Source of the DNA: Vulcanisaeta sp. AZ3
Lineage (GTDB): Archaea; Thermoproteota; Thermoprotei; Thermoproteales; Thermocladiaceae
DNA: 64,000 nt
NCBI GenBank assembly: GCA_000960865.2
Contig: JZWU02000005.1
Span: 1 to 64,000, forward strand
Direction: 5' to 3'
Part shown: positions 1 through 64,000 of the stretch, piece by piece
Position numbering within the stretch: the stretch's first letter is position 1
How the letters are laid out: each line of letters opens with the position of its first letter
Program-made: the position numbers and the translations under genes
The notes under the pieces: model-generated
What the model was told of the DNA's origin: nothing
What the model saw: the letters and a program-made list of their open reading frames with translations, nothing else
Databases searched by the model: none

Positions 1-108
1 CCAAAGGGTAGGAAGGGCTTCGTAATGGCACTCTTCAAAACACCAGACGGAAAAACAATAAGAAAAGTAATAGCAAAAGTAGACGAACAAGGAAACATAA
101 CAACCTAA
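1..108 (+). CDS. creN7: Chromatin protein Cren7, 3' part (partial at window edge)
   Basis: Frame 1 reads [35 protein letters not shown], matching the Cren7 PKGRKG...LFK.P.GK..R signature. Confidence 0.8.
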
Positions 109-156
109 AACAAAAGTCAAAAATAAAACATTAAAAACATTATTTTTACATTTTTA

Positions 157-1377
157 TTATCTTTTATAATAATTAAGTACACGCCTTATCGCTTTAGCAG
201 TGTCCACAGCATCCTCAGTAGTGTATAGTGGCCCAATTAAGATGGAAACTATACGTTCAGCTGCCCATTCTGCATTTGGTAATGACTTATAGGTAATTTT
301 TCTGCCATAGTATGGGCAGGTCCAGGGACACCCTTTTCCATGTCCTGCCATGTTTGTTATTATTGGTTCTTTATGTAGTGGTATTGGGTAGGCTATTGTG
401 GCTGCTTCGATGCCCTCAGCCCTTAGGGCATCAACGACTTTATCCCTATTGACCTTAATTCTTTCTAGATTGAGTAGTATTTGGAATAAATGCCATGCAT
501 GCCTGACGTATGGTTTTGGATGTGGAAACCATATTAAGTCATTCTCAAGGTCCTCAATTTCTTCCATTAAGGTCTTCGCGTAGTTCTCCTTAACCCTGAG
601 AATCTCCTCAATTCTTCTCAATTGTGAGTAACCAAGTGCCGCTTGAAACTCTGTCATTCTATAATTATAACCTAACAACTCGTAATAATACTTACCAGTC
701 TCACCGTGACTCCTAATCAGTCTAGCTCTTGAGACTATTTCATCACTATTCGTGACTACCGCACCACCCTCACCCGTGGTTATCGTTTTAGTAGGATAGA
801 AACTAAGCGTACCAACATCACCAATTGAACCTACTAACTTACCCCTATAAATGGCACCGAGTGCCTGAGCAGTATCCTCAATTACGTACAATCCTCTCTC
901 CTGGGCTATCTTCATTATATCATCCATCTCGGCTGGATAACCAGCCAGATGAACCACGATTATTGCCTTTGTTTTATCTGTAATTACATCTTCAATAGAT
1001 GTGGGGTCTATATTCAGAGTTTCCCTATTTATATCTGCGAATATTGGTATTGCATTGGAGTGTAGTATTGTTGTTGCTGTTGCTGCAAAGGTAAATGGAG
1101 TTGTTATTACTTCATCGCCAGGTCCAATACCGAGAGCTTTGAGAGCTACGTGTAGCGCTGATGTACCGTTAGATACAGTTATTGCATGCTTAACCCTTAG
1201 GTATTTCGATAATTCATCTTCGAGGGTTCTATTCCATTTGCCACCAATTGCTGATAACTGTCCTGACTTAAGGACGTCGATCACGAGATTCACATCCTCA
1301 TCACTTATCCAAGGTCTATAACGAAGGGGGTTAGTTCTAATGGGTCTTCCGCCATCAATTGCGGGTAGCTCATCCAC
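157..1377 (-). CDS. DegT/DnrJ/EryC1/StrS family PLP aminotransferase
   Basis: SNGTSALH, IEDTAQA, SFYPTKTITTGEGG (PLP Lys) and GYNYRM motifs. Confidence 0.9.
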   Translation of the reverse strand: MDELPAIDGGRPIRTNPLRYRPWISDEDVNLVIDVLKSGQLSAIGGKWNRTLEDELSKYLRVKHAITVSNGTSALHVALKALGIGPGDEVITTPFTFAATATTILHSNAIPIFADINRETLNIDPTSIEDVITDKTKAIIVVHLAGYPAEMDDIMKIAQERGLYVIEDTAQALGAIYRGKLVGSIGDVGTLSFYPTKTITTGEGGAVVTNSDEIVSRARLIRSHGETGKYYYELLGYNYRMTEFQAALGYSQLRRIEEILRVKENYAKTLMEEIEDLENDLIWFPHPKPYVRHAWHLFQILLNLERIKVNRDKVVDALRAEGIEAATIAYPIPLHKEPIITNMAGHGKGCPWTCPYYGRKITYKSLPNAEWAAERIVSILIGPLYTTEDAVDTAKAIRRVLNYYKR

Positions 1378-1415
1378 GTAATGGAGACACTTATTGATTT
1401 TATAAAAGCATTGCC

Positions 1416-1853
1416 CTACTTACGAATTTTAACCTTAACCTTGTATAACCGTGATAATGCCTCCTCAAGCGCCTTGGTTTCATTGGGAAAATTCTCAAGC
1501 CCTAGTTTCTCCTCAGAACTAGATATTTCATTAACCCACTTACATTCTTTGGATATCAATACCTCACCTGTGTTTGGGTTATAGAATAATGGATACATTT
1601 TACAGGCTAGGGGCTTAACTTCGTGTATTGCGCAAGACTTACCCTCCTTATCATAAAAGGGGCAATAACCCTTAATTAACCATCTATATACCTTAACGCC
1701 ATTTATTGCGAGCTCACGATACCTAACCTCAAATCCCCTATTCCTGGCTAACGTCATTATTCTTAACAACTCATCTTCAAATAGTATGGGTCCCCTATCC
1801 TCATTATCAAAATAGCAACACTCATTGCATCTAAGGCATTGGAAGGACTTCAT
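1416..1853 (-). CDS. YkgJ-family cysteine-cluster protein
   Basis: CxxCxxCC...CPF...CAIHxxKPxxCxxYP pattern. Confidence 0.85.
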   Translation of the reverse strand: MKSFQCLRCNECCYFDNEDRGPILFEDELLRIMTLARNRGFEVRYRELAINGVKVYRWLIKGYCPFYDKEGKSCAIHEVKPLACKMYPLFYNPNTGEVLISKECKWVNEISSSEEKLGLENFPNETKALEEALSRLYKVKVKIRK

Positions 1854-2722
1854 TCTTGATCACCAACATTTAATACTTTATTAATGAATAAATTCCTCAT
1901 ACTCTCAATATCCTTAGTCCTAGGCTTTCTAAAAATACCAACATCAGTTATTAGATAATCAACCAAGTCTAGCGGTACTATGTCGAATAAAGGCAACTCT
2001 ATTGTTATACCACCTACATCAATTCTCATCACATGTATATAATTCGTATCCCCAGCAGCCGCCTTATACGATTCCGCTATGAGTACTATTTCTGCATCAT
2101 ACTCACGGGCAACAATCATTAAGGTCTTCGTCCCAATTTTATTTAAGAAATATCCATCACTGTATAGTCCATCCGCACCAACCAATACGTAGTTAATGCC
2201 ATATCTCTCTATGAAATGAGCTATCGCGGCATCAGGTATTGGCTTAATGGAACTTACGAATTCCGAGTACTTCTTAATAGCCTCGGTAATCTCCTCTCCA
2301 GGTCTTGATTCCATTATGAATAGATCCTCGAAGCACTTGCCCCACTTAGTCAGGGCTGTGGTGACCGCTTGGCTGTAACTAATAGTTATTGCATTTGACC
2401 CACACCTAATCGCATGTCCATCCAACTGAACCGATAACCTATTTTGTGACTCATAATATTCACGCTTAAGCCTATTAATAATATCATTAAGGTCCAAACC
2501 CCTGGCCAGGGCCTGTTCGATGATGTGAGTTAGGGTTAATAGTGAGGCCATGCCAGGCCTTAAGTTCTTTAATTCATTAATTATGGGCCTAACGCCATCG
2601 AGACCTAATTCACTCATCGCTTGACTTATTAAATCAATGCTCCTAATGAAGTAGTAGGATGCTCCGTGAATTTTATCCTCCTTAAGTTCCTTTAATATAT
2701 CATAAGCATTCATGCTACTCAT
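1850..2722 (-). CDS. eIF-2B alpha/beta/delta-family (sugar-phosphate isomerase-like) protein
   Basis: HGA, ESRPG, VGAD, NKIGT, AESYK and ITDVG motifs. Confidence 0.8.
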   Translation of the reverse strand: MSSMNAYDILKELKEDKIHGASYYFIRSIDLISQAMSELGLDGVRPIINELKNLRPGMASLLTLTHIIEQALARGLDLNDIINRLKREYYESQNRLSVQLDGHAIRCGSNAITISYSQAVTTALTKWGKCFEDLFIMESRPGEEITEAIKKYSEFVSSIKPIPDAAIAHFIERYGINYVLVGADGLYSDGYFLNKIGTKTLMIVAREYDAEIVLIAESYKAAAGDTNYIHVMRIDVGGITIELPLFDIVPLDLVDYLITDVGIFRKPRTKDIESMRNLFINKVLNVGDQE

Positions 2723-2837
2723 TAAGCGATGAATGTGGAATTAAAATCTAATCATATCAGGAGACGAGACCGGCGTATAGCTATATGTTTTAGGTAGTAG
2801 CAATATGCTTATTAACTAATTATTTATTGGGTGTTAA

Positions 2838-3677
2838 ATGCTATATATTGAGCTTCCTGAGTGCCTACTCTGTGCCTTTGAATCGAGAATGCAAGAAGTC
2901 AGGAGGCTTGGAGTTAATGATTTAGGTAAGTATTCTAAATTGTCGATTAGGATTTCAGAGTTAATGCCTGGGGGTAGGACTCCTCTCTTCATAGAATCCT
3001 TTGAGGAATTAACAAAGATGCTAAATAATGAAGATCCTCATCTTGAGGAGAAGAAAGAGTTGGAGAGGGTTGCATCATCAATATTGCACGTAATTGTGAA
3101 TAGCATTGGTGGTGATGTGATTAAGTACTTCGAGGTTGCCGCAGCTGCAAACTCAGTTGATGTGCCAATGAGAGATTATAACTTTGACATTAATGACTTC
3201 ATAAACAAGCTTCTTGAGGAGCCTATTTGGATAGGCATAACTAGGGATAAGCTTACTAAGTTATTAAGTGATTCTAAGAGTATTGGTTATGTTGTTGATA
3301 ATTCAGGAGAATTCCAAATAGATTCATTATTAATTAAGAGGCTTGTGAATGCAGGGATTAATGTCACGGTTTACGCAAGAGGCATGCCATACGAAGTAGA
3401 CATAACAGCAGACTACGCAAGTAAGATACTAAAAGACATTAATGTTAAGATCATATCAACAAAAAATAGATACCCAGTATTCTACAATGAAAATCTATGG
3501 AGTAATTTAAGGAAGCATGATTTAATAATTTCAAAGGGTATTGGGAATTTCGAAGCCTATTTAGAGAAGGAGCTTGATTTAAGGACCTTATTCTTATTTA
3601 GAGCGAAGTGCGGACCAATAATTAGGTTGCTCAAGGTGCCTAGAAATAGTCCTGTTATTTATCTCTTAGGAGGATAA
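2838..3677 (+). CDS. DUF89/ARMT1-like damage-control phosphatase
   Basis: N-terminal ECxxC, DNSGE, ISKGIGNFE and AKC motifs. Confidence 0.85.
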   Translation: MLYIELPECLLCAFESRMQEVRRLGVNDLGKYSKLSIRISELMPGGRTPLFIESFEELTKMLNNEDPHLEEKKELERVASSILHVIVNSIGGDVIKYFEVAAAANSVDVPMRDYNFDINDFINKLLEEPIWIGITRDKLTKLLSDSKSIGYVVDNSGEFQIDSLLIKRLVNAGINVTVYARGMPYEVDITADYASKILKDINVKIISTKNRYPVFYNENLWSNLRKHDLIISKGIGNFEAYLEKELDLRTLFLFRAKCGPIIRLLKVPRNSPVIYLLGG

Positions 3678-3822
3678 ATTAAGTGTTTAATTAATATTAT
3701 TTATTGTTGAGTTGACATATTTGTTAATTATTCTCTATTATATATCATTTATTATGTTGTAGAACTATTATTGATTTAGGCATTAGGGAAAGTTTTTAAT
3801 AAGGTATCTTGTCACGAATCAC

Positions 3823-4884
3823 GTGAAGTTCGCATTAAAGTGTTCCCCAGGACAGAGGATAGAGAGACGTAGCGAGAGGGTTGCTATTATTGGTGCTGGT
3901 CCTGCGGGCCTTGGTGCTGCAGGTTACTTAATATGTAAGGGATTTCAGGTTGATGTTTATGATAAATTGCCTGAACCAGGTGGATTAATGATATTCGGAA
4001 TCCCTGAGTATAGGGTTCCTAAGAAGAATGTGAGAACTGGTGTTAAGGAGCTCGTGGAGCTTGGTGTTAATTTCATACTTAAGACTAAAGTGGTTACAGA
4101 TGAGGAGGAGCATGTTGATGGTGATGATTTTGTTGAAAGTAAAGTTCTCCTTGAGGATTTAATTAATAAGTATAATGCCGTACTAATAGCCACTGGAACT
4201 TGGAAATCAAGAAACTTAGGCGTACCTGGCGAGAACCTCAGAGGTGTTTACCTAGCCCTTGACTACTTATATAGGATTTACACAAGCGAGTTGGGTTATC
4301 TACCTAAGTCGGTGATTTATCCAACGGGAAATAAGGTTGCCGTAATAGGGGCTGGCTTAACTGCAGTTGATGCGGCAATAGAAGCTCAGAGACAAGGAGC
4401 AAGGGAGGTCTATGTACTTTATAGGAGGACGATCAACGAAGCACCTGCGGGCAAGATGGAGATACAGAACTTAATTAAGAGGGGTATCAACTTCGTGGAG
4501 CTTGTGGGAATTACAGAAGTGTTGGGTAAGGATCACGTGGAGGCTGTTAGACTTATTAAGATGAAACTTGGTAGACCTGACAGGAGCGGTAGACCAGCCC
4601 CAGAGCCAATACCAGGTAGTGAGTACATTATGGAGATGGATAATGTAATAGCTGCTGTGGGTGAAGTACCAACACCACCCTTTAAGGATGGTTGCTGCGG
4701 AATTAGATTAACATCGCATGGAACAATAGATATAGATCAGAAACACAGAACCACGAGAAAGGGCGTATTTGCTGCTGGCGACGTGGCTACAGGACCAAGC
4801 CTAATAGGTAAGGCTTTAAAGAATGGTATTGATGCGGCCATGGGTATTGAGGAGTACATACTTAAGGGCGGCTGGAGAGAATGA
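3823..4884 (+). CDS. GltD-like FAD/NAD(P)H oxidoreductase (glutamate synthase small-subunit family)
   Basis: GAGPAGL, GGLMIFGIPEYR, second GAGLTAVD, YRR and FAAGD motifs; lacks the N-terminal Fe-S domain. Confidence 0.85.
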   Translation: MKFALKCSPGQRIERRSERVAIIGAGPAGLGAAGYLICKGFQVDVYDKLPEPGGLMIFGIPEYRVPKKNVRTGVKELVELGVNFILKTKVVTDEEEHVDGDDFVESKVLLEDLINKYNAVLIATGTWKSRNLGVPGENLRGVYLALDYLYRIYTSELGYLPKSVIYPTGNKVAVIGAGLTAVDAAIEAQRQGAREVYVLYRRTINEAPAGKMEIQNLIKRGINFVELVGITEVLGKDHVEAVRLIKMKLGRPDRSGRPAPEPIPGSEYIMEMDNVIAAVGEVPTPPFKDGCCGIRLTSHGTIDIDQKHRTTRKGVFAAGDVATGPSLIGKALKNGIDAAMGIEEYILKGGWRE

Positions 4885-4916
4885 ATATACTCCTCAAAAA
4901 TTCCTTGAATCTTCAG

Positions 4917-5573
4917 TTAAATACTATAGGGATCATGGTAAAACTCCACGTTGGTTCTCCTCATAATCCTATTAATTAGTACCTCAGCTATTTCTAACTT
5001 CTTTCTCTTTATCTCATCATCTCTCTTTACAATCTTCCTTGGGTTGAAGCCGTAAATCTTAATCTTCCTGGCGCCCATGTAATAAGCCAGATAAGCAGCC
5101 CTATCTCCATCCGTAAACCCAGGTATTAGTAATGAGCAGCCCTTAGGCCAAACCTGCACCGTCGGTATTAATCTCTGAATCCTTGAAGCCCATTGCGGAT
5201 AATAATCAATATTATCACCATGAGCATGCGCCAATACTATGCAATCGCAATTCACTAACTCCTCAGGCATGAAGTCCAGGTCACTAACTATTATTTGGGG
5301 CTTTAACCCCCAATTCCTTAATAGGTGTGCTGAGTAGCCCTCAACAGCAATGATTAAATCCCCTGAATCAGGCTTAGTTTCCGCTGGAGGCATTACCACC
5401 GAAACAGAGCCCCAGTTAAAATTCCACAAATGATCAATATCAGAATTACAGAAGCTACTAGCTAACTCTGCAGCCTCATAATCTCGTGGATAGTTAAGGC
5501 CTGGCAACATGGACGTATAAATGCTCCTCGTAATAATCCACTCTAGTGGATCAAAAACCACCGGCCTGGGCAC
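4917..5573 (-). CDS. MptE-like 6-hydroxymethylpterin diphosphokinase (DUF115)
   Basis: SDLD, HAHGDNI, GFTDGDRA and KxxKL motifs. Confidence 0.8.
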   Translation of the reverse strand: MPRPVVFDPLEWIITRSIYTSMLPGLNYPRDYEAAELASSFCNSDIDHLWNFNWGSVSVVMPPAETKPDSGDLIIAVEGYSAHLLRNWGLKPQIIVSDLDFMPEELVNCDCIVLAHAHGDNIDYYPQWASRIQRLIPTVQVWPKGCSLLIPGFTDGDRAAYLAYYMGARKIKIYGFNPRKIVKRDDEIKRKKLEIAEVLINRIMRRTNVEFYHDPYSI

Positions 5574-5651
5574 ATCCTATAAAACTTCGTGCCATTTATA
5601 AAACCTGTATACCAAAAATTTAAATGAAAACCAGTACCAATGTAACTTGTC

Positions 5652-6557
5652 ATGAAATTACTATCCTTCCTTAGGAATGGGATAATTAAGGTTGGTGTAT
5701 ATACAGATAAGGGCATTATTGATTTACCAGAAACCTACATGACTATTTACGACACCAATAGCGCTCCAGACTTTCTATACGATATGAAGAAGCTAATTGA
5801 GTATAGTGAACCAACAATGTCCTTAATTAAGGACCTAATGAACAGAGCACTTAAGGATGGTAATACCGTAATTAGGGACCCAAGTTCAATAACTTGGTTA
5901 CCACCAGTTGTGAATCCCGAAAAGATACTCTGTGTTGCAGTTAATTATAAGGAGCATGGCAGAGAAAGCAGTGCTAAACCATTGGATAGGCCATACTTCT
6001 TCCCAAAATTCCCAAATGCATTAATCGGCCATCTACAGCCAGTACTCAAGCCAAAGGTTTCAAGACAAGTTGATTGGGAGGTGGAGCTTGCTTTGATAAT
6101 TGGGAGAAGGGGTAAGTATATAGATGCAGGTAAGGCCCTCGACTACGTATTCGGCTATCTAATACTTAATGATATATCAATGAGAGATTGGCAATTCCCA
6201 AGTAAAGAGCCTTACGGGATGGATTGGATCTACGGCAAGAGCATGGATACCTCAACACCCGTAGGACCATACATAGTCACCAAGGACGAGATAGAGGACC
6301 CCCATAACCTAAAACTTACACTTAAGGTTAATGGTGTAGTAGAGCAAGAGGATAATACCAGTAATTTAATATTCAAGATCCCAGAACTAATACATTGGGC
6401 CTCCCAGGGTATTTCATTAAAGCCGGGAGACTACATAAGCACCGGAACACCAGCTGGTGTAGGCTTTCCCAAGAATAAATTCTTGAAAGGCGGCGATATC
6501 GTCGAGGCTGAGATCGAGGGTATAGGGACATTAGTAAACACCGTCATCGATGAGTAA
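5652..6557 (+). CDS. Fumarylacetoacetate hydrolase family protein
   Basis: KILCVAVNY, DWEVEL, NDISMRD and STGTPAGVG motifs. Confidence 0.9.
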   Translation: MKLLSFLRNGIIKVGVYTDKGIIDLPETYMTIYDTNSAPDFLYDMKKLIEYSEPTMSLIKDLMNRALKDGNTVIRDPSSITWLPPVVNPEKILCVAVNYKEHGRESSAKPLDRPYFFPKFPNALIGHLQPVLKPKVSRQVDWEVELALIIGRRGKYIDAGKALDYVFGYLILNDISMRDWQFPSKEPYGMDWIYGKSMDTSTPVGPYIVTKDEIEDPHNLKLTLKVNGVVEQEDNTSNLIFKIPELIHWASQGISLKPGDYISTGTPAGVGFPKNKFLKGGDIVEAEIEGIGTLVNTVIDE

Positions 6558-6576
6558 ATCGTAATTTAAGAATTCC

Positions 6577-6665
6577 TGGTGCCGGGGCCGGGATTTGAAC
6601 CCGGGCCCCCTTGCGGGGACAGGATCTCAAGTCCTGCGCCTTGGACCTGGCTCGGCCACCCCGGC
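6577..6665 (-). tRNA. tRNA-Ser (anticodon UGA), long variable arm, CCA encoded
   Basis: GCCGGGG/CCCCGGC acceptor stem; CAGGA-CT-TGA-GA-TCCTG anticodon arm; GGTTCAAATCC T-arm; ends ACCA. Confidence 0.93.
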
Positions 6666-6742
6666 GAGTTTATTCGGTTATTAATTTCCTTAATTAAGCT
6701 TTTCTCGTACATTTTCAAGAGCTAGTCTTTGTTTAGGATTTT

Positions 6743-7267
6743 CTACTCTTCAATCATGGAGGTTAACGTTATTTGTATTGCCTTTAATTTTTCATACTCA
6801 TCCTCAAGACCGTACTTAAGAGCTCTTATCATATATTTAACTGCCTTATTCCTTAGTCTCCTTATGTATTCATTGCCTCTCGGATTCACTATGCCTTTCT
6901 TAACTTTACTTATTATATCCATGGACTCCTTAATTAACTCATCAATCTCCATCTTTAATCCCACTTGGCTTAAATCTACATGCTCCTCAATGGCTTTTTT
7001 GTTTATGTTCACATTTAAGAATATTGGTTGCGCTAGAACTTTTGGTTCGGGTCTTATTAATTTGTACTTACCCATTATATACCCAGCAACTAAGTACCTA
7101 AGTAATTCTGAAACGCCATCAAGCCCCTCCTTATCCGCTAATTTAGTTAGTAACTCCTTTACCGATCTATGAACCCTTACTGAGACTACGGCTCCATCCT
7201 TTTCAGGAGCCCTGAATAGGTCTTCATACTTTATTGGTATATCATCTATTACGATGGTCTCACTCAT
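6743..7267 (-). CDS. Hypothetical protein with N-terminal ribbon-helix-helix-like motif
   Basis: VVSVRV..KELLTKLA..G..VSELLR pattern. Confidence 0.6.
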   Translation of the reverse strand: MSETIVIDDIPIKYEDLFRAPEKDGAVVSVRVHRSVKELLTKLADKEGLDGVSELLRYLVAGYIMGKYKLIRPEPKVLAQPIFLNVNINKKAIEEHVDLSQVGLKMEIDELIKESMDIISKVKKGIVNPRGNEYIRRLRNKAVKYMIRALKYGLEDEYEKLKAIQITLTSMIEE

Positions 7268-7363
7268 CAGTCAAGTAATTAGGGAGGCTTTAAATTTAGG
7301 GATGATTTATTTTACGCAGGTAATACATGGCTCAGTATACCATCTTTCCTAACTAATCAACTC

Positions 7364-8251
7364 TTAAATCCTGAGAAGATTTATGTAGTTAATAAGAACA
7401 TCATCCCCCAATACCTTCTTCACCATATTCAGAGCTTCATCAAGCATATTATTCAGCATATCTTTAGCAGTTCCTACTGCATTGTCTATATCACTATTAA
7501 TACTAAGTATTTTAATTATATTAATTTCATTATTATTAATACCAGGGTTTTGTTTATCCACATTAAAATAATCTAATATATCATCACGAAGCTGAAAGGC
7601 AAGGCCTACAAGCCTACCCACATTCCTAATATTACTGATTAAATCCTCACCCTTAACATTAACTGAATAAGCACCAACTACCATGGAGGACTCGATTAGT
7701 GCAGCCGTCTTGTAATAGATTAGCTTCAAGTAATCATTCACTGTTACGTAGTTCCTATCATTAAGTTCAAGCTCCAAGCCTTGTCCTATGGCAAGCTTAA
7801 TGGAGGAGTTAATGAGCTCAAATACAACATCATTATCACCACTTCTCACTGCAAGCTCTACAGCCTTAGCAATCATTAAGTCACTGGCGAGCATTGCCAT
7901 ATTCTCTCCATAAAGGTTATAGGGTGTCTCTACACCCCTCCTTATCCTCTGTTTGTCCATAATATCGTCTTGCAATAACGATGCCATATGTATAAACTCC
8001 ACTGAGGCTGCAGGCAACACTGCTCTCTCAAGCCCATTACTATTGCTCAGGGCATAGGCTGTTAGAAGGACCAGCGTTGGCCTGATTAATTTACCCTTAT
8101 TCCTTATGTAATGATAGGCTGCATTGCTTAATTTGTTAGGCATCCAGGCATTGTTGAAGGCTTCATTAATGACATTAATAACTCTGGCCAACGCTTCCCT
8201 AACCTTATTGGGTAATAGTTCCATGTATTTCTCTGGATTCAATACTACCAT
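7364..8251 (-). CDS. Polyprenyl diphosphate (GGPP-type) synthase
   Basis: GKLIRP, DDIMD, KTA and FQLRDDILD motifs. Confidence 0.9.
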   Translation of the reverse strand: MVVLNPEKYMELLPNKVREALARVINVINEAFNNAWMPNKLSNAAYHYIRNKGKLIRPTLVLLTAYALSNSNGLERAVLPAASVEFIHMASLLQDDIMDKQRIRRGVETPYNLYGENMAMLASDLMIAKAVELAVRSGDNDVVFELINSSIKLAIGQGLELELNDRNYVTVNDYLKLIYYKTAALIESSMVVGAYSVNVKGEDLISNIRNVGRLVGLAFQLRDDILDYFNVDKQNPGINNNEINIIKILSINSDIDNAVGTAKDMLNNMLDEALNMVKKVLGDDVLINYINLLRI

Positions 8252-8310
8252 TTAATTCAAGAACCAATAACCCTTAGCCTTAATAAATTATACATACACG
8301 TTAGTTAAAA

Positions 8311-9501
8311 CTAAATTAACTTAATCAGTGGACTACCAATTAGAAACTTAAGTAACGTGCCTAATTTCATTGATGATAATGTAGCCTCATAGATAGAACT
8401 TGCCAAGAAATTCCTCGAAATTCTTAATGCCTTCTCCATGGTAGTTTTACTCATTAATAAGGGATCACCAAGCTTCCTAAATAGTAACATTCTATCCATT
8501 AATGGCTTAAAGATTTTATTCATTAGTTCGTGATAACTCTCACCACGAATTAGTGACTCACCAAGTAAGTGCGCCGTTATCATGGCTGGATTTATACCTG
8601 CACCATTAGTGGGAATTACAGAACCAACAGCGTCACCAATGAGATAAGCACTATCAACACCATACCTATCTAATAACCCACCCACAGGCAAGGCCTTCAT
8701 TAGTATTGACCTACGGGAATGCTCTAAACCATACTTTCTAGTAAACTCCATATGTCTGTTCATCGGATTAACTCCACTCCATGCCACGTTGTTCCTAACC
8801 CCAACACCAATATTATGAGATCCATCACCCCTCGGAAAAATCCAAGCGAAACCACCAGGTGCTAGTTCTGGGTCCATTATAATCACAGCCTCTTCCTCAT
8901 CATAATTACCCGTTGCTCTAGCACTCGTGGCTATTATTAAATCTACATCCTTAAACCCATGAGTTATCCCTAAACTTTTATCAACAATTGAGGGATATGC
9001 GTCGGCACCTACTAAGTATTTGCTACGAATTACGTACTCGCCTCCCTCTCTCTCATGAACAAGGCATTCATAACCAACACTCTTATTAATGCACCTAATA
9101 CTAACCACTCCAAATTTGATTCTGGCACCACCATTAATCGCATCCTTAAGAACATCCTTAATCAATGCCTCCTTATTGATTAAATAAGTCTTGAAAGGCA
9201 TTGTGCCTATATCATGGTCGTTGATCAAAATCCTTAACTCCTTAATCTCATTAACAATGTGCTCCTTACGGAGCGTCTCCTTAATTGTGGTAAGGAGTAC
9301 ATTATTTAGGCCTTTATTGATCCAAGGGCTGAGTAGATCCTCACTAGGTAGTAGTTCACCGCATATTATTGGTGCGTAGATCACGGATTTCTTATCAATG
9401 ACCATAACATCACCATCAAACCCATTCCTGACTAAGTAACGGGCTAGGTAGGAACCTGCAGGCCCACCGCCAACTATTAGTATGTCAGTATTAACACCCA
9501 C
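8311..9501 (-). CDS. Geranylgeranyl reductase family flavoprotein
   Basis: GGGPAGS, PGGFAWIFP and GDAVG..P..GAGI motifs; adjacent to the prenyl synthase. Confidence 0.85.
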   Translation of the reverse strand: MGVNTDILIVGGGPAGSYLARYLVRNGFDGDVMVIDKKSVIYAPIICGELLPSEDLLSPWINKGLNNVLLTTIKETLRKEHIVNEIKELRILINDHDIGTMPFKTYLINKEALIKDVLKDAINGGARIKFGVVSIRCINKSVGYECLVHEREGGEYVIRSKYLVGADAYPSIVDKSLGITHGFKDVDLIIATSARATGNYDEEEAVIIMDPELAPGGFAWIFPRGDGSHNIGVGVRNNVAWSGVNPMNRHMEFTRKYGLEHSRRSILMKALPVGGLLDRYGVDSAYLIGDAVGSVIPTNGAGINPAMITAHLLGESLIRGESYHELMNKIFKPLMDRMLLFRKLGDPLLMSKTTMEKALRISRNFLASSIYEATLSSMKLGTLLKFLIGSPLIKLI

Positions 9502-9578
9502 GCGGATTATGCAATCGTTTATTTAATTAAATATTTGTGTATGGAAATCCTTAAAAAATCCAAATAAACCACAATGAC

Positions 9579-9785
9579 GTGCCTAGGGAAGTATTCTTAG
9601 TGGAGCTATGGCGGAGATACGCAGATACCGCTGAAGAGATTAGAGTTAAGAGATATCCGGACTACGTGAAGTTAAAAGCAAGGCTAAAGCACCACCTATA
9701 CACAATAAGGGTACCGAGTGACGTAGCTGAGCAATTAATTAGGGAATATAAATCAAAGAACAAAAAAGTAACAGAGTATTCCTAA
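9579..9785 (+). CDS. rpl38e: Ribosomal protein eL38 (L38e)
   Basis: MPR...VKLKAR...LYT pattern typical of L38e; 68 aa; GTG start after a TATA box. Confidence 0.8.
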   Translation: MPREVFLVELWRRYADTAEEIRVKRYPDYVKLKARLKHHLYTIRVPSDVAEQLIREYKSKNKKVTEYS

Positions 9786-9889
9786 CCACGGCATTATTTG
9801 ATACATAATTATTTCCACTAATCCACGAATGACCCTACGAAGTAATGATGACTTACCATAATCATTAATACCGGCCCACCAATCATCAT

Positions 9890-9947
9890 AACATCAGTGC
9901 TCCAAACCCTCAACATAAATTCAGATATTAATTAATTCATCATCGGG
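9890..9947 (-). ncRNA. C/D box sRNA
   Basis: Minus strand: C ATGATGA (9943-9937), 12-nt spacer, D' CTGA, C' ATGTTGA, guide GGGTTTGGAGCA, D CTGA (9897-9894). Confidence 0.7.
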
Positions 9948-9983
9948 CTAATAAACCTTATTAAGGGTAGGGAATTCATCACA

Positions 9984-10229
9984 ATGATGTCTACGGAAGA
10001 ATTAATAGGTAAGGCTAGGGAGGTAATTATGAAGTTAAGGAATGCAGAGCAATTAATAATGGATGGAAAGCTTGATGACGGCGTAAAATTATTCAAGGAG
10101 GCTACTAAGGAAGCAGTAGATAATGGGTTATTTGATAATTACATAGCAATAATTAGGAGAATTAGGCGTTTAATAATCAATGAGAAACATAAACAAACAA
10201 GTAAAGCTGAGGCTAAGTCAGGAACTTGA
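9984..10229 (+). CDS. Small helical hypothetical protein
   Basis: ORF with upstream TATA box and normal codon usage. Confidence 0.7.
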   Translation: MMSTEELIGKAREVIMKLRNAEQLIMDGKLDDGVKLFKEATKEAVDNGLFDNYIAIIRRIRRLIINEKHKQTSKAEAKSGT

Positions 10230-10264
10230 GGCATAATTTTTAAATTAATAAGAAACAACAACGA

Positions 10265-10582
10265 ATGATTGGTATGTCTACACCCTGCAATAGGTGGGAA
10301 GTATTAATTAATGAAGCTGAGAAAACGGGCAATAAAGAGAAGGCACTAGAGTTTAGGGAGAAGCTTGTTGAGTGCATAGTCTATACTGTCCAGGAATTAA
10401 TAGCTAAGGGTCGCTCAGAGGATCTAAGAGATGCTGAGGAGTTGCTTAAGTATGGTGAGGATGTGGGTAATAGGTTAGGCATAAGTGAGCTTCAATTTCA
10501 CGTAAACCTGCTAAGGAAGAGGATTGAGGAAAAGAGGGAGAGAAGAAAGCCCAGAGAGGCTGAGGTGAAGCAAAAACAGTAG
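10265..10582 (+). CDS. Small helical hypothetical protein
   Basis: ORF with upstream TATA box; charged helical composition. Confidence 0.7.
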   Translation: MIGMSTPCNRWEVLINEAEKTGNKEKALEFREKLVECIVYTVQELIAKGRSEDLRDAEELLKYGEDVGNRLGISELQFHVNLLRKRIEEKRERRKPREAEVKQKQ

Positions 10583-10787
10583 ATAAAATAAAAAATTGCA
10601 TATAAAGTCCTCTACACTTAACACTTATGGGAAATTCAAAGTAGTGGTAAAAACAAATAAGAATTAGGAAATAGAAAAGCAAGACTAGATCTTATTCTTA
10701 GTTAACATAATGTGGCTAGTTAGAGATAATTAAATTGGTAAGATAAGGGCGCATCGCTTATAAAATAGCGATGTAAAGGCAATTAAA

Positions 10788-11237
10788 ATGGCAATACTCA
10801 CCATAGAGTTTACAATAACCAGAGAGGTAAGCACGGAGGCCCAAGGAGAAGTTTGGAAAATATTAAGCAATATTGAGGGAATGCCGAGGTATTGGAGAGG
10901 TCATAGGGAAGTAAATATAGTGAGTAAGGATGGTAATAATTACTTAGCTAGGATAAGGTTTGCATTCCCAGGTCCGATGAATAGGGGCATTGCGAAGATA
11001 ACCGTGGATGAGCTTGAAAAACAAGTGTTGATAAATTACATTAATGGGCCAATAAGGGGTTATGTGATGAATAAGTTAAGTAGTAATGCACTATCAAGTC
11101 GGTGGATGGTAAGGATAACACCAATATTCATTATTATGAAACCATGGATAAAGAAACACTTCATGGAGGGAACCACAAACGCATTAACGCGAATAGTTCA
11201 AGAGGCAATAAACCAAGAAAAGCCTAAAAATACCTAA
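10788..11237 (+). CDS. SRPBCC/polyketide cyclase family protein
   Basis: VWKILSNIEGMPRYW N-terminal motif; 149 aa. Confidence 0.75.
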   Translation: MAILTIEFTITREVSTEAQGEVWKILSNIEGMPRYWRGHREVNIVSKDGNNYLARIRFAFPGPMNRGIAKITVDELEKQVLINYINGPIRGYVMNKLSSNALSSRWMVRITPIFIIMKPWIKKHFMEGTTNALTRIVQEAINQEKPKNT

Positions 11238-11254
11238 ACAATCAACACATGAGG

Positions 11255-11347
11255 GGCCCCGTAGCTCAGCCAGGATAGAGCGGCGGCCTCCTAACAAGGG
11301 CGAGGGAGAGCCGTAGGTCGTGGGTTCGAATCCCACCGGGGCCGCCA
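11255..11347 (+). tRNA. tRNA-Arg (anticodon CCU) with a ~15-nt intron at 37/38 (about 11294-11308)
   Basis: GGCCCCG/CGGGGCC acceptor stem; GCGGC-CT-CCT-A[intron]A-GCCGT; GGTTCGAATCC; ends GCCA. Confidence 0.9.
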
Positions 11348-11392
11348 ATCACTTGCTGCTAAGAATTCTCAGGAAAGCCTCGCCCGAACGTG

Positions 11393-11448
11393 CCCATCAG
11401 TGGTTATTTTATCTTCATTTCTCTGTCCTGGAAGGAATCATCATTTAA
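11393..11448 (-). ncRNA. C/D box sRNA
   Basis: C ATGATGA (11444-11438), guide TTCCTTCCAGGA, D' CAGA, C' ATGAAGA, guide TAAAATAACCA, D CTGA (11400-11397). Confidence 0.75.
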
Positions 11449-11577
11449 CTTATAATTCCATATCTAATCTTAAATATTATTCGTAGATTTAATTATTCAA
11501 TAATTTCACTATAATGATCAGTCCCATTGTTTCTCTAAAGACCTTTATCTGCCGTAAAACGTCTCCAAAAATAGGAC

Positions 11578-12560
11578 TCATGTAATTTTCACATGGTTAT
11601 AACTACCAAGGACCTTTAAGTAAGTGGTAACTTTATTCAACTCTCTAATAGCTTCAGTACAAATAACATCTCTTAACTGGCACTCGACTTCAAGTAGGAA
11701 ATCGTACCCCCACGGGCTCTGCCTATTGGGTTTCGAGTAAATCATTGATAAATTAAGACCTCTCTCAGCGAGGGGCCTAAGGGCATTATATAGGGCACCG
11801 GGTCTGTTGGGAATTGAGAATATGATTAGCGTTCTATCACCAACCATCGGAATGCGCTTACTGATTATTAGGAATCTCGTGTAATTAGGTCTATCTTCAA
11901 TGCCGCAAACCATGGCCTTTAAGCCATGTATCTCTGCGCCAAGCCTCGATGCTATAGCAGCCCTATTCTTAAACCCCTTTATCCTCTCTAAGGCCTCTGA
12001 GGTGGATTGTGTATATATCACTGATGCTCCGTGCCTTGTTATGAAATTCATAGCCTCGGAAATAGCATGAGGATGAGAGTATATCTCGGTTATCTCCTCC
12101 ATGGATTTCACGCAATCATTGACTATGAGACATAGATTTACCCTATACTCAACAGAGTACTTAATACCCACATCCCACTTTATCAATGAATCCATGGAAT
12201 CACCAACAACACCTGCCAAGTTATTCTCAATTGGTATTACACCAAAGCCACAATTATTATCGTAGACACACTTAACTACCTCCTCCACACTCCTCATAGG
12301 CAAATACTGCTTGCCTTCACCAAACAATCTAATTGCAACCTCATGTGAATAACTACCACTAGGTCCCAAAAACCCCACTGAATCATTAATTATATACTCA
12401 CTGAACAACCTAATTAGTATGGGTTCATGAACATTACTAATTAATTCCTTAAGCATTTCACTATCAACCAGACCACTGCTTAATACTTCCCTTAACTCAA
12501 CTAAGTTATTCTCAAGATTCTTTACCAGGTTTATTATTCTTTGAATTCCAGCTCGTTCAC
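11578..12560 (-). CDS. pheA: Prephenate dehydratase with ACT domain; promoter-proximal GTG 12560 is out of frame, first in-frame ATG is 12456
   Basis: FLGPSGSYS, PIEN, SHPHA, NYTRF and PGAL motifs. Confidence 0.88.
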
Positions 12561-12591
12561 ATTTGCCCAGTATATAGGTTATTTATAAGCA

Positions 12592-13614
12592 TTACTTAGC
12601 ACCCAATTTCCTAATTACCTCCTCTGTGAACTCTGTGGCCTTAGCATTACCACCTAGATCTGGTGTTAATTTAATTCCCTCACTCAACACCCTAATGACA
12701 GCATCCTCAACAGCTGCACCAGCCCTCACAAACCCCGAATCCCCTGTTCTTACACCCCACCACTTAAGCATCCACCCGGCACACAGTATCATGGCTGTTG
12801 GGTTAGCAATGCCCTTACCTGCTATGTCAAAGGCAGCTCCATGGACGGGTTCGAACATTGCCTTAACATCACCTATATTTGCAGATGGTGCTAATCCAAT
12901 GCTTCCAGTCACATATGCGGCTATATCGCTTAATATATCTCCATAGAGGTTTGTAGTTACTATTACATCGAAGTCCTGAGGCTTTCTAACAATATCCATG
13001 ACAGCAGCATCTATGTACATCTCATCAATAGCGATACTTGAGTAATTCTTAGCCACCTCTCTCACTGTATTTCTGAAGAGCCCATCACTCAGAGTAAGTA
13101 CGTTAGCCTTATGCACTATGGTAACCCTTCTCTTACGATTGAGAGCCAAATTCAGAGCCATCTTAGCGATCCTTTCGCTCGCTCTTCTAGTCACTAGCCT
13201 CAGAGCTATTGCTACATCATTAGTCAACATATACTCAGCCCTAATGTAAACATCCTCTGTATTCTCCCTAACAATAATTAAGTCAACACCATCCCTCACA
13301 GCCCTAACTCCAGGATAATTCCTTGCAGGTCTGATGTTTGCGTATAAATCCAAATCCCTCCTAAGCTTAACCACAACATCTCCAGCACTCTCACCAACAG
13401 GCCCCTTTAAGATTGCATCTGAAGACTCAATAATTGGCCAGTACTTATTAGGTAACGCCTCGCCATACCTCTTAACTGCCTCATCACCTGCCTCTACAAA
13501 CGTAAATTCGATATTTAATCCATACCTCACGGAGACCGCCTTTAGAACTTCGAGAGCTGATGAGACAACCTCAGGACCTACACCATCACCCTCGATTACT
13601 GCAACCTTCATCAT
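12592..13614 (-). CDS. leuB: 3-isopropylmalate/homoisocitrate dehydrogenase
   Basis: GDGVGPEV, VRENTE, HKANV, NLYGDILSD and FEPVHG motifs. Confidence 0.88.
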   Translation of the reverse strand: MMKVAVIEGDGVGPEVVSSALEVLKAVSVRYGLNIEFTFVEAGDEAVKRYGEALPNKYWPIIESSDAILKGPVGESAGDVVVKLRRDLDLYANIRPARNYPGVRAVRDGVDLIIVRENTEDVYIRAEYMLTNDVAIALRLVTRRASERIAKMALNLALNRKRRVTIVHKANVLTLSDGLFRNTVREVAKNYSSIAIDEMYIDAAVMDIVRKPQDFDVIVTTNLYGDILSDIAAYVTGSIGLAPSANIGDVKAMFEPVHGAAFDIAGKGIANPTAMILCAGWMLKWWGVRTGDSGFVRAGAAVEDAVIRVLSEGIKLTPDLGGNAKATEFTEEVIRKLGAK

Positions 13615-13700
13615 TAATTAAATAAATAGAGTACTTATTATGCATTATCCAGATATAGAGCATAAGAATACTTATAAATGACAGTGAAATTCCATTAATA

Positions 13701-14048
13701 ATGAATTTATTGAGAGGTGGTGAGGAGAGTTGGGAGAGACTCAATGACTTAGCCTTTAGGAAGTATGCGCATGGGTCGAGAGTTACGATTGCTCAATTTA
13801 AACTGCTAAGAGGTTCGTACGTTAAGCCGCATTCACATCCTCACGAACAAGTCTCCATAGTTATTCAGGGAAGGGTTAGGTTCACGGTTGGCAATGAGGA
13901 GATTGAGTTAAGACCTGGAGATGCTGTGTTAATACCGCCAAACGTGATGCATGATGCGGAGGCTCTTGAGGATTCACTTGTTGTAGATGTTTATTCCCCG
14001 ATAAGGGATGACTGGATTAGGGGTGAGGATAATTATTTACGATCTTAA
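13701..14048 (+). CDS. Cupin domain protein
   Basis: HSHPHEQ...IPPNVMH motifs. Confidence 0.9.
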   Translation: MNLLRGGEESWERLNDLAFRKYAHGSRVTIAQFKLLRGSYVKPHSHPHEQVSIVIQGRVRFTVGNEEIELRPGDAVLIPPNVMHDAEALEDSLVVDVYSPIRDDWIRGEDNYLRS

Positions 14049-14050
14049 CC

Positions 14051-15232
14051 TTAAGGTTGCTGTGGAGAATATTTATTGCTCATCAAATCCCTTATTATTT
14101 GCTTAATATCTCCCTCGGTAATCCTAAAACCCGCATCACCTAATTCCTTAATTCTCTCTAGTATTTTATTTACTAAGACCTCGTGGGGCTCAATGCCCAT
14201 AGACCTAAGTACGAATTCTACAGAATGCCTACCACTATGCTTACCAATCACTATTTTACGGTTCATGCCAACACTCTCTGGACTTATTGGCTCATAAGTA
14301 ATCGGGTTGGATAACACACCATGTACGTGTATTCCAGATTCGTGAGAGAAGGCATTGGCACCAACAATGGCCTTATTCGGCGGCACTGGTATTTTAAACA
14401 ACCTAGATACCAAATCAGAGACTTCCTTTATCTTCTCGAACTTAATTCCAACGTTATAGTTTAACAGGAATTTCACGGCAGCTGCAATCTCCTCAAGTGC
14501 CGCATTACCAGCTCTCTCCCCAACACCGTTTATTGTACCATGCACTTGATCAGCCCCAGCCTCTATAGCTGTCACGCTATTGGCAACTGCCATTCCGAAG
14601 TCATCATGACAATGAACACTCAATAAATAATCACCCTTAACATTCTCCTTGACAAAACTAACAAGCCAAGCCATCTTACTCGGCCACATAACGCCCACCG
14701 TGTCGGCAATATCCAACCTATCAGCACCTGCATTAACAACCTCCTGGAAAACCCTTACGAGGAACTGCGGATCACTCCTAGTTGCATCCTCTGCACTAAA
14801 CTCCACAATCATACCATGAGACTTTGCGTATTCTACAGCTTCTACGGCGGTACTAACCACCTTCTCCCTATTCATCTTCAACTTATACTTCATGTGTATG
14901 TCTGATGTAGCTATGAAGATGTGTACAGCTCCAACGTCAGCATCAATGACCCTATTGATATCCTCTCTTCTCGTCCTAGCCAGAGCTATGACCTCGGTAT
15001 CAGTGACCTCCCTCGCTATATCCTTAACGGCCCTAAACTCACCATCGCTTACTATTGGAAAGCCAGCCTCTATTGAGTCAACACCCAACTCTTCAAGCTT
15101 AAGGGCTATGGCCAATTTATCCTCAGACCTCAGGGCAACACCAGGAGTTTGTTCGCCATCCCTTAGTGTCGTATCTAAGAACCTAACGTACCTACCACCT
15201 ACCGAACCCTGAACTACATTTTCCTGAGCAAT
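14051..15232 (-). CDS. leuA: 2-isopropylmalate synthase, short form without C-terminal regulatory domain; frame begins at ATT 15232
   Basis: DTTLRDGEQTPG lies upstream of the ORF-track start (15115); HCHDD, GERAGN and HESGIH motifs; adjacent to ilv/leu genes. Confidence 0.88.
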   Translation of the reverse strand: MAQENVVQGSVGGRYVRFLDTTLRDGEQTPGVALRSEDKLAIALKLEELGVDSIEAGFPIVSDGEFRAVKDIAREVTDTEVIALARTRREDINRVIDADVGAVHIFIATSDIHMKYKLKMNREKVVSTAVEAVEYAKSHGMIVEFSAEDATRSDPQFLVRVFQEVVNAGADRLDIADTVGVMWPSKMAWLVSFVKENVKGDYLLSVHCHDDFGMAVANSVTAIEAGADQVHGTINGVGERAGNAALEEIAAAVKFLLNYNVGIKFEKIKEVSDLVSRLFKIPVPPNKAIVGANAFSHESGIHVHGVLSNPITYEPISPESVGMNRKIVIGKHSGRHSVEFVLRSMGIEPHEVLVNKILERIKELGDAGFRITEGDIKQIIRDLMSNKYSPQQP

Positions 15233-15373
15233 CTATCCCACCAAACCTTAACTAAAAATACTCTATTTAAGCTTTATTCTAAGAGAAATATATTAATGAG
15301 AATCACGATAATAAACAATATATTTAGTTATGATGAAGAAAAACTTAAATATTCTATAGTTGACTTCCACCTG

Positions 15374-15400
15374 ATGAGGTGCTTTATTCTTTACGTATAA
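15374..15400 (+). promoter_or_regulatory. Putative ilv leader peptide MRCFILYV*
   Basis: ATG about 30 nt after the CTTAAATA TATA box; its 8 codons include Ile, Leu and Val. Confidence 0.65.
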
Positions 15401-15483
15401 GGGAAATAGAGAACGGAAATCAAAAGTCCACTCAATCAATGCCTCAGGAGAACATGAGTACAATTTGTGCCTAGGTGATCAAC

Positions 15484-17205
15484 ATGCCCCGAGCGGTTGA
15501 TTTATTAGTTAAAGAAATGGAGAGTATGGGCGTCGATAAGATTTTCGGTATAATAGGTGGGCAAATAATGCCATTCTATGATGCGCTGTATAATACCAAT
15601 ATTAAGGTCTACATGTTTAGACATGAACAAGGCGCAGTGCACGCTGCTGATGCCTATGGTAGAGTCACTAAGAGACCCATGACAGTGATAGTTACATCAG
15701 GACCGGGAGCAGCTAATCTCGTCACAGGGCTTGCTAATGCAATGATGGATTCGTCACCTCTAATAGCCATAACAGGGCAGGTACCTACGATCTTCTTTGG
15801 TAGGGATACGTTTCAAGAGACAGATATAGTGGGTACAACTATGCCAATAACTAAGCATACATTCATGGTTAAGAGACCAGAGGACCTTGTCCCGGCGTAT
15901 AAGGCCGCCTATGAGGTGAGTATTGATGGTAGGCCAGGCCCTGTGCTTATAGATATGCCGAGAGATGTTCAACTATCTGAAGTTAGTGAGAATTGTAGAA
16001 TGAGGATGATTAAGGTGTTTAAGATGGTTATACCTGAACCAGACCCATCACTCGTAGCCTATGCCCTTAAACTCTTACTCAATGCAGAGAGGCCTGTGAT
16101 GTTTGTGGGTGGTGGTGTTTGTTGGAGTGGTGCAACTAATGAGGTATTAACACTTGCTGAATTGATAGGAATGCCCATAGTCACCACATTACCCGGTAAG
16201 AATTGCGTGCCTAGTAATCATCCATTAGTAATGGGTCCGGCGGGCATGCATGGTAGGCTTGAGGCTGATGCTGCTTTGATAAATGCAGACGCGGTACTCG
16301 CCGTTGGTACTAGATTCAGTGATAGGACCGTGGGAAATTTCCAAGAGTTCAGTAGGGGTAGAAAAATTATTCACATAGATATTGACAAGAGCGAGATTGG
16401 GAAGAATGTAAAGCCTGATGTTGGTATTGTTGGCGATGCTAAGACTGTACTATCTATGATGATAGATATACTACCAAAAGCCCTAAAGAGAAGGCATGAG
16501 AAGTTTATAAGTTGGCTAAGGAGTATTAAGGAGGGCTTTGAAAAGTATAGGAATGAGCTGCCCTTCGAGGGATTCGCAGCATGGAGAATCTTGAAGGTTC
16601 TCCGTGAGGTTATACCACCCAATGCAATAACGGTAACTGGTGTAGGTAGTCACCAGATGTGGAGTGAACTTCATTGGGATGTTTATGTACCTGGTACCTT
16701 CATAACAAGCGCGGGCCTGGGTACAATGGGCTTTGGAATACCAGCCGCTCTAGGCGCAAAGATAGCTAGACCAGATGTTCCGGTGCTTGACATTGATGGT
16801 GATGGATCATTCCAAATGACATTGCAGAACTTAGCCCTAGTTCGTGAGTATAATTTACCAATAATAATCACGATATTTGATAACTCAGCGCTCATGCTGG
16901 TTAGGCATTGGCAGGTCATGCTTTATAGCAGGAGAATCATTGCAGTAGACTTTAACTTCAATCCAGACTTCATGAAGATCGCCGAGGCTTATGGCATAGA
17001 AGGCATTAGACCGGGTAGCTATGAGGAGTTAAGGGTTGCAGTAGCAAGGGCTGTTAGAAACAGTGAACCTCTCATAGTCGATGTAACTATCGATAGAGAA
17101 AAAGACCTTGTGCTTCCTTTCGTCCCTTCAGGTAAGTGGTTAGAGGAGGTAATAATGCCCGAGGGATTTCACGTAAATCTGAGGTATATGGGTGATGGAC
17201 AATGA
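15484..17205 (+). CDS. ilvB: Acetolactate synthase large subunit
   Basis: RHEQGA, TSGPG, FQE and GDGS TPP motifs; SD AGGTGA before ATG 15484. Confidence 0.93.
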   Translation: MPRAVDLLVKEMESMGVDKIFGIIGGQIMPFYDALYNTNIKVYMFRHEQGAVHAADAYGRVTKRPMTVIVTSGPGAANLVTGLANAMMDSSPLIAITGQVPTIFFGRDTFQETDIVGTTMPITKHTFMVKRPEDLVPAYKAAYEVSIDGRPGPVLIDMPRDVQLSEVSENCRMRMIKVFKMVIPEPDPSLVAYALKLLLNAERPVMFVGGGVCWSGATNEVLTLAELIGMPIVTTLPGKNCVPSNHPLVMGPAGMHGRLEADAALINADAVLAVGTRFSDRTVGNFQEFSRGRKIIHIDIDKSEIGKNVKPDVGIVGDAKTVLSMMIDILPKALKRRHEKFISWLRSIKEGFEKYRNELPFEGFAAWRILKVLREVIPPNAITVTGVGSHQMWSELHWDVYVPGTFITSAGLGTMGFGIPAALGAKIARPDVPVLDIDGDGSFQMTLQNLALVREYNLPIIITIFDNSALMLVRHWQVMLYSRRIIAVDFNFNPDFMKIAEAYGIEGIRPGSYEELRVAVARAVRNSEPLIVDVTIDREKDLVLPFVPSGKWLEEVIMPEGFHVNLRYMGDGQ

Positions 17206-17483
17206 ATAGGGACTTCTCGATAGATATCATGATGAATAACGAGGTTAACCCACTAGACGCTGTGGTTAGAGCTATGAATATTGTCAGAAGAGGTAAGATT
17301 ATCGTTAAGAACATACTAATTGATATGAATGATTCAACAATTAAGGTCTCCATGAGGATCGCGGGTGATGAGGATGAGGTCAAGTGGGTCTGTAATAAGC
17401 TTGATAAGCTCTATGATGTGACAAAAGTTAAATATACACAGGTAGAACTACAAAGTAAAGCATTGGTGGTGAATAATGGCTAG
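17202..17483 (+). CDS. ACT-domain acetolactate synthase small subunit-like protein
   Basis: Lies between ilvB and ilvC; C-terminal [11 protein letters not shown] pattern. Confidence 0.75.
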
Positions 17484-18459
17484 GATATACAAGGATGAGG
17501 ACGTAGACCTATCGATACTAAATGGAAAGATAGTGGCTATACTCGGCTATGGAATTCAGGGCAGGGCTTGGGCGCTTAATATGAGAGATAGTGGCGTAAG
17601 GGTTATTGTTGGTGTTAGGCCGGGTAGGAGTTTCGATTTAGCTAGACAAGAGGGTTTTGAAGTTTATCCTGTGACTGAGGCTGTTAGAAGAGCTGATATA
17701 ATTGCCGTATTACTTCCTGATATGGCGCAACCTACCGTGTGGCGTAAGGAGATAGAACCAAACCTAAAGCCTGGTTCCACAGTAGTTTTTGCACATGGAT
17801 TCAATATAAGGTTTGGTCTCATAAAGCCTCCAGGTAATGTTGATGTTGTACTGCTTGCACCTAAAGCACCTGGTAAGGCTGTTAGGGATGAGTTTATGAG
17901 AAGTTGGGGTGTACCTGCCCTAGTGGCTGTTTATCAGGACTATACAGGTAATGCGTTCAAGACAGTGTTAGCCTTGGCTAAAGCCAATGGACATACTAGG
18001 GTTGGTGTCATTGAGACGACATTTGCTGAAGAGACAGAGACTGACTTGATTGGTGAGCAGACGGTCCTTGTTGGAGGCTTAATGGAACTTATTAAGAGGG
18101 GATTTGAGGTTATGGTGGAGCTTGGCTATCAGCCTGAGGTTGCTTACTTTGAGGTATTAAATGAGGCTAAGCTAATAATGGATTTAATATGGGAAAAAGG
18201 GTTAACGGGCATGTTGCTTGGGGTTAGTGAGACTGCGAGATATGGTGGATTAACCGTGGGTCCGCAGGTGATTAATGATGATGTTAAGAGAAGAATGAAG
18301 GAGGCTGCGGAGAGAGTTAGGAATGGAGAGTTCGCTAAGGAGTGGGTTGAGGAGTATGGTAAAGGAGCCCCAAGGCTTAGTGAGTTGCTAGACAGGATTA
18401 AGAATCATGAAATTGAAAAGGTAGGTAATGAGATAAGGAGAATGATGAGAAGTGGATAG
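17476..18459 (+). CDS. ilvC: Ketol-acid reductoisomerase
   Basis: GYGIQG, FAHGF, APKAPG and [10 protein letters not shown] motifs. Confidence 0.95.
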
Positions 18460-18540
18460 TATCTATAAATTATTTCTCTTCAAACTCTATAAAATATTAA
18501 ATACGCAATGCATATAAATAGCCTTAAAAATAAATATACC

Positions 18541-19791
18541 GTGAATTTAACACTCACAGAGAAAATACTCAATAGAGCATCGGGTAGGGTAGTGACCTCA
18601 GGCGATGTCATTGAGGTTACAGTTGACCTTGCAGCATTTCATGATTTGACTGGTTACCATGTGGTTGAGGTAATGGAGAAGATGGGTAAGGTTAGGATCT
18701 GGGATGTGGATAAGTTCGTTCTGGCCTTTGACCATTTGGCACCACCACCTACAGAGAGAGCCGCTGAGATTCAGGTGGGGCTTAGGAAGTTCGCTAAGCT
18801 AGCAAATGTTAAGTATTTCCATGATGTTGGTGATGGAATACTTCATCAATTACTCCTTGAGAAGTACGCATTGCCTGGGCAGGTGGTTATGGCTGCTGAT
18901 AGCCACACAACTACGGCAGGTGCGATTGGCGCATTCGCACAAGGCCTTGGTGCTAGTGATGTAGCTGCCATAGTAGTTACAGGAAAGACTTGGCTTGTAG
19001 TTCCTGAACCTTTTAAGGTGAGGTTAATTGGTAAGTTGGGCTCTGGAGTTTATGGTAAGGATGTAGTCTTACATTTGTTGGGCACGTTTAGAGCTGAAGG
19101 CTTGAGCGGGAAGTCTGTAGAGTTCTTTGTTGATGTACCGACCGCCTTTCCAATGGATTATAGAGCTACGGTGTCTAACATGGGCACTGAATTAGGTGCT
19201 GATGCTGCTATGTTTGTGCCTGATCAAGAGACTGTAAATTACATACACAATATGAGGGGTATTGATGTTAAGCCAGTAACGCCAGACCAAGGGGCTAGGT
19301 ATGTCGATGAGTACGATCTAGAGTTGGGGAGGCTTGAACCCCTTGTTGCTGTACCACATAGTGTTGATAATGTTAAATCAGTACGTGAGGTAGAGGGTTT
19401 AGATGTGGATTACGTGTTCATTGGTTCATGCACTAACGGAAGATTAAGTGATATTGAAGTAGCTGCACAAATACTAAGAAGGGGTAAGGCAAAGGCTAGG
19501 TGTATAGCCATACCTGCATCAAGGGATGTATTCCTAAAGGCTCTCGAACTAGGTTACATAGATATATTGACAAAGGCGGGTTGCGTCATTACCCATGGAA
19601 CTTGTGGCCCATGCATAGGTGGGCACTTTGGAATCGTAGGTCCCGGGGAGGTTGCCGTATCAACAAGTAATAGGAACTTTATTGGTAGGATGGGCTCTAA
19701 GGAAGGCAAGGTTTACCTTGCTAATGCAGCCACCGCGGCCGCAGCAGCCTTAACAGGGAAGCTCGTGGATCCACGTCAATTTTTAATATAA
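18541..19791 (+). CDS. leuC: 3-isopropylmalate dehydratase/homoaconitase large subunit
   Basis: [18 protein letters not shown] and NRNF motifs; leaderless GTG 18541 favoured. Confidence 0.9.
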
Positions 19792-19872
19792 TTATCCTCA
19801 TCGCATTATCTATCATTAAATTAAACGAAGATTTAACATTGATGTTCTAGGGCGTGATTCTAGATGCTGTAC

Positions 19873-20373
19873 TTAAACTCTGTGACTCTTGAGGTACTCA
19901 AGTAATCCACCGCTTTTTAAGATCTCGAGGGCCATTCCAGTGATGGGTCTAGTCTTGAGGACTTTCTGTCCATTGTTAATTATTACCTCACCACTCTCTA
20001 CATTTATTGATGCGTAATCACCTTCATTCACTTCCCTACTTATTCCCGGTACTGCCAGAGCAGGTAAGCCATTGTTTATTGCATTCCTATAGAAAATTCT
20101 TGCAAAGGACTCTGCAAGCACTGCCTTGACACCAGCAGCTTTTAATGCTATGGCTGCTTGTTCACGGCTTGAGCCCATGCCGAATGCTCTACCAGCTACT
20201 AAAATTACACCTTTACTTGCCTTCTCGTAGAAGTGTGGGTCTAGGGGCTCCATTGCATGCTTAGCCAATGTAGCTGGGTCCGTGTAGACTAAGTACCTGG
20301 CTGGTATTATTATGTCTGTATCTACATTATCACCAACTTTAATCACAGGACCCTCGACAGTAAATTGAGGCAT
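19873..20373 (-). CDS. leuD: 3-isopropylmalate dehydratase/homoaconitase small subunit
   Basis: [18 protein letters not shown] and SFARIFYRN motifs. Confidence 0.92.
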
Positions 20374-21049
20374 AACACATTATGTATATATGCCTTTTAA
20401 AGATTACACTGTATATATCGATATGGTCCTAATTAATTCAATATAATACAAATATGCGATCTAAAAAATCAATATAAGTTCTTGATATAATTGTAAGGGA
20501 TTATGTATAAGCAGCTAATATATTTTTATATTAAAATGATGGTATTATGAATAGCATTACTCCTCAGTGATGAATTACATAGAGAACGGTCGATAAACTC
20601 AGATCCCTAAAAAGGTATTTTTAACCATGCCTTGAGTAAATTATTGTAAAGTCATTAATAGTGTAACGATAGAGAGTTTGAATATAGCTACTAAATGTAC
20701 TCTGTCTGAATTTAATAAAGTGAAACTTATAGACCACGTTACTAAATGGAGTTAGAAATATGAAGAGAACAGTTAAGGCTTTCATAGAGTTTTCTAACGA
20801 AAGAACTAAGAGCTATCCATGGATATCACAATGACAAGTATCACAGGACTCTTCGATAATTTTAATTGCTACACACCTAAAATTTAATAATTATAATATT
20901 ACAAGGTAAGCAATAGAATTGGTATGGAGTATTCATAATTGATTAATAATTATTAATTTTGATATTTATGCTATGATCGTGAATATATATTTTTCTGGGA
21001 AAGGTAAATTTTAAATAGGTAGTATGCACGTGCCTATATAGGTGACTGG

Positions 21050-22176
21050 ATGGAAATGGAAACCAAGTACTAGATAGAGGCCTTTGGATTTCAAAGGTTG
21101 GGGGTTCCCTACTAACGAGAAAATCAACTCTTAGAACTATAAGCAGTGTTATTGGGAGAGATCTAAAGCCTGGCAGTAGATTAATCCTTGTGGTTTCAGC
21201 AATGAAGGGGGTAACGGACTTACTTATCAGAGCTCTAGATGAGCATAATCCTGCATTTATAGATGAAGCTGTGTCGATGTATGTTGATGAGGCGTTATAT
21301 CTTGAGTTAAAATCATATGCTAAGTTTCTGGAGTTTGTTAATGAGGAATTACGTAGGTTTGTGAATATAGATGAACCCTGGGTTAAGGATCATACTATTG
21401 TTCATGGAGAGTTATTGTCATCATTGCTTGTTGAGGGTATCTTAAATGATATAATTGGTGTTAGGGCTAAGGCGGTTTATGAACCTGGAATAGTGGTTAA
21501 GCAAGAGTGGGGTAATGCAAGTGTTATTCATGAGCTGAGTAATACCTTTGTTCGTGAAAGGTATGATGGATTGATTAGGAAGTACGATGTTGTAGTTGTA
21601 CCTGGATTCTTGGGTGTGACGTTGGATGGTAGGTATGCATCGTTGGGTAGGGGCGGCAGTGATTACACAGCTTCGTTGCTTGCTAACTATCTGAGTGCCT
21701 CAGGGCTGACGTTCTATACAGACAGTGGCGGTCTACTTAGTGGTGATCCTAAGGTTGTGAATGATCCTGTGCTCATTAGGGAGGTTTGTTATGAGGAGGC
21801 TTATGCGGCTGCGATGGTTGGCGCTAAGAAGTTCCATCCAAGGACCTTTGAACCATTACTTAATAGTAATGTTAGGATGTTAATAACAAGCCCGTGGCTT
21901 GATGTCGGTACTTATATAACTAATAAGTGTATTGACACACCTAAAATAGTTAGTCTTAGCGGTGATGGAAGGTCTCTTAAGGTTTCTGTGGTGGGTTATA
22001 ATGCAGCTAAGAGGGAAGATGTATTCAGTGAGGTTTATACTATTGCATCCTCGTACGGTATAAACAGTATTACGCATGATAACGATCACGTACTATCCAT
22101 GCCTGTGGATGATTATAAAATAGCATTAACCCTCGTTAGAGATATACATAGGTGGGTGAGAAAATGGATAAGTTGA
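21050..22176 (+). CDS. Aspartate kinase; ATG 21050 is out of frame and the kinase frame is reached by -1
   Basis: KVGGS (21094-21108) lies upstream of the first in-frame canonical start (21190); [15 protein letters not shown] and DP motifs. Confidence 0.88.
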
Positions 22177-23183
22177 GGGTTTCAATACTTGGTTCTACGG
22201 GATTGGTTGGTCAGTGGATGGTTAAGTTGCTTGAGAATCACCCATTTATAGAGGTTGTGAAGCTCTCAGCATCGCCTGGCAAGGTTGGTCATAAGTATGG
22301 TGATTCTGTTCATTGGTTCATACCTGGAGACATACCTGAATATGCTAAGGACGTAATCCTATCCTCAACGGAACCCTCTGACCATAAGGATGTTGATATC
22401 GTCCTCTCAGCATTACCCAATGAGATTGCTGGCTCAATTGAAAATAAGTTATTGAAAGAGAGCATTAATGTAATATCTAACGCATCGCCTGAGAGATTAA
22501 GTCCAAGGATTCCATTAATAAACCCAGAGGTTAATTGGGAGCACTTACTGGTGCTTAAGGATGTTAAGGGTAATTGGCTTGTTAAGAATCCTAATTGCAC
22601 AGCAACGATAATATCCATGCCCCTAAAGCCAATCCGAGACTTAATCAAGGACCTCTACATAGTAACGCTGCAATCGGTAAGTGGGGCGGGTTATTTAGGC
22701 GTATCGTATCTAGCAATTGATGGTAATGTTATACCATTCATAAAGGGTGAGGAGGAAAAAATCGATGTAGAGTTAAATAAGATGCTTGGTAGGCAATTCC
22801 AAGATCGCTATGATCCATGGGGTAAGCCCATTAGTGTCACTGCCACTAGAGTGCCTGTTAAGTATGGGCATATGGCTGTAATATATGCCACACTTAATGA
22901 CCAGGTAAGTCAAGAACAAATAATCAATAAGTTGAGGAACTTCAAATCATTACCGCAAGAGGCTGAGTTACCGATGGCGCCGAAAGATCCGATTAAGGTA
23001 TTAGATAGAGTTGATGCACCACAGCCCGCCAGGGACTTAGATCCAATGGCAGTAAGTGTTGGTAGGATTTCTATCAGAGGCGATGTACTAAGGATGGTGA
23101 TTTTAGGTGATAATCTTGTTCGTGGTGCTGCAGGCGTCACAATACTTACACTAGAAACCATGAGGCATCTAAATTTAATTTAA
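22164..23183 (+). CDS. asd: Aspartate-semialdehyde dehydrogenase
   Basis: GSTGLVG, NPNCT, QSVSGAG and NLVRGAAG motifs. Confidence 0.93.
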
Positions 23184-24158
23184 TTTAACGTTACTAATTA
23201 TATCTACTAAGTCCGTGAGCACGGCTTGTGCTGTCTCTAACTTACCTGCGCCAGGACCTATTATTACTAATTCTCCGAGGGTATTAAGCTTAAGCTTTAA
23301 GGCATTTAGGTTATTTGAAACATGAGCCAGTATATCATCTTTATCTAGCGGTACTGGCTTGACGCAGGCTTTATTCTTATCAGCGTAAGCTATTAATTTA
23401 ACAATTTTATTATCATGACCCTTAATATCAATTCCCCTAATTCCTTCAACCTCCATGTTCTCAAGTGTATGTCTCCAACCAATGGCCCTAGATAGTATAA
23501 TGGTCTTAAGGGCTGCGTCGATACCATCAATGTCGAGCGACGGATCTGCCTCTGCATAACCCATTTGTTGGGCTTGTCTTAAGGCCTCATTAAATGATAA
23601 GCCCTCTCTATACATCTTAGTTAGTATGAAGTTTGTAGTTCCATTTAGTATTCCCATGAAGTACTCCACATAAGCGCCGGGTAGCAGGTTAAGTATGTTA
23701 AAGGATGGTGTGCCTGCCATGACCGTGCCCTTAAATTTAACAAGCCTACCATGCCTCTTACTAAGTTCCATTAATTCATCATAATGAAATGCTATGGGAC
23801 CCTTATTAGTGGTTATTACATGTTTACCGCTCTTCAATGCTGTGGTTATGTACGTGAAGGCAGGCTCGCCTCTAGTCTTAACTATTAAATCCGTGAACTC
23901 ACACATAATATCAGCATTACTCTCCATGATTATTCTAGGCACATCATCAACATCAATCCTCTCACCTAGCAATACGCCCTTACTTGCATGCTCAATTATG
24001 TTGATTTTCGGATTCACAATATGACCACGTCTACGATCTACAATTTCCGTGACTTTAACATTCAATTTTAATTCTGTATCGATTTTATTTAATAATTCGA
24101 AGAACGCCTGGCCAACATTTCCGAAACCCACAATCAGCACTTTAATAGTATCTTCCAC
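23175..24158 (-). CDS. hom: Homoserine dehydrogenase
   Basis: [30 protein letters not shown] and GPGAG motifs. Confidence 0.93.
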
Positions 24159-24256
24159 GTTACTTAATATTATTGTGTTTATTTAAAATATTACTGTTAC
24201 TCAATACCCTATTTACCTAATGGTAATGCTTAAATATCCCATTAATTATCCATATA

Positions 24257-25491
24257 ATGGGGATTGAAATGGAAACCAGGAATTAATAAGAAGGTCTCTA
24301 GACAAGTATGTACTTAAGTGCCCAAGGTGTGGCTATGAGGTTGAGGCAAATCCGTTCATAATGAGGTGCCCAAGGTGTGGTGAATTACTTGATGCTGAGT
24401 TAATAGCCGAAATGATTCATATTAGGTGGGATAGGCTGCACGGTAGGGGTGTTTGGAGATATGAGAGATTGCTTCCTAGATTAAATAGTGTGGTCACTAT
24501 GGGTGAAGGATCAACACCATTAATAAGACTCAAACAATTCTCTAATGCTTATGTTAAGTTTGAGGGGCTGAATCCAACGGGTTCCTTTAAGGATAGAGGA
24601 ATGACAATTGGTACATCATTAGCTTTAGCAATAGGTGCAAGAGGGATAATTGTGGCGTCTACAGGGAATACTGCAGCCTCGGCGGCAGCTTATTCAGCTA
24701 GGGCAGGCCTTGAGTGCTTGGTAGTGCTTCCTAGGGGTGGTGTGGCTAGGGGTAAGTTGGCTCAGTCTATGTTGCATAATGCACGTATATTAGAGGTTAC
24801 TGGGACCTTCGATAATGCCTTGGAGTATGTGCTGGATTCCGTGTTGAGTAATGGTGCTGTTAATGGTGTTAATTACTATCCACTTAACTCAATAAATCCA
24901 TGGAGACTAGAGGGTCAGAAAACAATTGCATATGAAATCGTTGAGGAGCTTGGTGTCCCTGACTTTGTGTTTGTTCCTGTGGGTAATGGCGGTAATATTT
25001 ACGCTATTTGGAAGGGATTTAGAGAATTGGTGGAGCTTGGTGTGATCGATCGTGTACCAAGGATGATGGGGGTGCAGGCTGAGGGGGCTAATCCAATGGT
25101 TAGGTATTGGAGAGGGCTTGGTGAGGCTAAGATTGAGAATCCGAGGACTGTAGCCTCAGCAATAAGGATTGGCAAACCAATTAATTGGTTTAGAGCCTTC
25201 AGGGCCGTTAAGTATAGTAATGGCACCTTCCTGGAGGTTAGCGATGAAGAGATATTAAATGCCCAGAGAGTACTTGGTAGGGAGGGTATAGGTGTTGAGC
25301 CGGCTAGTGCAGCATCGCTGGCAGGTTACTTAAGGGCGTTAAAAGACGGTCTTGTGGATAGGAATGATAAAGTGGTGCTAATAGCCACAGGGCATGCTCT
25401 TAAAGATCCCGATATACTAACTATGGGGAATGCGCAGTTTATGAGGGTGTCATCAATCAATGAATTAAGAACGTTAATTGCCACTAAGTAA
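24257..25491 (+). CDS. thrC: Threonine synthase; ATG 24257/24269 are out of frame and the enzyme frame is reached by -1
   Basis: NPTGSFKDRG, ASTGNT, PVGNGGN and EPASA motifs; the first CPRC of the Zn ribbon (24319-24330) precedes the first in-frame ATG. Confidence 0.9.
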
Positions 25492-25504
25492 TTATTATTA
25501 AACC

Positions 25505-26581
25505 CTAAACTGGGTATAGTGGTACTTGTTCAAGTGCTGTTGTTTCGGGAAATCCGAGGGCAATATTCATGGCTTGGACTGCTTGCCCTGAGGCACCCTT
25601 CATTAAGTTATCCTCGGCTGCTAACATAACTAATCTACCAAGCCTCTGGTCTATCTCAAAGCCTATGTCTATGAGGTTACTACCAATGACGTACTTAACG
25701 TCTGGATAACGTTGATTGCCAACTCTATCCTTAACAAGCCTTATGAATGGTTCATTACCATACATTGACCTAAGTGCCTTCCAGACCTCAGGTTCCGTAA
25801 CATTCCTAGCAAGCCAAGTGTGGGCAGTCGTTAGTATACCTCTCACTAAATCAACAGCATGTGGTGTAAACGCCACCCTAACCTCATGATTAATTAATCG
25901 ACTAAGCTCCTGCTCTATCTCGGCTGTATGCCTGTGATGAACAACATCATAAGGTCTAATTACATATGTACGGAATGGGTGTAGGTCAAGCCTTGGTGCA
26001 TGAGCACCAGCGCCTGAACTCGCTATCTTGGCATCAATAACAATCCTATTTGCCTCTATAAGGCCTGCCTTAATTACAGGTGCTAGAGATAATATTGCAG
26101 CCGTGGCCATGCAGCCTGGTACAGCTATTAACCTAGTACCTCTTAACTCCTCCCTATGTAGCTCAGGTAAGCCATAGACCGCCTTATCAAGTAGATCTGG
26201 GTATGGATGAGGTTTTTCCCAACCGTACCACTCCACGTAGGCCCTGGGGTCCTTAAGTCTAAAGTCTGCGGATAAATCCACAATAGTTAAGCCCGTCTCG
26301 TAAAGCTTTGGTACCCACTCAATACTTTGCCCATGGGGTAATGCTAGGAATACTACATCTACATCATGCTTAAGTACAGAATCTATTGTAGAGTCTGTGA
26401 AGGTAAGTTCAGTTCTACCCCTTAGATTGGGGTGGACGCGAAAGACATACTCACCTTTAAATTCTCTTGAGGTTACGCAAACAATCTCAATGCCTGAATG
26501 ATTAAGTAATAACCTTAATAACTCACCACCCGTAACTCCACTAGCACCGACAATGCATACCCTATACCTACCACTCTCCAT
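25505..26581 (-). CDS. lysY: LysW-aminoadipyl/glutamyl-phosphate reductase (LysY/ArgC)
   Basis: GASGVTG, DLSADFRL, PGCMATA, HRHTAEI and DNLMKGASGQA motifs. Confidence 0.92.
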   Translation of the reverse strand: MESGRYRVCIVGASGVTGGELLRLLLNHSGIEIVCVTSREFKGEYVFRVHPNLRGRTELTFTDSTIDSVLKHDVDVVFLALPHGQSIEWVPKLYETGLTIVDLSADFRLKDPRAYVEWYGWEKPHPYPDLLDKAVYGLPELHREELRGTRLIAVPGCMATAAILSLAPVIKAGLIEANRIVIDAKIASSGAGAHAPRLDLHPFRTYVIRPYDVVHHRHTAEIEQELSRLINHEVRVAFTPHAVDLVRGILTTAHTWLARNVTEPEVWKALRSMYGNEPFIRLVKDRVGNQRYPDVKYVIGSNLIDIGFEIDQRLGRLVMLAAEDNLMKGASGQAVQAMNIALGFPETTALEQVPLYPV

Positions 26582-27311
26582 TGTACCACCTCACTATAGC
26601 GCTCACTACTTTGTCTAGGTTCTCTGCGGTTAATTCTATCCTTGGATCAAGGCCTAAGATCACAGCTTCACTATCATAAACGCCAATAGCATACGTGCAG
26701 AGAACACACCCAATATCTCTACTAAGTCTTAATAACATTGAATCAAGACCGCTGCAGTTAATGCAGTTGGTCCCAATTACTTGTGCATTAAACATACTAT
26801 CTGGTGCTTTCATTAATAAGTTAATCTTAGCCAGGGGATTTCCCATATACATCCTATGTTCAGCTATAGACTTCGAACCTTCCCATGTGGTGACGATACC
26901 ATCAAGTTCCATCGCCATTGAGGGAGTTGCCATATAGGTCCTGCCGATACTCTTAACGACATTGGCAACAACGTTAGGGTTTAGAGCAATCATAAACTCA
27001 GGTACAGGATAACCTAATCTACTTAACTCCCTAAACAACAGTACTCTATTCATAGCCATCACATACACATTTTGAGCGTTGAGTGTTTTGTCGAAGAGAC
27101 CTGAAGCTATTAAAGCCTCAAAGACATTATCAAGGAGGAGCACTGCCCTCCCTTGAGTGATTCTCAACTCTTCATCCCTAGCATTAATAATGCCAACCCT
27201 AAACCCAGAGTTAACTAACTTACTATGAAGTTGCTGCTCTAATGGACCGTACTTACTAAGCATGAGCATGAGATCTTGCTTAATTGAAAGCCCCGCTTCA
27301 ATAATGATCAC
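26568..27311 (-). CDS. Degenerate LysX/RimK-like ATP-grasp paralog (probable pseudoenzyme)
   Basis: Aligns by eye with LysX (GYPVP, HRMYMGNP) but lacks the KP, GSWG, RTN and EVN motifs. Confidence 0.6.
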   Translation of the reverse strand: MIIIEAGLSIKQDLMLMLSKYGPLEQQLHSKLVNSGFRVGIINARDEELRITQGRAVLLLDNVFEALIASGLFDKTLNAQNVYVMAMNRVLLFRELSRLGYPVPEFMIALNPNVVANVVKSIGRTYMATPSMAMELDGIVTTWEGSKSIAEHRMYMGNPLAKINLLMKAPDSMFNAQVIGTNCINCSGLDSMLLRLSRDIGCVLCTYAIGVYDSEAVILGLDPRIELTAENLDKVVSAIVRWYNGEW

Positions 27312-27438
27312 CTCTCATTGACTACAAGATATGCCAAATTAATAAATATTTTCCTTAATGATACTAGGGGTAATACATTAACTATGTTCATTTAGAGAAA
27401 TACTTATATAGCCTATGTAAGCTGGAGTCTTTTCAGTG

Positions 27439-28307
27439 ATGGAACGGGAACCACGATTGGGCAAAGTTCAGGAGATAATAATGAAGTGACCATACTGTAT
27501 GATTTCGTGAGAACTGAGGAGAAGTTACTTGTTAATGAGTTCAGAAAGCTCGGTGTCAACCTGAGGTTGATAAATATTGATAAGCTATCACTAAGACTTG
27601 ATAGTGAGGTCAGCCTTGGAGTATCATTAGTTAGGCCAGTAAGCCATTTAAAGGCTAGTCTCGTGGCTAAGGTGCTTAATGCACACGGAGTTATTACAAT
27701 AAACAATGGTCTCGCCATAGAAAACGCTTGGAATAAGGCGGTAGCATTATCCATATTAGCAAAGTCCGGAATACCCATTGTGCCAACAAAGCTTCTATTC
27801 TCTGTGGAGTTTAACGATGATGGAATTCAGTATCCAGTTATTGTTAAGCCTGTCCATGGATCCTGGGGCAGATTAGTAAGCCTCGTGGGTGATATGGATG
27901 AGCTAAGGCTCGTGCTTAAACACAATGCTCTTGATAATGCTAATCCTAGAATTTACATGCTACAACCATTCATTGGTAATGGTAAAGATTATAGGGTCTT
28001 TGTTATTGGTGATGAGGTAGTGGCTTCAATGACTAGGTTACCTAGCGATGGCGATTGGCGCAGTAATGTAGCTAGAGGTGGTATTCCACGTGCCGTTAAA
28101 CTTAGCGATGATGCTTACGAATATGCAGTTAAGGCGGTTAAGGTTCTTGGGCTCGATTACGCTGGCGTTGATATGCTTCAAGGTCCAAATGGTTATTTGA
28201 TTAATGAGGTTAATGCAATACCTGAATTTAAGGGCTTAATGATAGCATCTGGCGTTAACATAGCACGTAAAATAGCTAAGTACGTAATAAACCTAGTCAG
28301 AAGGTGA
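27439..28307 (+). CDS. argX: Glutamate--LysW ligase ArgX-like; leader ATG 27439 is out of frame, in-frame GTG at 27486
   Basis: KPVHGSWGR, WRSNVARGG and NEVNAIPEF motifs; lacks the LysX-type IYR/NT signature. Confidence 0.75.
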
Positions 28308-28313
28308 TGTTTT

Positions 28314-29486
28314 ATGAGTAATGATTTACTTAGGTATGAGGATGAGTATTTAGCAAGGTACTATAATAAGAAACCAATAAGCATTATCAAGGGTAAAATG
28401 CAATACGTGTGGGACTTGAACGGTAATAAGTACTTAGATACTCACACAGGTTTTGGCGTTGCCTTCCTCGGCCATGCAAACCCAAGAATCGTGGAAGCAA
28501 TTAAAAGTCAACTGGATAGGATTCTCACAGTACCATTAACCTTCTATAACGATACAAGGGCTGAGTTTGTGAGGGAGTTCTCTAAAATATTACCTAATGG
28601 TTTTGGCAAAATATTTTTACAGAACAGTGGTACCGAGGCCGTAGAAGTAGCCCTTAAGATTGCAAGGAAAATCAGTAAGAAGACGGAGTTCCTTGCATTC
28701 CTAAACTCATTTCACGGGAGGACCCTTGGATCACTCTCAGTAACGGGGAATGAGAAGTATAGGAGAGCCTTTGAACCCTTACCTTACAAGGTTAGGTTTG
28801 CACCATTTAATGCCACTGATCAGGTGGACAAGTTAGTTACTGAAGACTTGGCGGCAGTTATTGTAGAACCAGTACAAGGTGAAGGTGGTGTGAACCCTGC
28901 CAAGCCTGAATTCCTTAAGGCTCTTAGACAGATTACTAAGGAGAGGAATGTACTCCTCATACTTGATGAGGTTCAAACAGGCTTTGGTAGGACAGGTAAT
29001 GTATGGGCATTTCAGGGTTATGGCATTGAGCCAGATATATTTACGGCAGGTAAATCAATAGCCGGAGGATTACCAATAGGCATTACCATAGTAAAAAGAG
29101 ACCTTGGTGATGTGTTTGAACCTGGTGAACATGGAAGTACCTTTGCTGGTAATCCATTGGTTATGACAGCCGCCAAAGCAGGTGTGGAAGTACTACTTAA
29201 CGAAAATGTTCCTGAAAGAGCTAGGTTCATTGGCGAGAGATTTATGAAGATTCTTGAGGATGAGGTGGGAAACGCGAAGCCTGTGCTGAGGGTTAAGGGT
29301 CTTGGTTTAATGCTAGGTATTGAGTTGAGGAAGAGAGCTGATCCGTATATTGATAGGTTAATAAGCATGGGTCTTCTTGCTAGTGTGGCTGGTGGTACCA
29401 CGATTAGGTTACTACCACCGTATTGCATTAATGATGATGATTTAAACCTAGCGGTAAATGCGTTGAAAGCTGTGTTAAGTGAGTGA
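28314..29486 (+). CDS. lysJ: LysW-lysine/ornithine aminotransferase (LysJ/ArgD)
   Basis: [25 protein letters not shown] and HGSTFAGNP motifs. Confidence 0.9.
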
Positions 29487-30842
29487 ACTAATTATATCAT
29501 GAACTATACCCATTAATTCCTCGTCACCCAATGGGTTCTTTCTTAATTCGTGGTCATAAAGCGACTTAACCTTATCATACACTACCTCCACTAATTCCTC
29601 ATTTACATTGAAACCATGAATCTTAAGCCAATGCTTAATTGATGACTTTCCAGAGTATGGCCCAATAACCATCTTAGGTTCGCGATCCACGAGACTTGGG
29701 TCCATTGATAAATACGTTATTGGATTCCTAAGTTGGGCATCAATATGTATGCCTGCCGCTGTGGTAAAGGCATTTTCACCAACGATGGGCTGATATGTGG
29801 GTACCTCATATCCCATTGACTTAAAGGTCTCTGCAATACTCCTAATAACCCTGGGATTCATACCATCAAACGAACCCTTAATTCGCGAATACCAAAGGAC
29901 AAGTGCCTCAATAGGCACATTCCCACTCCTCTCACCAATGCCCAACATAGTACCATTATTTATGGAGGCCCCATATAACCACGCAGCCACTGCATTAGCT
30001 ATTGCCATGTAATAATCGCCATGCCCATGAAACTCTATATTCGTACTCCGTATGTTAAGTACTCTCCTCAATACGTAGATTAATTTTGGTATACCATACG
30101 GCAGTGACACAAATGGATATGGAACACCTACACCCGTAGTATCGGGCAACTTAATAACTAAATCAACGCCATACCTCTCACTCAACCTTAGCAGCTTCTC
30201 TAAGAATGGTATTACGAAACCAACCACATCTGACCTGGTGATGTCCTCAAGACTACATCTAAGCCTTATCCCACTCCTTAAAGCGTACTCCGCGGCCTCT
30301 AAGTATTTAGCTATCACTCTATCTCTCGTGGAATTGAACTTATACTTAATGTGTATATCCGATATCGACATGAGCATTACCATCTCATCAAGTCCAGCCT
30401 CCTTAACTAACTTAACATCCTCAACCCTAGCTCTACCCCAACCAATAACCTGAGGCCATTCAAGGTCTAACTCCCTAACAGCCCTAACAAGCCTTCTATC
30501 TCTCTCTGTATATAGGAAGAACTCACTCTTAATTATTTTACCACTACCATTATCCAGCTCGGAAAGTAACCTAAAGAGTTTAATGGCATCCTCCACTGAG
30601 TAGTACGTATAGAAGGCTTGCTGACCGTCCCTAAAGGTAGTATCCGTTATATAGAGATTCTCAGGAACCTCAGGCTCTACGTAGATACCATCAAATAACA
30701 ACCTAGGCGGTAAAGGCCATTGATTTATTATCTCCTTAAATACAGAATCATCATTCACATAGTCAATGCCCTCCTTTCTAAGCAGTTTAATTAATTCCTC
30801 GGGTTCACTTCTATTACCAGGTGCTTCAATAGAGACCCCCAA
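29475..30842 (-). CDS. DRE-TIM acyl-CoA condensing enzyme (Re-citrate-synthase-like sequence), probably the homocitrate synthase
   Basis: DTTFRDGQQA, HGH, GERSGN and AGIH motifs; located in the Lys cluster. Confidence 0.7.
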   Translation of the reverse strand: MGVSIEAPGNRSEPEELIKLLRKEGIDYVNDDSVFKEIINQWPLPPRLLFDGIYVEPEVPENLYITDTTFRDGQQAFYTYYSVEDAIKLFRLLSELDNGSGKIIKSEFFLYTERDRRLVRAVRELDLEWPQVIGWGRARVEDVKLVKEAGLDEMVMLMSISDIHIKYKFNSTRDRVIAKYLEAAEYALRSGIRLRCSLEDITRSDVVGFVIPFLEKLLRLSERYGVDLVIKLPDTTGVGVPYPFVSLPYGIPKLIYVLRRVLNIRSTNIEFHGHGDYYMAIANAVAAWLYGASINNGTMLGIGERSGNVPIEALVLWYSRIKGSFDGMNPRVIRSIAETFKSMGYEVPTYQPIVGENAFTTAAGIHIDAQLRNPITYLSMDPSLVDREPKMVIGPYSGKSSIKHWLKIHGFNVNEELVEVVYDKVKSLYDHELRKNPLGDEELMGIVHDIISSLT

Positions 30843-30906
30843 GGTTTAAGGAAATAAATAATTTATAAATCTTACCCCTTGATATAATTAATGCTTAGTA
30901 GACAAT

Positions 30907-31980
30907 CTATATATAAATATTCATAAATTCATTTATCGCTTGCCTATATATATTGATAGCCCTTAAATAATCATTAACCAATACGTATTCCTCGAGTGAG
31001 TGTGATAATGACCCATCACCGGGGCCGTACGCAACTAGATTGCTGGTTAGTTTAGCTAAGTCGTTCATGTCACTAGTACCCCATTTCCTGGCCAGTATAG
31101 GTTTTTCTCCTAGCACCTTAATTATTGCCCTTGAGATTGCCCTTATGCTTGGGTTATTAATGGGCACCTCTACGGGATCTGTACACCACCTCATATTCAC
31201 ATTAATATTGTTACTAAGTTCACTGTTAAGTCTTTCAATGACTTTTCTAACTTCATCGCAGGATTTACCTGGTGGTATTCTGACATCAAGTATTAGTCTA
31301 CAATTACTAGGTATCATGTTCTCAGCCTCACCGCAGTTCATTATTGTTGGTGTTACGAGGAAATCCTCATAATTAATACCAGCCTTGAGATACTCACGTA
31401 ATTTCTCATAGATCCCCATAGCAATTAATATGGAGTTTGAATTAAGGTCTGGGTTAGAGGCGTGACCACCCCTTGTTCTAACAATTACCTCAATCCTAGT
31501 CCCACCTCTATACTTGGTAACTACCTTGTTTATGCCTGTGGGCTCGCCGACAATAATACCACCAGGCTTAGGCACGTGGGTACCCCTGATTAGGTTTGCA
31601 GTACCTAGGCTATCGCCTTCCTCATGAACGACGGCTGTGAATACGAGCGTACCCTTATCTAGCTCGCTTTCTATGAAGGCTATCGCCATAGCCATTAGAG
31701 GCCCTTTATCATCACTAGCACCCCTACCTATTATTCTATCACCTTCACGTTTAATCTCTATAAAACCAGGTACCGTATCCATGTGCGCATGTAGCCAAAG
31801 CACAGGCTTACCCTCGCCCTTAATAACTATGACATTACCTACGTCATCGGTCCTTGCATCAAACCCATTAATAATGAATAACTCTCTTAAAAACTCCGCG
31901 AACTCATGTTCCTCACCAGTAGGTGAGTATATGCTTAGGGATTCCATGAGTAATTTTAACTTAGCCTCATCAGCGAACAT
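30907..31980 (-). CDS. lysK: LysW-lysine/ornithine hydrolase (LysK/ArgE, M20 family)
   Basis: HMDTVPG, GRGASDDKG, EE, GEP and GPGD...H motifs. Confidence 0.9.
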   Translation of the reverse strand: MFADEAKLKLLMESLSIYSPTGEEHEFAEFLRELFIINGFDARTDDVGNVIVIKGEGKPVLWLHAHMDTVPGFIEIKREGDRIIGRGASDDKGPLMAMAIAFIESELDKGTLVFTAVVHEEGDSLGTANLIRGTHVPKPGGIIVGEPTGINKVVTKYRGGTRIEVIVRTRGGHASNPDLNSNSILIAMGIYEKLREYLKAGINYEDFLVTPTIMNCGEAENMIPSNCRLILDVRIPPGKSCDEVRKVIERLNSELSNNINVNMRWCTDPVEVPINNPSIRAISRAIIKVLGEKPILARKWGTSDMNDLAKLTSNLVAYGPGDGSLSHSLEEYVLVNDYLRAINIYRQAINEFMNIYI

Positions 31981-31981
31981 A

Positions 31982-32836
31982 CTAACCTCTCCTCATTATA
32001 TCTAGCACCATTTCCGCAATTAATCTGGCAATATTAACACCAGTGACCCTCTGTACATTCTTAAATTCAGGCACAGTATTTACCTCAAGCACCTTATAAC
32101 CACCGTCAACTTCAACAACATCAATACCTGCATAATAAGCCCCTATCGCCTTAACAGCCCTTACACTTATATCCTCGAGTTCAGGGTCTATCCTCGCAGG
32201 CTCCGCCTTTCCACCCCTAGCCGTATTTGTCCTCCAATCATCACCCACCACATACCTATATATTGCAGCAACAGCCTCATCACCAACCACAGTAACCCTA
32301 ATATCTCTACCAGGTTTCCTAATGAACTCCTGAACTAGATAAATACCATATTGAGGATTCTCCATGAGATCTCTATGTCTAGCGAGTAAATTCATATCCT
32401 CCACGCTACCCACGAGGCTTACTAATCTGCCCCAAGATCCATGGACAGGCTTAACAATAGCCGGAATACCAACATTATCCAGAGCCTTTACGGCAGCTCC
32501 TCTCGACATAGTAATTACTGTTCTCGGTACCGGAATGCCAAACCTATCTAATAGGGCTATTGATACTGCCTTGTTATTACCGACGAGTATTGATATTGAG
32601 GGATTTATGGATCTACCACCAAGCGCCTCATACATTTGAGCAATTATTTGTGTTCTATTCTGACTAACAGTTCTTATGAAAGCAAGTCCTGTATTGCCAT
32701 TGGGTATTGTGAAGACTAGCTCCTCAGCATTGACAAGCCTATAGTTAATGCCTAAATTATTGAACTCCCTAATGAGGAGCTTCTCGTCAAGTCTTATAGC
32801 ATCATAGAAGAAATTAACGACTTCAATCAGAACCAC
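31982..32836 (-). CDS. lysX: Alpha-aminoadipate--LysW ligase
   Basis: GSWGR, AIYR, WRTNTARGG and EVNTVPEF motifs; directly after lysW; start is GTG 32836 or ATT 32827. Confidence 0.88.
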   Translation of the reverse strand: MVLIEVVNFFYDAIRLDEKLLIREFNNLGINYRLVNAEELVFTIPNGNTGLAFIRTVSQNRTQIIAQMYEALGGRSINPSISILVGNNKAVSIALLDRFGIPVPRTVITMSRGAAVKALDNVGIPAIVKPVHGSWGRLVSLVGSVEDMNLLARHRDLMENPQYGIYLVQEFIRKPGRDIRVTVVGDEAVAAIYRYVVGDDWRTNTARGGKAEPARIDPELEDISVRAVKAIGAYYAGIDVVEVDGGYKVLEVNTVPEFKNVQRVTGVNIARLIAEMVLDIMRRG

Positions 32837-32841
32837 CCCAA

Positions 32842-33018
32842 TTACTCGCCCCAATCCTCCTCCTCAACCTCGATTAACTTTAGCTGTATTAGGCCATTCT
32901 GAATACTGACTTGGTACTTCTGACCACAACTTGGACAGCTTACTAACTCGCCGTCAAGTACATCATCTGGAATATTTACGTCTGCACCACACACCTGGCA
33001 AGCAACCTTTACTGGCAT
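32842..33018 (-). CDS. lysW: Amino-group carrier protein LysW (58 aa, absent from the ORF track)
   Basis: MPVKVACQVCG...SCPSCG...EEEDWGE*. Confidence 0.95.
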   Translation of the reverse strand: MPVKVACQVCGADVNIPDDVLDGELVSCPSCGQKYQVSIQNGLIQLKLIEVEEEDWGE

Positions 33019-33102
33019 CGAAATAATGATGAATATAACCTATTTAAGCATTGCGGTTATATCAAGATAGTATGTATTATATGGTGAAAGAATAAATATT
33101 AT

Positions 33103-33915
33103 TCAAGGCCTAGGAACAACGTGGGTACCAAGACCGCTCATAGCCGATGCTATTGGATTCTCAACAGTTCCATTGGATATAATCACATGCATACCCTTAT
33201 TCGCTAATTGGGCTGCTGTATAGACCTTCCTCTTCATGCCACCCCTGACCTCTGGATTCTTAAAGAGCTCTCTAGCCTCCTCACTAGTTACTTTAGCAAT
33301 GATATTACCGTTGATTAGGACACCATTAACATCTGTTAATATGATTACAAAGTCAGGATTCAATGAATATGCCAGAGTCTCGAGCACTTGATCCCCATCA
33401 ACATTTAATGGACTCCCACTCTTAATATCCATGGCTATGGGAGCTATAACTGGTATGAGATTCTCATCTAATAACCTATGCATGAAATCAGCATTAATAC
33501 TCTCTATTTTGCCTGTATAGCCACCATCAATGACCCTCTCTCTACCCCTCTCATCAATTATTATAACAGACTCCCTTTTCCTAGCCCTTAATAGGCCAGC
33601 ATCAATACCAGAAAGACCAATGGCCTTAACACCAGCGCCTTGTAATCTGGAGACCAGTTCTTTATTTATGTACATCATACCCATTACGTAGATCCTAAGT
33701 GTTTCCAGGTCAGTATACCTAAATGTCACACCACTGGGGCTTGTCATAATCCTAGGCTTAAGGCCCATTCTTTCCATAAGTTCATTTATGAAATAACCAC
33801 CACCATGAATAAGTACAATCTTATGGCCATTATTAATTAGGGTTGGCATCTCCCTAACTAAATTATCCACACCCCTTTTGATTACTGAACCACCGACCTT
33901 AACGACAATAAGCAT
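33103..33915 (-). CDS. lysZ: LysW-aminoadipate/glutamate kinase (LysZ/ArgB)
   Basis: VVKVGGS, HGGG, NVDGD and GGMKRK motifs; leaderless ATG 33915. Confidence 0.92.
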   Translation of the reverse strand: MLIVVKVGGSVIKRGVDNLVREMPTLINNGHKIVLIHGGGYFINELMERMGLKPRIMTSPSGVTFRYTDLETLRIYVMGMMYINKELVSRLQGAGVKAIGLSGIDAGLLRARKRESVIIIDERGRERVIDGGYTGKIESINADFMHRLLDENLIPVIAPIAMDIKSGSPLNVDGDQVLETLAYSLNPDFVIILTDVNGVLINGNIIAKVTSEEARELFKNPEVRGGMKRKVYTAAQLANKGMHVIISNGTVENPIASAMSGLGTHVVPRP

Positions 33916-33990
33916 TAGAAGAGACCTAGATATTGATATTATAAATATTGCCACACAATTCTACTCTAAACTATGTAGGGGGTTGTATGA

Positions 33991-35187
33991 TTAAGTGAGC
34001 TTACCATATTCATTAACAGCTTCACGTATTCTCCTAATACCCTCTCTAATTCTATCAATACTCTCAACAACAAAGGATACCCTAATTGCACCTCTGTAGA
34101 TTTCTGAGAAATAAGTTCCAGGTATTACCGTAACGCCAAACCTCTCTAAGAGCATCTCTGCAAATTTCTCAGAATCATCTATATACCTAGATAGATCTAC
34201 GAATATGAACATGGAACCCTTTGGAATTCTAAAACGAGCCTCAGGCAGATACTCCTTAAGTGCATTGACGGCAGCATCTCTCCTAGCCCTGTACTCCTCA
34301 ATCACGTACTTGAGGTGCCTCATCCTAACTTCTGACCTTAAGTAAGTCATTACGAACCTCTGAGCAACGACAGGAGGACAGTAGGTCATTTCCTCGGCAG
34401 CTAATTTCAATTTTGGTACTGCCTCACCAGGTCCGTATAAGAACCCGAGTCTCCAACCTGGTATCCCTGGATCCTTGGAGAATGTATTTATTGATATTAC
34501 GTGATCTAGTGCGTACTTATACATATAGGTATGCTCCCCCTCATATATGAGGGTTCTATAGGCCTCGTCGGATACTATCCAGAAATCCTTGTCTTTCGCT
34601 AAATCAGCCATGGCTTTAGCTGTATCCTTATCGATTATGTTCCCCGTTGGATTATCTGGGGATACTATGACTAGGGCCTTTGTTTTATTAGTTATTAATT
34701 CCTTTAGTTTTTCAATATCAATCTTAAATCCATCCTCAATATTTAAGTGCAGCCTCCTCACTTTACCGCCGAAGTATTCTATTATTGATTTATAGCCAAA
34801 GTATGTAGGATCAAGTAAAATTACCTCATCGCCTGGGTTTAGTATTGTCATAAATGTCGCAAACATACCCTCCTGACCGCCCGTGACTATGACTATGTCA
34901 TCAGGGCTAACATCAATACCACCAAGTCTCTTTAAATCCTCAGAAATAGCCTCCCTTAAATCAATTATTCCCTGGCTTGGTGTATAGCCGTAGAGCTCCA
35001 TACCTCTTTCCTCGAGAAGCTGCTTGGCAAGTATTGATCTAATTTCGATGGGTGGTTGTATTCCAGGTTGACCTGCTGAGAGGTTTATTATGTCCTTATT
35101 TTCACGCCTTAGCCTTTCTCTAATGGCGTCTATTCTACGGGTTGGTGACTCCCTTAAAAATGATATAGCTTGGGAAAAGCCGCGCAT
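33991..35187 (-). CDS. Class I PLP aminotransferase (aspartate/aminoadipate type)
   Basis: PDNPTG, DEAY and TFSKDPGIPGWRLG motifs; ATG 35187 fits TATA spacing. Confidence 0.88.
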   Translation of the reverse strand: MRGFSQAISFLRESPTRRIDAIRERLRRENKDIINLSAGQPGIQPPIEIRSILAKQLLEERGMELYGYTPSQGIIDLREAISEDLKRLGGIDVSPDDIVIVTGGQEGMFATFMTILNPGDEVILLDPTYFGYKSIIEYFGGKVRRLHLNIEDGFKIDIEKLKELITNKTKALVIVSPDNPTGNIIDKDTAKAMADLAKDKDFWIVSDEAYRTLIYEGEHTYMYKYALDHVISINTFSKDPGIPGWRLGFLYGPGEAVPKLKLAAEEMTYCPPVVAQRFVMTYLRSEVRMRHLKYVIEEYRARRDAAVNALKEYLPEARFRIPKGSMFIFVDLSRYIDDSEKFAEMLLERFGVTVIPGTYFSEIYRGAIRVSFVVESIDRIREGIRRIREAVNEYGKLT

Positions 35188-35292
35188 TGCATAATCTAGT
35201 TCTTTAGGGTATATATACATTATGTATACATGACATGGGTATTAGAATCTTAGGGGCAAAGCTTATAAAATATTTAGAATTACGGAGTGTGA

Positions 35293-36373
35293 ATGATTCG
35301 GATTAAGAAGACGCTACTTAGTACTTCAGGATGGAAGTATATATCGTGGTTATGCCTTTGGTGCTGATGGTAATGCCGTTGGGGAGGTCGTCTTCACAAC
35401 AGCTAACGTTGGCTATCCTGAATCACTCACAGATCCGTCGTATAAGGGGCAAATACTCATATTCACAATGCCGCTAATCGGCAATTACGGCGTATCGCCA
35501 GACCAATGGGAGAGCAGCTCAATTCAAGTTAGTGGTATAGTTGTATTTGATGTAACATCACCAAGCCATTATACGTCAATAATGAGTCTTGATGAGTGGT
35601 TAAGGAGGGATGGTATACCTGGTGTCTTTAGGGTTGATACGAGGGCTATAACTATCAAGTTAAGGGAGCTGGGTGTTATGATGGGCGCTATAGCTGATAA
35701 TCCGGCTGAGGGGTTTAGGTTGATTAGAAGTGCTCCTCGTTATGATGATTTTGATTTCGTAAAGCTCGTGTCACCAAGTGACATAATTAATTATGATAAT
35801 AATGATGGACCATGTATAGGTATTGTGGATTGTGGCGTAAAAATGGGTATTGTGAGAAACTTACTAGCAAGAGGCGTTAGGGTTGTTAGATATCCTTGTC
35901 ATATGTGGTCCAGGGTTATTAACGAATGCGACGGTGTCGTCTTAAGCAACGGTCCAGGCAACCCAAATCTCTTGAACTTTCTCATAGATGCCGTGACAGA
36001 CATAATTATGGATAGAAAGCCAACCCTAGGTATATGCCTAGGTCACCAAGTAATAGCCCTTGGTGTGGGGGCGAGACTTTATAAGATGAAGTATGGACAC
36101 AGAGCGATAAACAAGCCTGTGCTAGACTTAATTAGGGGAAGAGTCTACGTGACAACTCACAACCATGGTTATGCTGTAGATCCGCAATCAATAAAGGGTA
36201 CGGGCTTTAAGATATGGGCAGTACAACCCGATGATAAGACTGTAGAGGGTTTGATACATGAGAAGTTACCAATAATAACTACGCAATTCCATCCAGAGGC
36301 TAGGCCTGGGCCCAATGATACTACTTGGATCTTTGATGAGTTCATAAAGTTAGTGATGAGGTATGGACATTAG
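35293..36373 (+). CDS. carA: Carbamoyl-phosphate synthase small subunit; ATG 35293 is out of frame and the enzyme frame is reached by +1
   Basis: YLVLQDG, GEVVFTT and GYPESLTDPSYKGQI all lie upstream of the first in-frame ATG (35468); SNGPGNP, GICLGHQ and QFHPE motifs. Confidence 0.9.
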
Positions 36374-39300
36374 GAGAGTCCTCGTTATAGGCAGTGGACC
36401 AATAAAGATTGCAGAGGCTGCGGAGTTCGATTATTCAGGTATACAAGCTTTGAAGGCCTATAGGGAGGAGGGGCTGACTACAATTCTCGTTAATCCTAAT
36501 GTGGCCACTGTCCAAACCACGAGAGTTTTTGCCGATAGGGTATACCTGGCACCAATAAAGCCTGAGTTTCTTATTAAGATTATTGAGAAGGAAAGACCTG
36601 ATGTAATAGCCTGTGGCTTTGGTGGCCAGACGGCCTTGTCCGCATGCGTTAACTTAAATGACATGGGCGTTTTTAGGGAGTATGGTATTAAGGTCCTGGG
36701 AACACCTATTGAGGGTATCAGGTCTGCCCTTAGTAGGGAGTTGTTTAAAGAATTAATAGGTAAGTATGAGATACCAGCGTTACCCTCAATAACCACCCAC
36801 ACATTGAGCGAGGCTATTGAAGCCGCAAATAAATTGGGTTACCCAATCCTAGCCAGGGTATCCTTCAACCTAGGTGGTGCTGGAGCCTTTATGGCCAATA
36901 ATGATGAGGAGTTAATTAACAAATACCATAAGGCCTTAGCACAGAGTGAGATTAAAGAGGTGCTCGTTGAGAAGTATATCGGCGGCTGGAAGGAGATAGA
37001 GTTTGAAGTCATGAGGGATTCTTATGGAAACTCTGTGGCCGTCGTATGCATGGAGAATGTAGATCCCATGGGGATTCATACTGGTGATTCTGTTGTCGTA
37101 GCACCATGCTTAACACTAACTAACGAGGAATATCAGAGGGCTAGGCTACTTTCGATAGAAGTTGCTAATGCAATAAGTCTTATTGGCGAGTGTAATGTGC
37201 AAGTAGCAATAAATCCAAACGGGCCGGATATGTATGTCATAGAAACAAACCCAAGGATGAGCAGATCAAGTGCACTGGCAAGTAAGGCTTCGGGTTATCC
37301 TCTGGCATACATGGCGGCTAAATTAACGCTTGGTTATAGGCTTGATGAGCTAATAAATAAGGTTACTAATAAGACTGTAGCCGCCTTCGAACCGGCCCTC
37401 GACTACATAGTAGTTAAGATACCGAGGTGGGAGAACGATAGGTTTGAGGTTAATGAGCCGCTGGGACCTGAAATGATGAGTATTGGCGAGGTGATGGGAA
37501 TTGGCAGGACTCTTGAGGAAGCTTGGCAGAAGGCCGTTAGGATGTTAGACATTGGGGAGCCAGGCTTAGTTGGTGGCCGTGTGTATGAGGAGGCGAGTAT
37601 TGAGGAGGCTAGGGAGGGGGTTATTGGGAGGAAGCCGTATTGGTTCTTATACGCAGCTGTGCTTCTTAGGGAGGGGGTTAGTGTTGATGAGATTAATAGG
37701 TGGACTGGGGTGGATAGGTTCTTCTTGAATGCCATTAAGAGGGTTGTGGATGTTTATGAGAGACTTAAGAGAGGCTTGATTAACCTTAGTGAGGATGTCA
37801 TTGAGGAGCTATATGTGCTTGGCTTTAATGAGGAGCAATTACGTAAGGCTTTAGGTAAAGATGTACCTGAGAGGTTACCTGTCGTCAAGCAAATCGATAC
37901 TTTAGCTGGAGAGTGGCCCGCCAATACTAATTATTTATACTTAACCCATGGTGGTGAGTTTGATGATTATACAGGACCTAATGTAGATGCGATAGTTACG
38001 GGTGCTGGTGTGTTTAGGATTGGGGTTTCCGTCGAGTTTGATTGGGCGGTCGTTAATACCGTGCTGGCACTTAGAAGATTAGGACTTAGAATTGGCATTG
38101 TTAATTATAATCCCGAGACTGTGAGTACAGATTGGGACTTTGCGAATAAGCTATTCTTCGATGAATTAACACCGAGGACCATTAGAAATATCTTAATTAA
38201 GGAAGGGCCGAGGTTGATTGCGCTTTGGGCTGGGGGTCAGATTGGGCAGAGACTTTATGGTAAGGTAAAGTCCTGGTTAATCGATGGTGTGGAGATCTTA
38301 GGCACACAACCCGAGGGCGTAGATCTAGCTGAAGATAGGGTAAAGTTCTCAAGGTTACTTGAGGAGTTAGGGCTTGATCAGCCGCCATGGGCGTTTGCAA
38401 GCAGTCTCGATGAGTTAATAGGCTTAGTTGAGAGGTGGTTGGATTATCCAGTCATAGTAAGGCCTAGTTATGTATTGGGTGGCACGTATATGGGGCTTGC
38501 AAGAGATAGGGATGAACTTATTAAGTATGTGAGCAGGGCGACTAAAATAAGCCCTGAGCATCCTGTTGTGGTGTCTAAGTTTATTGGTGATGGAACTGAG
38601 GCTGAGGTTGATGGGGTTAGTGATGGTAAATCAACTATTGTAATCCCGATTGAGCATATTGAACCACCAGGTGTCCATTCTGGGGATAGTACTATGGTAA
38701 TATCACCCAGGGGTTTAGACTATAAGCTAAATGATTATTGGTGGGGTAAGGTGGGTGATGCAGCTCATAGAATAGCTAATGCTCTAAGCGTTAAGGGTCC
38801 CTTCAATGTGCAGTTCATTGTGAAAGATAAGCTTTACATCATAGAGGCTAATGTTAGAGCTAGCAGGTCAATGCCATTTACGAGTAAGGCCGTGGGCATT
38901 AACCTAATGGACATATCTGTTAAGGCAGCTCTAAGAGGTCTAGGCATGGATAAGGACTACCTAATACTGAGACCGAGACTTTGGTGGGTTAAGACAAGTC
39001 AATTTTCCTGGAGTAGGGTTAGGGGTGCTTATCCAAGGCTCGGCCCAGTTATGTATTCTACAGGCGAGGTAGCCTCTATGGGGCGTAGTTTCGAGGAGGC
39101 CTTACTTAAGGCTTGGTTATCTACAACGCCATCTAGAGTACCTCGCAACAGTGCCCTGGTGTATACATATGATAAATACTTAGAAAGGAGTATTGATGCA
39201 GTTATTAATGAATTAAATGGTTGGGTTAAGGTGATTACGGAGCCAAATGGGATTAAGGATGATTTAAAGACTGGGCATGTAGATATCGTAATTACTGGTG

Positions 39301-39488
39301 GTGATACTAGGGATTATGATTATGAAATACGTAGATTAGCTGTAGATACGGCAACACCCATAATCCTCCACCCAGCACTAGGCCTTGAGCTAGCCCACGC
39401 TTTTAAATGGCTATGGCTAGGTAATGAAGCTAGCGTGATTGAGCTTTGGGAAGCTAATGGTATTAATGGAGTTAATTTAGGCGATTAA
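36363..39488 (+). CDS. carB: Carbamoyl-phosphate synthase large subunit
   Basis: GSGPIKI, EFDYSG, HTGDS and NPRMSRSSALASKA motifs; duplicated ATP-grasp halves. Confidence 0.95.
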   Translation: MDIRRVLVIGSGPIKIAEAAEFDYSGIQALKAYREEGLTTILVNPNVATVQTTRVFADRVYLAPIKPEFLIKIIEKERPDVIACGFGGQTALSACVNLNDMGVFREYGIKVLGTPIEGIRSALSRELFKELIGKYEIPALPSITTHTLSEAIEAANKLGYPILARVSFNLGGAGAFMANNDEELINKYHKALAQSEIKEVLVEKYIGGWKEIEFEVMRDSYGNSVAVVCMENVDPMGIHTGDSVVVAPCLTLTNEEYQRARLLSIEVANAISLIGECNVQVAINPNGPDMYVIETNPRMSRSSALASKASGYPLAYMAAKLTLGYRLDELINKVTNKTVAAFEPALDYIVVKIPRWENDRFEVNEPLGPEMMSIGEVMGIGRTLEEAWQKAVRMLDIGEPGLVGGRVYEEASIEEAREGVIGRKPYWFLYAAVLLREGVSVDEINRWTGVDRFFLNAIKRVVDVYERLKRGLINLSEDVIEELYVLGFNEEQLRKALGKDVPERLPVVKQIDTLAGEWPANTNYLYLTHGGEFDDYTGPNVDAIVTGAGVFRIGVSVEFDWAVVNTVLALRRLGLRIGIVNYNPETVSTDWDFANKLFFDELTPRTIRNILIKEGPRLIALWAGGQIGQRLYGKVKSWLIDGVEILGTQPEGVDLAEDRVKFSRLLEELGLDQPPWAFASSLDELIGLVERWLDYPVIVRPSYVLGGTYMGLARDRDELIKYVSRATKISPEHPVVVSKFIGDGTEAEVDGVSDGKSTIVIPIEHIEPPGVHSGDSTMVISPRGLDYKLNDYWWGKVGDAAHRIANALSVKGPFNVQFIVKDKLYIIEANVRASRSMPFTSKAVGINLMDISVKAALRGLGMDKDYLILRPRLWWVKTSQFSWSRVRGAYPRLGPVMYSTGEVASMGRSFEEALLKAWLSTTPSRVPRNSALVYTYDKYLERSIDAVINELNGWVKVITEPNGIKDDLKTGHVDIVITGGDTRDYDYEIRRLAVDTATPIILHPALGLELAHAFKWLWLGNEASVIELWEANGINGVNLGD

Positions 39489-39491
39489 TGC

Positions 39492-40635
39492 TTACGATCT
39501 CTCCTCAATTGGTATATACTTAAGTCCAATGGGTCCTGTATACCTCTCTGTAGGTCTTATCAGCTTACCATTCATCTGCCAATACTCAAGGGTATGTGCT
39601 GTCCAACCAACCATTCTTGCCATTGCGAAGTTGGCGGGATTATACTCGGGTGGGAATCCTAGGAAGTAAAATATTAGTGATGTATATAGGTCAGTATTTG
39701 CATAAATCCCCTTACTACTTAGGTGCTTTTCCACAGCTCTTTCAAGAGCAAGAGTAGTTTCGTAAAGTTTAACATAATCACTACCTCCCTCCTTAGCCAG
39801 ATCACTGGCAATAGCCCTGAGGTAAGTAAGCCTTGGATCGGCATACTTCTTATACAATCTATGACCAAAGCCTATGATCTTCTCCCCACGCCTCAACTTC
39901 TCCACCACATAGTTCTCAGCTTTAGATGGATCGGTGGCTTCCATTATTGTCCTCAGGGCTTCGAAACTCGCTCCTCCATGTAACGGACCCTTAAGACCCG
40001 ATAAAGCAGCTACCATAACCGAATAGATATCACTCCATGTCGAGGCCACAGTGACTGCTGTAAAGGAGGAGTTATTCATTCCATGTTCCATGTATGTTAT
40101 GAACATTGCCTCAAGAGCCCTTAACTCAGTGGTGCTAGGCTCCTTATTAAAGAACATGTAGAAATAATCGGCCACGTGACCTAAATCATCCCGTGGCCTT
40201 GGTATAATTCCATCACTACTTAATCTATAGTACGTAGCCACTATGGTGGGTGCCTTTGCTATGATAGATATGGCCTTCTCATAATCATTCTTACCCTTAC
40301 TAAAAGCCTCCTTTATCCAAGGTGCCTAAATGATTGATTGAAAGTCTGAGTACATCAATCGGACGTAGACCTCTCGGTAACTCTCTAAGTAAACTCAATA
40401 CCTCATTCGGTAGTTCTCTATTCATGGCCAACAAATCCTTAAAACTTGCTAGCCCCTCCTTATTGGGCAACTTCCCATTTAATAATAAATAGGCTACCTC
40501 CTCAAAGTTAGCCTTTACGGCAAGTTCTGATAAATCATAACCCCTATAGTAAATTTTCGCATTATCAAGGTCTATGAAACATACTTTACTCTCTTTAACT
40601 ATTATTCCCTCAAGACCCCAAGCAACTGTTGCCAT
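39492..40635 (-). pseudogene. gltA: Si-citrate synthase split by a +1 frameshift near 40300-40316
   Basis: N-part has GLEG..IYYRGY..FEEVAYLL; C-part has EHGMN, GPLHGGA, GFGHRLY and NTD; frames join as LDK|EAFSKGKNDYEKAISIIAKAPTIVA. Confidence 0.8.
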
Positions 40636-40678
40636 AAATAGCAATTTTCACAAATGAGCAGTTCTTTAAATTTATTTA

Positions 40679-42034
40679 TCATAATAGTTTAAGTAAATTA
40701 TCTACATTTGACTTATTATTCATTAACCAATTACTTAATTCATTAAGTTTCAACAATCTCTTCTTGGCCTCTTTCCTGACTTGATCCGAATTCGGTGAAC
40801 CCTCATTGATTTTTTGAGCTATTATTTCGGCCGGCGGCAATGAGACTTTGGTAATCTCATTATTCTTGACAGCTCTCGCAACCTCATTATAAACATCTCT
40901 AAAGGGCCTATGCTCACTTATTGATATGGTTTCTGCGTATTCCGCGGTGGTTACGGGATACTTAGACAAGTCCTCCTTGATTCTATCCTCATTTGTATCT
41001 AGGTTCTCTATGAAGTCTCTCAATATTTTCAAGCCATTAATTGCTATCCTCATTACAGCCCAGGCATGCCTAGTGGCTTCTTGAAGGTCGAGCTGATATC
41101 CTAACTCCACTGGCCTCTCTATGGAAAATATAGCCATTAAATGCCCAACAGCCTCACCAATCCTAGCCCTAAAAACCTCCAGTGTAGCTGGGTTACGCTT
41201 ATGAGGCATGATACTGCTAGTGGCCAGATGGCTTGGATTGGCTGTTACGTAGCCTAATTGTGGCATTAGCCACATCTCAATATTATTTATGAACCTACCA
41301 ATCTCAACGAGGTATGAGACTACTAAAGCGATTACTTGTGTCATGAAGAACCTAGACCCGGTAGCGTAAATACTATTATTGACAATTTCTCCAAAGCCCA
41401 ACTCATTAGCCTCCCTAACTCTATCGATCTTAGTCATAACGCCCGCTAGAGGCCCCGTGCCTAACGGTGATTTATTAATCACTGTATAGGAACTTATGAG
41501 CAAGTCTAGGAAATCATTTGTTAATTCATCTAGGGCTAGTAAATAATGACCTAAGGTGGTGACTTGGGCAGGCTGTCTATGTGTGGAACCTATTAATAGC
41601 CTGTCGGCAGTTTCCCAAGCCTTATTGAGAAGCGTCTTCCTTAGGTTAATGAGCGTGTCTATTAATTCAAGAGCGTACTCCTTAAGCCTAAGCCTAATAG
41701 CTGTAGCTACATGGTCATTCCTAGACCTACCAAGCCCAATCCAACCGCCGATAGGACCAACTCTTTTAATTAACTCGGCTTCCACGAACTCATGGACATC
41801 CTCAAATTCCTCACTAGGTCTATAACCATCACGGTAAATCTCCCTTAGGGCATTCCTAAGTCTACTGGCATCCTCATTATTTATGATACCTTGTCTCTCG
41901 AGCTCATTAACGTGGATTATTAAGGCAATAATTACGTACTTAAAGATCTCGACATCATTATTAATCGACGATATGTACCTAACCTTAGTCTCATCTCCGA
42001 AACCAAGTAACTCCCTACGATACACAGGCCACAT
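40679..42034 (-). CDS. argH: Argininosuccinate lyase
   Basis: EDVH, GRSRND, THRQPAQ and SSIMPHKRNP motifs. Confidence 0.93.
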   Translation of the reverse strand: MWPVYRRELLGFGDETKVRYISSINNDVEIFKYVIIALIIHVNELERQGIINNEDASRLRNALREIYRDGYRPSEEFEDVHEFVEAELIKRVGPIGGWIGLGRSRNDHVATAIRLRLKEYALELIDTLINLRKTLLNKAWETADRLLIGSTHRQPAQVTTLGHYLLALDELTNDFLDLLISSYTVINKSPLGTGPLAGVMTKIDRVREANELGFGEIVNNSIYATGSRFFMTQVIALVVSYLVEIGRFINNIEMWLMPQLGYVTANPSHLATSSIMPHKRNPATLEVFRARIGEAVGHLMAIFSIERPVELGYQLDLQEATRHAWAVMRIAINGLKILRDFIENLDTNEDRIKEDLSKYPVTTAEYAETISISEHRPFRDVYNEVARAVKNNEITKVSLPPAEIIAQKINEGSPNSDQVRKEAKKRLLKLNELSNWLMNNKSNVDNLLKLL

Positions 42035-42077
42035 AATAAACCCCCAATTTTTAATAGTATCTAAATGAGTAAACTAC

Positions 42078-43181
42078 TTATTGTTGAGCACCCTTGACCG
42101 CCAATACCATGTTCCTCAACTTACGGCGAGCAGATTCCGGGGTTTGCACGGGATTTGTAGCACTTGATGCAAACCCACAGCCGGGTGCCACGATTAACTT
42201 ATCTGGGTCACCCTTAACAACCTCAAGCGCAGCCTCATACCTCCTCCTTATGACCTCCACAGGCTCAACATTCCTCGTCTTGACGCTGACTAAGCCCAAG
42301 GCCAATTTCTTGTCCTTAGGCACGTCGTAGTCTCTAAAATACTTAAGCTCCTCAAAGTCTCTAATGCCATCGAAGACCTCGAAGGGACCTAAAACACCTA
42401 CTTTTAAGTTATATAGTTCGGGCAAAGCGTCGTCATAATGTCCTAAATTATTGAATTGCGTATTATTGAAATTACCCCAGCATGAATGAATTTCCAGTTT
42501 ATCAGTGGGTAGTTTTGATAATAATTCATTATTGAGCTCCACAGCCCTACGAACACGATCCTTTGCCTTAGATTTATCAGTATTATATGGTCCATAAACG
42601 TCGAACTGAAGTATGTCTGGTGCATCAAATTGTATAACATCAGCACCTGCATCAAAGGCTGCCCTCACTTCATTGAGTATTATTTTCATTATATCATCGA
42701 GGTAATGATCAATTGTCGGATAATATTGCTTAACCCTCTGTTTATATCTCTCGATGGCCTCCCTGGGTCTTGCAGGCATCCACTCAGGGTCTGGGTAAAC
42801 TCTAGCCATAAAGCTTGGTGCCAATATTGTGACTTTAATACGCCTTTTAACGCCTAATTTCTCAAGGGCCTTCTTTATACCCTCAACCTCTTTTGCCAAA
42901 ATGGATCTCTTCGGATCGTACTCTATAGTCCTCATTATTATGGGTATGAACCTCTTATCGCCTGCTGAGTTCTCCCAATAAAGCTCAGATATCTCGAAGC
43001 CTGGTAATTCCGTTAGGTCGCTTATGAAAGACTGCCTACGAAATTCCCCATCATTCACTTCATCAATCCCTATCTCAACCTGCATTCTAACGACATCTTC
43101 AATAGCTCTGTCCAGGTTTTGAGGCATTAAGCCTGGTGGTCTGGGTAAGCTACCAACATGCGTTGTTCTAATTACCTCCAC
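42078..43181 (-). CDS. Cobalamin-independent methionine synthase II family protein
   Basis: TTHVGSLPRP, DGEFRR, HxCxGN and PGCGF Zn ligands. Confidence 0.82.
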   Translation of the reverse strand: MEVIRTTHVGSLPRPPGLMPQNLDRAIEDVVRMQVEIGIDEVNDGEFRRQSFISDLTELPGFEISELYWENSAGDKRFIPIIMRTIEYDPKRSILAKEVEGIKKALEKLGVKRRIKVTILAPSFMARVYPDPEWMPARPREAIERYKQRVKQYYPTIDHYLDDIMKIILNEVRAAFDAGADVIQFDAPDILQFDVYGPYNTDKSKAKDRVRRAVELNNELLSKLPTDKLEIHSCWGNFNNTQFNNLGHYDDALPELYNLKVGVLGPFEVFDGIRDFEELKYFRDYDVPKDKKLALGLVSVKTRNVEPVEVIRRRYEAALEVVKGDPDKLIVAPGCGFASSATNPVQTPESARRKLRNMVLAVKGAQQ

Positions 43182-43258
43182 AGGAAAATCTCTATACTTA
43201 ATTTTTATGCTTTAAGTATTAGTTATGTGGTTTTATTTGATTTTGGAGAGCTCTGCAT

Positions 43259-44472
43259 TTAGTTCTTATGCCTAGCCCTAAATGCTGTTAATGAGTGCAT
43301 TGTGTGCATTTTAATGAAGCCTCTAGCTTCCTCCTCGCTTGGGTACCAACCACCTATGTAATCTACTAACTCCTTACTGTAGCTTGCATATGGGCTTTCC
43401 CTACCTACTATTGTTAATCCACCAAGCACCCTAATCCTCACTTTACCGCTAATCCACTTATTCATTGACCTAATAAGCTGCTCTAACTCTTCACGCAATG
43501 GCTCATGCCAAAGCCCTTGATAAACAAGATCTGTCCAGGTCTGATCCACAATCTTCTTAAACCTATACTCCAATGGTGTATAGATTAACTTTTCAAGATC
43601 CTTGTGAACCTCTATTAGCGTTAAGGCAGCAGGCGCTTCATAGACCTCCCTGGACTTAAAGCCCACAACTCTATTCTCCACATGGTCAATCCTACCAAAA
43701 CCGTGCATACCAACGATTCTATTTAACGTGGTTATTATGCTCACAAGATCCATCCTCTCGCCGTTAACAGCTATGGGTAAGCCCTCCTTGAACTCAATCT
43801 CTAGATTTAGTGGTTCATGTACCTTCTCTAGGGGGATCGTCCATTTGAATGCATCTTCAGGTACTTCCACAGATGGATCGTCTATCTCATGGCCCTCAAT
43901 GCTCCTCGACCATAGATTATCATCTATACTGAACCTGCTGTGTATGTTGGGTATTGGTATGTTGTTCCTTCTGGCATACTCAATCTCACTGGCCCTATCC
44001 ATATTCCAGATCTTGGCTGGTTCTATGATCATGAGATCAGGTGCTAATGCCATGAGGGCTTCATTAAATCTAACCTGGTCATTACCCTTAGACGTGGAGC
44101 CGTGGGCCACTGCATCGCAACCCTCCCTTTTAGCAACTTCAACAATTCTCTCAGCGATTAATGGTCTAGCTAATGCTGTACCTAATGGATACTTATCCTC
44201 GTAGAGAGCATTTGCCATTATCGCCGTGGCTACTGGGCCGTTGGCAAAGTCTTGCCTCGCATCTATAGTAATGTGCTTCGTAGCACCAGCTTTGTAAGCT
44301 CTTCTCTCAATGTCCTCAAAATCATCATCCTGACCAACATTGACCGTGACTGTTATAACCTCTGCATTAAACTTACTCCTTAACCAATGAATTGCAACTG
44401 TGGTGTCTAAACCTCCTGAGAATGCTAAGACAATTTTACCTGGCTTTTTGTGCTCCGGTTTAAATTATTCAC
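43259..44472 (-). CDS. argG: Argininosuccinate synthase; GTG 44472 is out of frame and the enzyme frame is reached by -1
   Basis: KIVLAFSGGLDT PP-loop lies upstream of the first in-frame start (44218); HGSTSKGNDQVRF and KSREVYEAP motifs. Confidence 0.92.
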
Positions 44473-44521
44473 GGAATTTAGAAAATTTAATGCATTAATA
44501 AGTTTTTCTTGGGCTATGTGT

Positions 44522-45634
44522 TTAACCAACCGTAGCAATGACATGCCTTGTTAGGTTCTTAATTTCATTGGCTATGTCCTCAGGTCTTAACTTACTTATG
44601 TAGCTTATGTACCTATCGTAGTAATCATTTGATAATCCATAGGTTGGTATTACTGAGAATAAAGATGCAATACCCTCAGGTGACTCCTTAGATATCTTTA
44701 ACCTACCCACTCTATTCCTAACTGCCATGTTTAAATCCTCAATCGTTACTGTGGCATTATTAATTACATTTAGCATTATATCTATTGCCTCCTTAAGTAC
44801 CTCCCTACGTACGCCGGCCATGGCTAAGAATACCCCTGAACTCCCTAGCGGCCAGTACATGGAGTATGCATAGTAGGCCAGCCCTCGCTTCACCCTAACT
44901 TCCTTGTAAAGTCTCGATATTAGGCCCATACCACCAAGTATCGTGTTTACAACCATCATTCTGAAAGAACCCTCTAGGTTTGTTATTTCATAGGTTGGGT
45001 ATGCAATGGCTATGGTCGCTTGAACCTTATTCTCAAGTTTAATATCAATGCTGCCGTTACCAAATTCCCTAATAGGTAATTCTGTGTAATCCACGCTTGG
45101 TAGATTTATGGTCACCACGTCCTCCGGTGCAACTACCGTAACTGAAATAACACCTAAATTATCAAGAGCTCTTTTAATGTCCTCCTTGGTTATCTCATTT
45201 AGTTTATAATCAAAGGCTGTGGGGTGTATCGAGTATGGATGATTCCTAAATAATAGCCTCAACACTTCGGCTATGGCTCTAGTTGCTGTGTCCTCCCGAG
45301 AGGTAGCAATTAATGCTTTAGCTTCTCTAATAGCATCCTCAAATTTTTCCACGGGTGGATTTAGAAGCATGCCCGTGAGTAACTCGGTGACCTTATCTAT
45401 TGTTACATACCTTGCCTTAACCCTCACTGAAAGGAAATCAAATCCCTTCTCCAGAGAGAAGGATACACCAAGTCTTTCCAATTCCTTGGCCTGTTCACTC
45501 ATCCTCCATAGAGGTATTAATACATTAGCAGTGCCCGGTTTGTGTTCTTGTAATGAACCTAGGTTTAACTTAATCTCTATTGCCATAACGTCCTTTACGC
45601 TTGACTTGATGAATAATCTCCTCATAACTATCAC
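44522..45634 (-). CDS. M16 peptidase, non-catalytic partner subunit
   Basis: LGGMGLISRLYKEVRVKRGLAY motif; no HxxEH. Confidence 0.85.
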   Translation of the reverse strand: MIVMRRLFIKSSVKDVMAIEIKLNLGSLQEHKPGTANVLIPLWRMSEQAKELERLGVSFSLEKGFDFLSVRVKARYVTIDKVTELLTGMLLNPPVEKFEDAIREAKALIATSREDTATRAIAEVLRLLFRNHPYSIHPTAFDYKLNEITKEDIKRALDNLGVISVTVVAPEDVVTINLPSVDYTELPIREFGNGSIDIKLENKVQATIAIAYPTYEITNLEGSFRMMVVNTILGGMGLISRLYKEVRVKRGLAYYAYSMYWPLGSSGVFLAMAGVRREVLKEAIDIMLNVINNATVTIEDLNMAVRNRVGRLKISKESPEGIASLFSVIPTYGLSNDYYDRYISYISKLRPEDIANEIKNLTRHVIATVG

Positions 45635-46872
45635 CCATACACAACACTTATTGATGTATTCAACGCCTCATTCACAAAACCCACGTAGTCCTCAGCGCCT
45701 AATCTTATGGATTCCTCTATTGCCTTAATTAACGTGTTTGAATCACCAGTCAACACCTGAGACAGCCCGTATAGTTGGGCTAATTTACTTGGCGAGTCCA
45801 TCGAGAAGGAAAGCCTTGCCAATATCCTCTCCTTAGCAAAACTAAGCTCATCCTCGCTAGGCCTTTCCATTATTAACTCCTCAAGTCTCCTAATAACCCT
45901 ATCTGGATCCTTAATATCATAAATAATTATTGAATATAAGTTATTCATAAAGGTTGGTTCATAATAACTATACACCGCACTACCGAGCCCCTCCTCAACA
46001 AGCCTGTAGAGCCTAGCTGACCTAGGAATCGCCATAGGTTCCCTTGCTGTTAAGCCATAGGTGAAAGCCCTATCGCCAGATAGCACGAAGTCCATCAGCA
46101 CAATTCTCTTAAACCCGTTAATATCATAAAGACCAGGCACCTTGAAGGTATAGAGCAGTCTAGATATCTCGTTTTGTGATGCTTTAATCTCCACCCTAGC
46201 TTTACCCTTTAAGCCCTCATCCCAGGGCTTGATAGCGCCACCCTCACCACTAGACATAACGCCACCAAAATACTTCCTAGCAAGTTCCATAACCTTATCC
46301 TCAGATAAACCTCCTACAGCCACTAGTATAGCATTGCTTGGGTTGTAGTAACGCCTATAATACTTAAACAACTCATCCCTAGAGACCTTGTTTAAATCAT
46401 CCCTAAGCCCAATGACCATGTACCTATATGGGTGGGTATCCCAAGCAATCATCGATGCTCTATACATCAACCTAAACTCAGGATCATTCTCGCCCATATC
46501 AAACTCACTAAGTACAATCCTCCTCTCTAACTCAAATTCACTAGGATCAAATACGGCACCCACCATCCTCTTACTCTCAATCTCAAAACCCAACTCTGCA
46601 AACTCAAGGGGCAGAACCTCGACATATGCCGTGTAATCATAATTAGTGAAACCATTGAAATAACCACCAACACCCTCAACTAACTCATCTACACTACTTC
46701 TTAAACCCTCAATACGCCGAAACAACATATGCTCCACTAAGTGAGAACCACCGAAAATACCAGGATACTCATTCTTAGCACCCACATTATAAAACATGTA
46801 CACGGCCTCAACCTCCACAGGCATAGAATGAACAATAACCATAAGACCGTTATCCAACGAAGTTCTAATCAT
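45631..46872 (-). CDS. M16 zinc peptidase, catalytic subunit
   Basis: HLVEHMLF (HxxEH), NGFT and YYNPSNA motifs. Confidence 0.9.
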   Translation of the reverse strand: MIRTSLDNGLMVIVHSMPVEVEAVYMFYNVGAKNEYPGIFGGSHLVEHMLFRRIEGLRSSVDELVEGVGGYFNGFTNYDYTAYVEVLPLEFAELGFEIESKRMVGAVFDPSEFELERRIVLSEFDMGENDPEFRLMYRASMIAWDTHPYRYMVIGLRDDLNKVSRDELFKYYRRYYNPSNAILVAVGGLSEDKVMELARKYFGGVMSSGEGGAIKPWDEGLKGKARVEIKASQNEISRLLYTFKVPGLYDINGFKRIVLMDFVLSGDRAFTYGLTAREPMAIPRSARLYRLVEEGLGSAVYSYYEPTFMNNLYSIIIYDIKDPDRVIRRLEELIMERPSEDELSFAKERILARLSFSMDSPSKLAQLYGLSQVLTGDSNTLIKAIEESIRLGAEDYVGFVNEALNTSISVVYG

Positions 46873-46974
46873 CAGAAGATAATACAGGCACAGTAATTAA
46901 GCATTATGTATCGATATTAATAAAAAGTCTACCCTCTGTGAAAAGACTTTATTAGTTTATAAATAGAGCTATGC

Positions 46975-47036
46975 GTAATGATGAATTTAGAGCCCACAGA
47001 TTTTTAAAATGAAGAGGGCTGAGATGCTGATTTTAC
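46975..47036 (+). ncRNA. C/D box sRNA
   Basis: GTAA/TTAC terminal stem; C ATGATGA at 46978, guide ATTTAGAGCCCA, D' CAGA, C' ATGAAGA, guide GGGCTGAGATG, D CTGA 47027-47030. Confidence 0.8.
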
Positions 47037-47082
47037 ATTAAATATTGCCAACAGTAATTATTTTTATGAAGATTTAGCTCAA

Positions 47083-47391
47083 TTATATTAGTTCTATCTC
47101 TATTTTTACATTCTCTGGTATCCTAATTCTCATTAACTGCCTTAATGCTCTCTCATCAGCATCCATATCTATTAGACGCTTGTACACCCTCATCTCCCAA
47201 TGGTCATATGTGTGATAACCCTGACCACTAGGAGCTCTCCTAACTGTTACCAATAATCTCCTTCGGGGCAAGCGTATTGGCCCTGAGACCTTAATACCGA
47301 GTTTCCTTGCAATATCTACTATTTCGCCGGCTAGATTGTCTACTTGTTTGTTGTCCGTGCCCCAAATGCGTATTCGCGCCTTTCTTGGCAT
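47083..47391 (-). CDS. rps10: 30S ribosomal protein uS10
   Basis: SGPIRLP and WEMRVYKRLID motifs; downstream of tuf. Confidence 0.95.
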   Translation of the reverse strand: MPRKARIRIWGTDNKQVDNLAGEIVDIARKLGIKVSGPIRLPRRRLLVTVRRAPSGQGYHTYDHWEMRVYKRLIDMDADERALRQLMRIRIPENVKIEIELI

Positions 47392-47397
47392 TAATCA

Positions 47398-48732
47398 TCA
47401 CGCCTTAATCTCAATCTTCTTGGGGCGTACCTCTATGATTTGCCCTGCTGCTATCGTTCTTCCCATATCCCTAAGGGCAAACCTACCAAGTCCTGGGAAA
47501 TCACTGTACTTCTCAACAACCACATCCTTTAAAGGCTTTAACCTTACTACGGCCACATCGCCCTGCTTTACAAACTGGGGCTTCTGCTCCACTGTCTGGC
47601 CTGTCCTTGGGTCTAGCCTTGCAATTAGTTCAGTTATCTGTGCTGGTACCGTGGCTGTGTGTATATGGAGCACTGGTGTATAGCCTGGACCTATGGCTGT
47701 TGGGTGCCAGAGTACGGCTAGTCTGGCCACGATTTCCTCTGCGACAGTTGGTGGATTAGCCAGATGGCCCATTACATCGCCCCTCTTTACATCCTCCTTC
47801 TCAATACCTCTGACGTTAATACCGATGTTATCGCCTGGTTTAGCATCCTCAAGCTTCATGTGATGCGTCTCAATACTCCTAACATCACCCACCTTGGCGG
47901 GTGGCATTACGACAACTCTATCACCAACCTTAAGGACGCCGGTCTCTACCCTACCAACAATTACAGTACCAGCACCTGTTATTGAGTATGCATCCTGTAT
48001 TGGTAGCCTGAAGGGTTTGTCCACCGGTCTTGGTGGTGGTTGTAATGCATCGAAAGCCTCAAGTAATGTTGGCCCTTGGTACCATGGCATATTGCTGCTC
48101 TTCTCCTTAATGTTATCACCCTTTAGAGCACTGACTGGTATGAATGGTACCTTAGATGGATCATAACCAAGCAGCTTCATGAACTTACTAACCTCGGCTT
48201 TTATTTGCTCATACCTCTTCTGATCATAATTAACAACATCCATCTTATTAATAACCACTATAACTTGCCTAACACCCAATGTTGCAGCAAGGAAGAGATG
48301 TTCTCTGGCCTGTCCCTGGGGACCGATGCCTGCCTCAAATTCACCTGGTCTTGCTGAAACCACTAGGAGAGCTGCATCTGCCTGGCTTGCACCAACTATC
48401 ATGTTCTTGACGAAGTCCCTATGACCTGGTAAATCAATTATTGTAATGAAGTACTTAGATGTTTCAAAGCCTATGTGCATTGCCTCAATGGTGACACCCC
48501 TCTCCCTCTCCTCCTTAAGCCTATCTGTTACCCAAGCATACAAGAAGTCCTCTTTACCCATTTTCTTGGCTTGATCCTCAAGCTCCTTGAACCCCTTCTC
48601 ATCAACGTAACCTGTGGCTACTAGTAGATGGCCTGTGAGGGTTGATTTACCGTGATCTACATGCCCTATAACCGCTAGGTTTAGGTGTGGCTTCTGTAGG
48701 GCTGATTCCTTAGGCTTCAATATTAGGCTCAT
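47398..48732 (-). CDS. tuf: Elongation factor 1-alpha
   Basis: GHVDHGKST, ERERGVTI, DLPGHRDFVKNM, NKMD and GRFALRDMG motifs. Confidence 0.97.
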   Translation of the reverse strand: MSLILKPKESALQKPHLNLAVIGHVDHGKSTLTGHLLVATGYVDEKGFKELEDQAKKMGKEDFLYAWVTDRLKEERERGVTIEAMHIGFETSKYFITIIDLPGHRDFVKNMIVGASQADAALLVVSARPGEFEAGIGPQGQAREHLFLAATLGVRQVIVVINKMDVVNYDQKRYEQIKAEVSKFMKLLGYDPSKVPFIPVSALKGDNIKEKSSNMPWYQGPTLLEAFDALQPPPRPVDKPFRLPIQDAYSITGAGTVIVGRVETGVLKVGDRVVVMPPAKVGDVRSIETHHMKLEDAKPGDNIGINVRGIEKEDVKRGDVMGHLANPPTVAEEIVARLAVLWHPTAIGPGYTPVLHIHTATVPAQITELIARLDPRTGQTVEQKPQFVKQGDVAVVRLKPLKDVVVEKYSDFPGLGRFALRDMGRTIAAGQIIEVRPKKIEIKA

Positions 48733-48805
48733 ACCTATCAAGATCGAGTTATGACTGACTTAATAAATTTTTAGGTTTTAATTACTAAGGTAGGGATTTA
48801 TTAAA

Positions 48806-49255
48806 TCATTGGGATATCCTCTGTCTTAGCCTCTCTACAGTATCCTGAATAATCCTATGAGCCACCGGGTCTAACACCCTAGCCCCCATTGAACCTACTA
48901 ATCCACCTACGTTCCCATTAAACTCCCAACTAACCTTAGTAACTCCCTGACCAATCTCTTCAAGCTTAAAGCTCATCTCGAAGTCCATGGTGCTCTGCAT
49001 ACCATTCCCTCTACCAACAACCTTAGCACTCTCAGGGGGTTTCTTCTCTGTGAACCTTGCTGTTATATTTACTGTTCCTTTAATGGCGCCAACACCTAAT
49101 GAGGCCTTAACCTTGAAATTATCGGGGTCAATTAAATCTACAGATTCCACACCTGGAATTATAGACGCTACATTTCTTGGGTCTATTAGGAAGTTATATA
49201 CGAAGTCTCTAGGCTTATTAACATCAAAGAAACCATCATAATGGACCTTAACCAT
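48806..49255 (-). CDS. CoxG/SRPBCC protein
   Basis: DP..VASIIPG and GGLVGSMGARVL patterns; molybdoenzyme neighbourhood. Confidence 0.8.
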   Translation of the reverse strand: MVKVHYDGFFDVNKPRDFVYNFLIDPRNVASIIPGVESVDLIDPDNFKVKASLGVGAIKGTVNITARFTEKKPPESAKVVGRGNGMQSTMDFEMSFKLEEIGQGVTKVSWEFNGNVGGLVGSMGARVLDPVAHRIIQDTVERLRQRISQ

Positions 49256-49677
49256 ACAAGAAATAGGTGCAGCATATGCATTTAAATGCTTCACCACTAT
49301 GTGGAGAAAAATGTCTAAAGATTGAATGTTATTAAGATAATTATTACGAGGAATACGGTATTGACAGTAAACAATACATACAATAGAGACATTAAAGTTA
49401 ATCTGTAGGTAGATACCATAAATACCAATGGCAAGGCCTAGGAGCTAAGACACTCATGACTAGGGATAACCAATCCTCTGTGGAATTATTACATTAATCA
49501 CGTCACAATGGTATATTCTTAACATACGCATATTAGCATAACTTATTAATTTCTATACACGCAATATGACATGAGCATCAATTCAATAAGAGACACCATT
49601 GGAGGTAATGAGCCCACTAATCCCTGGAGCATTGTAGCTAAATAAGATCCCTTCCTTTAATGAATATTATTCTGCAG

Positions 49678-50214
49678 TTAGCTCCTGATTATGTATAGTA
49701 TGTGCGATAATTCCTGAAGCACTATCTCAAGGCCTACTCTTACACCATCAGGTGAACCAGGCAACGCAACTATTAGCTTCCCCCTGGTTATACCTGCCGT
49801 GGCCCTGGTCATTATAACACCTGTCCCAACCCTTGGATAGCTAAGGTATCTAAATAATTCACCAAACCCCTCCATTTCTTTTTCAAATAATGGTTTTATT
49901 GCCTCTATCGTTACATCGCTCTTAGCAAGCCCCGTACCCCCAGTCAATATTATGATGTCCACATCATCCCTGAGGAGGAGAGAATCGACTAGAGATCTAA
50001 TCATTACTAAGTCATCCTTAATTAACTCCCTACCAACAACCTTATGGCCCTTCTCTTTAATCATAGCCTCAGCAGTATCTCCAGACTCATCAGTATATGA
50101 TTGGCCATTTATCTTAGCGTTGTACCTAGACGTGGACACTGTTATTATGAAGAAACTGGCTGTCCTGGGACCTAGCTCCTTATGCATTTGCCTAGGCGGT
50201 GCACTCATCACCAT
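49678..50214 (-). CDS. moaB: Molybdopterin adenylyltransferase MoaB/MogA
   Basis: DESG, TGGTG, DVT, GFGELFR and LPGSP motifs. Confidence 0.9.
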   Translation of the reverse strand: MVMSAPPRQMHKELGPRTASFFIITVSTSRYNAKINGQSYTDESGDTAEAMIKEKGHKVVGRELIKDDLVMIRSLVDSLLLRDDVDIIILTGGTGLAKSDVTIEAIKPLFEKEMEGFGELFRYLSYPRVGTGVIMTRATAGITRGKLIVALPGSPDGVRVGLEIVLQELSHILYIIRS

Positions 50215-50325
50215 ATGGTATTTGTTACATTATTAAGAATTACTTGATTATGCTCGACAAAATGCACTATAATTAATGAATTAAGGAAGAAGATTTATTT
50301 TTAAGTTATAGAAGTACCTAAAGTT

Positions 50326-51126
50326 ATGTCTTGCGAATTTTTCCAAGCCATTACCAAGGCAGTGAATAGTGGCAGTAAGCTAGTGATTATTAAGATTGAG
50401 AAAGGTAGTAATGTGGTTACTGACATCATACTTAATGGGAGACCCATGCTAGGACTGGTTAAGGATCCTGAAATACTTAGGTTAGCCGAAGAGGCACTTA
50501 GGAGTAATATGGCTATTGAAGAAACAATGAATGAATTTAAGGTTAGGGTTGAACCATTTGAGGCTAGACCAACAGTGATTATTGTTGGTAGTGGCTTAGT
50601 GGCTAAGGCCTTAGCTAGGCTAGCTAACTACCTCGGTTATTATGTGGCTGTCGTGGGCAATGGCGACGTAAATAACAATGACTTCTCCATGGCTACCCTA
50701 ATTACTAATAACCTGGAGGATTTAGGTAGGTTAGTGACCGAGGGTTCCATAGTACTTATCGCTAATGAGGGTGGTAAGCCATACGATGCTGATGCTTTGC
50801 ATATAGCTATAACAAGGGGTGCTTCCTTCGTAGGTTTACTCGCAAGCCAGAAGAGAGGTGCTGTTATGATTGCTGAGATGATCAGGAGAGGTGTTTCTTT
50901 GGATACTATTAAGGCTAGGTTACATACGCCTATGGGTATTGATATCGGTGGTAAGACTGCTGAGGAGGTCGCTTTGAGCATTATGGCAGAGGTGGTTATG
51001 GAGATTAGGCACGGTAGTGGTAAGAGGATGATGGAAGTTAAAGATCCATACAAATTACTTAATGATGCGCTTGAAGGAAAAATAACAGAGCAGAGTTGTT
51101 CTTGGAAACCAAGTACTGTTATTTAA
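50326..51126 (+). CDS. XdhC/CoxF-family Moco insertion chaperone
   Basis: GSGLVAKAL, FVGLLAS and PMGIDIGGKTAEEVALSI motifs. Confidence 0.88.
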   Translation: MSCEFFQAITKAVNSGSKLVIIKIEKGSNVVTDIILNGRPMLGLVKDPEILRLAEEALRSNMAIEETMNEFKVRVEPFEARPTVIIVGSGLVAKALARLANYLGYYVAVVGNGDVNNNDFSMATLITNNLEDLGRLVTEGSIVLIANEGGKPYDADALHIAITRGASFVGLLASQKRGAVMIAEMIRRGVSLDTIKARLHTPMGIDIGGKTAEEVALSIMAEVVMEIRHGSGKRMMEVKDPYKLLNDALEGKITEQSCSWKPSTVI

Positions 51127-51136
51127 GAACTATTTT

Positions 51137-51661
51137 TTAAGTACTTGGCTTAAACTCTCTTAGTCTCTGAGCAGCCAGCTTAACAGCCTCTATTATATTC
51201 TGATAACCAGTGCATCTACAGAGATTACCTGTCAACCCATGCTTAATCTCATCCTCTGTTGGGTTTGGATTCTCACTTAAGAGGAAGTATGTCTGCATCA
51301 CAAAGCCCGGCGTACAATAACCACATTGCAAGGCATGCTTCTCCCAAAAGGCTTCCTGTATTGGGTGTAACTTCCCATCCTTAACCAAACCCTCCAGAGT
51401 GAGTATCTCAGCCCCATCGGCTTGAACGGCAAGCACCATGCAGGATTTGACAGACTTACCATTCATTATAACAGTACAGGCACCGCAATGTCCTGTATCA
51501 CAACCAATATGCACACTAGTGAATCCCAAGTCCTCCCTGAGGAAGTCAACTAATAACTTCCTGGGCTCCACATAACGTTCGTATAAAGTCCCATTAACCT
51601 TAACCCTAATTTTAACAAGTTCCTCTGGCCCTACGTTTATCGTATCCTCCATGATTATCAC
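51137..51661 (-). CDS. Xanthine/aldehyde oxidoreductase family 2Fe-2S subunit (CoxS/CutS)
   Basis: [18 protein letters not shown] and NLCRCTGY motifs. Confidence 0.93.
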
Positions 51662-52512
51662 CTTAACAATGTATTCCTAATTGCCCTCTTAGTTATTACC
51701 TTAACCATAGCCTTCTTATACTCAGCTGAACCTCTAATGTCACTTATCGGGTTTGCCATGTTCATCGCCTTCTCTGCGGCATCTTCAATTACATCATCAG
51801 TTAGCCTCTTGCCGATAAGTACCTTTTCAGCATCTACAGCCCTGAACGGCTTAGAACTTGCTGCAGTAATCCCAATTGATGCATCCTCCACAGAACCATC
51901 ATTATTTAACTTTATAACAACACCAACACCAACGATTGCAAAATCCCCAGCCTTACGCTCAAGCTTCACATAGGCAGACTTCGCATTGTTAACCCTAGGA
52001 ATTATAATCTCTCTAATCGCCTCACCTTGACTGAGGTCTGTTGTGAATGGGCCCTTAATAAAGTCCTCTACAGACAACTCTCTCTCGCCATTGGGTCCAA
52101 GCACCTTAACCCTGGCCCTAAGGGCTATGAGGGTTGCTGGCCAATCTGCTGCTGGGTCTGCATGGGCTAGGGAACCTGCCATCGTTCCTAAATTCCTTAC
52201 TTGTGGATCGGCTATTTGCATGGCTGTCTCGGGTAGTATTGGATAGATCTTCCAAAGATCTTTATTAACCTCAACGTCATGATGCCTAGCTAAGGCCCCT
52301 ATCCTAATCGCATTATTATCAACGTCTATGTATGATAGATTAGGTACTCGATTAATGTCTACAAGATAAGAGGGCTTAACGAGCCTTAGCTTAAGCATTG
52401 GCATTAAGCTCTGACCACCGGCGATTATCTTAGCATTCTCATCAGTCTCAAGCACCTTTACAGCATCCTCCAATGAAAAAACTCTAATATAACCGAATTT
52501 GGGTGGACGCAC
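51658..52512 (-). CDS. Xanthine/aldehyde oxidoreductase family FAD subunit (CoxM/CutM)
   Basis: AGGQSL, QVRNLGT and HADPAAD motifs; GTG 52512 fits TATA spacing. Confidence 0.92.
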
Positions 52513-52592
52513 AAAGTTTTGCTGTGAACCGGCAATTTTAAAGTATTTAACCAAGATTACTAATAATTACTCATGCTTACCATCATTTTAAC

Positions 52593-52675
52593 CATGAACG
52601 ACGAGACCAGGGGGTGTCAGGCAAAGTGCCGCCTGCGGCATGAAAGCCGCTTGGTGTCTCGCCCTCATCCGCCCC
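52593..52675 (-). ncRNA. GC-rich structured small RNA of unknown class
   Basis: GC island in an AT-rich intergenic region; TATA-like TTTTTAAG about 30 nt upstream; several hairpins; GGATGA and CTGA elements. Confidence 0.55.
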
Positions 52676-52713
52676 TTAATAATAAACAAAGGACCCCCTT
52701 AAAAAACAAATCT

Positions 52714-53118
52714 TCATCGAAAATCAGCCTCTAACCGACCAGAACTAACCCTTAGATAAATGACCCTAATATTTGCATTCTTCAATCTCCTTAACAACTT
52801 CATGTCTGAGGATATGGCAATACAGCCGTACTTCCTCGCAACCTCGATTACTGAATCATCAGGAGAACCTTCAACATTAACTATTGAGAAATTATTAAGC
52901 GCATAATTAAGGGCATGCTCAGCGGCCCTTGTGATTCCAGGTCTTCCAATAGTGCTCAATTTCTTTAATTCATTGATTATTGGGTATGGGATCATAGGTA
53001 TTATTGGTGACTCTACGATATTAATTACCTGATCAATAACTCTTAATCCTTCCTTAAATATTAATAGCAATGCGCTACTATCAAATACTACGCACTCAAT
53101 TTTCAAACCCATCTTCAC
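52714..53118 (-). CDS. PIN-domain protein
   Basis: VFDSS, INEL, PDD and SSD acidic residues; follows aIF2-gamma. Confidence 0.85.
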   Translation of the reverse strand: MKMGLKIECVVFDSSALLLIFKEGLRVIDQVINIVESPIIPMIPYPIINELKKLSTIGRPGITRAAEHALNYALNNFSIVNVEGSPDDSVIEVARKYGCIAISSDMKLLRRLKNANIRVIYLRVSSGRLEADFR

Positions 53119-54359
53119 TCAAGTACTACAGTACCATCCTTAAGAACACCATAGCCCACTATCCTCCACCTATTATTTATTTGCTTAGTAATGACAACCT
53201 TAGAACCCTCCTCGGCAGAAACCGCCTTTCTAAGCGTAACATCTAATTTATCACTATGAAATCCCTTCACAAAACCCATCACTGCCGCTGAACCCACATG
53301 GATCATGATAATATCCATAGGTTTAAATGAAACCTCCCTTAATGCGGTATCGCTTGGTTTCTCGATCCTATGGAATTCAAGAGATAGTTCCGTCCATACA
53401 GGCGGTAATGTTCCGGGCTTACCCACAACACTACCAATCAGTGAGTCTGCCTTTGCTAAGGCCGGATCAAGTTCTGTACCAATACCCACCAAACCACCTG
53501 GCCTTGCTTCCTCGACCTTCTCATCACCAATAGCTATACTCACTATTTTTGTAACTATTGGTTCATACTTATTACCCAACTTAAGCCCTGGCCTAATCTC
53601 TATGTCATCACCAACCTTTGCAAAACCCCTAACTACACTACCGCCAAGAACACCACCGACCAATTTATCTGGTGGTGTTCCTGGCTTGTTCACATTAAAG
53701 CTCCTAAGGACTAGCATTCCGAAATCACCGCTGGAGATTTCTCTGGGTGGCACTAACTGATCTATTAATGATGATATTACCTCAATATTTACCTTATGCA
53801 GTGATGATACAGGTATTATTGGCGAATCCTCAGCCCAAGTTCCCTTTAAGAAGTGCTTAATCTGCTTAAAATTCTCAAGGGCCTGCTCCTTGGTTACTAA
53901 GTCAAGTTTATTTTGAACCACAATTAACTTATTAAGGCCCATTATGGACAATGCCGTGAAATGCTCCTCCGTCTGTGGCTGCGGTACAGACATTGATGCG
54001 TCTATTACAAGCAATGCAGCATCCACGTATGAGATCCCCGATATCATGGTACTTATTAAAACCTCGTGACCAGGTACATCCAGTATAGAAATCCTCCTCC
54101 TCATAGCCGGTTCATCACCATTGGGACACTTACCGTCCTTAAGAAGGCCATCACTAACAACTCTAAACTCACCCTCCATTGATGGGCATTCATAAAGACC
54201 TATGGTTATGTAGCCCAACTTAACAGTCATAGCCCTCTTAATCTCCTCACTGTACCTAGCAACCCAAACACCGCTTAGTGCATGCACTAATGTGGTCTTT
54301 CCATGATCCACATGACCAGCCGTAGTAATAATGGCATCGGGGTAAACGTACTTATCCAT
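53115..54359 (-). CDS. eif2g: Translation initiation factor 2 gamma subunit
   Basis: GHVDHGKTT, DVPGHE, PQPQTEEH, QNKLD and RSFNVNKPG motifs. Confidence 0.95.
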   Translation of the reverse strand: MDKYVYPDAIITTAGHVDHGKTTLVHALSGVWVARYSEEIKRAMTVKLGYITIGLYECPSMEGEFRVVSDGLLKDGKCPNGDEPAMRRRISILDVPGHEVLISTMISGISYVDAALLVIDASMSVPQPQTEEHFTALSIMGLNKLIVVQNKLDLVTKEQALENFKQIKHFLKGTWAEDSPIIPVSSLHKVNIEVISSLIDQLVPPREISSGDFGMLVLRSFNVNKPGTPPDKLVGGVLGGSVVRGFAKVGDDIEIRPGLKLGNKYEPIVTKIVSIAIGDEKVEEARPGGLVGIGTELDPALAKADSLIGSVVGKPGTLPPVWTELSLEFHRIEKPSDTALREVSFKPMDIIMIHVGSAAVMGFVKGFHSDKLDVTLRKAVSAEEGSKVVITKQINNRWRIVGYGVLKDGTVVLE

Positions 54360-54484
54360 TCAAACCGTAATTGTCCCTTAAGGGTTTATAAGATTTAGTG
54401 AGACTAAACACTGGACACAAGACCGAGCCGTATTAAACATGATTGAGTTAAGGTTTATACAGAGATGCAATAAATTAATACACG

Positions 54485-54709
54485 CAGCTGTACGCCTAAC
54501 CACGGCCCACAACCGGGTGGGTTCGGCAACGACCCACTTGAGGAAACTCCCCCAAACTCCGTGGGTCCCTGCGGGGTAACCCGCCGACCGAGAGGTCGTC
54601 AGGGACTGCGGCCCAAATAAGGATCTGTGATCTCCACGGGTGAGATCCGGGTGGGGCCTTAGAGGAATAGTACAGAAGGGGGGTTATGCCGTGGTTAGGC
54701 GTACAGCTG
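54485..54709 (+). ncRNA. rnpB: RNase P RNA, short type-T form
   Basis: 22-bp P1 CAGCTGTACGCCTAACCACGGC with its complement; GAGGAAACTCCCCC (CR-I) and ACAGAAGGGGGGTTA (CR-V); only 225 nt. Confidence 0.92.
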
Positions 54710-54823
54710 TCCAGTCAATTCTTACATGTATCATGAACAGTGTTTTGCATGAAAGATAAAAGGGAAAAGGAAGAAAGAAGATGGTATTTTAAAATAAGGG
54801 AAGAGCCATTATTGTGTTTATCA

Positions 54824-54892
54824 TCACTTCTTCTTACCCTTCTCTTCAGTCTTCTCCTCTGTCTTCTTCTCCGTGGTCTTCTTCTTAGGCAT
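54824..54892 (-). CDS. Putative 22-aa Lys/Glu-rich peptide MPKKKTTEKKTEEKTEEKGKKK
   Basis: ATG 32 nt after CTTATAGA; AAG/GAG codon bias; ends TGA TGA TAA. Confidence 0.5.
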   Translation of the reverse strand: MPKKKTTEKKTEEKTEEKGKKK

Positions 54893-55158
54893 ATCGCCAT
54901 GCTTATCGCATACCTCTCTATAAGTATTGCTAATTACTATTTATTATTTAAATCAGATAAGACAAGTACTTTATTCACGTAGATTCATCATGTGCTTAAT
55001 AAAGTAAAATCTAAATCTTATCATGAAATTTTACGTGAATTTTAATGAGCCTAATTACATTAATCCGTGCTTTATATGGCTAAATCTGCGAGAATTCTCA
55101 CTCTTTTTAACCAATTAGTTAATAAGTTTAATACGATTAATTTATTTAATTTCAATAT

Positions 55159-55682
55159 ATGATTAGCAATTTTTTAAGGAGAAGATGGTATTGGGTTTTG
55201 AGTATTTTAGCCTCAATTCTATTATTCATAATAAGCCCAATATTATTTGCGATAGTGATAGTTATTATATTGCTTGTTTACTTCATCATTCACAAGCATA
55301 AGAATAAGGGTAATAATGGTGCTGCTGAGGTCAAAGTTAAAATTGTTAGAAATTATAATACCTTTAATGCTAATAACTTAAGGTCCAGTAAGGTTGTTTT
55401 AATGTTGGTCTCGGCGATGCTATTGTTAGTATTGGGGATAGATGGGTCTCTGCACTATCATTATCTGCCCTGGATTCCTCCTTACTGCATGAAATCTCTG
55501 AGCTTGCAGCTATTGTGATAGATGGGGCTAATCATTACTTGGTGGTTTATGATAATGATGTAAATGAGGTATTCATAAAGGTTAATACTATCATTGAAAT
55601 GCTTAGGTCTAGGAATATTGTGTTTAGGCAACTATCATCGTCAGAAATACTTAATGAGGTGATATTTAGATGGGCAAGCTGA
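55159..55682 (+). pseudogene. Membrane-anchored hypothetical protein interrupted by a -1 frameshift at about 55397
   Basis: Two N-terminal hydrophobic helices; the -1 frame is open 55392-55682 and reads as plausible protein. Confidence 0.55.
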
Positions 55683-55985
55683 GCGAGAAGACCGAGGAAT
55701 TACGAGGAAGATTATTAATGGGGGTAAGGTTATTTACAGTTCCTTAAATAATGCAGTATTTAGTTATGCTAAGCTTTACCCGAAATTAAATAATAGCAAG
55801 AATTAGTAATGCCTTAAATGTTATAGTGTAGCTAAACATTATCAATAAGAATAGGATTAGGTATATCTAGGCCCTTTATTATCAATTATACATCTATTTG
55901 TATCTTTTCCTAATCACTTAGTATAGTTATTAATGTACATAGCATATCCAATATTGAGGAGGACCTGCTCGGAACGCTTTAAGGA

Positions 55986-57350
55986 TTAGACCCTTAGAAT
56001 TCTTATGCTATAGTCATTGTATGTATCAATTACTCCATGAGTTATGAGAACAAGATCCCCCTTAACAATCAAACCCTCCTTAATCAATGTATTCAATGTC
56101 TCCCTCTCTCCCTCATCATAATCCCTAACGTTTGTCACAAGTACAGGTTCAACACCCCAATAAAGCTTCAACCTCCTTAATAACTTCTCATCGCTAATCC
56201 CTACATACGTGGGCACCCTAGGCCTATACCTAGATATGGCCTCCACAAACCTACCACCTCTTGAGTAAATAACCACCTTAGCCCCAATATCCTCAGCAAG
56301 CTGGACAATACCTAATGCTAATCTATCCGTTATATTATTCAATACGTCTCTCTCAACCCTAACATCATTTTCATACTCACTCGCAACTCTCTTCAACCAT
56401 TGCACAGCCTCTATTGGGTACTTACCAACCGCAGTCTCTCCCGTGAGGAGTAATGAATCTACACCCTCCATTACTGCATTTGTTATATCCACAACCTCAG
56501 CCCTAGTAGGTACAGGCTGCTCGATCATAGACTCGAGAAGTTGTGTCGCTACCATAACCGGTCTACCGCATCTATGAGCCTCCCTAATTATTGAACTCTG
56601 TATCCTAGGTATTTCCTCTAAGTCAAAGTGCATACCCAAGTCACCCCTAGCCACCATTACATAATCACTGGCACAAATTATATCCTTCATGTTCCTAACA
56701 GCATCTGGACCTTCAATCTTAGCTACAACCTTTACCCAATCACCACCAAGCCTTCTCAACTCAGTTCTAACCTCTTCAACATCCTCAGAACTCCTCACAT
56801 GGCTTATACCCACATAATCCATGCCAGCCTCAACGGCAAACTTCAAGGCCTCTCTATCATGATCATCAAGTATTGGCATTGAGTAATCCTTACCCTTAAT
56901 CACAACTGCCTTCTCCTGAGATATCGTACCAGTGGTTAGTGCTGTTAGAACTGCTCTATCCCCAAGTACCTTATCAACACGTAACCTTAGCCTTCCATCA
57001 TTCATTACCACAATATCGTTTATTGTTATCACCCTGAAGAATGATGGAATTGGTATAGGTACATAATCACCACTAGATTGGTTGGTCAACCTAAATTCCA
57101 CAGAGTCGCCAGGATTTACTGATATAGATTTCATGGCTCCAGTCCTAACACCAGGTCCTCTTATGTCACCGAGCACCGCTATATCATTTCTAAACTCTCT
57201 AGCTTTTGAAATTCTACTCATCCACTCCTCAGTATTACCGTGGGAGAAATTTATCCTAATCCCATCGACGTACTTAACAAGTTCTCTAAGAACTTCAGGT
57301 CCTTCGGATGAAGGCCCTATTGTCGCTATTATCTTAATCTTACCCATCAT
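55986..57350 (-). CDS. pyk: Pyruvate kinase
   Basis: IATIGPS, RINFSHG, AKIE, MVARGDLG and PTRAEV motifs. Confidence 0.95.
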   Translation of the reverse strand: MMGKIKIIATIGPSSEGPEVLRELVKYVDGIRINFSHGNTEEWMSRISKAREFRNDIAVLGDIRGPGVRTGAMKSISVNPGDSVEFRLTNQSSGDYVPIPIPSFFRVITINDIVVMNDGRLRLRVDKVLGDRAVLTALTTGTISQEKAVVIKGKDYSMPILDDHDREALKFAVEAGMDYVGISHVRSSEDVEEVRTELRRLGGDWVKVVAKIEGPDAVRNMKDIICASDYVMVARGDLGMHFDLEEIPRIQSSIIREAHRCGRPVMVATQLLESMIEQPVPTRAEVVDITNAVMEGVDSLLLTGETAVGKYPIEAVQWLKRVASEYENDVRVERDVLNNITDRLALGIVQLAEDIGAKVVIYSRGGRFVEAISRYRPRVPTYVGISDEKLLRRLKLYWGVEPVLVTNVRDYDEGERETLNTLIKEGLIVKGDLVLITHGVIDTYNDYSIRILRV

Positions 57351-57458
57351 TGTTATTCCATGGAGAGAGATATTAAACCTTTAAGGAATATGGGTTCACA
57401 AGGTGATAATATTTTTACCCAGCTCTAACAATAATTGTATTAGTACTGGTGATGATAC

Positions 57459-58321
57459 TTGCCGAGGCTTGATGTCGCGCCACGCATGGAATTGATGAAT
57501 GGAGATTTTGTACTTCGTTGGGGTGATACTGTCATTAGGATACCGAGGCTTAAACATGGTGCCTTATTTCTGATGAGCGGTTATATAGGTTCTCAGATTC
57601 ACGGCTGCGAATATAGGCTACACCTTGATTACATGAAGGGTAGGATCATTAATAAGAATATAATTCATGGTCTTGAAGAACATGCAAAGCAGCTAGGTGT
57701 TAATGAGGAAGGCATCGGGCTTGAACTCGGTTGGAATTCAATCCTCGTGAATAGAGGTGAGGAAGGTATTTACTTTTTAATGAGAAAATGAAGAGCTGGA
57801 TCGGCTATGCAGACTTTAGCAAGCCCTATGTTCAAGAAGCAGCCTTAATCATGATTAGGAGAGATGTACCAATACTTGGCCTCCCAGACTTAATAATAAA
57901 TGTTAATGAAAAACCAACATACATAATCGAACTAAAAACGACCAACAACCTTAGGAATACAATGGTTATTAGCGACCGAGATTTGCTTCAGACGGAGTCT
58001 TATTTCCATATGCTTAATTACTTAGGATTTAACCCAATGAGGGCAGCCGTAATTAAGATGGTGAGAGGTACCAACTTCCGTGTGATTAAAAATATAGACT
58101 TAATAATCAAATACATGGAGAGTAATAATAACCTTACTACCATAACTAAGGGCGTGATTCTCCATAAAGTAAGGATAAGGGACCTTAACGAATTTCTCAG
58201 GGATGTAGATTATGCACTTGATTATTGGTTAGGAAATAGAAACCCAAGGCCGAATCCAAGCCGTGGATTATGCTCATTCTGCGAACATAGGATATCCTGC
58301 CCATATAGCATGGTTAGGTAG
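57459..58321 (+). CDS. Stand-alone Cas4-like PD-(D/E)XK nuclease split into two ORFs (57459-57791 and 57788-58321)
   Basis: First Cys (CEYRL) and G..EH are in ORF1; GLPD, IELKT, QxxSY and CSFCEHRISC are in ORF2. Confidence 0.7.
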
Positions 58322-58835
58322 TTCTGATTAATAATAAAGGGATTACAGTCACGTGAATAATACAACACCTCGGCAATTGCTGCCCGAGCCTATGTGGCCT
58401 TAAATTACTTATTGAAGCAAGAGCTCTATTCAAATAGAAAACGACAATGAATTCCTCCCCTTAGATCCACACTAATTAGAATTATTGACAACACGAACTT
58501 CGCCATTAACTTGAGCATCAACATGTGCTAATTTATCTCTAATAAAGTACATCGTATACCATAAGGATAGAGACTATTACTACCTACTATACGTAAATGC
58601 CTCATTACCTCAGCAGTTACCATAGTCCTATCCCTAAACTCAATCATTTAATAATGTAGTAATTAATACTGTGAAGATTAATACTTTAATCACAAATTAA
58701 TTAATCATAATGCACATTGTTATTTAAAATGCATAATTCCTTTATTAAATTTACAAAGTCTTAATTTATATTTATAATTAACAATAATTATTGATAATTC
58801 GTAAAATTTATAAGCAGCAATTGGTACAATTGTCG

Positions 58836-59276
58836 ATGGATATTACAGTGGATAAAATAATAAAGAGAGAATCCCCCCTTACAATTAACGAAAACGCCAA
58901 AGCAAGAGAGGCCATAGGAGTAATGGCTAGGGAAAATGTGGGTCTACTCGTTATAGTAGATAATGCAGGTAAACCAGTTGGCGTGATATCTGAGAGAGAC
59001 GTGGTAAAGGCCTTAGCTAGAGGTATAGACCTAAATGCTAAGGTTTCCGAAATTGGTACGATGGGTAAAATAATATCAGTTAGCCCCCATGATAGTATAT
59101 ACAAGGCTGCAATTTTAATGAACAACAACAATGTTAGGCATTTAGTGGTTATGGATGGTGATAAGTTACGTGGCGTTATCTCAATAAGGGATATAATAAA
59201 CGAAGAGAGAGTTGTATCCAGACTTGCAGAGGCAGCAGGGGCCAAGCCTGAAACCGAAATACCTGGTGGTGATTAA
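58836..59276 (+). CDS. CBS-domain pair protein
   Basis: VGVISERD, VRHLVV and GVISIRD motifs. Confidence 0.9.
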   Translation: MDITVDKIIKRESPLTINENAKAREAIGVMARENVGLLVIVDNAGKPVGVISERDVVKALARGIDLNAKVSEIGTMGKIISVSPHDSIYKAAILMNNNNVRHLVVMDGDKLRGVISIRDIINEERVVSRLAEAAGAKPETEIPGGD

Positions 59277-59332
59277 AGCTTAAAATTATCTCTAGTAATA
59301 ATTAAAAACGATGGTTTTTCTCAGGAGATGAA

Positions 59333-62300
59333 ATGAGGAATTTTAAGTCAAGAGTCGAGGAACTATATGGCGATTTCCTTAAGGAGATTAGGGAAATTGA
59401 ACATAAATGGCAAAACGAATGGCATAAGAACGGAATATTCAATGCAGAACCAAGGCCCGATAAGCCTAAGTACTTCATAACCGTGCCCTATCCATACGTC
59501 TCAGGAGCTCCTCACATAGGTCATGCAAGGACATTCACTATTGGCGATATCATAGCCAGGTATAAAAGAGCTAGAGGGTTCAATGTTTTATTCCCCATAG
59601 CGTGGCACATAACTGGGACACCAATACAATCCGTGGCCGATAGAATCATGAAGGGTGACCCAGATGATATTAAATTATATTCCTGGTATGTGAGCCTCTA
59701 TGTAAATGACCCAGAAGGAGTTAGGAACACATTGAACACATTCACTAACCCCTGGAACATAGCCCAATTCTTCGCCTCAGTCTACATTAGAGACTTCATG
59801 TCCATGGGATATTCCATGGATTTCAGGAGACAATTTACAACAGGCGATCCAGACTATAATGCCTTCATTATCTGGCAGTACTATAGATTGAAGGATGCGG
59901 GTTATATAACTCAAGGTAGCCATGTAGTCCTCTACTCACCAAATGAAGGACAAGCAGTTGGTGAACATGACATTAAGGGTGGAGATGAACTAAACATTGA
60001 TGTATTAGAATTCAACCTAATTAAGTTTAGGCTCGAGGGTTCAAATGAATATTTAGTGGCAGCCACATTGAGACCGGAGACTATTTACGGCATAACTAAC
60101 ATATGGGTAAGACCTGATTTAGAGTATGTAATTGCGGAAGTAGACAGCGAGAAGTGGATTATATCAAAACCAGCAATGTGGAAGCTTAGCTACCAAGGTT
60201 ATGAGATTAAAGCTGTCGGTAGTATACGTGGGGAGGAATTAATTGGTAAATACGCAATGACGCCTTTAATTAATAGGAGAATCCCTATACTACCTGCCTC
60301 ATTCATCGACGAGAGCACAGGAACCGGCATTGTTTATAGTGTACCTGCCCACGCACCTTACGACTACGTGGCGCTCATGGACCTAAAGAAGAATGAAGCT
60401 CTGCTTGTTAAGTATGGTATTAAGGATGTCGTGAATACCATAGAACCAATATCAATAATTAAATTACCCAATTACGGTAAGTACCCAGCCAAAGATGTTG
60501 TGGAGAGGCTTGGTGTTAAGGATCAAAGTAATAGGGAGGCGCTCGATGAGGCGACTAGGGTAATTTACAGAGAGGAATTCTATAATGGCGTTATGAGAGA
60601 GAACACGTTATTCCCGGGAGTTAGTGTTGATGATGCCAGAAAGAAAACAATTGAGGCGCTTAAAGATCAGGGCGCTTGGGGTAGAATGTATGAACTAGAG
60701 CCTAGAGATGTATTCACAAGGAGCGGTAATCCAGTCATAGCAGCGGTAATTAAGGATCAGTGGTTTCTCAACTATGGAAATCCCGAGTGGAAAGAGAAAG
60801 CATTCAAATGTCTAAATTCAATGAAGATAGTGCCGGAGAAGTATAGAAAGAATTTCGAGGATGTATTTAATTGGTTATCCATGAGGCCCTGCGCTAGGAA
60901 GAGAGGTTTAGGTACTAGGCTTCCCTGGGATCCCGACTGGATAATTGAATCGTTAAGCGACTCAACGATATACATGGCCTACTACACAATAGCCCATAAG
61001 ATAAAGGGAAGTGATTTGCATAAGAAACTTGGTGATCTTGCAAGACGTGTAATAAATAGTAGGGGATCTGATGAGGGTGCTCTAAGTGCCATAATGGCTT
61101 TCTTTAATTACGTATTCCTAGGCGAGGGAGATCCGGGTAAGGTGGCTAATGTGTTTGGTGTTGATAGGAGATTTATTGAGGAGTTAAGGAATGAATTTAA
61201 TTACTGGTATCCTGTAGATGAGAGACATAGTGGCCCTGACCTAATAGGTAGCCACCTGAGTTTCTTCGTATTCCACCATGCAGCCATTTTCCCAGAGAGG
61301 TATTGGCCTAGAGCGATAACATTGAATGAATACGTAATTAGGGAGGGTATGAAGATGAGCAGATCCTTGGGTAACGTACTACCCATGCCCTACGTACCGA
61401 CACACTATAGTGCCGACTTAACTAGACTATACATAGCATCCGCAGCTGACTTAGACACAACTCTTGACTGGAGGGAAGATGATGTTGTGAGCACGACCAG
61501 TAGACTTGTAAAGTTCTGGAACATTGTTAATGACATAATTAGGGTTGAGAAAACGCAGACAAGCCCAGATATTAACTTCCTCTCCCTGGCGACTCGCTGG
61601 ATAGTGTCCAGAGTGAATAGGGCAATACGTGATGCAACCGTGGATATAGAGAACGAGAACATAAGGGGTTACGCCCTAAAGGCCTTCTTCGACTTACTTG
61701 CATCTGTGGAGAAGTATCTAGAACTCACAAATGCAGTTGGTGTGAATAAGGATGAGGTTAGGTGGGCTCTGTGGTATGTGCTTGAACGTTGGATTAAGCT
61801 GCTTCAACCGATGATCCCACACATTACTGAGGAGGCTTGGCATAGAGTAGGTAATGCATCATTCGTGTCCCTAGAGCCTTGGCCTGAGTATGATGAGGGG
61901 CTAATAAATGATGAGCTAGATATAGCCCTGGATATAATAGAAAGGACAATAGACGATATACAGGAAATATTAAAGGTCACGAAGATAACGCCAAAGACCA
62001 TACATATATATGTCGGTCCACCCAATGATTACTACGAAATAATCAATGAGGCAGCTAAGATGGTAAGTGAGGGTAAGACTATGGGTGAAATTATAAGGGC
62101 TATAATAGCTAAGCCTGAGTATAGACGCATAGCCGATAAGGTTGCTAACCTCATCTCACGGTACATAGATGGAACAATACCCAGGAAGGTTGTTCGCAGA
62201 GATATGGAGCTCATGACATTTAAGGAGCTTACAGCATACATCAAATATAGGGTAGGTGTTGACATCGTAATACAGGATGCCCTAAACCCAACTTACGACC

Positions 62301-62362
62301 CAAGCAATAGGGCTAAAAACGCCTTACCAGGCAGACCAGCCATTTATGTGGAGACCAGTTAA
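59333..62362 (+). CDS. leuS: Leucine--tRNA ligase (archaeal type)
   Basis: PYPYVSGAPHIGH, ATLRPET, GTGIVYSVPAHAP, ESLSDSTIY, KMSRS and ALPGRPAI motifs. Confidence 0.93.
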   Translation: MRNFKSRVEELYGDFLKEIREIEHKWQNEWHKNGIFNAEPRPDKPKYFITVPYPYVSGAPHIGHARTFTIGDIIARYKRARGFNVLFPIAWHITGTPIQSVADRIMKGDPDDIKLYSWYVSLYVNDPEGVRNTLNTFTNPWNIAQFFASVYIRDFMSMGYSMDFRRQFTTGDPDYNAFIIWQYYRLKDAGYITQGSHVVLYSPNEGQAVGEHDIKGGDELNIDVLEFNLIKFRLEGSNEYLVAATLRPETIYGITNIWVRPDLEYVIAEVDSEKWIISKPAMWKLSYQGYEIKAVGSIRGEELIGKYAMTPLINRRIPILPASFIDESTGTGIVYSVPAHAPYDYVALMDLKKNEALLVKYGIKDVVNTIEPISIIKLPNYGKYPAKDVVERLGVKDQSNREALDEATRVIYREEFYNGVMRENTLFPGVSVDDARKKTIEALKDQGAWGRMYELEPRDVFTRSGNPVIAAVIKDQWFLNYGNPEWKEKAFKCLNSMKIVPEKYRKNFEDVFNWLSMRPCARKRGLGTRLPWDPDWIIESLSDSTIYMAYYTIAHKIKGSDLHKKLGDLARRVINSRGSDEGALSAIMAFFNYVFLGEGDPGKVANVFGVDRRFIEELRNEFNYWYPVDERHSGPDLIGSHLSFFVFHHAAIFPERYWPRAITLNEYVIREGMKMSRSLGNVLPMPYVPTHYSADLTRLYIASAADLDTTLDWREDDVVSTTSRLVKFWNIVNDIIRVEKTQTSPDINFLSLATRWIVSRVNRAIRDATVDIENENIRGYALKAFFDLLASVEKYLELTNAVGVNKDEVRWALWYVLERWIKLLQPMIPHITEEAWHRVGNASFVSLEPWPEYDEGLINDELDIALDIIERTIDDIQEILKVTKITPKTIHIYVGPPNDYYEIINEAAKMVSEGKTMGEIIRAIIAKPEYRRIADKVANLISRYIDGTIPRKVVRRDMELMTFKELTAYIKYRVGVDIVIQDALNPTYDPSNRAKNALPGRPAIYVETS

Positions 62363-62531
62363 CAAAGTTAATAATTAACTTAACTTCCTAATTTTAGGAT
62401 ATCTCAATAACTCTCACTTTAATGGCCCTACTTACGCCTGATATTTTAGTACATTCCTGTCAATTGAATATTTAATCATCAACATGAGTTACAGAAATAA
62501 CAAAGTATAAGTATTTTATAAATCTTGTATT

Positions 62532-63860
62532 TTAAGCTGTTATAAAATACTTATTATATTCCCAATCAGTTATTGTGCTCCAGGTTTTCTCCCACGGACC
62601 TACCTTCGTGAGGTAGTCTTCCCATTCATTCAATTTATACTTGATATAGGCATTGAGCATATCGCCTGGTAGTTCTGTGGCGAGGAAGCTCTTCTCAAGT
62701 TCCTTAACTGCAGATTCTATTGTGGGTGGTGTTTCTTGGGCATTTGGTAGTTCATATGCAACCTCTTCCGTTGGCTCTGGGGCTTCTTTCTTCTCGTCTA
62801 ATCCCTTAAGTATTGTAAGGATTATGCCCGTAAAGGCTAAATATGGATTCATTGACGGGTCTGGTAACCTGAACTCAAGCCTGTTAATCCTCATCTTATA
62901 CTGCGGTATTCTAATCATTGCTGATCTATTGGCATAGCCCCAGACAATCCTTGTTGGCGCTTCGTGATGGGGAACTAGCCTCTTGTAGGAGTTGATGAGG
63001 GGGGCTACGAACGCGCTTAATGCTCTTGTATTACTTAGCATTGAGCTTATTGCGTAACTGCACTCCTCGGTTATCTTACCATTATTGCTCAGGAATAAGT
63101 TCCTCTCATCCTTCCAAACACTTATGTGCGTATGTGCACCGCTACCATTAACACCCCAGAAGGGTTTAGGCATGAACGTAGCCCTCAAACCATACTTTTG
63201 AGCTAAATCCTTAGCCATTATCTTGAAGTATAGTAATTGATCAGCAAGTCTCAATGGATCGGCTGCGCCAATGTTTATCTCGTACTGGCTTGGCGCAACC
63301 TCATGATGCATCTTCGTGTAGTTAATACCCGCCTCTGCAATTGCCGTTATTACCTCCTTCATAAACTGTGATTGGATTGTTACGTTCCAACCATCAAAAT
63401 AAACACCTGAGTCTACAAGTATGGGTCTACCTCTATCCTCCTTAACAACAAAGAACTCAACCTCAATACCCATGAGGAATTCATAACCCCTTGATTTAAC
63501 TACTTGAAGCGTTTCATCGAGAAGTCTCCTGGGATCAAGAGATGATGGTTTAACAGCTATATCCGAGACCATTGTGAATACATCAGCCACCTTACCATCC
63601 TGCCAATACTCAATGTATACAGCCCTTGGATCCGCATAGGCAACGAAATCACTCTTATTAACGGTAGAGTAGGATGGTATTGATGAAGCATCGAAGGGCA
63701 TACCATCAATAAATAAGTCTTTAGCCATATCTATGGGCACAATCTCTGACCTTGGCGAACCATTCATATCTACTATTAAGAACTTCACATACTTTATACC
63801 GGACGCCTTAAGTATTCTCCATAAATCTTCAGGCTCGATCTCTAAACCTTTAGTGGGCAC
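62532..63860 (-). CDS. glnA: Glutamine synthetase type I
   Basis: HHEVAPSQYE, TFMPKP, NGSGAHTH, NSYKRLVP, NRSAMIRIP and EFRLPD motifs. Confidence 0.95.
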   Translation of the reverse strand: MPTKGLEIEPEDLWRILKASGIKYVKFLIVDMNGSPRSEIVPIDMAKDLFIDGMPFDASSIPSYSTVNKSDFVAYADPRAVYIEYWQDGKVADVFTMVSDIAVKPSSLDPRRLLDETLQVVKSRGYEFLMGIEVEFFVVKEDRGRPILVDSGVYFDGWNVTIQSQFMKEVITAIAEAGINYTKMHHEVAPSQYEINIGAADPLRLADQLLYFKIMAKDLAQKYGLRATFMPKPFWGVNGSGAHTHISVWKDERNLFLSNNGKITEECSYAISSMLSNTRALSAFVAPLINSYKRLVPHHEAPTRIVWGYANRSAMIRIPQYKMRINRLEFRLPDPSMNPYLAFTGIILTILKGLDEKKEAPEPTEEVAYELPNAQETPPTIESAVKELEKSFLATELPGDMLNAYIKYKLNEWEDYLTKVGPWEKTWSTITDWEYNKYFITA

Positions 63861-64000
63861 GAATAATGTGCTAAAACTGCTTTTTAAGCCTTATTCTTAT
63901 TATAATTAGTTCTTTCATGAAGCTATATATAAAATAATTTATACGATTGACCTTGAATGTATGAATATTTTCTTAATAATTGAGGTTAATATGTATTAGT

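What the first reader, a model, noticed from the sequence alone, without database searches (positions are those of the whole stretch)
21040..21108. Aspartokinase leader MEMETKY*: tandem G-GAA shift sites at Met and Thr codons
SEEN: SD GGTGA, then ATG GAA ATG GAA ACC AAG TAC TAG (21050-21073). The kinase frame is -1 (GAT GGA AAT GGA AAC CAA...KVGGS). It is bounded upstream by TGA 21043 and has no ATG/GTG/TTG before 21190, only a CTG at 21046. Two G-GAA-X sites occur, with X = Met and then Thr. KNOWN: aspartokinase and Asd feed Thr and Met; Lys is made here by the LysW route. INFERENCE: an OR-gate sensing either product and controlling the coupled ask-asd operon.
Basis: partly seen in the sequence, partly recalled or inferred. 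Interest (0 to 1): 0.85.

Follow-up and report, generated by a model that had tools for sequence, protein, structure and literature searches.

The report
Amino-acid-sensing frameshift leader of aspartokinase
The aspartokinase gene of this archaeon has no start codon of its own and seems readable only when a ribosome slips back one base inside a seven-codon leader, at a Met or a Thr codon; the same device, each time with the fitting codon, sits on four other genes, which points to a new kind of feedback control.

Summary
AGGTGA (21040-45) precedes ATG GAA ATG GAA ACC AAG TAC TAG (21050-73). The aspartokinase body lies in the -1 frame, closed upstream by TGA 21043, with no ATG/GTG/TTG before 21190, which is 33 codons past the essential K-x-G-G-S motif.

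GATGGAAATGGAAACC is invariant in 9 of 9 good same-genus orthologues and recurs in front of the kinase in 9 of 9 metagenome hits. The longest invariant run inside the kinase body is 8 nt.

The same cassette (leader start, G-GAA-NNN, nearby stop, body in the -1 frame) heads four other gene families, and NNN always fits the product:
- ACN (Thr) on threonine synthase
- UUY (Phe) on prephenate dehydratase
- AUG on methionyl-tRNA synthetase
- UAA on release factor aRF1

GC-rich sister genera use G-GGG-ACN and G-GGG-UUY instead.

[quoted passage not shown] This is RF2-like feedback applied to amino-acid synthesis. No RNA or protein data were available, so the slip and its regulation are inferred. Six literature searches found no description of it.

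The parts
21004..21017 (+). BRE/TATA-like box GTAAATTTTAAATA. It predicts an mRNA 5' end about 8-13 nt before ATG 21050.
   Evidence: Conserved block in the alignment of 19 orthologous upstream regions. The distance from TTTAAATA to ATG 21050 is 40 nt, whereas genome-wide TATA-to-ATG distances peak at 30-32. The 5' end is inferred, not mapped.
21040..21045 (+). Shine-Dalgarno-like AGGTGA, 4 nt before the leader ATG and 7 nt before the first GAA. It also contains the TGA that closes the kinase frame.
   Evidence: AGGTG is conserved at a fixed distance while the spacer varies (ACTGG, GTGAG, GTGGG, ACCAG, ACCCG).
21050..21073 (+). Leader ORF ATG GAA ATG GAA ACC AAG TAC TAG (7 codons plus stop).
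   Evidence: The leader reads MEMET[K/R/L]Y-stop in 9 of 9 good same-genus loci. The stop is always kept (TAG or TAA) and overlaps a Leu codon of the kinase frame.
21052..21058 (+). Proposed shift site 1: G GAA AUG (P-site Glu codon, A-site Met codon).
   Evidence: Invariant in 12 of 12 same-genus loci and present in 4 of 5 loci of genus g2. The same heptamer heads MetRS in 15 of 15 readable loci of the family.
21058..21064 (+). Proposed shift site 2: G GAA ACC (P-site Glu codon, A-site Thr codon).
   Evidence: G GAA ACN occurs in 16 of 16 in-frame ask cassettes of genera g1, g2 and g5. The same site heads thrC.
21046..22176 (+). Aspartokinase-like body in the -1 frame. It would be entered at AAT 21055 or AAC 21061. 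K-V-G-G-S starts at 21094.
   Evidence: Synonymous changes (AGA/AGG/CGG for Arg, TCA/TCG/TCT/AGT for Ser, CTA/TTA for Leu) show that this frame is read from about 21067 onward.
22152..23183 (+). asd (aspartate-semialdehyde dehydrogenase). It overlaps the end of ask, so it is probably translationally coupled to it.
   Evidence: NCBIfam TIGR00978 scores 398.5 bits, above the cut-off of 301.2. Coupling is inferred from the overlap.
24257..24286 (+). Second cassette: thrC leader ATG GGG ATT GAA ATG GAA ACC AGG AAT TAA. The site G GAA ACC lies at 24271-24277. The first GAA is preceded by T (TGA in the -1 frame), so only the Thr site can work here.
24268..25491 (+). Threonine synthase body in the -1 frame. 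The first CxxC of its zinc ribbon lies upstream of the first in-frame ATG (24361).
   Evidence: PALP, E 5e-72. A paralogue on contig C6 has a normal ATG five residues before the same CxxC.
12534..12560 (-). Third cassette: pheA leader GTG AAC GAG CTG GAA TTC AAA GAA TAA. The site G GAA UUC has a Phe codon in the A site.
11581..12549 (-). Prephenate dehydratase (PDT + ACT) body in the -1 frame. The first canonical in-frame start is 31 codons after the site.

Best explanation
The ask-asd operon is expressed through a programmed -1 ribosomal frameshift that also serves as its sensor.

Proposed sequence of events:
1. Ribosomes start at AUG 21050, the only start codon near the mRNA 5' end, set 4 nt after AGGUGA.
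2. After one codon (site 1) or three codons (site 2), peptidyl-tRNA-Glu (anticodon UUC) sits on GAA in the P site. The A site then shows AUG (Met) or ACC (Thr).
3. If the matching aminoacyl-tRNA arrives quickly, the ribosome reads on and ends at UAG 21071 after seven codons. No kinase is made.
4. If that tRNA is scarce, the waiting tRNA-Glu re-pairs one base back on GGA (G-C, G.U, A-U). The A site now shows AAU or AAC (Asn), and translation continues in the kinase frame through ask and, by overlap, into asd.

Shortage of either end product of the pathway would thus raise the enzymes that make it. GC-rich sister genera use G GGG, which re-pairs perfectly, in place of G GAA.

Shown: the anatomy, its nucleotide-level conservation, the lack of any conserved start in the kinase frame, and the rule that the A-site codon matches the gene's product in five gene families.

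Inferred: the slip, its direction (-1 rather than +2), the tRNA re-pairing, and the response to starvation.
For: (1) The kinase frame has no usable start. In the window there is no ATG/GTG/TTG between TGA 21043 and GTG 21190. In 6 of 9 good same-genus orthologues there is none between the upstream stop and the K codon, and where one occurs its position is not conserved. No near-cognate codon is conserved either.

(2) The leader is under nucleotide-level constraint. It has a 16-nt invariant run, against at most 8 nt in the kinase body, where third-position invariance is 6.5%. The model assigns a role to 15 of these 16 bases (start, slip codon, sensor, slip codon, sensor). In addition, 9 of 9 metagenome hits show the same arrangement.

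(3) The kinase frame is translated from about 21067. Arg, Ser and Leu codons change synonymously there.

(4) The cognate-codon rule holds:
- thrC carries G GAA ACN in 19 loci and G GGG ACN in 10 loci, together 29 of 30.
- pheA carries G GAA UUY in 13 loci and G GGG UUY in 11 loci, together 24 of 30. Four more have C CAA UUY, seen by eye.
- aRF1 carries UG GAA UAA in 15 of 15 readable loci of family f1 and 0 of 14 loci of family f2.
- MetRS carries UG GAA AUG in 15 of 15 readable f1 loci and 0 of 14 f2 loci.

Synonymous sensor codons vary (ACC/ACA/ACG, UUU/UUC) while the amino acid stays the same.

(5) All 99 cassettes have an in-frame ATG/GTG/TTG 1-5 codons before the slip codon, and a leader stop 0-11 codons after the sensor.

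(6) The main frames lack any canonical start, from their upstream stop to 12 codons past the site, in 8 of 16 ask, 12 of 29 thrC and 14 of 24 pheA cassettes.

(7) A tRNA-Glu(UUC) gene is present in the genome.

(8) In family f2, thrC with its cassette lies within 60 nt upstream of ask in 12 of 14 genomes, so one Thr sensor may lead both genes there (coordinates).

(9) Outside the order, 27 of 27 archaeal thrC loci examined have an ordinary in-frame start before the zinc ribbon.
Against: - There is no RNA, ribosome-profiling or protein evidence of any kind.
- G GAA ACC is not a canonical X XXY YYZ heptamer, and the re-pairing needs a G.U pair in the middle position.
- No conserved downstream stimulatory structure was seen in single-sequence folds of nine orthologues (by inspection only).
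- Three of 12 same-genus ask loci (L005, L010, L016) have one C fewer after GGAAAC. That puts the kinase in frame with a GTG inside AGGTGA. I ascribe this to homopolymer errors. The three assemblies (63-81% complete with few contigs) also show split ask, thrC, pheA, aRF1 or MetRS. Each is also closest to a different CCC-bearing species. This is an inference.
- One metagenome locus (L289) lacks the A of TGA and so has in-frame GTG GTG.
- In genus g2 the ask frame has in-frame GTG and ATG. Seven of 10 same-genus thrC loci have an in-frame ATG or TTG four codons after the site. MetRS main frames always contain some canonical start (0 of 15 without one), and aRF1 mostly does (2 of 15 without one). 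The shift is therefore not obligatory everywhere.
- This genome also has genes whose Pfam domain starts upstream of any canonical start and that have no cassette (argG, a homocitrate/isopropylmalate-synthase-like gene). Non-canonical initiation therefore seems to occur here.
- The leader starts of thrC, pheA and aRF1 lie 27-28 nt from the TATA box, at the short edge of the genome-wide range of 27-33. Some mRNA 5' ends could therefore lie inside the leader.
Confidence: 0.7

Rival explanations
1. The -1 frameshift is real but constitutive. It sets a low fixed yield and does not respond to Met or Thr supply.
For: The anatomy alone does not show regulation. Early-elongation slippage is known to happen incidentally in a Phe-operon leader (Gurvich 2011; I saw only the title, in the reference list of PMC5009743).
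Against: A fixed-yield shift site gives no reason for the A-site codon to match the product in five gene families: Thr, Thr+Met, Phe, Met and stop. It also does not explain why the amino acid is kept while the synonymous codon drifts.
Confidence: 0.12
2. The leader is an ordinary regulatory upstream ORF. The kinase is started separately at a non-canonical codon, or by re-initiation after the leader stop, with no frameshift.
For: This genome seems to use non-canonical starts elsewhere. GGTGG followed by 4-5 nt and ATT lies in front of an HMGL-like gene and an ABC ATPase, and the argG domain starts 72 codons before any canonical start. Several thrC leaders end in ATGA overlapping an in-frame ATG. 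ATT 21088 exists in the window.
Against: No start-like codon is conserved in the kinase frame. At the position of ATT 21088 the orthologues have GTT, GTC, GTG, ATA and ATC, and CTG 21046 occurs in 1 of 9. The frame shows coding constraint upstream of every candidate. A stalled leader ribosome would cover, not expose, anything within about 15 nt. That gives repression on starvation, which is the wrong sign. This model does not explain why a re-pairable G GAA or G GGG always precedes the sensor codon (99 of 99 cassettes; these were selected by that rule, so the count is descriptive).
Confidence: 0.1
3. The frames are joined at the RNA level, by a small bulge-helix-bulge intron, editing, or transcriptional slippage.
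For: tRNA genes with introns are abundant in this genome: 26 of 43 aragorn predictions carry one. mRNA introns are known in related archaea (recalled, not from a call).
Against: The frame offset would need a 3n+2 excision within about 17 nt. By eye I found no bulge-helix-bulge and no shared helix in nine orthologues. There is no homopolymer run for polymerase slippage. Nothing in this model explains the cognate sensor codons.
Confidence: 0.04
4. The gene is broken (a pseudogene) or the assembly has an error.
For: The window genome is a 55-contig draft, 89.85% complete.
Against: The same arrangement occurs in 9 of 12 same-genus genomes, including complete single-contig genomes (G004, G008, G011), and in 9 of 9 metagenome contigs. 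The kinase frame is intact at 374-378 aa in these.
Confidence: 0.01

Closest known systems
Bacterial release factor 2 (prfB) autoregulatory +1 frameshift
   Same: A short first ORF; a P-site codon that can re-pair in the new frame; an A-site codon whose slow decoding reports shortage of the gene's own product; a Shine-Dalgarno-like element upstream. The aRF1 cassette (UG GAA UAA) found here in family f1 is its direct functional analogue.
   Different: The direction is -1, not +1. The slip codon is GAA or GGG, not CUU. The SD-like box lies 7-8 nt upstream, not 3 nt. In ask, thrC, pheA and MetRS the sensor is a sense codon, not a stop. The hosts are archaea. Jeudy 2012 (PMC3521657, passages read) states that such mechanisms are absent from archaeal and eukaryotic release factors.
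Leader-peptide transcription attenuation of bacterial amino-acid operons (e.g. thrL, pheL)
   Same: A short leader ORF in front of biosynthetic genes carries codons for the pathway's end product. Ribosome speed at these codons sets expression of the genes behind it.
   Different: There is one sensor codon per amino acid rather than a run. There is no terminator/antiterminator pair: 0 terminator-like sites in 20850-21300 and no shared hairpin. The enzyme is fused to the leader in another frame rather than started separately.
Hungry-codon leftward frameshifting (Gallant and Lindsley 1992; E. coli starvation experiments)
   Same: [quoted passage not shown]
   Different: It is known as an error provoked in test constructs. 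The review by Atkins et al. 2016 (PMC5009743, passage read) says of functional trans-frame products made this way that 'no examples are known'. Of the 1992 paper I saw only the citation.
Canonical -1 programmed frameshifting (dnaX; Saccharolobus solfataricus fucA1)
   Same: A -1 shift is needed to make the full protein. fucA1 shows that archaeal ribosomes can do it (recalled, not from a call).
   Different: There is no X XXY YYZ tandem-slippery heptamer and no conserved downstream structure. The site lies at codons 2-6 of the mRNA rather than inside a long ORF.
Yeast Ty1 +1 frameshift at CUU AGG C
   Same: A slow A-site codon (rare tRNA) drives slippage of the P-site tRNA without a large RNA structure (passage in PMC5009743).
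   Different: The direction is +1. It senses a constitutively rare tRNA, not the product of the regulated gene.

Membership tests
RF2-type sensor-codon autoregulatory frameshift | A short first ORF in which the A-site codon at the shift site is decoded by, or depends on, the gene's own product | tested here: met
   ask has AUG and ACC, thrC ACN, pheA UUY, MetRS AUG and aRF1 UAA. This is a match by sequence logic; the response itself was not tested.
RF2-type sensor-codon autoregulatory frameshift | The P-site codon can re-pair in the new frame | tested here: met
   G GAA to GGA gives two Watson-Crick pairs plus a middle G.U with anticodon UUC. G GGG to GGG is perfect. tRNA-Glu(UUC) is present. 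The pairing was judged on paper.
RF2-type sensor-codon autoregulatory frameshift | +1 direction with an SD-like stimulator 3 nt upstream | tested here: not met
   The body is in the -1 frame in all 99 cassettes. The SD-like or GTG box lies 7-8 nt before the slip codon.
Canonical -1 PRF (slippery heptamer plus downstream structure) | X XXY YYZ heptamer allowing tandem re-pairing | tested here: not met
   In G GAA ACC and G GAA AUG the A-site tRNA cannot re-pair (ACC to AAC, AUG to AAU).
Canonical -1 PRF (slippery heptamer plus downstream structure) | Conserved hairpin or pseudoknot 5-9 nt downstream | tested here: inconclusive
   MFE folds of nine orthologues differ. A 5-6 bp hairpin occurs in three of them only. 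No alignment-based or pseudoknot test was run.
Leader-peptide transcription attenuation | Alternative terminator/antiterminator structures after the leader | tested here: not met
   0 terminator-like sites in 20850-21300. No shared structure. No Rfam family: the best hit has E 2.5, and all six listed are far below their gathering scores.
Aspartate kinase | AA_kinase fold with N-terminal K-x-G-G-[ST] motif | tested here: met
   PF00696 scores 119.6 bits against a cut-off of 24.9, over residues 14-282. KVGGS starts at residue 17 of the -1 frame.
Aspartate kinase | Score above NCBIfam's curated aspartate-kinase cut-offs | tested here: not met
   TIGR00657 scores 178 bits against a cut-off of 208.7, and TIGR00656 scores 179 against 402. 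The protein is short (about 375 aa). All 24 listed hits are aspartate-kinase models.
Aspartate kinase | Pathway context | tested here: met
   It overlaps asd. hom and thrC follow within 2 kb. In family f2 it lies directly behind thrC in 12 of 14 genomes.
Archaeal bulge-helix-bulge mRNA intron | Two 3-nt bulges flanking a 4-bp helix at exon borders, with excision restoring the frame | tested here: inconclusive
   None seen by eye in 21045-21095 or in the folds. No dedicated search was run and no RNA reads were available.

The most novel reading that the evidence does not exclude
A whole lineage of archaea uses one portable cassette as a general feedback sensor. The cassette consists of a leader start, G-GAA (or G-GGG), a sensor codon, and a nearby stop, with the gene body in the -1 frame. 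The ribosome slips back one base whenever the A-site codon is decoded slowly. Each gene carries the codon that its own product helps to decode:
- Thr on threonine synthase
- Met plus Thr on aspartokinase-asd
- Phe on prephenate dehydratase
- Met on MetRS
- UAA on release factor aRF1

This would be the first natural use of hungry-codon frameshifting to control amino-acid biosynthesis, and the first autoregulatory recoding of an archaeal release factor. The latter would have arisen independently of bacterial RF2.
Probability: 0.6. Interest if true: 0.95.

Novelty: new variant of a known kind. Interest (0 to 1): 0.9.

Why it matters
No leader-peptide or attenuation-type control of amino-acid biosynthesis is established in archaea. 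Whether starvation-induced ('hungry codon') frameshifting is ever put to use has been left open: the 2016 review by Atkins et al. says no examples are known.

If this reading is right:
- It gives a minimal sensor of about 15 nt with no protein or RNA-structure partner. The sensor reads the charging level of one tRNA and converts it directly into enzyme synthesis, and its specificity can be changed by swapping a single codon.
- It shows RF2-like autoregulation arising independently, in the opposite direction, on the unrelated archaeal release factor.
- It explains why gene callers truncate or miss the N-termini of these genes. The first canonical start of ask lies 33 codons past its catalytic lysine motif.
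- It makes the question directly testable in cultured relatives with complete genomes.

Tried and rejected
- **RNA evidence:** The look-up of sequencing runs on 20400-23200 listed no RNA holder. This says nothing about expression.
- **Rfam:** 20300-21300 at E up to 10 gave six snoRNA-type matches at E 2.5-9.4, far below gathering scores.
- **Single-sequence folds:** nine orthologous leaders showed no shared structure.
- **Motif as a shared protein-binding site:** GGAAATGGAAAC with up to 1 mismatch occurs 7 times in the genome, against 11 for the reversed control. Only the ask and thrC copies are at gene starts.
- **CTG 21046 or ATT 21088 as the start:** not conserved.
- **GTG 21190 as the start:** removes the start of the AA_kinase domain.
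- **+1 shift from the GTG 21042 frame at CCC U:** possible only in the CCC-type orthologues, not in the window (CCA A), and it does not explain the motif.
- **Genome-wide scans:**
  - Most hits are ordinary genes with a start a few codons on.
  - C12:22295 (G GAA ACT) has no Pfam family and looks non-coding.
  - C19, C53, C18, C7:55710 and C2:50339 were not pursued.
  - A TrpB2-like gene (C10) has a leader with a Trp codon but no re-pairable P-site codon, so a CTG start seems likelier.
- **Genome-contig scan with a ThrC alignment:** It served only as an outgroup.
- **Literature searches that found nothing on this device:**. The 2021 review of archaeal recoding (PMC8211752) has no occurrence of threonine, aspartokinase, Pyrobaculum or Vulcanisaeta (term search only). 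Supplementary files were not seen.
Full report
**1. The observation**

The sequence is as described. AGGTGA lies at 21040-45. Four bases later comes ATG GAA ATG GAA ACC AAG TAC TAG (21050-73).

The frame one base to the left is closed by TGA 21043-45 and opens at CTG 21046. It runs to 22176, and its first ATG/GTG/TTG is GTG 21190. Translated from 21046, it carries Pfam AA_kinase from residue 14 (E 2e-34), with K-V-G-G-S at residue 17. Starting at GTG 21190 (residue 49) would delete the nucleotide-binding start of the domain.

All 24 NCBIfam hits are aspartate-kinase models, but the scores lie below the curated cut-offs (178 against 208.7 for TIGR00657). The name therefore rests on best hits plus context. 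asd overlaps its end (TIGR00978, 398.5 bits against 301.2). hom lies on the other strand, and threonine synthase follows. A LysX/LysY/LysJ-type cluster lies at 25.5-29.5 kb.

**2. Conservation of the ask leader**

The genome search found the kinase in 40 of 41 related genomes. The tool gives unnamed families f1-f3 and genera g1-g8; the window is in f1/g1. From genome sizes, base composition and intron-rich tRNAs I guess that this is the Thermoproteales. No call shows that.

- **Genus g1.** All 12 loci contain ATGGAAATGGAAAC. In 9 of them the kinase is in the -1 frame.
  - The other three (L005, L010, L016) have CC instead of CCC just after the motif.
  - These three come from assemblies G005, G009 and G002, which are 81, 67 and 63% complete despite few contigs.
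  - Their ask, thrC, pheA, aRF1 or MetRS matches are split or carry stops.
  - Each is most similar to a different CCC-bearing species. I read these as homopolymer errors, but that is an inference.
- **The 9 good g1 loci.** GATGGAAATGGAAACC is invariant. In 353 aligned codons of the kinase body the longest invariant run is 8 nt, and 6.5% of third positions are invariant. Six of the 9 have no ATG/GTG/TTG between the upstream stop and the K codon. In the other three the position differs. CTG 21046 is unique to the window.
- **The leader stop.** It is always kept (TAG or TAA) and overlaps a Leu codon of the kinase frame.
- **Coding constraint.** Downstream of about 21067 the kinase frame shows synonymous change (AGA/AGG/CGG, TCA/TCG/TCT/AGT, CTA/TTA).
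- **Metagenomes.** A 25-nt degenerate pattern found nine metagenome contigs. All nine have the same layout in front of a K[IV]GGS frame. One (L289) lacks the A of TGA and so has an in-frame GTG.
- **Genus g5.** The leader is ATG GAA ACA ... TAG (Thr site only; 4 of 4 loci).
- **Genus g2.** Both sites are present in 4 of 5 loci, but there is also an in-frame ATG.
- **g3, g4 and family f2.** These carry kinases with an ordinary ATG 5-6 codons before the K (11 of 11 loci).

**3. The same cassette on other genes**

Searching the genome for the motif turned up a second copy 3 kb downstream: ATG GGG ATT GAA ATG GAA ACC AGG AAT TAA (24257-86). Threonine synthase lies in its -1 frame. The first CxxC of the enzyme's zinc ribbon lies upstream of the first in-frame ATG. 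A paralogue elsewhere in the genome has a normal ATG five residues before the same CxxC.

| Gene | Sensor codon | Where found |
|---|---|---|
| thrC | ACN (Thr) | 29 of 30 loci: 19 with G GAA ACN (f1), 10 with G GGG ACN (GC-rich f2). The miss is a partial match in G005. |
| pheA (PDT+ACT) | UUY (Phe) | Window leader GTG AAC GAG CTG GAA TTC AAA GAA TAA, 12560-12534 minus strand. 13 loci with G GAA UUY, 11 with G GGG UUY. Four g3/g4 loci have C CAA UUY by eye. One g4 locus has none, and one G002 locus has it out of frame. |
| aRF1 (eRF1_1/2/3) | UAA (stop) | 15 of 15 readable f1 loci have UG GAA UAA. None of 14 f2 loci do; these start with an in-frame ATG or GTG. |
| MetRS | AUG (Met) | 15 of 15 readable f1 loci have UG GAA AUG. 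None of 14 f2 loci do. |

The two f3 genomes have no cassette on thrC and have an in-frame GTG. Outside the order, 27 of 27 archaeal thrC loci examined have an ordinary start.

Over all 99 cassettes, an in-frame ATG/GTG/TTG lies 1-5 codons before the slip codon, and the leader stop lies 0-11 codons after the sensor. The cassettes were picked by the site rule, so that part of the count is descriptive.

Synonymous sensor codons vary (ACC, ACA, ACG; UUU, UUC) while the amino acid is kept.

**4. What it most likely is**

The rule that the A-site codon is the one whose decoding depends on the gene's own product is the logic of bacterial RF2 autoregulation. The rule holds as follows: a stop codon for the release factor, Met for MetRS, Phe for prephenate dehydratase, Thr for threonine synthase, and Met and Thr for the kinase that feeds both.

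I therefore propose that peptidyl-tRNA-Glu on GAA (or tRNA-Gly on GGG) slips back one base when the A site stays empty. GGA offers G-C, G.U and A-U to anticodon UUC, and GGG re-pairs perfectly. The new A-site codon is AAU, AAC, AUU or AUA.

On ask the two sites in tandem would make expression rise on shortage of either Met or Thr. thrC in the window has T before its first GAA (TGA in the -1 frame), so only its Thr site could work, which fits its role. In f2, thrC with its cassette sits within 60 nt upstream of ask in 12 of 14 genomes.

A GGTGA-, GTGGA- or GTGAC-like box lies 7-8 nt before the slip codon in most f1 cassettes. It may be the leader's start signal, a stimulator of the kind known from dnaX and prfB, or both.

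**5. Weak points**

- Nothing here shows the slip: no RNA holder was listed, and no proteomics was available.
- The site is not a tandem-slippery heptamer, and I saw no conserved downstream structure (inspection only).
- Many cassette-bearing genes also have some in-frame canonical start:
  - all 15 MetRS loci;
  - 13 of 15 aRF1 loci;
  - 7 of 10 g1 thrC loci, four codons after the site;
  - g2 ask.
- Some of these starts lie upstream of the predicted mRNA 5' end, and their positions are not conserved. Even so, the shift need not be the only route everywhere.
- The genome also holds genes whose domains begin before any canonical start and that have no cassette. GGTGG plus 4-5 nt plus ATT lies in front of an HMGL-like gene and an ABC ATPase, and argG is another such gene. 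Non-canonical initiation therefore probably exists here.
- TATA-to-leader-start distances of thrC, pheA and aRF1 are 27-28 nt, at the short end of the genome-wide 27-33 range.
- TGGAA under my filter is not enriched over control 5-mers.

**6. Rivals**

- A constitutive shift does not explain the cognate codons.
- An upstream ORF with separate non-canonical initiation lacks any conserved start. It also predicts repression on starvation.
- An intron, editing or polymerase slippage has no supporting feature.
- A broken gene is excluded by conservation in complete genomes and metagenomes.

**7. Comparison with what is known**

The device works like RF2 (prfB) autoregulation and like hungry-codon leftward frameshifting. 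It fails the defining features of canonical -1 PRF (no heptamer) and of leader-peptide attenuation (no terminator).

- Atkins et al. 2016 (PMC5009743) write that for functional trans-frame products of hungry-codon frameshifting 'no examples are known' (passage read).
- Jeudy et al. 2012 (PMC3521657) state that RF autoregulatory recoding is absent from archaeal and eukaryotic homologues (passages read).
- The 2021 review of archaeal recoding (PMC8211752) has no occurrence of threonine, aspartokinase, Pyrobaculum or Vulcanisaeta (term search).
- Six full-text searches found no description. Subscription journals and supplements were not searched.

**8. Verdict**

- It is a new variant of a known kind, namely sensor-codon autoregulatory frameshifting.
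- Confidence in a programmed -1 shift with sensing is 0.7.
- Interest is 0.9.

Noticed in passing
G000 contig C30:5200-6360 (locus L183/L216), outside the window: Release factor aRF1 (eRF1_1/2/3 domains) lies in the -1 frame of a leader GTG GAC GTA CTG GAA TAA. UG GAA UAA is present in 15 of 15 readable loci of family f1 and in none of 14 loci of family f2. It looks like an archaeal, -1-direction analogue of bacterial RF2 autoregulation.
   Followed up: yes
G000 contig C33:8598-10334 (locus L258/L259), outside the window: Methionyl-tRNA synthetase carries UG GAA AUG in a short +1-frame leader in 15 of 15 readable f1 loci. GGAAATG is invariant, including two synonymous positions of the main frame. 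G000 also has an in-frame ATG five codons upstream, so the shift may be optional there.
   Followed up: yes
window 11581-12560, minus strand: Prephenate dehydratase (PDT+ACT) lies behind a leader GTG AAC GAG CTG GAA TTC AAA GAA TAA. The Phe-codon version of the cassette is conserved in f1 (G GAA UUY) and f2 (G GGG UUY).
   Followed up: yes
window 24257-25491: Threonine synthase lies behind a leader with G GAA ACC. The first CxxC of its zinc ribbon lies upstream of the first in-frame ATG, 24361.
   Followed up: yes
G000 contig C6:17689-18942 (locus L184/L246): An MFS transporter lies behind a leader ATG GTG GAT AAA CTG GAA CAC TAA (His codon). CUG GAA CAC occurs in 4 of 7 same-genus loci with a readable start, CGG replaces CAC in one, and it is absent in two. 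g2 loci have in-frame starts. In six relatives this gene lies just downstream of thrC. Why a His codon is used is unexplained.
   Followed up: partly
window 15230-15245 (minus strand) and 44432-44464 (minus strand); G000 C40:1729-1800; C10:42913-43000: Four genes have Pfam domains or typical N-termini that start upstream of any ATG/GTG/TTG, and they have no cassette. These are an HMGL-like synthase, argG, an ABC ATPase and a TrpB2-like gene. Three show GGTGG (or AGGT) followed by 3-6 nt and ATT, and one a possible CTG. This suggests use of ATT or CTG as start codons. Conservation was not checked.
   Followed up: no
locus L107:450-630 (a Desulfurococcales metagenome-assembled genome, named): Upstream of its thrC there is a +1-frame ORF ATG GTG GTT AAG CTG GAA ATC ... 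TAG (G GAA AUC, an Ile codon), although an in-frame ATG follows. It may be a related cassette outside the order, or chance.
   Followed up: no
handles G002, G005, G009 (and partly G003): These assemblies have few contigs but 63-81% completeness. Their ask, thrC, pheA, aRF1 and MetRS matches are split or interrupted, which suggests many single-base indel errors. Frame statements from them are unreliable.
   Followed up: partly
window 20374-21003: There is an unusually long AT-rich spacer (about 630 nt, GC 28-30%) between the leuD-like gene and the ask promoter. It holds several conserved TATA-like boxes and only sub-threshold C/D-box snoRNA-like Rfam matches at 20532-20678.
   Followed up: no

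Follow-up and report, generated by a model that had tools for sequence, protein, structure and literature searches.

The leaders of the threonine synthase gene (thrC) and of an aspartokinase-like gene (AK) in Vulcanisaeta sp. AZ3 are likely to be amino-acid sensors, in which ribosomes would reach the enzyme-coding frame by a -1 frameshift at a "hungry" codon, a form of control that can be termed attenuation by frameshift. In both leaders a short upstream open reading frame (uORF) is followed by an enzyme frame that lacks a canonical start, a slip-prone X_XNN codon followed by the cognate codon is conserved in relatives while the P-site codon varies, and the same design is present in other pathways. 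The stretch of DNA analyzed here (the window) comprises 64,000 nucleotides of contig JZWU02000005.1, from an assembly of 55 contigs that is 89.85% complete. An earlier note on this DNA had pointed out a 13-mer common to the thrC leader and AK in the same -1 register, and the exact sequence GAAATGGAAACCA is indeed present at 21053 and 24266. A search of the window permitting up to one mismatch, with 100 shuffles as background, found only these two matches (21053-21065 and 24266-24278), both exact and both on the forward strand; the shuffles gave a mean of 0.13 matches, and 1 of the 100 reached two. Each copy sits in a uORF that is one base off the frame of AK or thrC.

The uORF of the thrC leader (24269-24286, forward strand) encodes METRN* (ATG 24269 GAA ACC AGG AAT TAA, with the stop at 24284-24286), in a register shared with all 30 thrC loci compared. 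An alternative in-frame start, ATG 24257, would yield MGIEMETRN* and is not kept in relatives; ATG 24269 was taken as the working start. The putative -1 slip site, G_GAA_ACC (24271-24277, forward), would place GAA (Glu) in the ribosomal P site and ACC (Thr) in the A site. The thrC frame is -1 relative to the uORF, is open just past a TGA at 24265-24267 and reads NGNQELIRRSLDKYVLKCPRCG. The coding sequence, taken in this -1 frame from AAC 24274, spans 24274-25491 on the forward strand within a stop-to-stop ORF of 24268-25491, and the predicted trans-frame product begins M-E-N-Q-E-L-I-R-R-S-L-D-K-Y-V-L-K-C-P-R-C-G. Its score against TIGR00260 (269.1 bits versus a cut-off of 167.1, over 24271-25488) identifies it as threonine synthase. 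The N-terminal Zn ribbon (24319-24378, forward) contains CPRC at 24319-24330 and again at 24367-24378, and the first ATG, GTG or TTG of the thrC frame is ATG 24361, within the ribbon and 3' of the first CxxC. As had been proposed, this first CxxC is thus out of reach of a canonical start. Two alternatives named in the earlier note, a ThrC start at ATG 24361 or at a fixed non-AUG codon, did not survive comparison: the Met at 24361 is not kept in relatives, both CxxC pairs are retained with third-position changes, those in the pair 5' of ATG 24361 being synonymous, and no non-AUG start is conserved among the relatives.

A BRE/TATA promoter-like element, AATGCTTAAATAT (24225-24237, forward), lies upstream of the uORF, and its position alone suggests that it is the promoter of the thrC leader. 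The TATA-like stretch within it, TTAAATAT, occupies 24230-24237, rather than beginning at 24229 as reported before. At same-genus thrC loci AATGCTTAAATA is kept about 30 nt 5' of the uORF ATG. The hom gene is on the opposite strand, divergent from the thrC leader.

The leader of the AK-asd operon is built along the same lines. A TATA-like element, TTTAAATA (21010-21017, forward), is presumed to act as such and is kept in the genus as GTAAATTTTAAATA. It is followed by a Shine-Dalgarno-like GGTGA (21041-21045, forward), 4 nt 5' of the uORF ATG and about 13 nt 5' of the Thr slip site; this element is kept across the genus as GGTGA or GGTGG and may serve either initiation or, in the manner of dnaX, stimulation of a -1 shift. 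The uORF (21050-21073, forward) encodes MEMETKY* (ATG 21050 GAA ATG GAA ACC AAG TAC TAG, with the stop at 21071-21073), and ATGGAAATGGAAACC is retained at all same-genus AK loci. It carries two putative slip sites in tandem (21052-21064, forward), G_GAA_ATG (Met, 21052-21058) and G_GAA_ACC (Thr, 21058-21064). The difference in GAA context noted earlier is confirmed, with T-GAA before the thrC Met codon and G-GAA in AK. The AK-like coding sequence, in the -1 frame from AAT 21055 or AAC 21061, spans 21055-22176 on the forward strand within a stop-to-stop ORF of 21046-22176. The first canonical start in this frame, GTG 21190, is 3' of the KVGGS motif, and neither thrC nor AK has an ATG, GTG or TTG 5' of its conserved N-terminal motif in the window. 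The match to TIGR00657 has an E-value of 3.3e-52, with scores of 178-179 bits against TIGR00657 and TIGR00656 that are below the respective cut-offs of 208.7 (178 bits for TIGR00657) and 402. We call the gene AK-like from the E-value, the KVGGS N-terminus and the AK-asd-hom-thrC neighbourhood, in which asd begins at 22152, after AK. Both the Met and Thr sites are kept in genus g1, where they are adjacent, and in genus g2, where they are one codon apart (GAA ATG CGG GAA ACA); an automated tally of 24 AK loci counted a Thr codon in 16 and a Met codon in 15.

Conservation of the thrC leader was assessed in 30 loci from relatives and in 11 more distant loci, and the other leaders were tallied over 24 (AK), 30 (pheA), 29 (argG), 30 (trp) and 30 (aro) loci; the relatives share ancestry and are therefore non-independent, so the raw locus counts overstate support. 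All 30 thrC loci have a uORF with thrC in the -1 frame and a slip-prone X_XNN codon followed by a Thr codon, as G_GAA_ACN in 20 (family f1) and G_GGG_ACN in 10 (family f2). The base 5' of the P-site codon repeats that codon's first base at every one of these sites, as it does at most sites in other leaders. In four more distant families of the class, 6 of the 11 loci carry G_GAC_ACG, G_GGA_ACA (2 loci), C_CAA_ACA (2 loci) or G_GAA_ACA. Since Thr codons make up only 52 per 1000, five distinct P-site contexts that all precede Thr are improbable by chance (about 4e-7, a rough estimate). The interchange of ACC and ACA at the site is synonymous in the uORF frame only, GGA-AAC is invariant across the 20 f1 loci despite the existence of alternative Gly and Asn codons, and selection at the site appears to act in the uORF frame. 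In many lineages the main frame has stops 1-2 codons 5' of the site and in none 3' of it, and the distance from uORF start to site differs by whole codons. The part of the 13-mer conserved among relatives is ATG-GAA-ACN only; the GAA ahead of the thrC ATG is variable among same-genus loci, so the identity of the two 13-mers is partly coincidental. While 11 of the 30 thrC loci are without any canonical start in the open frame 5' of the Zn ribbon, 19 have one in frame close to the site, as do all trp leaders and the g2 AK, and in those cases the shift is not strictly needed. Overall, a conserved frame transition leading into a conserved protein is found for thrC (30/30), AK, pheA and argG. The threonine-sensing -1 shift at G_GAA_ACC suggested in the earlier note gains support from this comparison, through the Thr codon at all 30 thrC and 6 of 11 distant loci, the joint Met and Thr sites of AK in two genera and the cognate codons of other leaders.

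We propose that a ribosome would initiate at the uORF ATG, which in AK is preceded by the Shine-Dalgarno-like GGTGA, and 1-4 codons on would have GAA in its P site and face ACC (Thr) in the A site; in AK it would meet the Met codon ATG first and ACC next. When charged tRNA-Thr is ample, ACC would be decoded, translation would terminate 2-3 codons later and the enzyme would not be made. When charged tRNA-Thr is scarce, the A site would stay empty and peptidyl-tRNA-Glu would slip from GAA to GGA (pairing G-C, G.U and A-U), after which AAC would be decoded and the ribosome would carry on into thrC or AK. A shortage of threonine would in this way increase production of the enzymes of threonine synthesis. 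What we infer from the sequences is the slip, its control by tRNA charging and the direction of regulation. Re-pairing in the P site would be perfect at G_GGG (GGG to GGG, in f2) and would include a G.U pair at G_GAA; it would be imperfect at C_CAA, with C.U in the middle, and at A_AAC and G_GAC, with a wobble mismatch, and is impossible at the T_ATA_CGA of the genus g4 argG leader. No X_XXY_YYZ heptamer was found at these sites, and G_GAA_ACC, G_GGG_ACN, C_CAA_TGG and A_AAC_CGG permit P-site re-pairing only. An alifold analysis of 10 same-genus thrC leaders found no conserved RNA structure 3' of the site (-1.3 kcal/mol), and the window's own 102-nt stretch has an MFE of -14.7 (z = +1.4 versus shuffles).

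Leaders of the same design precede genes of other amino-acid pathways. On the reverse strand of the window, the pheA leader contains the uORF VNELEFKE* (12534-12560) with G_GAA_TTC at 12549-12543; prephenate dehydratase follows in the -1 frame, with 31 codons past the slip site that are free of a canonical start, and the arrangement is kept in relatives. G_GAA_TTY, C_CAA_TTY or G_GGG_TTY was recognized in 26 of 30 pheA leaders by eye and in 17 of 30 by the automated tally. Also on the reverse strand, the argG leader contains the uORF VNNLNRSTKSQVKLS* (44425-44472) with A_AAC_CGG at 44461-44455 and argininosuccinate synthase in the -1 frame. An Arg codon is present in 26 of 29 argG loci, in the forms A_AAC_CGG, G_GGA_CGA, G_GAA_CGA or G_GGG_CGA; CGG and CGA are the rarest Arg codons, at 1% each of Arg codons. 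The trp operon leader has C_CAA_TGG in 17 of 30 loci. The leader of the aro operon (transketolase) has Tyr, Phe and Trp sites (25 of 30 loci). It encodes MEYRNFQW* within the genus; in g2 the leader is MEFGTHVEYLEW*, which contains three G_GAA sites, and in f2 it is M.QGY..SGW, which contains two G_GGG sites. Finally, a LysX/ArgX-type ligase gene (Pfam RimK/LysX) is preceded on the forward strand by the uORF MEREPRLGKVQEIIMK* (27439-27489), with G_GAA_CGG at 27441-27447 and a stop that overlaps an in-frame GTG (GTGA, 27486-27489).

Across these leaders, the codon after the slip-prone codon fits the product of the pathway: Thr for thrC, Met and Thr for AK, Phe for pheA, rare CGG or CGA Arg codons for argG, Trp for the trp operon, and Tyr, Phe and Trp jointly for aro, consistent with a sensor that would read the pathway's own product in the A site. 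A cross-tally of Thr, Phe and Arg codons gave T30/F1/R5 for thrC, F17/T2/R3 for pheA and R26/T2/F1 for argG, with low counts in the control frame. The uORFs have 3-16 codons, canonical starts and cognate codons, and are predicted to be translated. A genome-wide scan for a uORF with G_GAA followed by a long start-less -1 ORF returned 18 matches, including AK, thrC, pheA, the transketolase gene and one transporter; a scan restricted to GGAAAC reduced 398 sites to 4 candidates, two of which are AK and thrC. Two other candidates were set aside: MEFHCHL* at 13695 (G_GAA_TTT) lies 5' of the TATA-like element of a leuB-like gene and is probably due to chance, and MEC* at C4:6249 precedes a thiolase gene that has its own ATG nearby and was left out of the count. 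Separate genome-wide listings of long ORFs with a late first start (222) and of -1 overlapping uORFs with a TATA-like motif (226) consisted mostly of antisense ORFs or ordinary ATGA-type overlaps, and were too noisy to be informative as such. The carA gene, a leuA-like gene and an ABC ATPase gene of the same genome are likewise ORFs without a canonical start.

Constitutive recoding, in which a fixed fraction of ribosomes shifts to -1 regardless of amino-acid supply and the uORF sets a low level of translation or tolerates an ancient frameshift, would be equally compatible with the arrangement of the frames and with the slip-prone X_XNN codons; the regulatory element of our proposal goes beyond these two features. 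Such recoding leaves unaccounted for the cognate A-site codons that recur in the six leaders and across lineages with differing P-site codons, and we regard it as unlikely. Another reading dispenses with the frameshift altogether, such that the enzymes would start at ATA, ATT, CTA or TTA, or by reinitiation once translation has terminated at the uORF stop, with the uORF acting by occupancy or stalling. It could draw on the TAATA after the window's thrC uORF, in which the stop overlaps ATA 24286-24288, on the ATGA or TTGA of relatives L003, L004, L005, L006 and L016, in which the uORF stop overlaps an in-frame start, on the GTGA that terminates the LysX/ArgX leader, and on the start-less carA, leuA-like and ABC ATPase genes. 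However, the stretch from the site to the Zn ribbon or KVGGS contains no conserved near-cognate codon, in-frame canonical starts are confined to some lineages, and in f2 thrC the site and the conserved domain are only about 5 codons apart (GAC GGC GTA TTT CTT AGG). Ribosomes stalled at a hungry codon would moreover cut coupled reinitiation, the opposite of the response expected of a biosynthetic gene, and neither the repeated first base of the P-site codon at all thrC sites nor the opening of the main frame from the first of several sites in the aro leader is accounted for. This reading strikes us as quite improbable.

The shared 13-mer might instead be the DNA operator of a threonine-pathway transcription factor, with the frames incidental, a possibility also raised in the earlier note. 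The same 13-mer does lie just 3' of two promoter-like elements of one pathway, and GGAAAT-GGAAAC resembles a tandem hexamer. Beyond the genus, however, thrC leaders share just a 7-mer, f2 has TCGGGGACN in its place, and the base that varies is the third of the Thr codon, where the change is synonymous. An operator would give no reason to expect in-register starts, spacing in whole codons or the cognate codons of unrelated pathways, and it leaves both the matching of codon to pathway and the absence of start codons unexplained, which makes it a very doubtful account. Equally doubtful is a correction at the RNA level, in which RNA polymerase slippage or editing inserts one base at GGAAACC or CGGGGAC: an added base would link the uORF start with the enzyme frame, but the runs are merely A3 or G4, known RNA polymerase slippage tracts being far longer, while C_CAA_TGG, A_AAC_CGG and G_GAC_ACG have no run and the cognate-codon pattern is left unaccounted for. 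Sequencing or assembly error, or decay into pseudogenes, is hardly credible in spite of the fragmented source assembly and some plainly indel-rich related assemblies: as the earlier note had argued, the frames are genuine, since metagenome contigs from an independent second study cover both leaders with nearby substitutions and no indels, the same arrangement is present in single-contig, 99% complete genomes (G004, G008, G011, G013, G025 and others), and the coding regions are intact and conserved. Three same-genus AK loci require +1 instead of -1; we tentatively attribute this to indel errors, as thrC is split into 2 to 5 pieces in those assemblies.

The proposed hungry-codon shift has partial parallels among known systems. 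The gene for release factor 2, prfB, is a bacterial example of an autoregulatory +1 frameshift. As in prfB, a slow A-site codon would leave the A site empty and the P-site tRNA would slip to a codon with which it can re-pair, what is sensed would be the decoder of that codon and the product would restore its supply, with a Shine-Dalgarno-like element close upstream. In contrast to prfB, the shift would be -1, the A site would hold a sense codon, decoded by an aminoacyl-tRNA, and the shift would occur in a leader of 3-16 codons rather than inside the gene, in many genes that each have their own sensed codon. With the bacterial transcription attenuators thrL, trpL and pheL the leaders share a short ORF before biosynthetic genes that contains end-product codons. 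The thrL leader carries Thr plus Ile codons, and mixed leaders are found here in AK (Met and Thr) and aro (Tyr, Phe and Trp). In contrast to these attenuators, the leader overlaps the frame of the gene and thereby leaves no room for terminator and antiterminator hairpins, each amino acid is represented by a single regulatory codon rather than a run, and the output would be frame, not transcription.

Classical programmed -1 frameshifting, as in dnaX and viral gag-pol, likewise makes a product depend on a -1 transition. The dnaX gene has a Shine-Dalgarno-like stimulator upstream, and GGTGA in the AK leader is at a similar distance. The present leaders differ from the classical sites in that they lack the X_XXY_YYZ tandem-slip heptamer, a conserved downstream hairpin was not found, and the zero-frame product would be a peptide of 5-16 residues. 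In starved E. coli, leftward frameshifting at hungry codons was described by Gallant and colleagues (in Atkins et al. 2016, PMC5009743). The proposed mechanism resembles it in that one aminoacyl-tRNA is limiting, the A site is empty and the P-site tRNA slips; unlike that error phenomenon, seen in reporters, the shift here would be a conserved and selected control device. According to the same review, no natural examples of starvation-specific trans-frame proteins were known in 2016, and the -1 sites it gives include G_GGA_AAC in a haloarchaeal virus and A_AAA_AAR in archaeal Mg-chelatase (PMC5009743). Our literature search, which did not reach subscription journals and supplements, found no prior description of a frameshift-leader mechanism.

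Taken over all leaders, we favour on balance a class-wide regulon of attenuation by frameshift, in which single hungry codons in leaders of 3-16 codons would gate genes for Thr, Met, Phe, Tyr, Trp and Arg, and perhaps for histidine transport, through -1 slippage in the P site, with serial sites acting as OR logic (Met or Thr in AK; Tyr or Phe or Trp in aro). To our knowledge archaea are without T-boxes and classical attenuators, and the ways in which they match amino-acid synthesis to supply are largely unknown. If correct, this regulon would be to archaea what attenuation and T-boxes are to bacteria, and it would be the first natural hungry frameshift at a sense codon to serve regulation. It would constitute a simple sensor that a single codon change can retarget, would explain the tendency of gene callers to truncate thrC, AK, pheA and argG or to overlook their starts in these genomes, and would offer predictions that can be tested directly in cultivable hyperthermophiles.

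The threonine synthase gene thrC is preceded by a short upstream open reading frame (uORF), METRN-stop (ATG 24269 GAA ACC AGG AAT TAA, + strand), with a second ATG in frame at 24257 and a TATA-like element, TTAAATAT, upstream at 24230-24237; the earlier note had recognized this element, though it placed it at 24229. The enzyme lies in the -1 frame relative to the uORF (one base to the left), which opens right after the TGA at 24265-67 and reads NGNQELIRRSLDKYVLKCPRCGYEVEANPFIMRCPRCG, and the protein read from 24271 scores 269 bits against the thrC model TIGR00260, above the cut-off of 167. This frame has its first ATG, GTG or TTG at 24361 (an ATG), after the first CxxC pair of the Zn ribbon but before the second, in line with the suggestion that translation of the first CxxC needs a shift. 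A start at ATG 24361 was considered and rejected because this Met is not conserved in relatives and the upstream first CxxC is conserved, with third-position changes. No conserved structure was found downstream of the thrC site. The assembly also carries a second thrC-like gene (contig C6:28665-29693, minus strand), which has 41% identity to the window ThrC and one in-frame TGA.

A search of the window found the 13-mer GAAATGGAAACCA exactly twice, at 21053-21065 and 24266-24278 (both + strand); shuffled sequences gave a mean of 0.13 matches, and 1 of 100 shuffles reached two. The other copy lies in the leader of an aspartokinase-like gene, where the uORF MEMETKY-stop (ATG 21050 GAA ATG GAA ACC AAG TAC TAG, + strand) follows a TATA-like element (21010-21017) and a Shine-Dalgarno-like GGTGA (21041-21045). 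The kinase frame, open from 21046, is also -1 to its uORF, so the two leaders do have the 13-mer in an identical register, as had been proposed, and its first canonical start (GTG 21190) is well within the conserved N-terminal motif. The 5' end was readable at 24 aspartokinase loci. A Thr site with the kinase at -1 is present in 16 of them, and in 15 a Met codon occupies an X_XNN site (a P-site codon whose first base is repeated just upstream, then the A-site codon). The Met and Thr sites are adjacent in the window's genus (G_GAA_ATG_GAA_ACC) and separated by one codon in a second genus, g2 (GAA ATG CGG GAA ACA); another, g5, has the Thr site only. In the sister family, f2, the kinase directly follows thrC and has a normal ATG, so a single leader may serve both genes. 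Three loci of the window's genus lack one C after the site, which would call for a +1 shift; these come from assemblies with thrC in 2 to 5 pieces, and we judge them to be indel errors. Lysine in such archaea is not derived from aspartate and LysW-pathway genes are also present in the window, which fits the absence of a Lys site from a leader that has Met and Thr ones.

Conservation of the thrC site was assessed in 41 related genomes, the best thrC locus being taken from 30 places. Every one of these loci carries a uORF that begins at a canonical start in the +1 register, hence thrC at -1, and its Thr codon directly follows a codon that has its own first base duplicated on the 5' side. Twenty loci, from the window's family, show this motif as G_GAA_ACN, and ten, from f2, as G_GGG_ACN. 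The distance from the uORF start to the P-site codon is a whole number of codons, 0 to 4 or more. The Thr codon varies among ACC, ACA and ACG, changes that are synonymous in the uORF frame only, and the enzyme-frame GGA-AAC is never replaced by alternative codons for Gly or Asn. Enzyme-frame stops occur 1-2 codons 5' of the site in many lineages, and never 3' of it. Before the Zn ribbon, 11 of the 30 loci lack any canonical start in the open enzyme frame; one occurs somewhere in that frame at 19, several overlapping the uORF stop as ATGA or TTGA. Sampling the class more broadly, we took 75 genomes, of which 46 contain an ortholog (E <= 1e-90), and read another 11 5' regions. Six keep this design but use different P-site codons (G_GAC_ACG, G_GGA_ACA twice, C_CAA_ACA twice and G_GAA_ACA), three have ordinary in-frame starts and two were ambiguous.

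The same design precedes genes of other pathways. Scanning the whole assembly for G_GAA with a uORF start no more than 6 codons away and, after it, a long -1 ORF without an upstream start yielded 18 matches among 809 sites, including aspartokinase (two sites), thrC, pheA, transketolase and an MFS transporter. The pheA leader, VNELEFKE-stop (window minus strand), has G_GAA_TTC and 31 codons without a canonical start; relatives have G_GAA_TTY (14), C_CAA_TTY (4) or G_GGG_TTY (8), which makes 26 of 30 loci by eye and 17 of 30 when counted automatically over a narrower search range. The leuB-like gene preceding pheA has upstream of it MEFHCHL-stop (ATG GAA TTT CAC TGT CAT TTA TAA, with G_GAA_TTT; window 13675-13695, minus strand), which lies 5' of a TATA-like element and may be a chance occurrence. 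The argG leader (window minus strand) has A_AAC_CGG. In relatives the site is A_AAC_CGG, G_GGA_CGA, G_GAA_CGA or G_GGG_CGA, and 26 of 29 loci carry an Arg codon there; CGG and CGA each make up 1% of Arg codons in this genome.

Contig C7 of the assembly holds three aromatic leaders within locus L091 (C7:20001-40000). MELQWT-stop (L091 about 13810-13830) precedes trpA with the Trp site C_CAA_TGG, where the codon read at -1 is the ATG of trpA; C_CAA_TGG occurs at 17 of 30 trp loci, and the remaining 13 have another arrangement or a different gene in first position. MEYRNFQW-stop (L091 7672-7698), before transketolase-aroA, has Tyr, Phe and Trp sites, as do 12 loci of the window's genus; g2 has three G_GAA sites (Phe, Tyr and Trp; 4 loci) and f2 two G_GGG sites (Tyr and Trp; 9 loci), so that 25 of 30 loci have cognate sites, the other 5 being ambiguous. 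The aroA gene (EPSP synthase) is itself split into two overlapping ORFs, L091 9410-10111 and 10092-10736 (C7:29410-30736), matching model positions 3-209 and 217-414, which could reflect an internal frameshift or an assembly error. The third leader, MEYQYC-stop (G_GAA_TAT; L091 about 2058-2078), precedes a chorismate mutase/prephenate dehydrogenase-like gene, and its -1 frame runs for about 30 codons to a TAA overlapping the downstream ATG (ATGCTTAA). A LysX/ArgX-type ligase has the leader MEREPRLGKVQEIIMK-stop with G_GAA_CGG, and MVDKLEH-stop, with the His site G_GAA_CAC (C6:17670-17715; L093 about 2670-2715), comes before a -1-frame gene for an MFS metabolite/H+ symporter-like protein, a transporter that may be histidine-responsive. 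A cross-tally of Thr, Phe and Arg codons was near-diagonal (thrC 30, 1 and 5; pheA 2, 17 and 3; argG 2, 1 and 26), with low scores throughout in a control register.

The mechanism we propose is that an A-site codon waiting for scarce aminoacyl-tRNA would let the P-site tRNA shift by -1. At G_GGG the slipped tRNA would re-pair perfectly, and at G_GAA through G-C, G.U and A-U pairs; AAC would be decoded next in thrC and aspartokinase, taking the ribosome into the enzyme, while ribosomes that do not shift would terminate within a few codons. Multiple sites in a leader would feed one enzyme frame, open from the first site, giving OR logic. Many sites have a Shine-Dalgarno-like GGTG some 7 to 13 nt 5' of them, and by analogy with dnaX, where an upstream element of this kind stimulates frameshifting, it might stimulate the shift. 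The slip is inferred from sequence, as are its efficiency and the role of tRNA charging in it; a -1 P-site slip with a starved A site is the only model found that accounts for all the observations.

Constitutive recoding at the site fits the frame arrangement but leaves the match between codon and pathway unaccounted for. Non-AUG initiation or reinitiation predicts the wrong sign of regulation, and no conserved start codon was found for it. If the shared motif were a DNA operator, neither start codons in register nor synonymous variation and cognate codons in unrelated pathways would be predicted, and base insertion at the RNA level is improbable at sites that lack homopolymer runs. Sequencing error or a pseudogene is contradicted, as the earlier note anticipated for error: the window, contig C5 of its assembly (55 contigs, 89.85% complete), is matched across both leaders by contigs from a second hot-spring metagenome study, one at 20999-24182 (25 substitutions, 0 gaps) and three at 24238-24450, 24112-24327 and 24065-24283 (1 to 4 substitutions, 0 gaps), and the arrangement is kept in single-contig, 99% complete genomes of the genus.

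Some sites depart from the starved-codon slip. C_CAA, A_AAC and G_GAC leave one mismatch on re-pairing, and in the argG leader of genus g4 (L108, L111 and L121; GTG GTC ATT ATA CGA, or T_ATA_CGA) P-site re-pairing after a -1 shift is impossible; this leader breaks the X_XNN rule but retains the rare Arg codon. A canonical in-frame start persists next to the site in many lineages, and there the shift would supplement ordinary initiation rather than replace it. Two window genes, carA (35297) and a leuA-like gene (15232, minus strand), lack a canonical start, yet no clear cognate site was seen in them. In carA (CPSase small chain; 35289-35470, + strand) 57 codons are without ATG, GTG or TTG and the conserved N-terminus (RRRYLVLQDGSIYRGYAFGA) begins where the open frame begins; the overlapping uORF GTG AAT GAT TCG GAT TAA is without an Arg codon, and an alternative ATG ATT CGG.. 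frame would require a +1 shift. The first 30 codons of the leuA/homocitrate-synthase-like gene (15140-15260, minus strand) include no canonical start (IAQENVVQGSVGGRYVRFLDTTLRDGEQ); an ATT comes after the upstream stop, and a uORF, TTG CTC AGG AAA ATG TAG, overlaps in the +1 register. An ABC-transporter ATPase-like ORF (contig C40:1726-2538, + strand) runs 82 codons without a canonical start, and its uORF TTG TTG CGA TAA overlaps an ATA (as ATAA) just before the conserved KEPILEVVNVSY N-terminus. A citrate-synthase-like ORF at 39492-40325 (window 40241-40420, minus strand) covers only Pfam model positions 107-357, with the N-terminal part (..PIDVLRLSINHLGTLDKGGF-stop) just upstream in a different frame; a frameshift in the gene, decay to a pseudogene or recoding at a further site could each account for this.

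The leaders resemble the prfB and antizyme sensors in that an empty A site would let the P-site tRNA slip, and bacterial leader peptides in that cognate codons stand before biosynthetic genes. They belong to neither class: the shift would be -1, the codon sensed would be a sense codon, and there is neither a terminator structure nor an X_XXY_YYZ heptamer. Passages of Atkins et al. 2016 (PMC5009743) on this subject describe hungry-codon frameshifting in starved E. coli, state that no natural use for making starvation-specific trans-frame proteins is known, and give as archaeal -1 cases only haloviruses, Mg-chelatase and a possible Sulfolobus case. A full-text literature search, mainly of journals outside subscription and of main texts, found no prior description of the mechanism.

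The observation in the earlier note is correct in all details that matter, and its reading of G_GAA_ACC as a Thr-sensing -1 shift site gains support from the Thr codon at every thrC locus of the 30 and from the cognate codons elsewhere. The leader feature is real and conserved across the class, and we consider it probable that it acts by sensing through frameshifting. Regulation would then be homeostatic, with a fall in the amino acid raising the enzyme.

Follow-up and report, generated by a model that had tools for sequence, protein, structure and literature searches.

The carAB operon of Vulcanisaeta sp. AZ3 lies on the forward strand of the window, the 64,000-nucleotide stretch of contig JZWU02000005.1 that was analyzed here. 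The ATG that follows the operon's promoter is one base out of frame with the carA gene itself. The features at the locus are:

35263..35270, forward strand: TATA box TTATAAAA of the carAB promoter (from sequence)
35293..35295, forward strand: ATG, the presumed leaderless start, one base out of the CarA frame and invariant in eight of eight sequences
35296..35302, forward strand: proposed +1 shift heptamer ATT_CGG_A, with ATT in the P site and CGG as the slow A-site codon; after the shift, GGA would be read first
35299..35301, forward strand: CGG, the proposed sensor codon and the rarest sense codon
35293..35367, forward strand: zero-frame ORF of 24 codons plus TGA (35365-35367), the putative product of ribosomes that do not shift
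35300..36373, forward strand: body of carA in the +1 frame, encoding the small subunit of glutamine-hydrolysing carbamoyl-phosphate synthase, with its stop codon at 36371-36373
36363..39488, forward strand: carB, with an ATG that overlaps the end of carA by 11 nt and a score of 1148.3 bits against TIGR01369

In the window, ATG 35293 is followed by ATT (35296) and CGG (35299), and according to the list of open reading frames the CarA frame opens at 35297, directly behind the TGA at 35294-35296. The first ATG, GTG or TTG in the CarA frame is ATG 35468, so that the frame begins with 57 codons that include no canonical start. The CarA frame scores 408.8 bits against the NCBIfam profile TIGR01368 (cut-off 307.35), with residues 7-353 covering profile positions 2-359 of 361, and its residues 5-356 align to residues 4-377 of E. 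coli CarA (1bxr_B). Because the 57 start-less codons match the N-terminus of the CarA family, the true N-terminus must lie within a few codons of 35297. An initial annotation of this DNA had reported the TATA box, ATG 35293, TGA 35367, the frame behind TGA 35294 and the 57 codons devoid of a start, and all of these coordinates hold. The 358-codon CarA frame and carB are both intact, and translation of the two genes is probably coupled, so that a shift in carA would gate both subunits. A functional frame with no start of its own, preceded by a start in another frame, is characteristic of recoding sites, and this arrangement is strict in the window and in one orthologous locus (L015). One other gene of the window, encoding citrate synthase (39492-40644), is split as well; the orthologous locus L002 extends no further into this gene than its C-terminal end.

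The geometry of the promoter bears directly on where translation would begin. The carA TATA box, counted from C 35262, starts 31 nt upstream of ATG 35293. The promoter block GCAAAGCTTATAAAATATTTA is kept in all eight Vulcanisaeta sequences, save for one substitution each in L002 and L003. A scan for TATA-like boxes at 35 ordinary gene starts of the window found a recognizable box at 13 of them, positioned 23-33 nt upstream with a mode of 30, and 11 of these 13 boxes lie at 27-31 nt. The TATA-like box of argG begins 30 nt before a GTG that is likewise out of frame (see below). The spacing of the carA box thus fits a mostly leaderless transcriptome, and the promoter geometry places the predicted 5' end of the carA transcript at the A of ATG 35293 or directly beside it. 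With a leaderless mRNA from that promoter, ribosome loading would start at ATG 35293.

Orthologs were sought by a scan with the CarA frame, using one genome per species, which yielded 46 loci. The start context was examined for the closest 16 (L001-L016); L017-L046, consisting of bacteria and distant archaea with no more than 47% identity, were left out of this survey. The 16 loci comprise seven from Vulcanisaeta (L001, L002, L003, L005, L007, L015 and L016), two from Caldivirga (L004 and L006) and seven from more distant archaea. CarA identity to the seven Vulcanisaeta loci is 62-85%, and 76-85% to the three that are MAG contigs (L001-L003). The out-of-frame ATG-NTT-CGG is present in all eight Vulcanisaeta sequences, that is, in the window and all seven loci. 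Seven of the eight (six loci and the window) have ATT CGG; L002 has CTT CGG, and this A/C difference at 35296 is the sole change within the motif. The L002 substitution changes the zero-frame residue and retains NUU_C, which all eight sequences have, giving CUU_CGG_C. In the eight-sequence alignment only 1 of the 9 columns of the motif varies, as against 14 of the 21 columns of the spacer immediately upstream. The putative shift site is therefore conserved across species under purifying selection, as is expected of a recoding site. The initial annotation had named, as the contrary result, orthologs that were in frame and lacked CGG; none of this kind appeared in the genus, and all seven Vulcanisaeta orthologs retain both the out-of-frame ATG and the CGG.

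A trivial explanation for a displaced frame is a sequencing or assembly error, or a pseudogene in decay. The split citrate synthase gene in the window gives some reason to raise this explanation, as do the many scattered frame breaks in neighboring genes of the four JCM drafts (L005, L007, L015 and L016), which count for less in the survey although their motif is identical. The explanation was rejected, being extremely improbable: the arrangement recurs in eight of eight independent genomes, the variation is mostly at third positions and carB is intact. Three of these genomes are the clean MAG contigs L001-L003, which are free of frame errors, and since they share the motif, a base-calling error is excluded.

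The pattern of sequence variation reveals which frame is read downstream of the site. Counted onward from the GGN that overlaps CGG and would be read first after the shift, the variable columns at CarA-frame codon positions 1, 2 and 3 are 5/22, 1/22 and 16/22, respectively. This period-3 variation of the CarA frame is already present at the GGN and at the TTR behind it, upstream of every candidate in-frame start. The third base of GGN varies among A, C and T, a change that is silent in the CarA frame but alters the residue in the zero frame, and TTA and TTG alternate after GGN as synonymous leucine codons of the CarA frame. The sole indel between the site and the body of the gene is one of 3 nt (in L005 and L016). 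The zero-frame peptide, on the other hand, stops after 14 to 24 codons in the orthologs and has no conservation past Met-(Ile/Leu)-Arg. The +1 direction that had been proposed, and the predicted product (Met-Ile, then Gly-Leu-Arg-Arg-Arg-Tyr), both fit this frame-specific pattern.

The main rival to a frameshift takes the same sequences to mean that no shift occurs. CarA would start at an in-frame non-ATG codon just downstream, TTG or GTG in most species and a near-cognate codon such as TTA or ATA in the window, and ATG-ATT-CGG would open an overlapping regulatory uORF, with translation of this mini-ORF and stalling at CGG modulating access to the in-frame start. Possible starts of this kind do exist. 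Codon 3 of the CarA frame, two codons after the site, is TTG in six of the eight carA sequences, and a GTG occurs a few codons later (the Val of YLVLQDG) in three of the eight, so that a shift is not strictly required in those species; public gene calls use such starts or later ones (P0009, P0010, P0011 and P0016). The window and L015, however, have TTA in place of TTG and no other canonical start before codon 58, and across the genus the in-frame starts differ from one species to the next, whereas neither the out-of-frame ATG nor the CGG ever varies. The TTA/TTG and GGN positions vary like synonymous sense codons, and a start located 10 nt into a leaderless mRNA would leave no room for a ribosome-binding site. 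The Caldivirga genes (L004 and L006) speak for a uORF: their carA has an in-frame ATG, which is preceded and overlapped by a 5-codon mini-ORF, ATG ATG GGA CGA GCA TGA, with the rare arginine codon CGA and a TGA that overlaps the in-frame ATG. A further difficulty concerns the direction of control, in that a stall at CGG would be expected to lower, rather than raise, downstream initiation under arginine scarcity. Taken together with the argG and argX sites considered below, this evidence makes in-frame initiation with a uORF unlikely, and a frameshift is the preferred reading.

Codon usage provides a second line of evidence about the site. Of all sense codons, CGG is the one used least in 42 genes of the window: it occurs in frame 5 times among 16,089 codons (0.31 per 1000, and 0.5% of arginine codons), compared to 557 for AGG and 353 for AGA. 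As a trinucleotide CGG is by no means rare, standing at 9.4 and 7.9 per 1000 in the two alternative frames of these genes, so that in-frame CGG is avoided about 30-fold, and yet CGG is the invariant codon 3 of the carA mini-ORF. The proposed A-site codon is thus rare, as it is at sites of the Ty1 type, and is presumably served by a scarce tRNA-Arg. No gene for tRNA-Arg(CCG) was found in the window, which has a tRNA-Ser gene only, or in the 9 of the 46 loci that were scanned (L001-L007, L015 and L016). A pattern scan of the window for a start codon followed within seven codons by CGG was useless as a detector, giving about 200 matches that are nearly all inside genes and in other frames; only three sites at the heads of genes stood out.

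Two of these three sites are at the heads of argG and argX, and in both cases the frame of the enzyme is displaced from the start codon in the -1 direction:

44455..44472, reverse strand: argG site, GTG 44472 followed by AAT AAT TTA AAC CGG, with T_TTA_AAC at 44464-44458 and CGG at 44457-44455; ArgG frame -1
27439..27447, forward strand: argX site, ATG GAA CGG; ArgX frame -1

The ArgG frame of the window runs for 82 codons with no canonical start. All five sequences that extend as far as the site (the window, L003, L005, L015 and L016) have the GTG and TAAACCGG unchanged, and in none of the five is there an in-frame canonical start. The complete slippery run T_TTA_AAC is present in the window, and the other sequences keep A_AAC only, which points to a single-tRNA slip on AAC while CGG waits. 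At argX, ATGGAACGG is invariant in seven of seven sequences, and the distance from CGG to the conserved body of the gene is 3 nt in five loci, 39 nt in L001 and 42 nt in the window, always a multiple of 3. The insertions responsible (36 nt in L001 and 39 nt in the window) preserve the frame relation and are open in the ArgX frame. It had been proposed that argG and argX share the CGG of carA with the opposite direction of shifting, and this is borne out in every sequence that covers the two sites. Outside the genus, the argG genes of Sulfolobales and the argX genes of Caldivirga have ordinary in-frame ATG starts.

These sites also bear on initiation in frame with a uORF. The argX gene of the window has an in-frame GTG that overlaps the stop codon of the mini-ORF, a point in favor of that model. 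Nonetheless, in-frame initiation has no canonical codon to use in the five argG sequences, nor in four of the seven argX sequences ahead of the conserved LYD (Leu-Tyr-Asp).

Another alternative accepts the shift and denies the sensing. If CGG is very slow or nearly unassigned, shifting could be constitutive and simply set a fixed, low rate of CarAB translation, with no readout of arginine. The standing of CGG as the rarest codon suits this model, and the Ty1 site of yeast acts constitutively via a scarce tRNA-Arg (PMC5009743). The demand of pyrimidine synthesis for carbamoyl phosphate would likewise argue for a steady basal output. Indeed, because carbamoyl phosphate also feeds pyrimidines, control by arginine only would be awkward unless the basal level of shifting is substantial. 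On the other side, CGG is still used as a sense codon at 5 ordinary positions, and all three CGG-linked sites are in arginine genes; two sites in the threonine branch have a threonine codon instead, in that thrC and the aspartate kinase gene of the window both have ATG GAA ACC, with ACC at the equivalent place. Such a pairing of codon with pathway is not expected of a plain throttle, and a purely constitutive shift is judged to be improbable. The three observations that CGG is the rarest codon, that it marks the shift point of three arginine genes and that a threonine codon takes its place in two genes of the threonine branch lend indirect support to CGG as a sensor of arginine.

The simplest model that accommodates these data is that carA is expressed via a programmed, arginine-sensitive +1 frameshift at codons 2-3 of a leaderless mRNA, and on the sequence comparisons we put the probability of this reading at roughly 0.6. 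A ribosome would initiate at ATG 35293, read ATT as isoleucine and meet CGG in the A site. As long as no tRNA fills the A site, the peptidyl-tRNA, paired with AUU (or with CUU in one species), would re-pair in the +1 direction on UUC, allowing GGA to enter the A site and translation to continue in the CarA frame. The product would start Met-Ile-Gly-Leu-Arg-Arg-Arg-Tyr-Leu-Val-Leu, exceeding E. coli CarA by two residues in the part ahead of the first strand. If CGG is decoded in time, the 24-residue dead-end peptide would be made instead. Since the length of the pause at CGG is set by the supply of charged tRNA-Arg, more ribosomes should shift when arginine is scarce: less charged tRNA-Arg would mean a longer wait, more shifting and more CarA, along with more CarB by coupling, and also more ArgG and ArgX. 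The slip and its dependence on arginine would together amount to a negative feedback loop built into decoding.

The three arginine sites would share a common logic, with a start codon, one to four codons, a codon with a tRNA able to pair anew one base away, and then CGG. The P-site re-pairings that we take to be the better ones are AUU or CUU to UUC for carA (+1), GAA to GGA for argX (-1) and AAC to AAA for argG (-1). Assuming standard anticodons, the direction of re-pairing would match the direction required in each gene. On paper, tRNA-Ile presumably makes two of three pairs on UUC, and tRNA-Leu all three if wobble is allowed. The shift from AUU to UUC would leave a U-U mismatch at the first position, and should thus be less slippery on paper than the shift from CUU. 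A search for a stimulatory RNA structure at the carA site was negative: 35293-35400 folds no better than shuffled sequences do (z = -0.96), covariation contributes just -0.37 kcal/mol to the consensus fold of all eight sequences, with 1 compensatory pair among 29, and a comparison of 35100-35600 against Rfam gave no match at E <= 1.

Other ways of correcting the frame would not involve a P-site slip, among them four-base decoding of CGGN by an unusual tRNA, loss of one nucleotide of the mRNA through polymerase slippage and RNA editing. Reading CGGN in one step would indeed also enter the CarA frame. Such decoding cannot yield the -1 change that is needed at the CGG of argG and argX, however, and no unusual tRNA was seen in the window or in the nine loci scanned for tRNA genes; polymerase slippage is countered by the lack of any homopolymer run longer than 2 at the carA site. 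These mechanisms are regarded as very improbable.

The inclusion of the threonine-branch genes raises the prospect of a broader family of frameshift attenuators, defined by a shift-prone codon and a codon for the pathway end product just after a leaderless start. The sensor codons would be CGG for carA, argG and argX, ACC for thrC, and AUG and then ACC in tandem for aspartate kinase. In each case, a shortage of the cognate charged tRNA would convert the dead-end reading into the frame of the enzyme, through a shift of +1 or -1, whichever the re-pairing of the P-site tRNA allows. We offer this generalization tentatively, rating its chances a little short of even.

In its chemistry, the proposed carA event resembles the +1 frameshift of Ty1 in yeast, which occurs at CUU_AGG_C and involves a rare tRNA-Arg (PMC5009743). 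Both are seven-base sites with no RNA structure, at which the tRNA on a Leu/Ile-type NUU codon slips +1 (or, at carA, would slip) as long as a rare arginine codon in the A site awaits its scarce tRNA-Arg, and the CUU_CGG_C of the L002 carA is a form of CUU_AGG_C. The differences from Ty1 are that carA is an archaeal cellular biosynthetic gene, that the site occupies codons 2-3 of a presumably leaderless mRNA and that the slow codon is CGG rather than AGG. Furthermore, the slow codon of carA specifies arginine, with which the pathway of this gene ends and which thus provides a feedback logic, and there is no sequence homology between the two.

The regulatory logic has parallels in other systems. 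At prfB, the gene for release factor 2, a stop codon occupies the A site and a Shine-Dalgarno-like stimulator lies upstream. The prfB site is also near the 5' end, and its A-site signal is one that the regulated pathway's own product decodes (PMC12421855), so that the rate of shifting reports the supply of that product. The carA site differs in that its A site holds a sense codon, CGG, and in that it lies 3 nt from the presumed 5' end, which makes an upstream element impossible. The +1 frameshift of antizyme, in which polyamines are sensed, similarly acts as both sensor and effector of a metabolic feedback (PMC1874602). Antizyme is a eukaryotic system, however, and has a stop codon in its A site. 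What it senses is a small molecule and not the charging of a tRNA, and its sign is the reverse of that proposed for carA, since the product stimulates shifting.

Bacterial leader peptides such as those of trp, his and thr are short 5' ORFs that contain the pathway's own codons, and ribosome speed along them reports the level of charged tRNA. Another example of leader-peptide attenuation in bacteria is pheL (PMC3082878). The output in these attenuators is termination via alternative hairpins, whereas the output at carA would be the reading frame; no conserved structure that could provide such hairpins was found at carA. In the fungal arginine attenuator peptide, encoded by the uORF of CPA1/arg-2, a conserved nascent peptide stalls the ribosome in the presence of free arginine. 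Its target, too, is the small subunit of carbamoyl-phosphate synthase, and its arginine feedback acts on translation, as that of carA would. The initial annotation had likened carA to this system in logic and not in mechanism, which seems apt: the zero-frame peptide of carA differs after Met-(Ile/Leu)-Arg and its ORF overlaps that of CarA, so that nothing like the conserved, separate uORF peptide of CPA1/arg-2 is seen.

The slip itself would be an instance of hungry-codon frameshifting, in which the P-site tRNA slips when the aminoacyl-tRNA for the A site is limiting (PMC8211752, PMC5009743); the carA proposal invokes the same P-site slip on an empty A site. The E. coli cases from Gallant and co-workers differ in being laboratory constructs or errors, and the 2016 review by Atkins and colleagues knows of no natural hungry-codon frameshift products with a starvation-specific function (PMC5009743). 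In archaea, fucA1 of Saccharolobus solfataricus is given as the only reported and proven programmed frameshift in a 2021 review (PMC8211752). The fucA1 event is a -1 shift on A_AAA_AAT in the middle of the gene with no known metabolic logic, and thus differs from carA. A full-text literature search found no description of the carA/argG/argX arrangement, and the main text of a survey of conserved frame transitions (PMC3711429) has neither these genes nor Vulcanisaeta. Overall, the carA site appears most like Ty1 in its chemistry, and most like prfB and the leader peptides in its logic.

To our knowledge, the ways in which Crenarchaeota sense amino-acid supply are largely unknown, and bacterial attenuators are absent from this group. 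Most crenarchaeal mRNAs are leaderless and have no place for leader-borne devices, a constraint that would not affect a frame switch at codons 2-3. If the broader family of frameshift attenuators exists, it would be to archaea, in function, what leader-peptide attenuation is to bacteria. Hungry-codon frameshifting would then have its first natural use, and archaea their first +1 programmed frameshift in a cellular gene. If the carA site works as proposed, amino-acid sensing through the choice of reading frame becomes directly testable with three short conserved sites. The proposal also has a practical side, in that gene callers at present truncate these proteins. A public protein collection has a 301-residue CarA that starts at ATG 35468 and a 376-residue ThrC that starts at ATG 24361, both cut at the N-terminus, and a 273-residue ArgX that starts at the in-frame GTG and not at the out-of-frame ATG.

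The arrangement of an out-of-frame start beside a codon for the end product may be compared at two further amino acid biosynthesis genes in the window, those for threonine synthase (thrC) and aspartate kinase, whose reading frames open well before any canonical start (ATG, GTG or TTG).

Window 24268-24361, + strand: thrC head; ThrC frame open from 24268, with the ATG at 24361 as first canonical start
Window 21046-21190, + strand: aspartate kinase head; 48 codons of the kinase frame lack a canonical start

The ThrC frame runs for 31 codons from 24268 without a canonical start, and the first CPRC of the ThrC zinc ribbon sits 5' of the ATG at 24361. When the upstream part of ThrC is included, the alignment to the NF004170 family model begins at profile position 2, versus position 18 without it. 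In the window sequence, an out-of-frame ATG at 24269 begins ATG GAA ACC AGG AAT TAA, with the ThrC frame at -1, and a TATA-like box lies 40 nt upstream. The ATG GAA module is the same as at argX, but thrC has a Thr codon where argX has CGG.

At the aspartate kinase head, alignments to TIGR00656 and TIGR00657 begin at residue 14-15 of the main frame. In the window sequence, an out-of-frame ATG at 21050 opens the mini-ORF ATG GAA ATG GAA ACC AAG TAC TAG, with the kinase frame at -1; it has two G_GAA modules in tandem, with a Met codon after the first and a Thr codon after the second, and methionine and threonine are the two end products of that branch of the pathway.

The gene for 2-isopropylmalate synthase has a different kind of head.

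Window 15244-15230, - strand: leuA head; TTG GTG GGA, then TAG (15235-15233)

The TTG GTG GGA TAG occupies the leaderless position, with the box beginning about 30 nt upstream as counted on the sequence, and 39 codons of the LeuA frame lack a canonical start. The TAG shares the LeuA frame, so that this is an in-frame stop and not a frame change.

Two of the 16 closest CarA loci, whose start context was examined, come from Caldivirga.

Caldivirga carA heads (L004, about 1957-1982; L006, about 2904-2929): mini-ORF of five codons at the leaderless position

In both, the mini-ORF reads ATG ATG GGA CGA GCA TGA, and its stop overlaps an in-frame carA ATG. A rare arginine codon follows G_GGA, and the -1 frame from that codon is the open carA frame; an arginine-codon leader at carA may therefore be older than the Vulcanisaeta arrangement. 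Full-length relatives start upstream of Tyr-Leu-Val-Leu-Glu-Asp-Gly, and many of the CarA predictions in public records (P0033, P0035-P0039, P0041 and P0043; P0038 is named Pyrobaculum aerophilum) start inside the conserved first strand, 10-17 residues in, Met/Val-Phe-x-Gly-Arg being one such start. Judged from these protein predictions, the missing in-frame carA start may thus extend beyond Vulcanisaeta.

Four Vulcanisaeta JCM drafts (L005, L007, L015 and L016) are unsuitable as the sole basis for calling frameshifts. Many of their genes, among them argG, lysJ, hcs, lysK and argC, are split into 2-4 frame segments, with breaks at scattered positions, a pattern typical of homopolymer sequencing errors.

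The window itself contains a split gene.

Window 39492-40644, - strand: citrate synthase, in two ORFs (114 + 249 residues)

Rejoining the ORFs requires a +1 change near GAT AAA GGA GGC. No syntenic ortholog spans the break, and the split may reflect mutation, error or recoding.

Eight in-frame CGA codons occur in the window, two of them very close to gene starts.

Window 32848, - strand: CGA at codon 3 of lysX
Window 15490, + strand: CGA at codon 6 of ilvB

Follow-up and report, generated by a model that had tools for sequence, protein, structure and literature searches.

We propose that the leader of leuS, the leucyl-tRNA synthetase (LeuRS) gene of Vulcanisaeta sp. AZ3, is a +1 frameshift site gated by a cognate codon, through which LeuRS synthesis would follow the amount of charged tRNA-Leu available. 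A mini-ORF of seven codons, stop included, with a single Leu codon precedes leuS, which lies in the +1 frame relative to it, and this arrangement recurs in relatives of several genera and families. We put the probability of this reading at roughly 0.65; it is from comparative evidence that we infer that the mini-ORF is translated, that ribosomes shift on it and that they do so in response to Leu-tRNA. The window, meaning the whole stretch of DNA that was analysed, comprises 64,000 nucleotides (contig JZWU02000005.1, positions 1 to 64,000), and the features of the locus are as follows.

58791 to 59276, forward strand: upstream CBS-domain gene (from the ORF list, with weak NCBIfam CBS-type matches).
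59276 to 59288, forward strand: promoter P1, BRE/TATA-like, AAGCTTAAAATTA, with a predicted start at or beside ATG 59311.
59296 to 59308, forward strand: promoter P2, a second A/T box, TAATAATTAAAAA, with a predicted leaderless leuS mRNA from ATG 59333 (bypass).
59311 to 59331, forward strand: mini-ORF ATG GTT TTT CTC AGG AGA TGA (MVFLRR*), 0 frame.
59317 to 59323, forward strand: proposed +1 shift site TTT CTC A, of the T_TTC type, at which the P-site TTT would re-pair to TTC.
59323 to 59331, forward strand: SD-like sequence AGGAGATGA, overlapping the mini-ORF stop, for possible direct initiation at ATG 59333 on P1 transcripts.
59333 to 62362, forward strand: leuS (leucine--tRNA ligase), 1009 aa from ATG 59333.

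Direct reading confirmed the mini-ORF that had been described in a previous interpretation of this DNA made from its letters alone (hereafter the sequence-only reading): ATG (59311-59313), GTT, TTT (59317-59319), CTC (59320-59322), AGG, AGA and TGA (59329-59331), with its +1 reading TTC TCA GGA GAT GAA ATG in frame with the 1009-aa ORF at 59333-62362. The identification of that ORF as LeuRS was also correct, with a score of 990.7 bits against NCBIfam TIGR00395 (cut-off 648.5); leuS is present in a single copy in the genome, and the remaining class-I matches are of the Ile/Val/Met type. At the shift site the A-site codon is CTC (Leu) in frame 0 and TCA (Ser) in frame +1, and one nucleotide (A 59332) separates the mini-ORF TGA from the leuS ATG (59333-59335). 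The predicted frameshift product (codons 59311-59319, then 59321 onward) would add MVFSGDE to the N terminus of LeuRS. When this LeuRS is aligned with the P. horikoshii enzyme of known structure (1WKB, 1WZ2), its residue 20 falls opposite residue 7, and its N-terminal ~13 aa are therefore a lineage-specific extension. The stop codon of the CBS-domain gene (TAA, 59274-59276) adjoins the leuS promoter region, and this gene is the 5' neighbour of leuS in the other loci of the genus too.

In the proposed mechanism, P1 would yield a leaderless mRNA starting at ATG 59311, on which the ribosome would decode ATG GTT TTT before CTC enters the A site. With ample Leu-tRNA(GAG), CTC would be decoded and translation would terminate at the TGA, giving a 6-residue peptide. 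When Leu-tRNA(GAG) is scarce, through low LeuRS activity or low leucine, the A site would be left empty, and the peptidyl-tRNA-Phe could re-pair from UUU (G:U wobble) to UUC (G:C pair); Ser-tRNA would then read UCA, and the ribosome would go on in the leuS frame to produce MVFSGDE-LeuRS. In the genus of the window, P2 and the SD-like sequence would let the in-frame ATG 59333 supply basal LeuRS, whereas in two sister genera that have no such bypass all LeuRS would come from the shift.

To follow the leader in relatives we compared 60 leuS 5' ends, 40 of them from within the order and the remaining 20 from different families of its class, and defined the design as a start codon, 0-4 codons, (T/A)TT, a Leu codon and a stop within 0-9 codons, with leuS in +1. 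The design was found in 28 of the 60, a count that overstates independence because the loci are phylogenetically related: it is present in the window's own genus (g1, 13/13), in other genera (g2, 6/6; g5, 4/4; g7, 2/2) and in further families (f6, 2/2; f7, 1/1). It is absent from the leuS loci of g4 (0/7) and f2 (0/7), and the one locus of g3 has only the remnant TTT CCT and has lost the P1 box as well. The main ORF lies in the +1 frame of the upstream ORF in the window and in 28/28 design-bearing loci, all of which also keep the mini-ORF start, on whose conservation the sequence-only reading had made its proposal depend. Within the genus the mini-ORF ATG is retained in 13/13 loci, with the peptide pattern M-x-(F/I)-L-..., and 11 of them share the position of the stop; in the other two (L007 and L008) there is no TGA, and the mini-ORF extends 15-27 nt into leuS. 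A metagenome scan returned only distant LeuRS genes (35-51% identity, with a readable 5' flank in 75 of 80 loci), of which 70 out of 75 have ordinary in-frame starts, so that the leader device is not general to archaea.

The codon that follows (T/A)TT in the 0 frame is Leu in 28/28 loci, spelled CTC, CTT, CTA or TTG, while the same bases in the leuS frame read TCA, TTA, TTC, TAT or TGG (S, L, F, Y or W). Only synonymous change of the Leu codon is therefore seen in the 0 frame, the pattern that selection on this codon in the mini-ORF frame would produce, and the slip site with its waiting Leu codon, first pointed out in a single sequence, is retained throughout the design loci. Within the genus the slip codon is TTT in 11/13 loci and ATT in 2/13, and the Leu codon is CTC in 10/13 and CTT in 3/13. 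Phe is spelled TTT in all 23 Phe-bearing loci and TTC in none, against a genomic usage of 48:52. A shift-prone P-site sequence is thus present in every case, as TTT_C in 23 loci and as ATT_C/T in five, where two of three pairs are kept; these five are the 2/13 of the same genus and 3 loci of f6/f7, and in them +1 re-pairing from AUU to UUC would involve a first-position mismatch. With 13-20% of Leu usage, CTC, CTT and CTA are not unusual codons, so any pause would have to stem from the charging level alone. In bacteria UUU_Ynn shows a particular tendency towards +1 shifting, and hungry A-site codons favour such shifts, according to the passages on +1 shifting in PMC5009743. The strictly invariant part of the site is W-T-T-Y-T only, and a nucleotide-level signal may be an alternative source of this conservation. 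Two other mechanisms were ruled out: a Ty1-like shift at CTT_AGG with a hungry AGG, as AGG is the commonest Arg codon (60%), and transcriptional slippage, as the T runs are 2-5 nt long and differ between species.

In g2 and g5 (10 loci) the +1 shift appears, from the reading frames, to be obligatory and the sole route to LeuRS. There a TGA that overlaps the mini-ORF ATG shuts the leuS frame, in which no ATG, GTG or TTG is conserved; near the leuS 5' end of L012, a locus from a complete genome, no in-frame start was found. The stretch right after the slip site evolves as coding sequence in the leuS frame, with changes of the type GAG/GAA, GTT/GTG/GTA, CTT/TTG/TTA, GAT/GAC, GTC/GTT/GTA and AGG/AAG, and it encodes the EF/DF motif common to all other LeuRS N termini. 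The leuS frames of g2 and g5 are open for 975-997 aa, with one leuS copy per genome. In g4 the N terminus of LeuRS is fused and in frame, and its sequence, MSEFLKILREI, resembles the predicted g5 shift product MSF|YNDTVREML; both g3 and g4 manage without the device. In the genus of the window, in contrast, the sequence indicates that the shift is facultative and not needed, since the in-frame ATG can yield LeuRS directly: this ATG is present in 13/13 loci with its own TATA box, and an SD-like sequence accompanies it in 11/13. The leader in this genus could be a relic.

The spacing of both A/T boxes is that of promoters for leaderless transcripts, with the TATA element ~26-27 nt before the start. 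Genome-wide (1620 ORFs), TATA-like hexamers peak 26-27 nt upstream of start codons; the TTAAAA hexamer of P1 is centred 28 nt upstream of ATG 59311, near this peak, which therefore places ATG 59311 at the expected 5' end of a leaderless mRNA. Across loci the TATA centres are found at -25 to -28 from the mini-ORF ATG (genome peak -26/-27), and the equivalent AAAGCTTAAATA box of the sister genus g2 is 22 nt upstream of it. With transcript 5' ends predicted from these spacings, the mini-ORF ATG would occupy the leaderless position. The sequence-only reading had placed a TATA at 59279; an A/T box is indeed there, but it is CTTAAAATTAT and not a literal TATA. The P1 box is not Leu-specific, because AAGCTTAAA is a common promoter word with 23 copies in the genome, one of them at a tRNA gene, and the BRE/TATA shared by leuS and leuA was for this reason ruled out as a sign of co-regulation.

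P2, on which the sequence-only reading was silent, has its TTAAAA at 59302-59307, centred at -28/-29 from the leuS ATG 59333. This hexamer is invariant in 13/13 same-genus loci, and P2-type boxes occur only in g1 and g3, genera that also have an in-frame start ~24 nt downstream. SD-like pentamers peak at -12/-11 upstream of starts genome-wide and the AGGAG of leuS begins at -10, a comparison based on the enrichment profile alone, as the 16S rRNA 3' end that would give the anti-SD was not found in the assembly. The SD-like sequence is absent from 2/13 same-genus loci (L007 and L008), both of which retain TTT CTC. Reinitiation after the mini-ORF stop had been put forward as a possible source of basal expression from ATG 59333. 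The conserved in-frame ATG agrees with basal expression, but a leaderless leuS mRNA from the second promoter, the SD-like GGAGATGA, or both, would explain it more simply than reinitiation on its own.

How often such an arrangement arises by chance was surveyed in the 1.5-Mb genome, in which 67 sites combine a TATA, an ATG mini-ORF and a long +1 ORF, so that the arrangement alone is weak evidence. A usable (A/T)TT_Y slip site is present in 11 of these 67, and a Leu codon comes next in two of the 11, leuS and a GNAT-like ORF. Given the comparison with relatives, the leader arrangement on leuS is not a matter of chance; what goes beyond chance is that it falls on leuS, together with its conservation.

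An Rfam 15 scan of 59150-59550 (E<=1) gave no family match, T-boxes included. Single-sequence folds pointed to a pairing between TTCTCAGGAAG in the leader and TTTCCTGAGGGA in the coding sequence further downstream, and the RNAalifold consensus fold was weak (-10 kcal/mol, covariation term -1.0). The leader:coding helix (columns 8-18 with 64-74) was rejected: it was 88.6% paired, 391/500 shuffles did equally well, and there was one double-change pair. No stimulatory RNA structure at the leuS leader was supported by the folds and shuffled controls.

The suggestion that leuS belongs to a wider system gained from carA, argG, leuA and proS, which have analogous leaders with cognate codons. In this genus carA has a leaderless ATG ATT CGG (11/12 loci) or ATG CTT CGG (1/12), with the main frame in +1 and without a conserved start; CGG makes up 1% of Arg codons. 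The carA leader of g2 is a leaderless uORF, ATG ATG GGA CGA GCA TGA, which includes a rare Arg codon and whose stop overlaps the main ATG. At argG the corresponding sequences are AAC CGG (g1, 8/8) or G(G/A)A CGA (g2, 5/5; g5, 3/3), and the main frame is at -1 with no in-frame start. Another layout is seen at leuA, with ATT GCT C/T in 24/25 loci (A-TTG-CTC design), and at proS, with ATT GCC A/G in 22/23 family loci (A-TTG-CCA design); in both, the choice among synonymous Ala codons, made at the third base, goes with the cognate codon read in the overlapping frame that starts at TTG, CTN for Leu and CCN for Pro. The idea that cognate codons might be found at the 5' ends of the other synthetase genes fared less well: the design of WTT plus cognate codon with the gene in +1 was seen in none of 11 other aaRS ORFs of this genome (PF00133, PF00587, PF00152), one of which, proS, has the A-TTG-CCA design instead. 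A search of this genome for a regulon marked by (A/T)TTGCT gave 31 matches near ORF starts, leuA alone being convincing. As a separate observation, the aspartokinase leader is highly conserved and has three overlapping frames.

We tentatively suggest, while holding it somewhat short of even odds, that the leuS leader belongs to a mode of amino-acid sensing by frame choice that spans the lineage (leuS, leuA, proS, carA, argG and perhaps aspartokinase). In each case a P-site tRNA would pair in two registers, the A site would, in the abortive register, hold the codon for the pathway's own amino acid, and scarcity of that charged tRNA would direct the ribosome into the other register and hence to the enzyme. 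The two-register tRNAs would be those for Phe or Ile (at WUU_C), those for Glu, Gly or Asn (at G_GRA or A_AAC) and the initiator (at A_UUG); this view includes a dual AUU/UUG start, the frame being set by the first elongator tRNA. If true, frame-choice sensing would be to archaea what attenuation and T-boxes are to bacteria, but would work purely by frame selection.

Simpler accounts of the leuS leader have to be weighed against a gated frameshift. The region might be an ordinary promoter and 5' region, with leuS leaderless from P2 (or SD-led from P1), the conserved 22-nt block serving as promoter-proximal or initiation sequence and the mini-ORF unused. The invariant second TATA box at its proper distance from ATG 59333 (13/13), the in-frame ATG (13/13), the AGGAG at -10 and the 67 occurrences of the architecture in the genome are all in line with such an account. 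It leaves unexplained, however, the situation in g2 and g5 (no TATA2, no conserved in-frame start, and an upstream sequence evolving as coding), as well as the mini-ORF ATG, the use of TTT and never TTC and the synonymous Leu codon across four families; the parallel leaders with cognate codons at carA, argG, leuA and proS are not accounted for either, and we consider this account unlikely. An account in which the uORF is translated without any frameshift, which we regard as rather unlikely, takes up the layout TGAAATG: ribosomes would reinitiate at the ATG 1 nt past the TGA, or a stalled ribosome would mask or unmask the leuS start, with the Leu codon modulating the coupling. The TGA-A-ATG layout is found in 11/13 loci of the genus, the layout of the g2 carA leader, in which the Arg codon is a rare one, is genuinely that of reinitiation, and leaderless short ORFs with cognate codons are described as attenuators in mycobacteria (bioRxiv 10.1101/834739). 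Yet the layout is missing from L007 and L008, whose mini-ORFs run past the leuS start, and from g2 and g5, which offer no main start codon for reinitiation; moreover, a ribosome stalled at CTC would hide the leuS start and give less LeuRS when it is needed, and neither the preference for TTT over TTC nor the constant +1 relation is accounted for.

That a shift takes place but regulates nothing is the least probable of the three alternatives in our view. A constitutive +1 shift might be a 'translational correction' of an old indel or a setting for low expression, with the Leu codon incidental, and it would agree with the conserved frame relation and slip site, with the seemingly obligatory shift in g2 and g5 and with the use of Leu codons that are not rare. 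The A-site codon is nevertheless Leu in 28/28 leuS loci through four spellings, while for carA and argG it is Arg and for proS it is Pro. A constitutive shift gives no reason to expect codons that fit the role of the gene in this way, which is why we disfavour it.

The reading we prefer, a +1 shift at leuS gated by its cognate codon, would resemble that of bacterial RF2 (prfB), where a CUU_U +1 shift (CUU_UGA_C) is used for autoregulation, as described in the passages on +1 shifting in PMC5009743. In both, a short 5' ORF in frame 0 precedes the remainder, in +1, of a gene for an essential translation factor; the gene's own product helps to decode the A-site codon, so that low product would lead to a longer pause, more shifting and more product; and the P-site tRNA would re-pair one base downstream. 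Unlike RF2, the A-site signal of leuS is a sense Leu codon whose tRNA is charged by the enzyme, not a stop codon, the slip codon is UUU or AUU and not CUU, the host is an archaeon and the shift would be facultative in this genus. The leuS site also has no upstream SD stimulator, because it is 6 nt from the leaderless 5' end. The slip tetranucleotide UUU_C is shared with E. coli argI, with synthetic hungry-codon sites and with influenza PA-X, whose shift site is UCC_UUU_CGU (same passages of PMC5009743), and a slow A-site trigger would be shared as well. At carA of this genus, the ATT CGG of the leader is similar to the PA-X site, whose trigger is CGN. The argI-type and PA-X cases, however, are errors or a viral device for a second product and do not act as sensors linked to what their own gene does.

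T-boxes of Gram-positive bacteria control leuS and leu/ilv genes through a Leu specifier codon; they bind tRNA directly, without ribosomes, in a structured leader of ~200 nt, and control transcription termination. The output logic would be the same here, with scarce or uncharged tRNA-Leu raising the synthetase and biosynthetic genes. The leuS leader is, in contrast, 22 nt long, would be read by the ribosome and has 0 Rfam matches, which puts it outside the T-box family; the 'archaeal T-box equivalent' of the sequence-only reading is thus apt as a functional analogy but not as a structural match. As in leader-peptide attenuation (trp, leu, pheST), a tiny 5' ORF contains codons for the sensed amino acid. 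Attenuators, however, use alternative hairpins, termination or occlusion, and runs of cognate codons, while the output at leuS would be a change of frame into the enzyme; there is one Leu codon here (two in g2), and hairpins were not supported. The leaderless ORF is a likeness to the mycobacterial poly-Cys short ORFs, as these are presented in bioRxiv 10.1101/834739. In archaea, the passages on cellular frameshifts of a 2021 review (PMC8211752) give only one demonstrated programmed case, a -1 shift in fucA1 of Saccharolobus solfataricus, and report no cellular +1 case as demonstrated. Like leuS, fucA1 is a crenarchaeal cellular gene, and its full-length product needs a frameshift, as that of leuS would on our reading of g2 and g5; unlike in leuS, the shift is -1 on A_AAA_AAT in mid-gene, with no known sensing role, and the gene is non-essential and its frameshift not conserved across families.

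To our knowledge, archaea have no T-boxes and no classical attenuators, and a literature search of main texts found neither a leuS frameshift nor control by cognate-codon frameshifting in archaea. Judged by its sequence features, the leader looks like a frameshift sensor of tRNA-Leu supply, a type of control not described for archaea. If true, an essential archaeal gene would be expressed via a programmed +1 frameshift conserved across several families, and the product of the enzyme would be sensed by the shift itself, as in RF2. For genome annotation it would mean that leuS, carA, argG, leuA and proS in these genomes are without a canonical in-frame start near the true N terminus, so that gene calling based on start codons would be expected to truncate them.

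The leucine--tRNA ligase gene of the window (leuS; TIGR00395, scoring 990.7 bits where the cut-off is 648.5) is preceded by a mini-ORF, MVFLRR*, and occupies its +1 frame, which reads TTC TCA GGA GAT GAA ATG. This arrangement had been proposed in the sequence-only reading, and the sequence matches it exactly. The 5' region is laid out as follows.

Stop at 59276: CBS-domain protein gene, the next gene 5' of the leader
59276-59288: P1, A/T box AAGCTTAAAATTA directly after the CBS-domain gene stop, centred 28 nt ahead of the mini-ORF ATG
59302-07: P2, second box, TTAAAA, centred 28-29 nt ahead of the leuS ATG
59311 (ATG) to 59331 (TGA), plus strand: mini-ORF ATG GTT TTT CTC AGG AGA TGA, separated by a single A from leuS
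59333 (ATG), plus strand: leuS, 1009-aa ORF

Across the genome, TATA-like hexamers peak 26-27 nt ahead of the first start codon (1620 ORFs), so that most mRNAs of this organism are probably leaderless. As P1 and P2 both stand at leaderless distances, LeuRS could here be made by two routes: an mRNA that opens with the mini-ORF would come from P1, and a leaderless leuS mRNA from P2. SD-like pentamers have their genome-wide peak at -12/-11, and the leuS ATG has an AGGAG at -10.

Judged in a single genome, the leader arrangement is unremarkable. Our scan of the window's genome found 67 places where a TATA box and an ATG mini-ORF precede a long +1 ORF; 11 of these have a usable (A/T)TT_Y site, and in two of the 11 a Leu codon comes next, namely leuS and a GNAT-like ORF. 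The evidence must therefore come from comparison. The GNAT-like ORF (contig C9 of the window's genome, minus strand, index ~36197), the sole other case of this architecture in that genome, lies in +1 of the leader ATG GTG TTT CTT CAT GAA TTG TAA, whose ATG is at a leaderless position; its architecture is probably due to chance.

The order comprises 62 genomes, 60 of them with a match. We read 40 leuS 5' ends from the order, together with 20 further leuS loci from other families of the class. The leader design consists of a start codon, zero to four codons, (T/A)TT, a Leu codon and an early stop, with leuS in +1. It is carried by 28 of the 60 leuS loci, a count whose members come from related genomes and are not independent. 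In the window's own genus, all 13 loci have ATG - NNN - (T/A)TT - CT(C/T) at 22 nt ahead of the leuS ATG, with TTT (11 loci) or ATT (two) as slip codon and CTC (10) or CTT (three) as Leu codon. The position of the mini-ORF TGA is unchanged in 11 of the 13, and two loci (L007 and L008) lack both the TGA and the SD-like motif and retain TTT CTC. Codon 2 varies freely and the upstream intergenic sequence is almost wholly variable, with P2 TTAAAA, the ATG, TT and CT invariant.

The same design recurs in other genera and families. In the sister genus g2 (6/6 loci), AAAGCTTAAATA is followed after 22 nt by ATG (CGG/AAG) TTT CTT CTC (AAG/GGA) TAA/TAG, with leuS in +1 and a TGA that overlaps the ATG closing the leuS frame. 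Genus g5 (4/4) has a leaderless ATG (AAC/AGC) TTT CTA TAA, and g7, a genus of another family (2/2), has GAGGTGA, 5 nt and GTG GTG CAG AGC TTT CTA TAA, again with leuS in +1. In families f6 and f7 (3/3), whose LeuRS is 58% identical to that of the window, an SD and 5-6 nt precede ATG GGT GAY (TAC/CAT/TAT) ATT (TTG/CTC/CTT) .. .. TGA, leuS being in +1. The design was not found in genus g4 or family f2 (seven loci each), where starts are plain and in frame. The single g3 locus keeps ATG ATT AAC TTT CCT and has lost the P1 box; its leuS starts with GTG, and a P2-like box serves that start. Among distant leuS genes from a broad metagenomic sample, ordinary starts are the rule (70 of the 75 usable genes), which argues that the device is restricted to certain lineages.

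In 28/28 design loci, (T/A)TT is followed in the 0 frame by a Leu codon, spelled CTC, CTT, CTA or TTG, and the same bases read TCA, TTA, TTC, TAT or TGG in the leuS frame. Where the slip codon encodes Phe it is TTT in 23/23 loci, against a TTT:TTC usage of 48:52.

Is the shift needed to make LeuRS? An alternative in-frame leuS start is present in g7, f6, f7 and the window's genus, and in the latter the device is in principle dispensable. In g2 we found no conserved in-frame start at the leuS 5' end (6 loci), and none whatever near that end in L012, a locus from a complete genome; the codon at +24 is ATA, ATG or GTG depending on species. From the slip site on, the g2 codons (TCA/TCG, AAA/AAG/AGG, GAA/GAG/GAT/GAC, GAG/GAA, GTT/GTG/GTA/GCG, CTT/TTG/TTA) change in a coding-like pattern in the leuS frame, and the stretch encodes E-F-V-(K/R)-E-L, homologous to D-F-L-(K/R)-E-I of the window's genus and to the f2 N terminus M-D-F. 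The g5 sequence is equally coding-like in the leuS frame (GAT/GAC, GTC/GTT/GTA, AGG/AAG, GAA/GAG), and there a ribosome from the ATG could enter that frame only within AAC TTT CTA. The predicted g5 shift product, MSF|YNDTVREML, resembles the in-frame g4 N terminus MSEFLKILREI. Main frames in both g2 and g5 are unbroken for 975-997 aa, with one leuS copy per genome. A +1 shift at TTT_C thus appears to be the only simple route to LeuRS in these two genera, and that leuS needs it there is a claim we hold with somewhat more confidence than the leucine gate itself.

How might such a gate work? According to the part of PMC5009743 available to us, UUU_Ynn sequences are especially +1-prone in bacteria, slow ('hungry') A-site codons promote +1 shifts, the influenza PA-X site is UCC_UUU_CGU, and RF2 autoregulation uses CUU_U and its own stop codon. 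At the leuS leader, tRNA-Phe would exchange a G:U wobble on UUU for a G:C pair on UUC with the Leu codon waiting. The Leu codons of the gate are not rare by codon usage, so a pause would reflect charging, and since LeuRS charges the tRNA that reads them, the outcome would be negative feedback on LeuRS. Fold analyses supported no stimulatory RNA structure at the leader, and no Rfam family matched there. The comparative evidence supports the leucine-gated +1 shift of the sequence-only reading, and we put the probability that the leader is a functional site of this kind at roughly 0.65.

In function the leuS leader comes closest to RF2 autoregulation, which works alike, to T-boxes, which are alike in output, and to leader-peptide attenuation; it is not a member of the RF2 or T-box families. 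Leaderless poly-Cys ORFs in mycobacteria, as far as the accessible text of 10.1101/834739 goes, are a further analogue. The portion of PMC8211752 (2021) that we could consult gives fucA1 as the only reported programmed -1 frameshift in archaeal cells, brings up +1 solely as a suggestion for a halovirus, and has a frameshift of unspecified direction suggested for Mg chelatase. Our literature search turned up no account of leuS frameshifting, or of frameshift control by cognate codons, in archaea. We file the leader as a putative, previously undescribed form of regulatory +1 frameshifting.

Several amino-acid genes of the window, read from their first canonical start, lack N termini in NCBIfam alignments, and we read their 5' ends in the window and in relatives. 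Parallels in these genes, in proS and in leuS of other families provide what we consider the strongest support for a cognate-codon gate at leuS.

~35293-35301, plus strand: carA 5' end, ATG ATT CGG, enzyme in +1 (TGA|TTC GGA TTA AGA...)
~44455-44472, minus strand: argG 5' end, GTG AAT AAT TTA AAC CGG ..., enzyme in -1 (AAA CCG GAG...)
~15226-15241, minus strand: leuA 5' end, GTG GGA TAG, then ATT GCT CAG; GTG at leaderless position
~71368 of contig C1 in the window's genome, minus strand: proS (L244/L245), prolyl-tRNA synthetase without canonical start

The carA leader of the window's genus is leaderless, ATG ATT CGG in 11 of 12 loci and ATG CTT CGG in one; the TGA of ATGA closes the main frame, which is +1, and no in-frame start is conserved among these 12 loci. 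Of the Arg codons CGG is the least used (1%), and the leader looks like the leuS design with Arg as gate. The argG genes have GTG - 2 codons - (TTA/CTA/ATA) AAC CGG in the window's genus (8/8) and ATG GAT AAY CTG G(G/A)A CGA in g2 (5/5) and g5 (3/3), with the main frame in -1 and no conserved in-frame start in the loci read from the three genera.

In leuA of the window, no canonical in-frame start precedes the conserved RFLDTTLRDGEQ motif, and the overlapping frame reads TTG CTC AGG AAA ATG TAG (MLRKM*). An SD-like GGTGG/GGGAT and then main-frame codons ATT GCT C/T occur in 24 of 25 family loci, the 25th being a broken assembly in which the motif is visible by eye. The codon directly 5' of ATT is an in-frame TAG in g2 and the window's genus, TGG in one complete genome and TAY in g4. 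The overlapping frame has a TTG start, Leu (CTC) and a stop within 1-7 codons, and two readings are possible, a dual start at AUU and UUG or a -1 shift for which the Leu codon is the gate. In proS, 22 of 23 family loci have SD-like GGGGAT(C) and then ATT GCC A/G, a motif absent from the neighbouring family f2 (0/7); its overlapping frame has a TTG start and Pro (CCA or CCG). The Ala codon ends in T in leuA and in C in proS, a synonymous difference that in both genes fits the cognate codon of the overlapping frame (usage GCT.34, GCC.26). The way in which the -1 and A-UUG versions would act is inferred.

Further leaders were seen beside these. The g2 carA genes (L180-L185) have a leaderless uORF, ATG ATG GGA CGA GCA TGA (MMGRA*), which includes a rare Arg codon and whose stop overlaps the normal carA ATG; it would be a reinitiation-type version of the cognate-codon idea. 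The leuA-type module, in which the overlapping frame has TTG plus a Leu codon, recurs at the 5' end of 11 of 17 other-family leuS loci (L074-L090) as GGTG-N(4-8)-(A/T)TTGCT, in one case with ATTGTT, where ATT GTT gives TTG TTG. At L089 (G093), L079 (G084) and L085 (G076), leuS lies in +1 of a short ORF that opens with ATG or GTG, and two metagenome loci (L155 and L163) have ATG GAA CTC with leuS in -1.

The window's aspartokinase (5' end ~21042-21075, plus strand) has no canonical start ahead of the catalytic K-(V/F)-G-G. Its leader, GGTGA..G ATG GAA ATG GAA ACC, is almost invariant within the genus, with AAACCTGTA, in frame from GTG, in three species and AAACCCTGTA, a putative CCC_U +1 site, at the same place in five. 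Citrate synthase (39492-40644, minus strand) is split into ORFs of 113 aa (profile positions 2-103) and 248 aa (positions 130-368) with a gap or frame break near 40241-40300; a pseudogene, a fault in the assembly or a further case of recoding could each account for the split.
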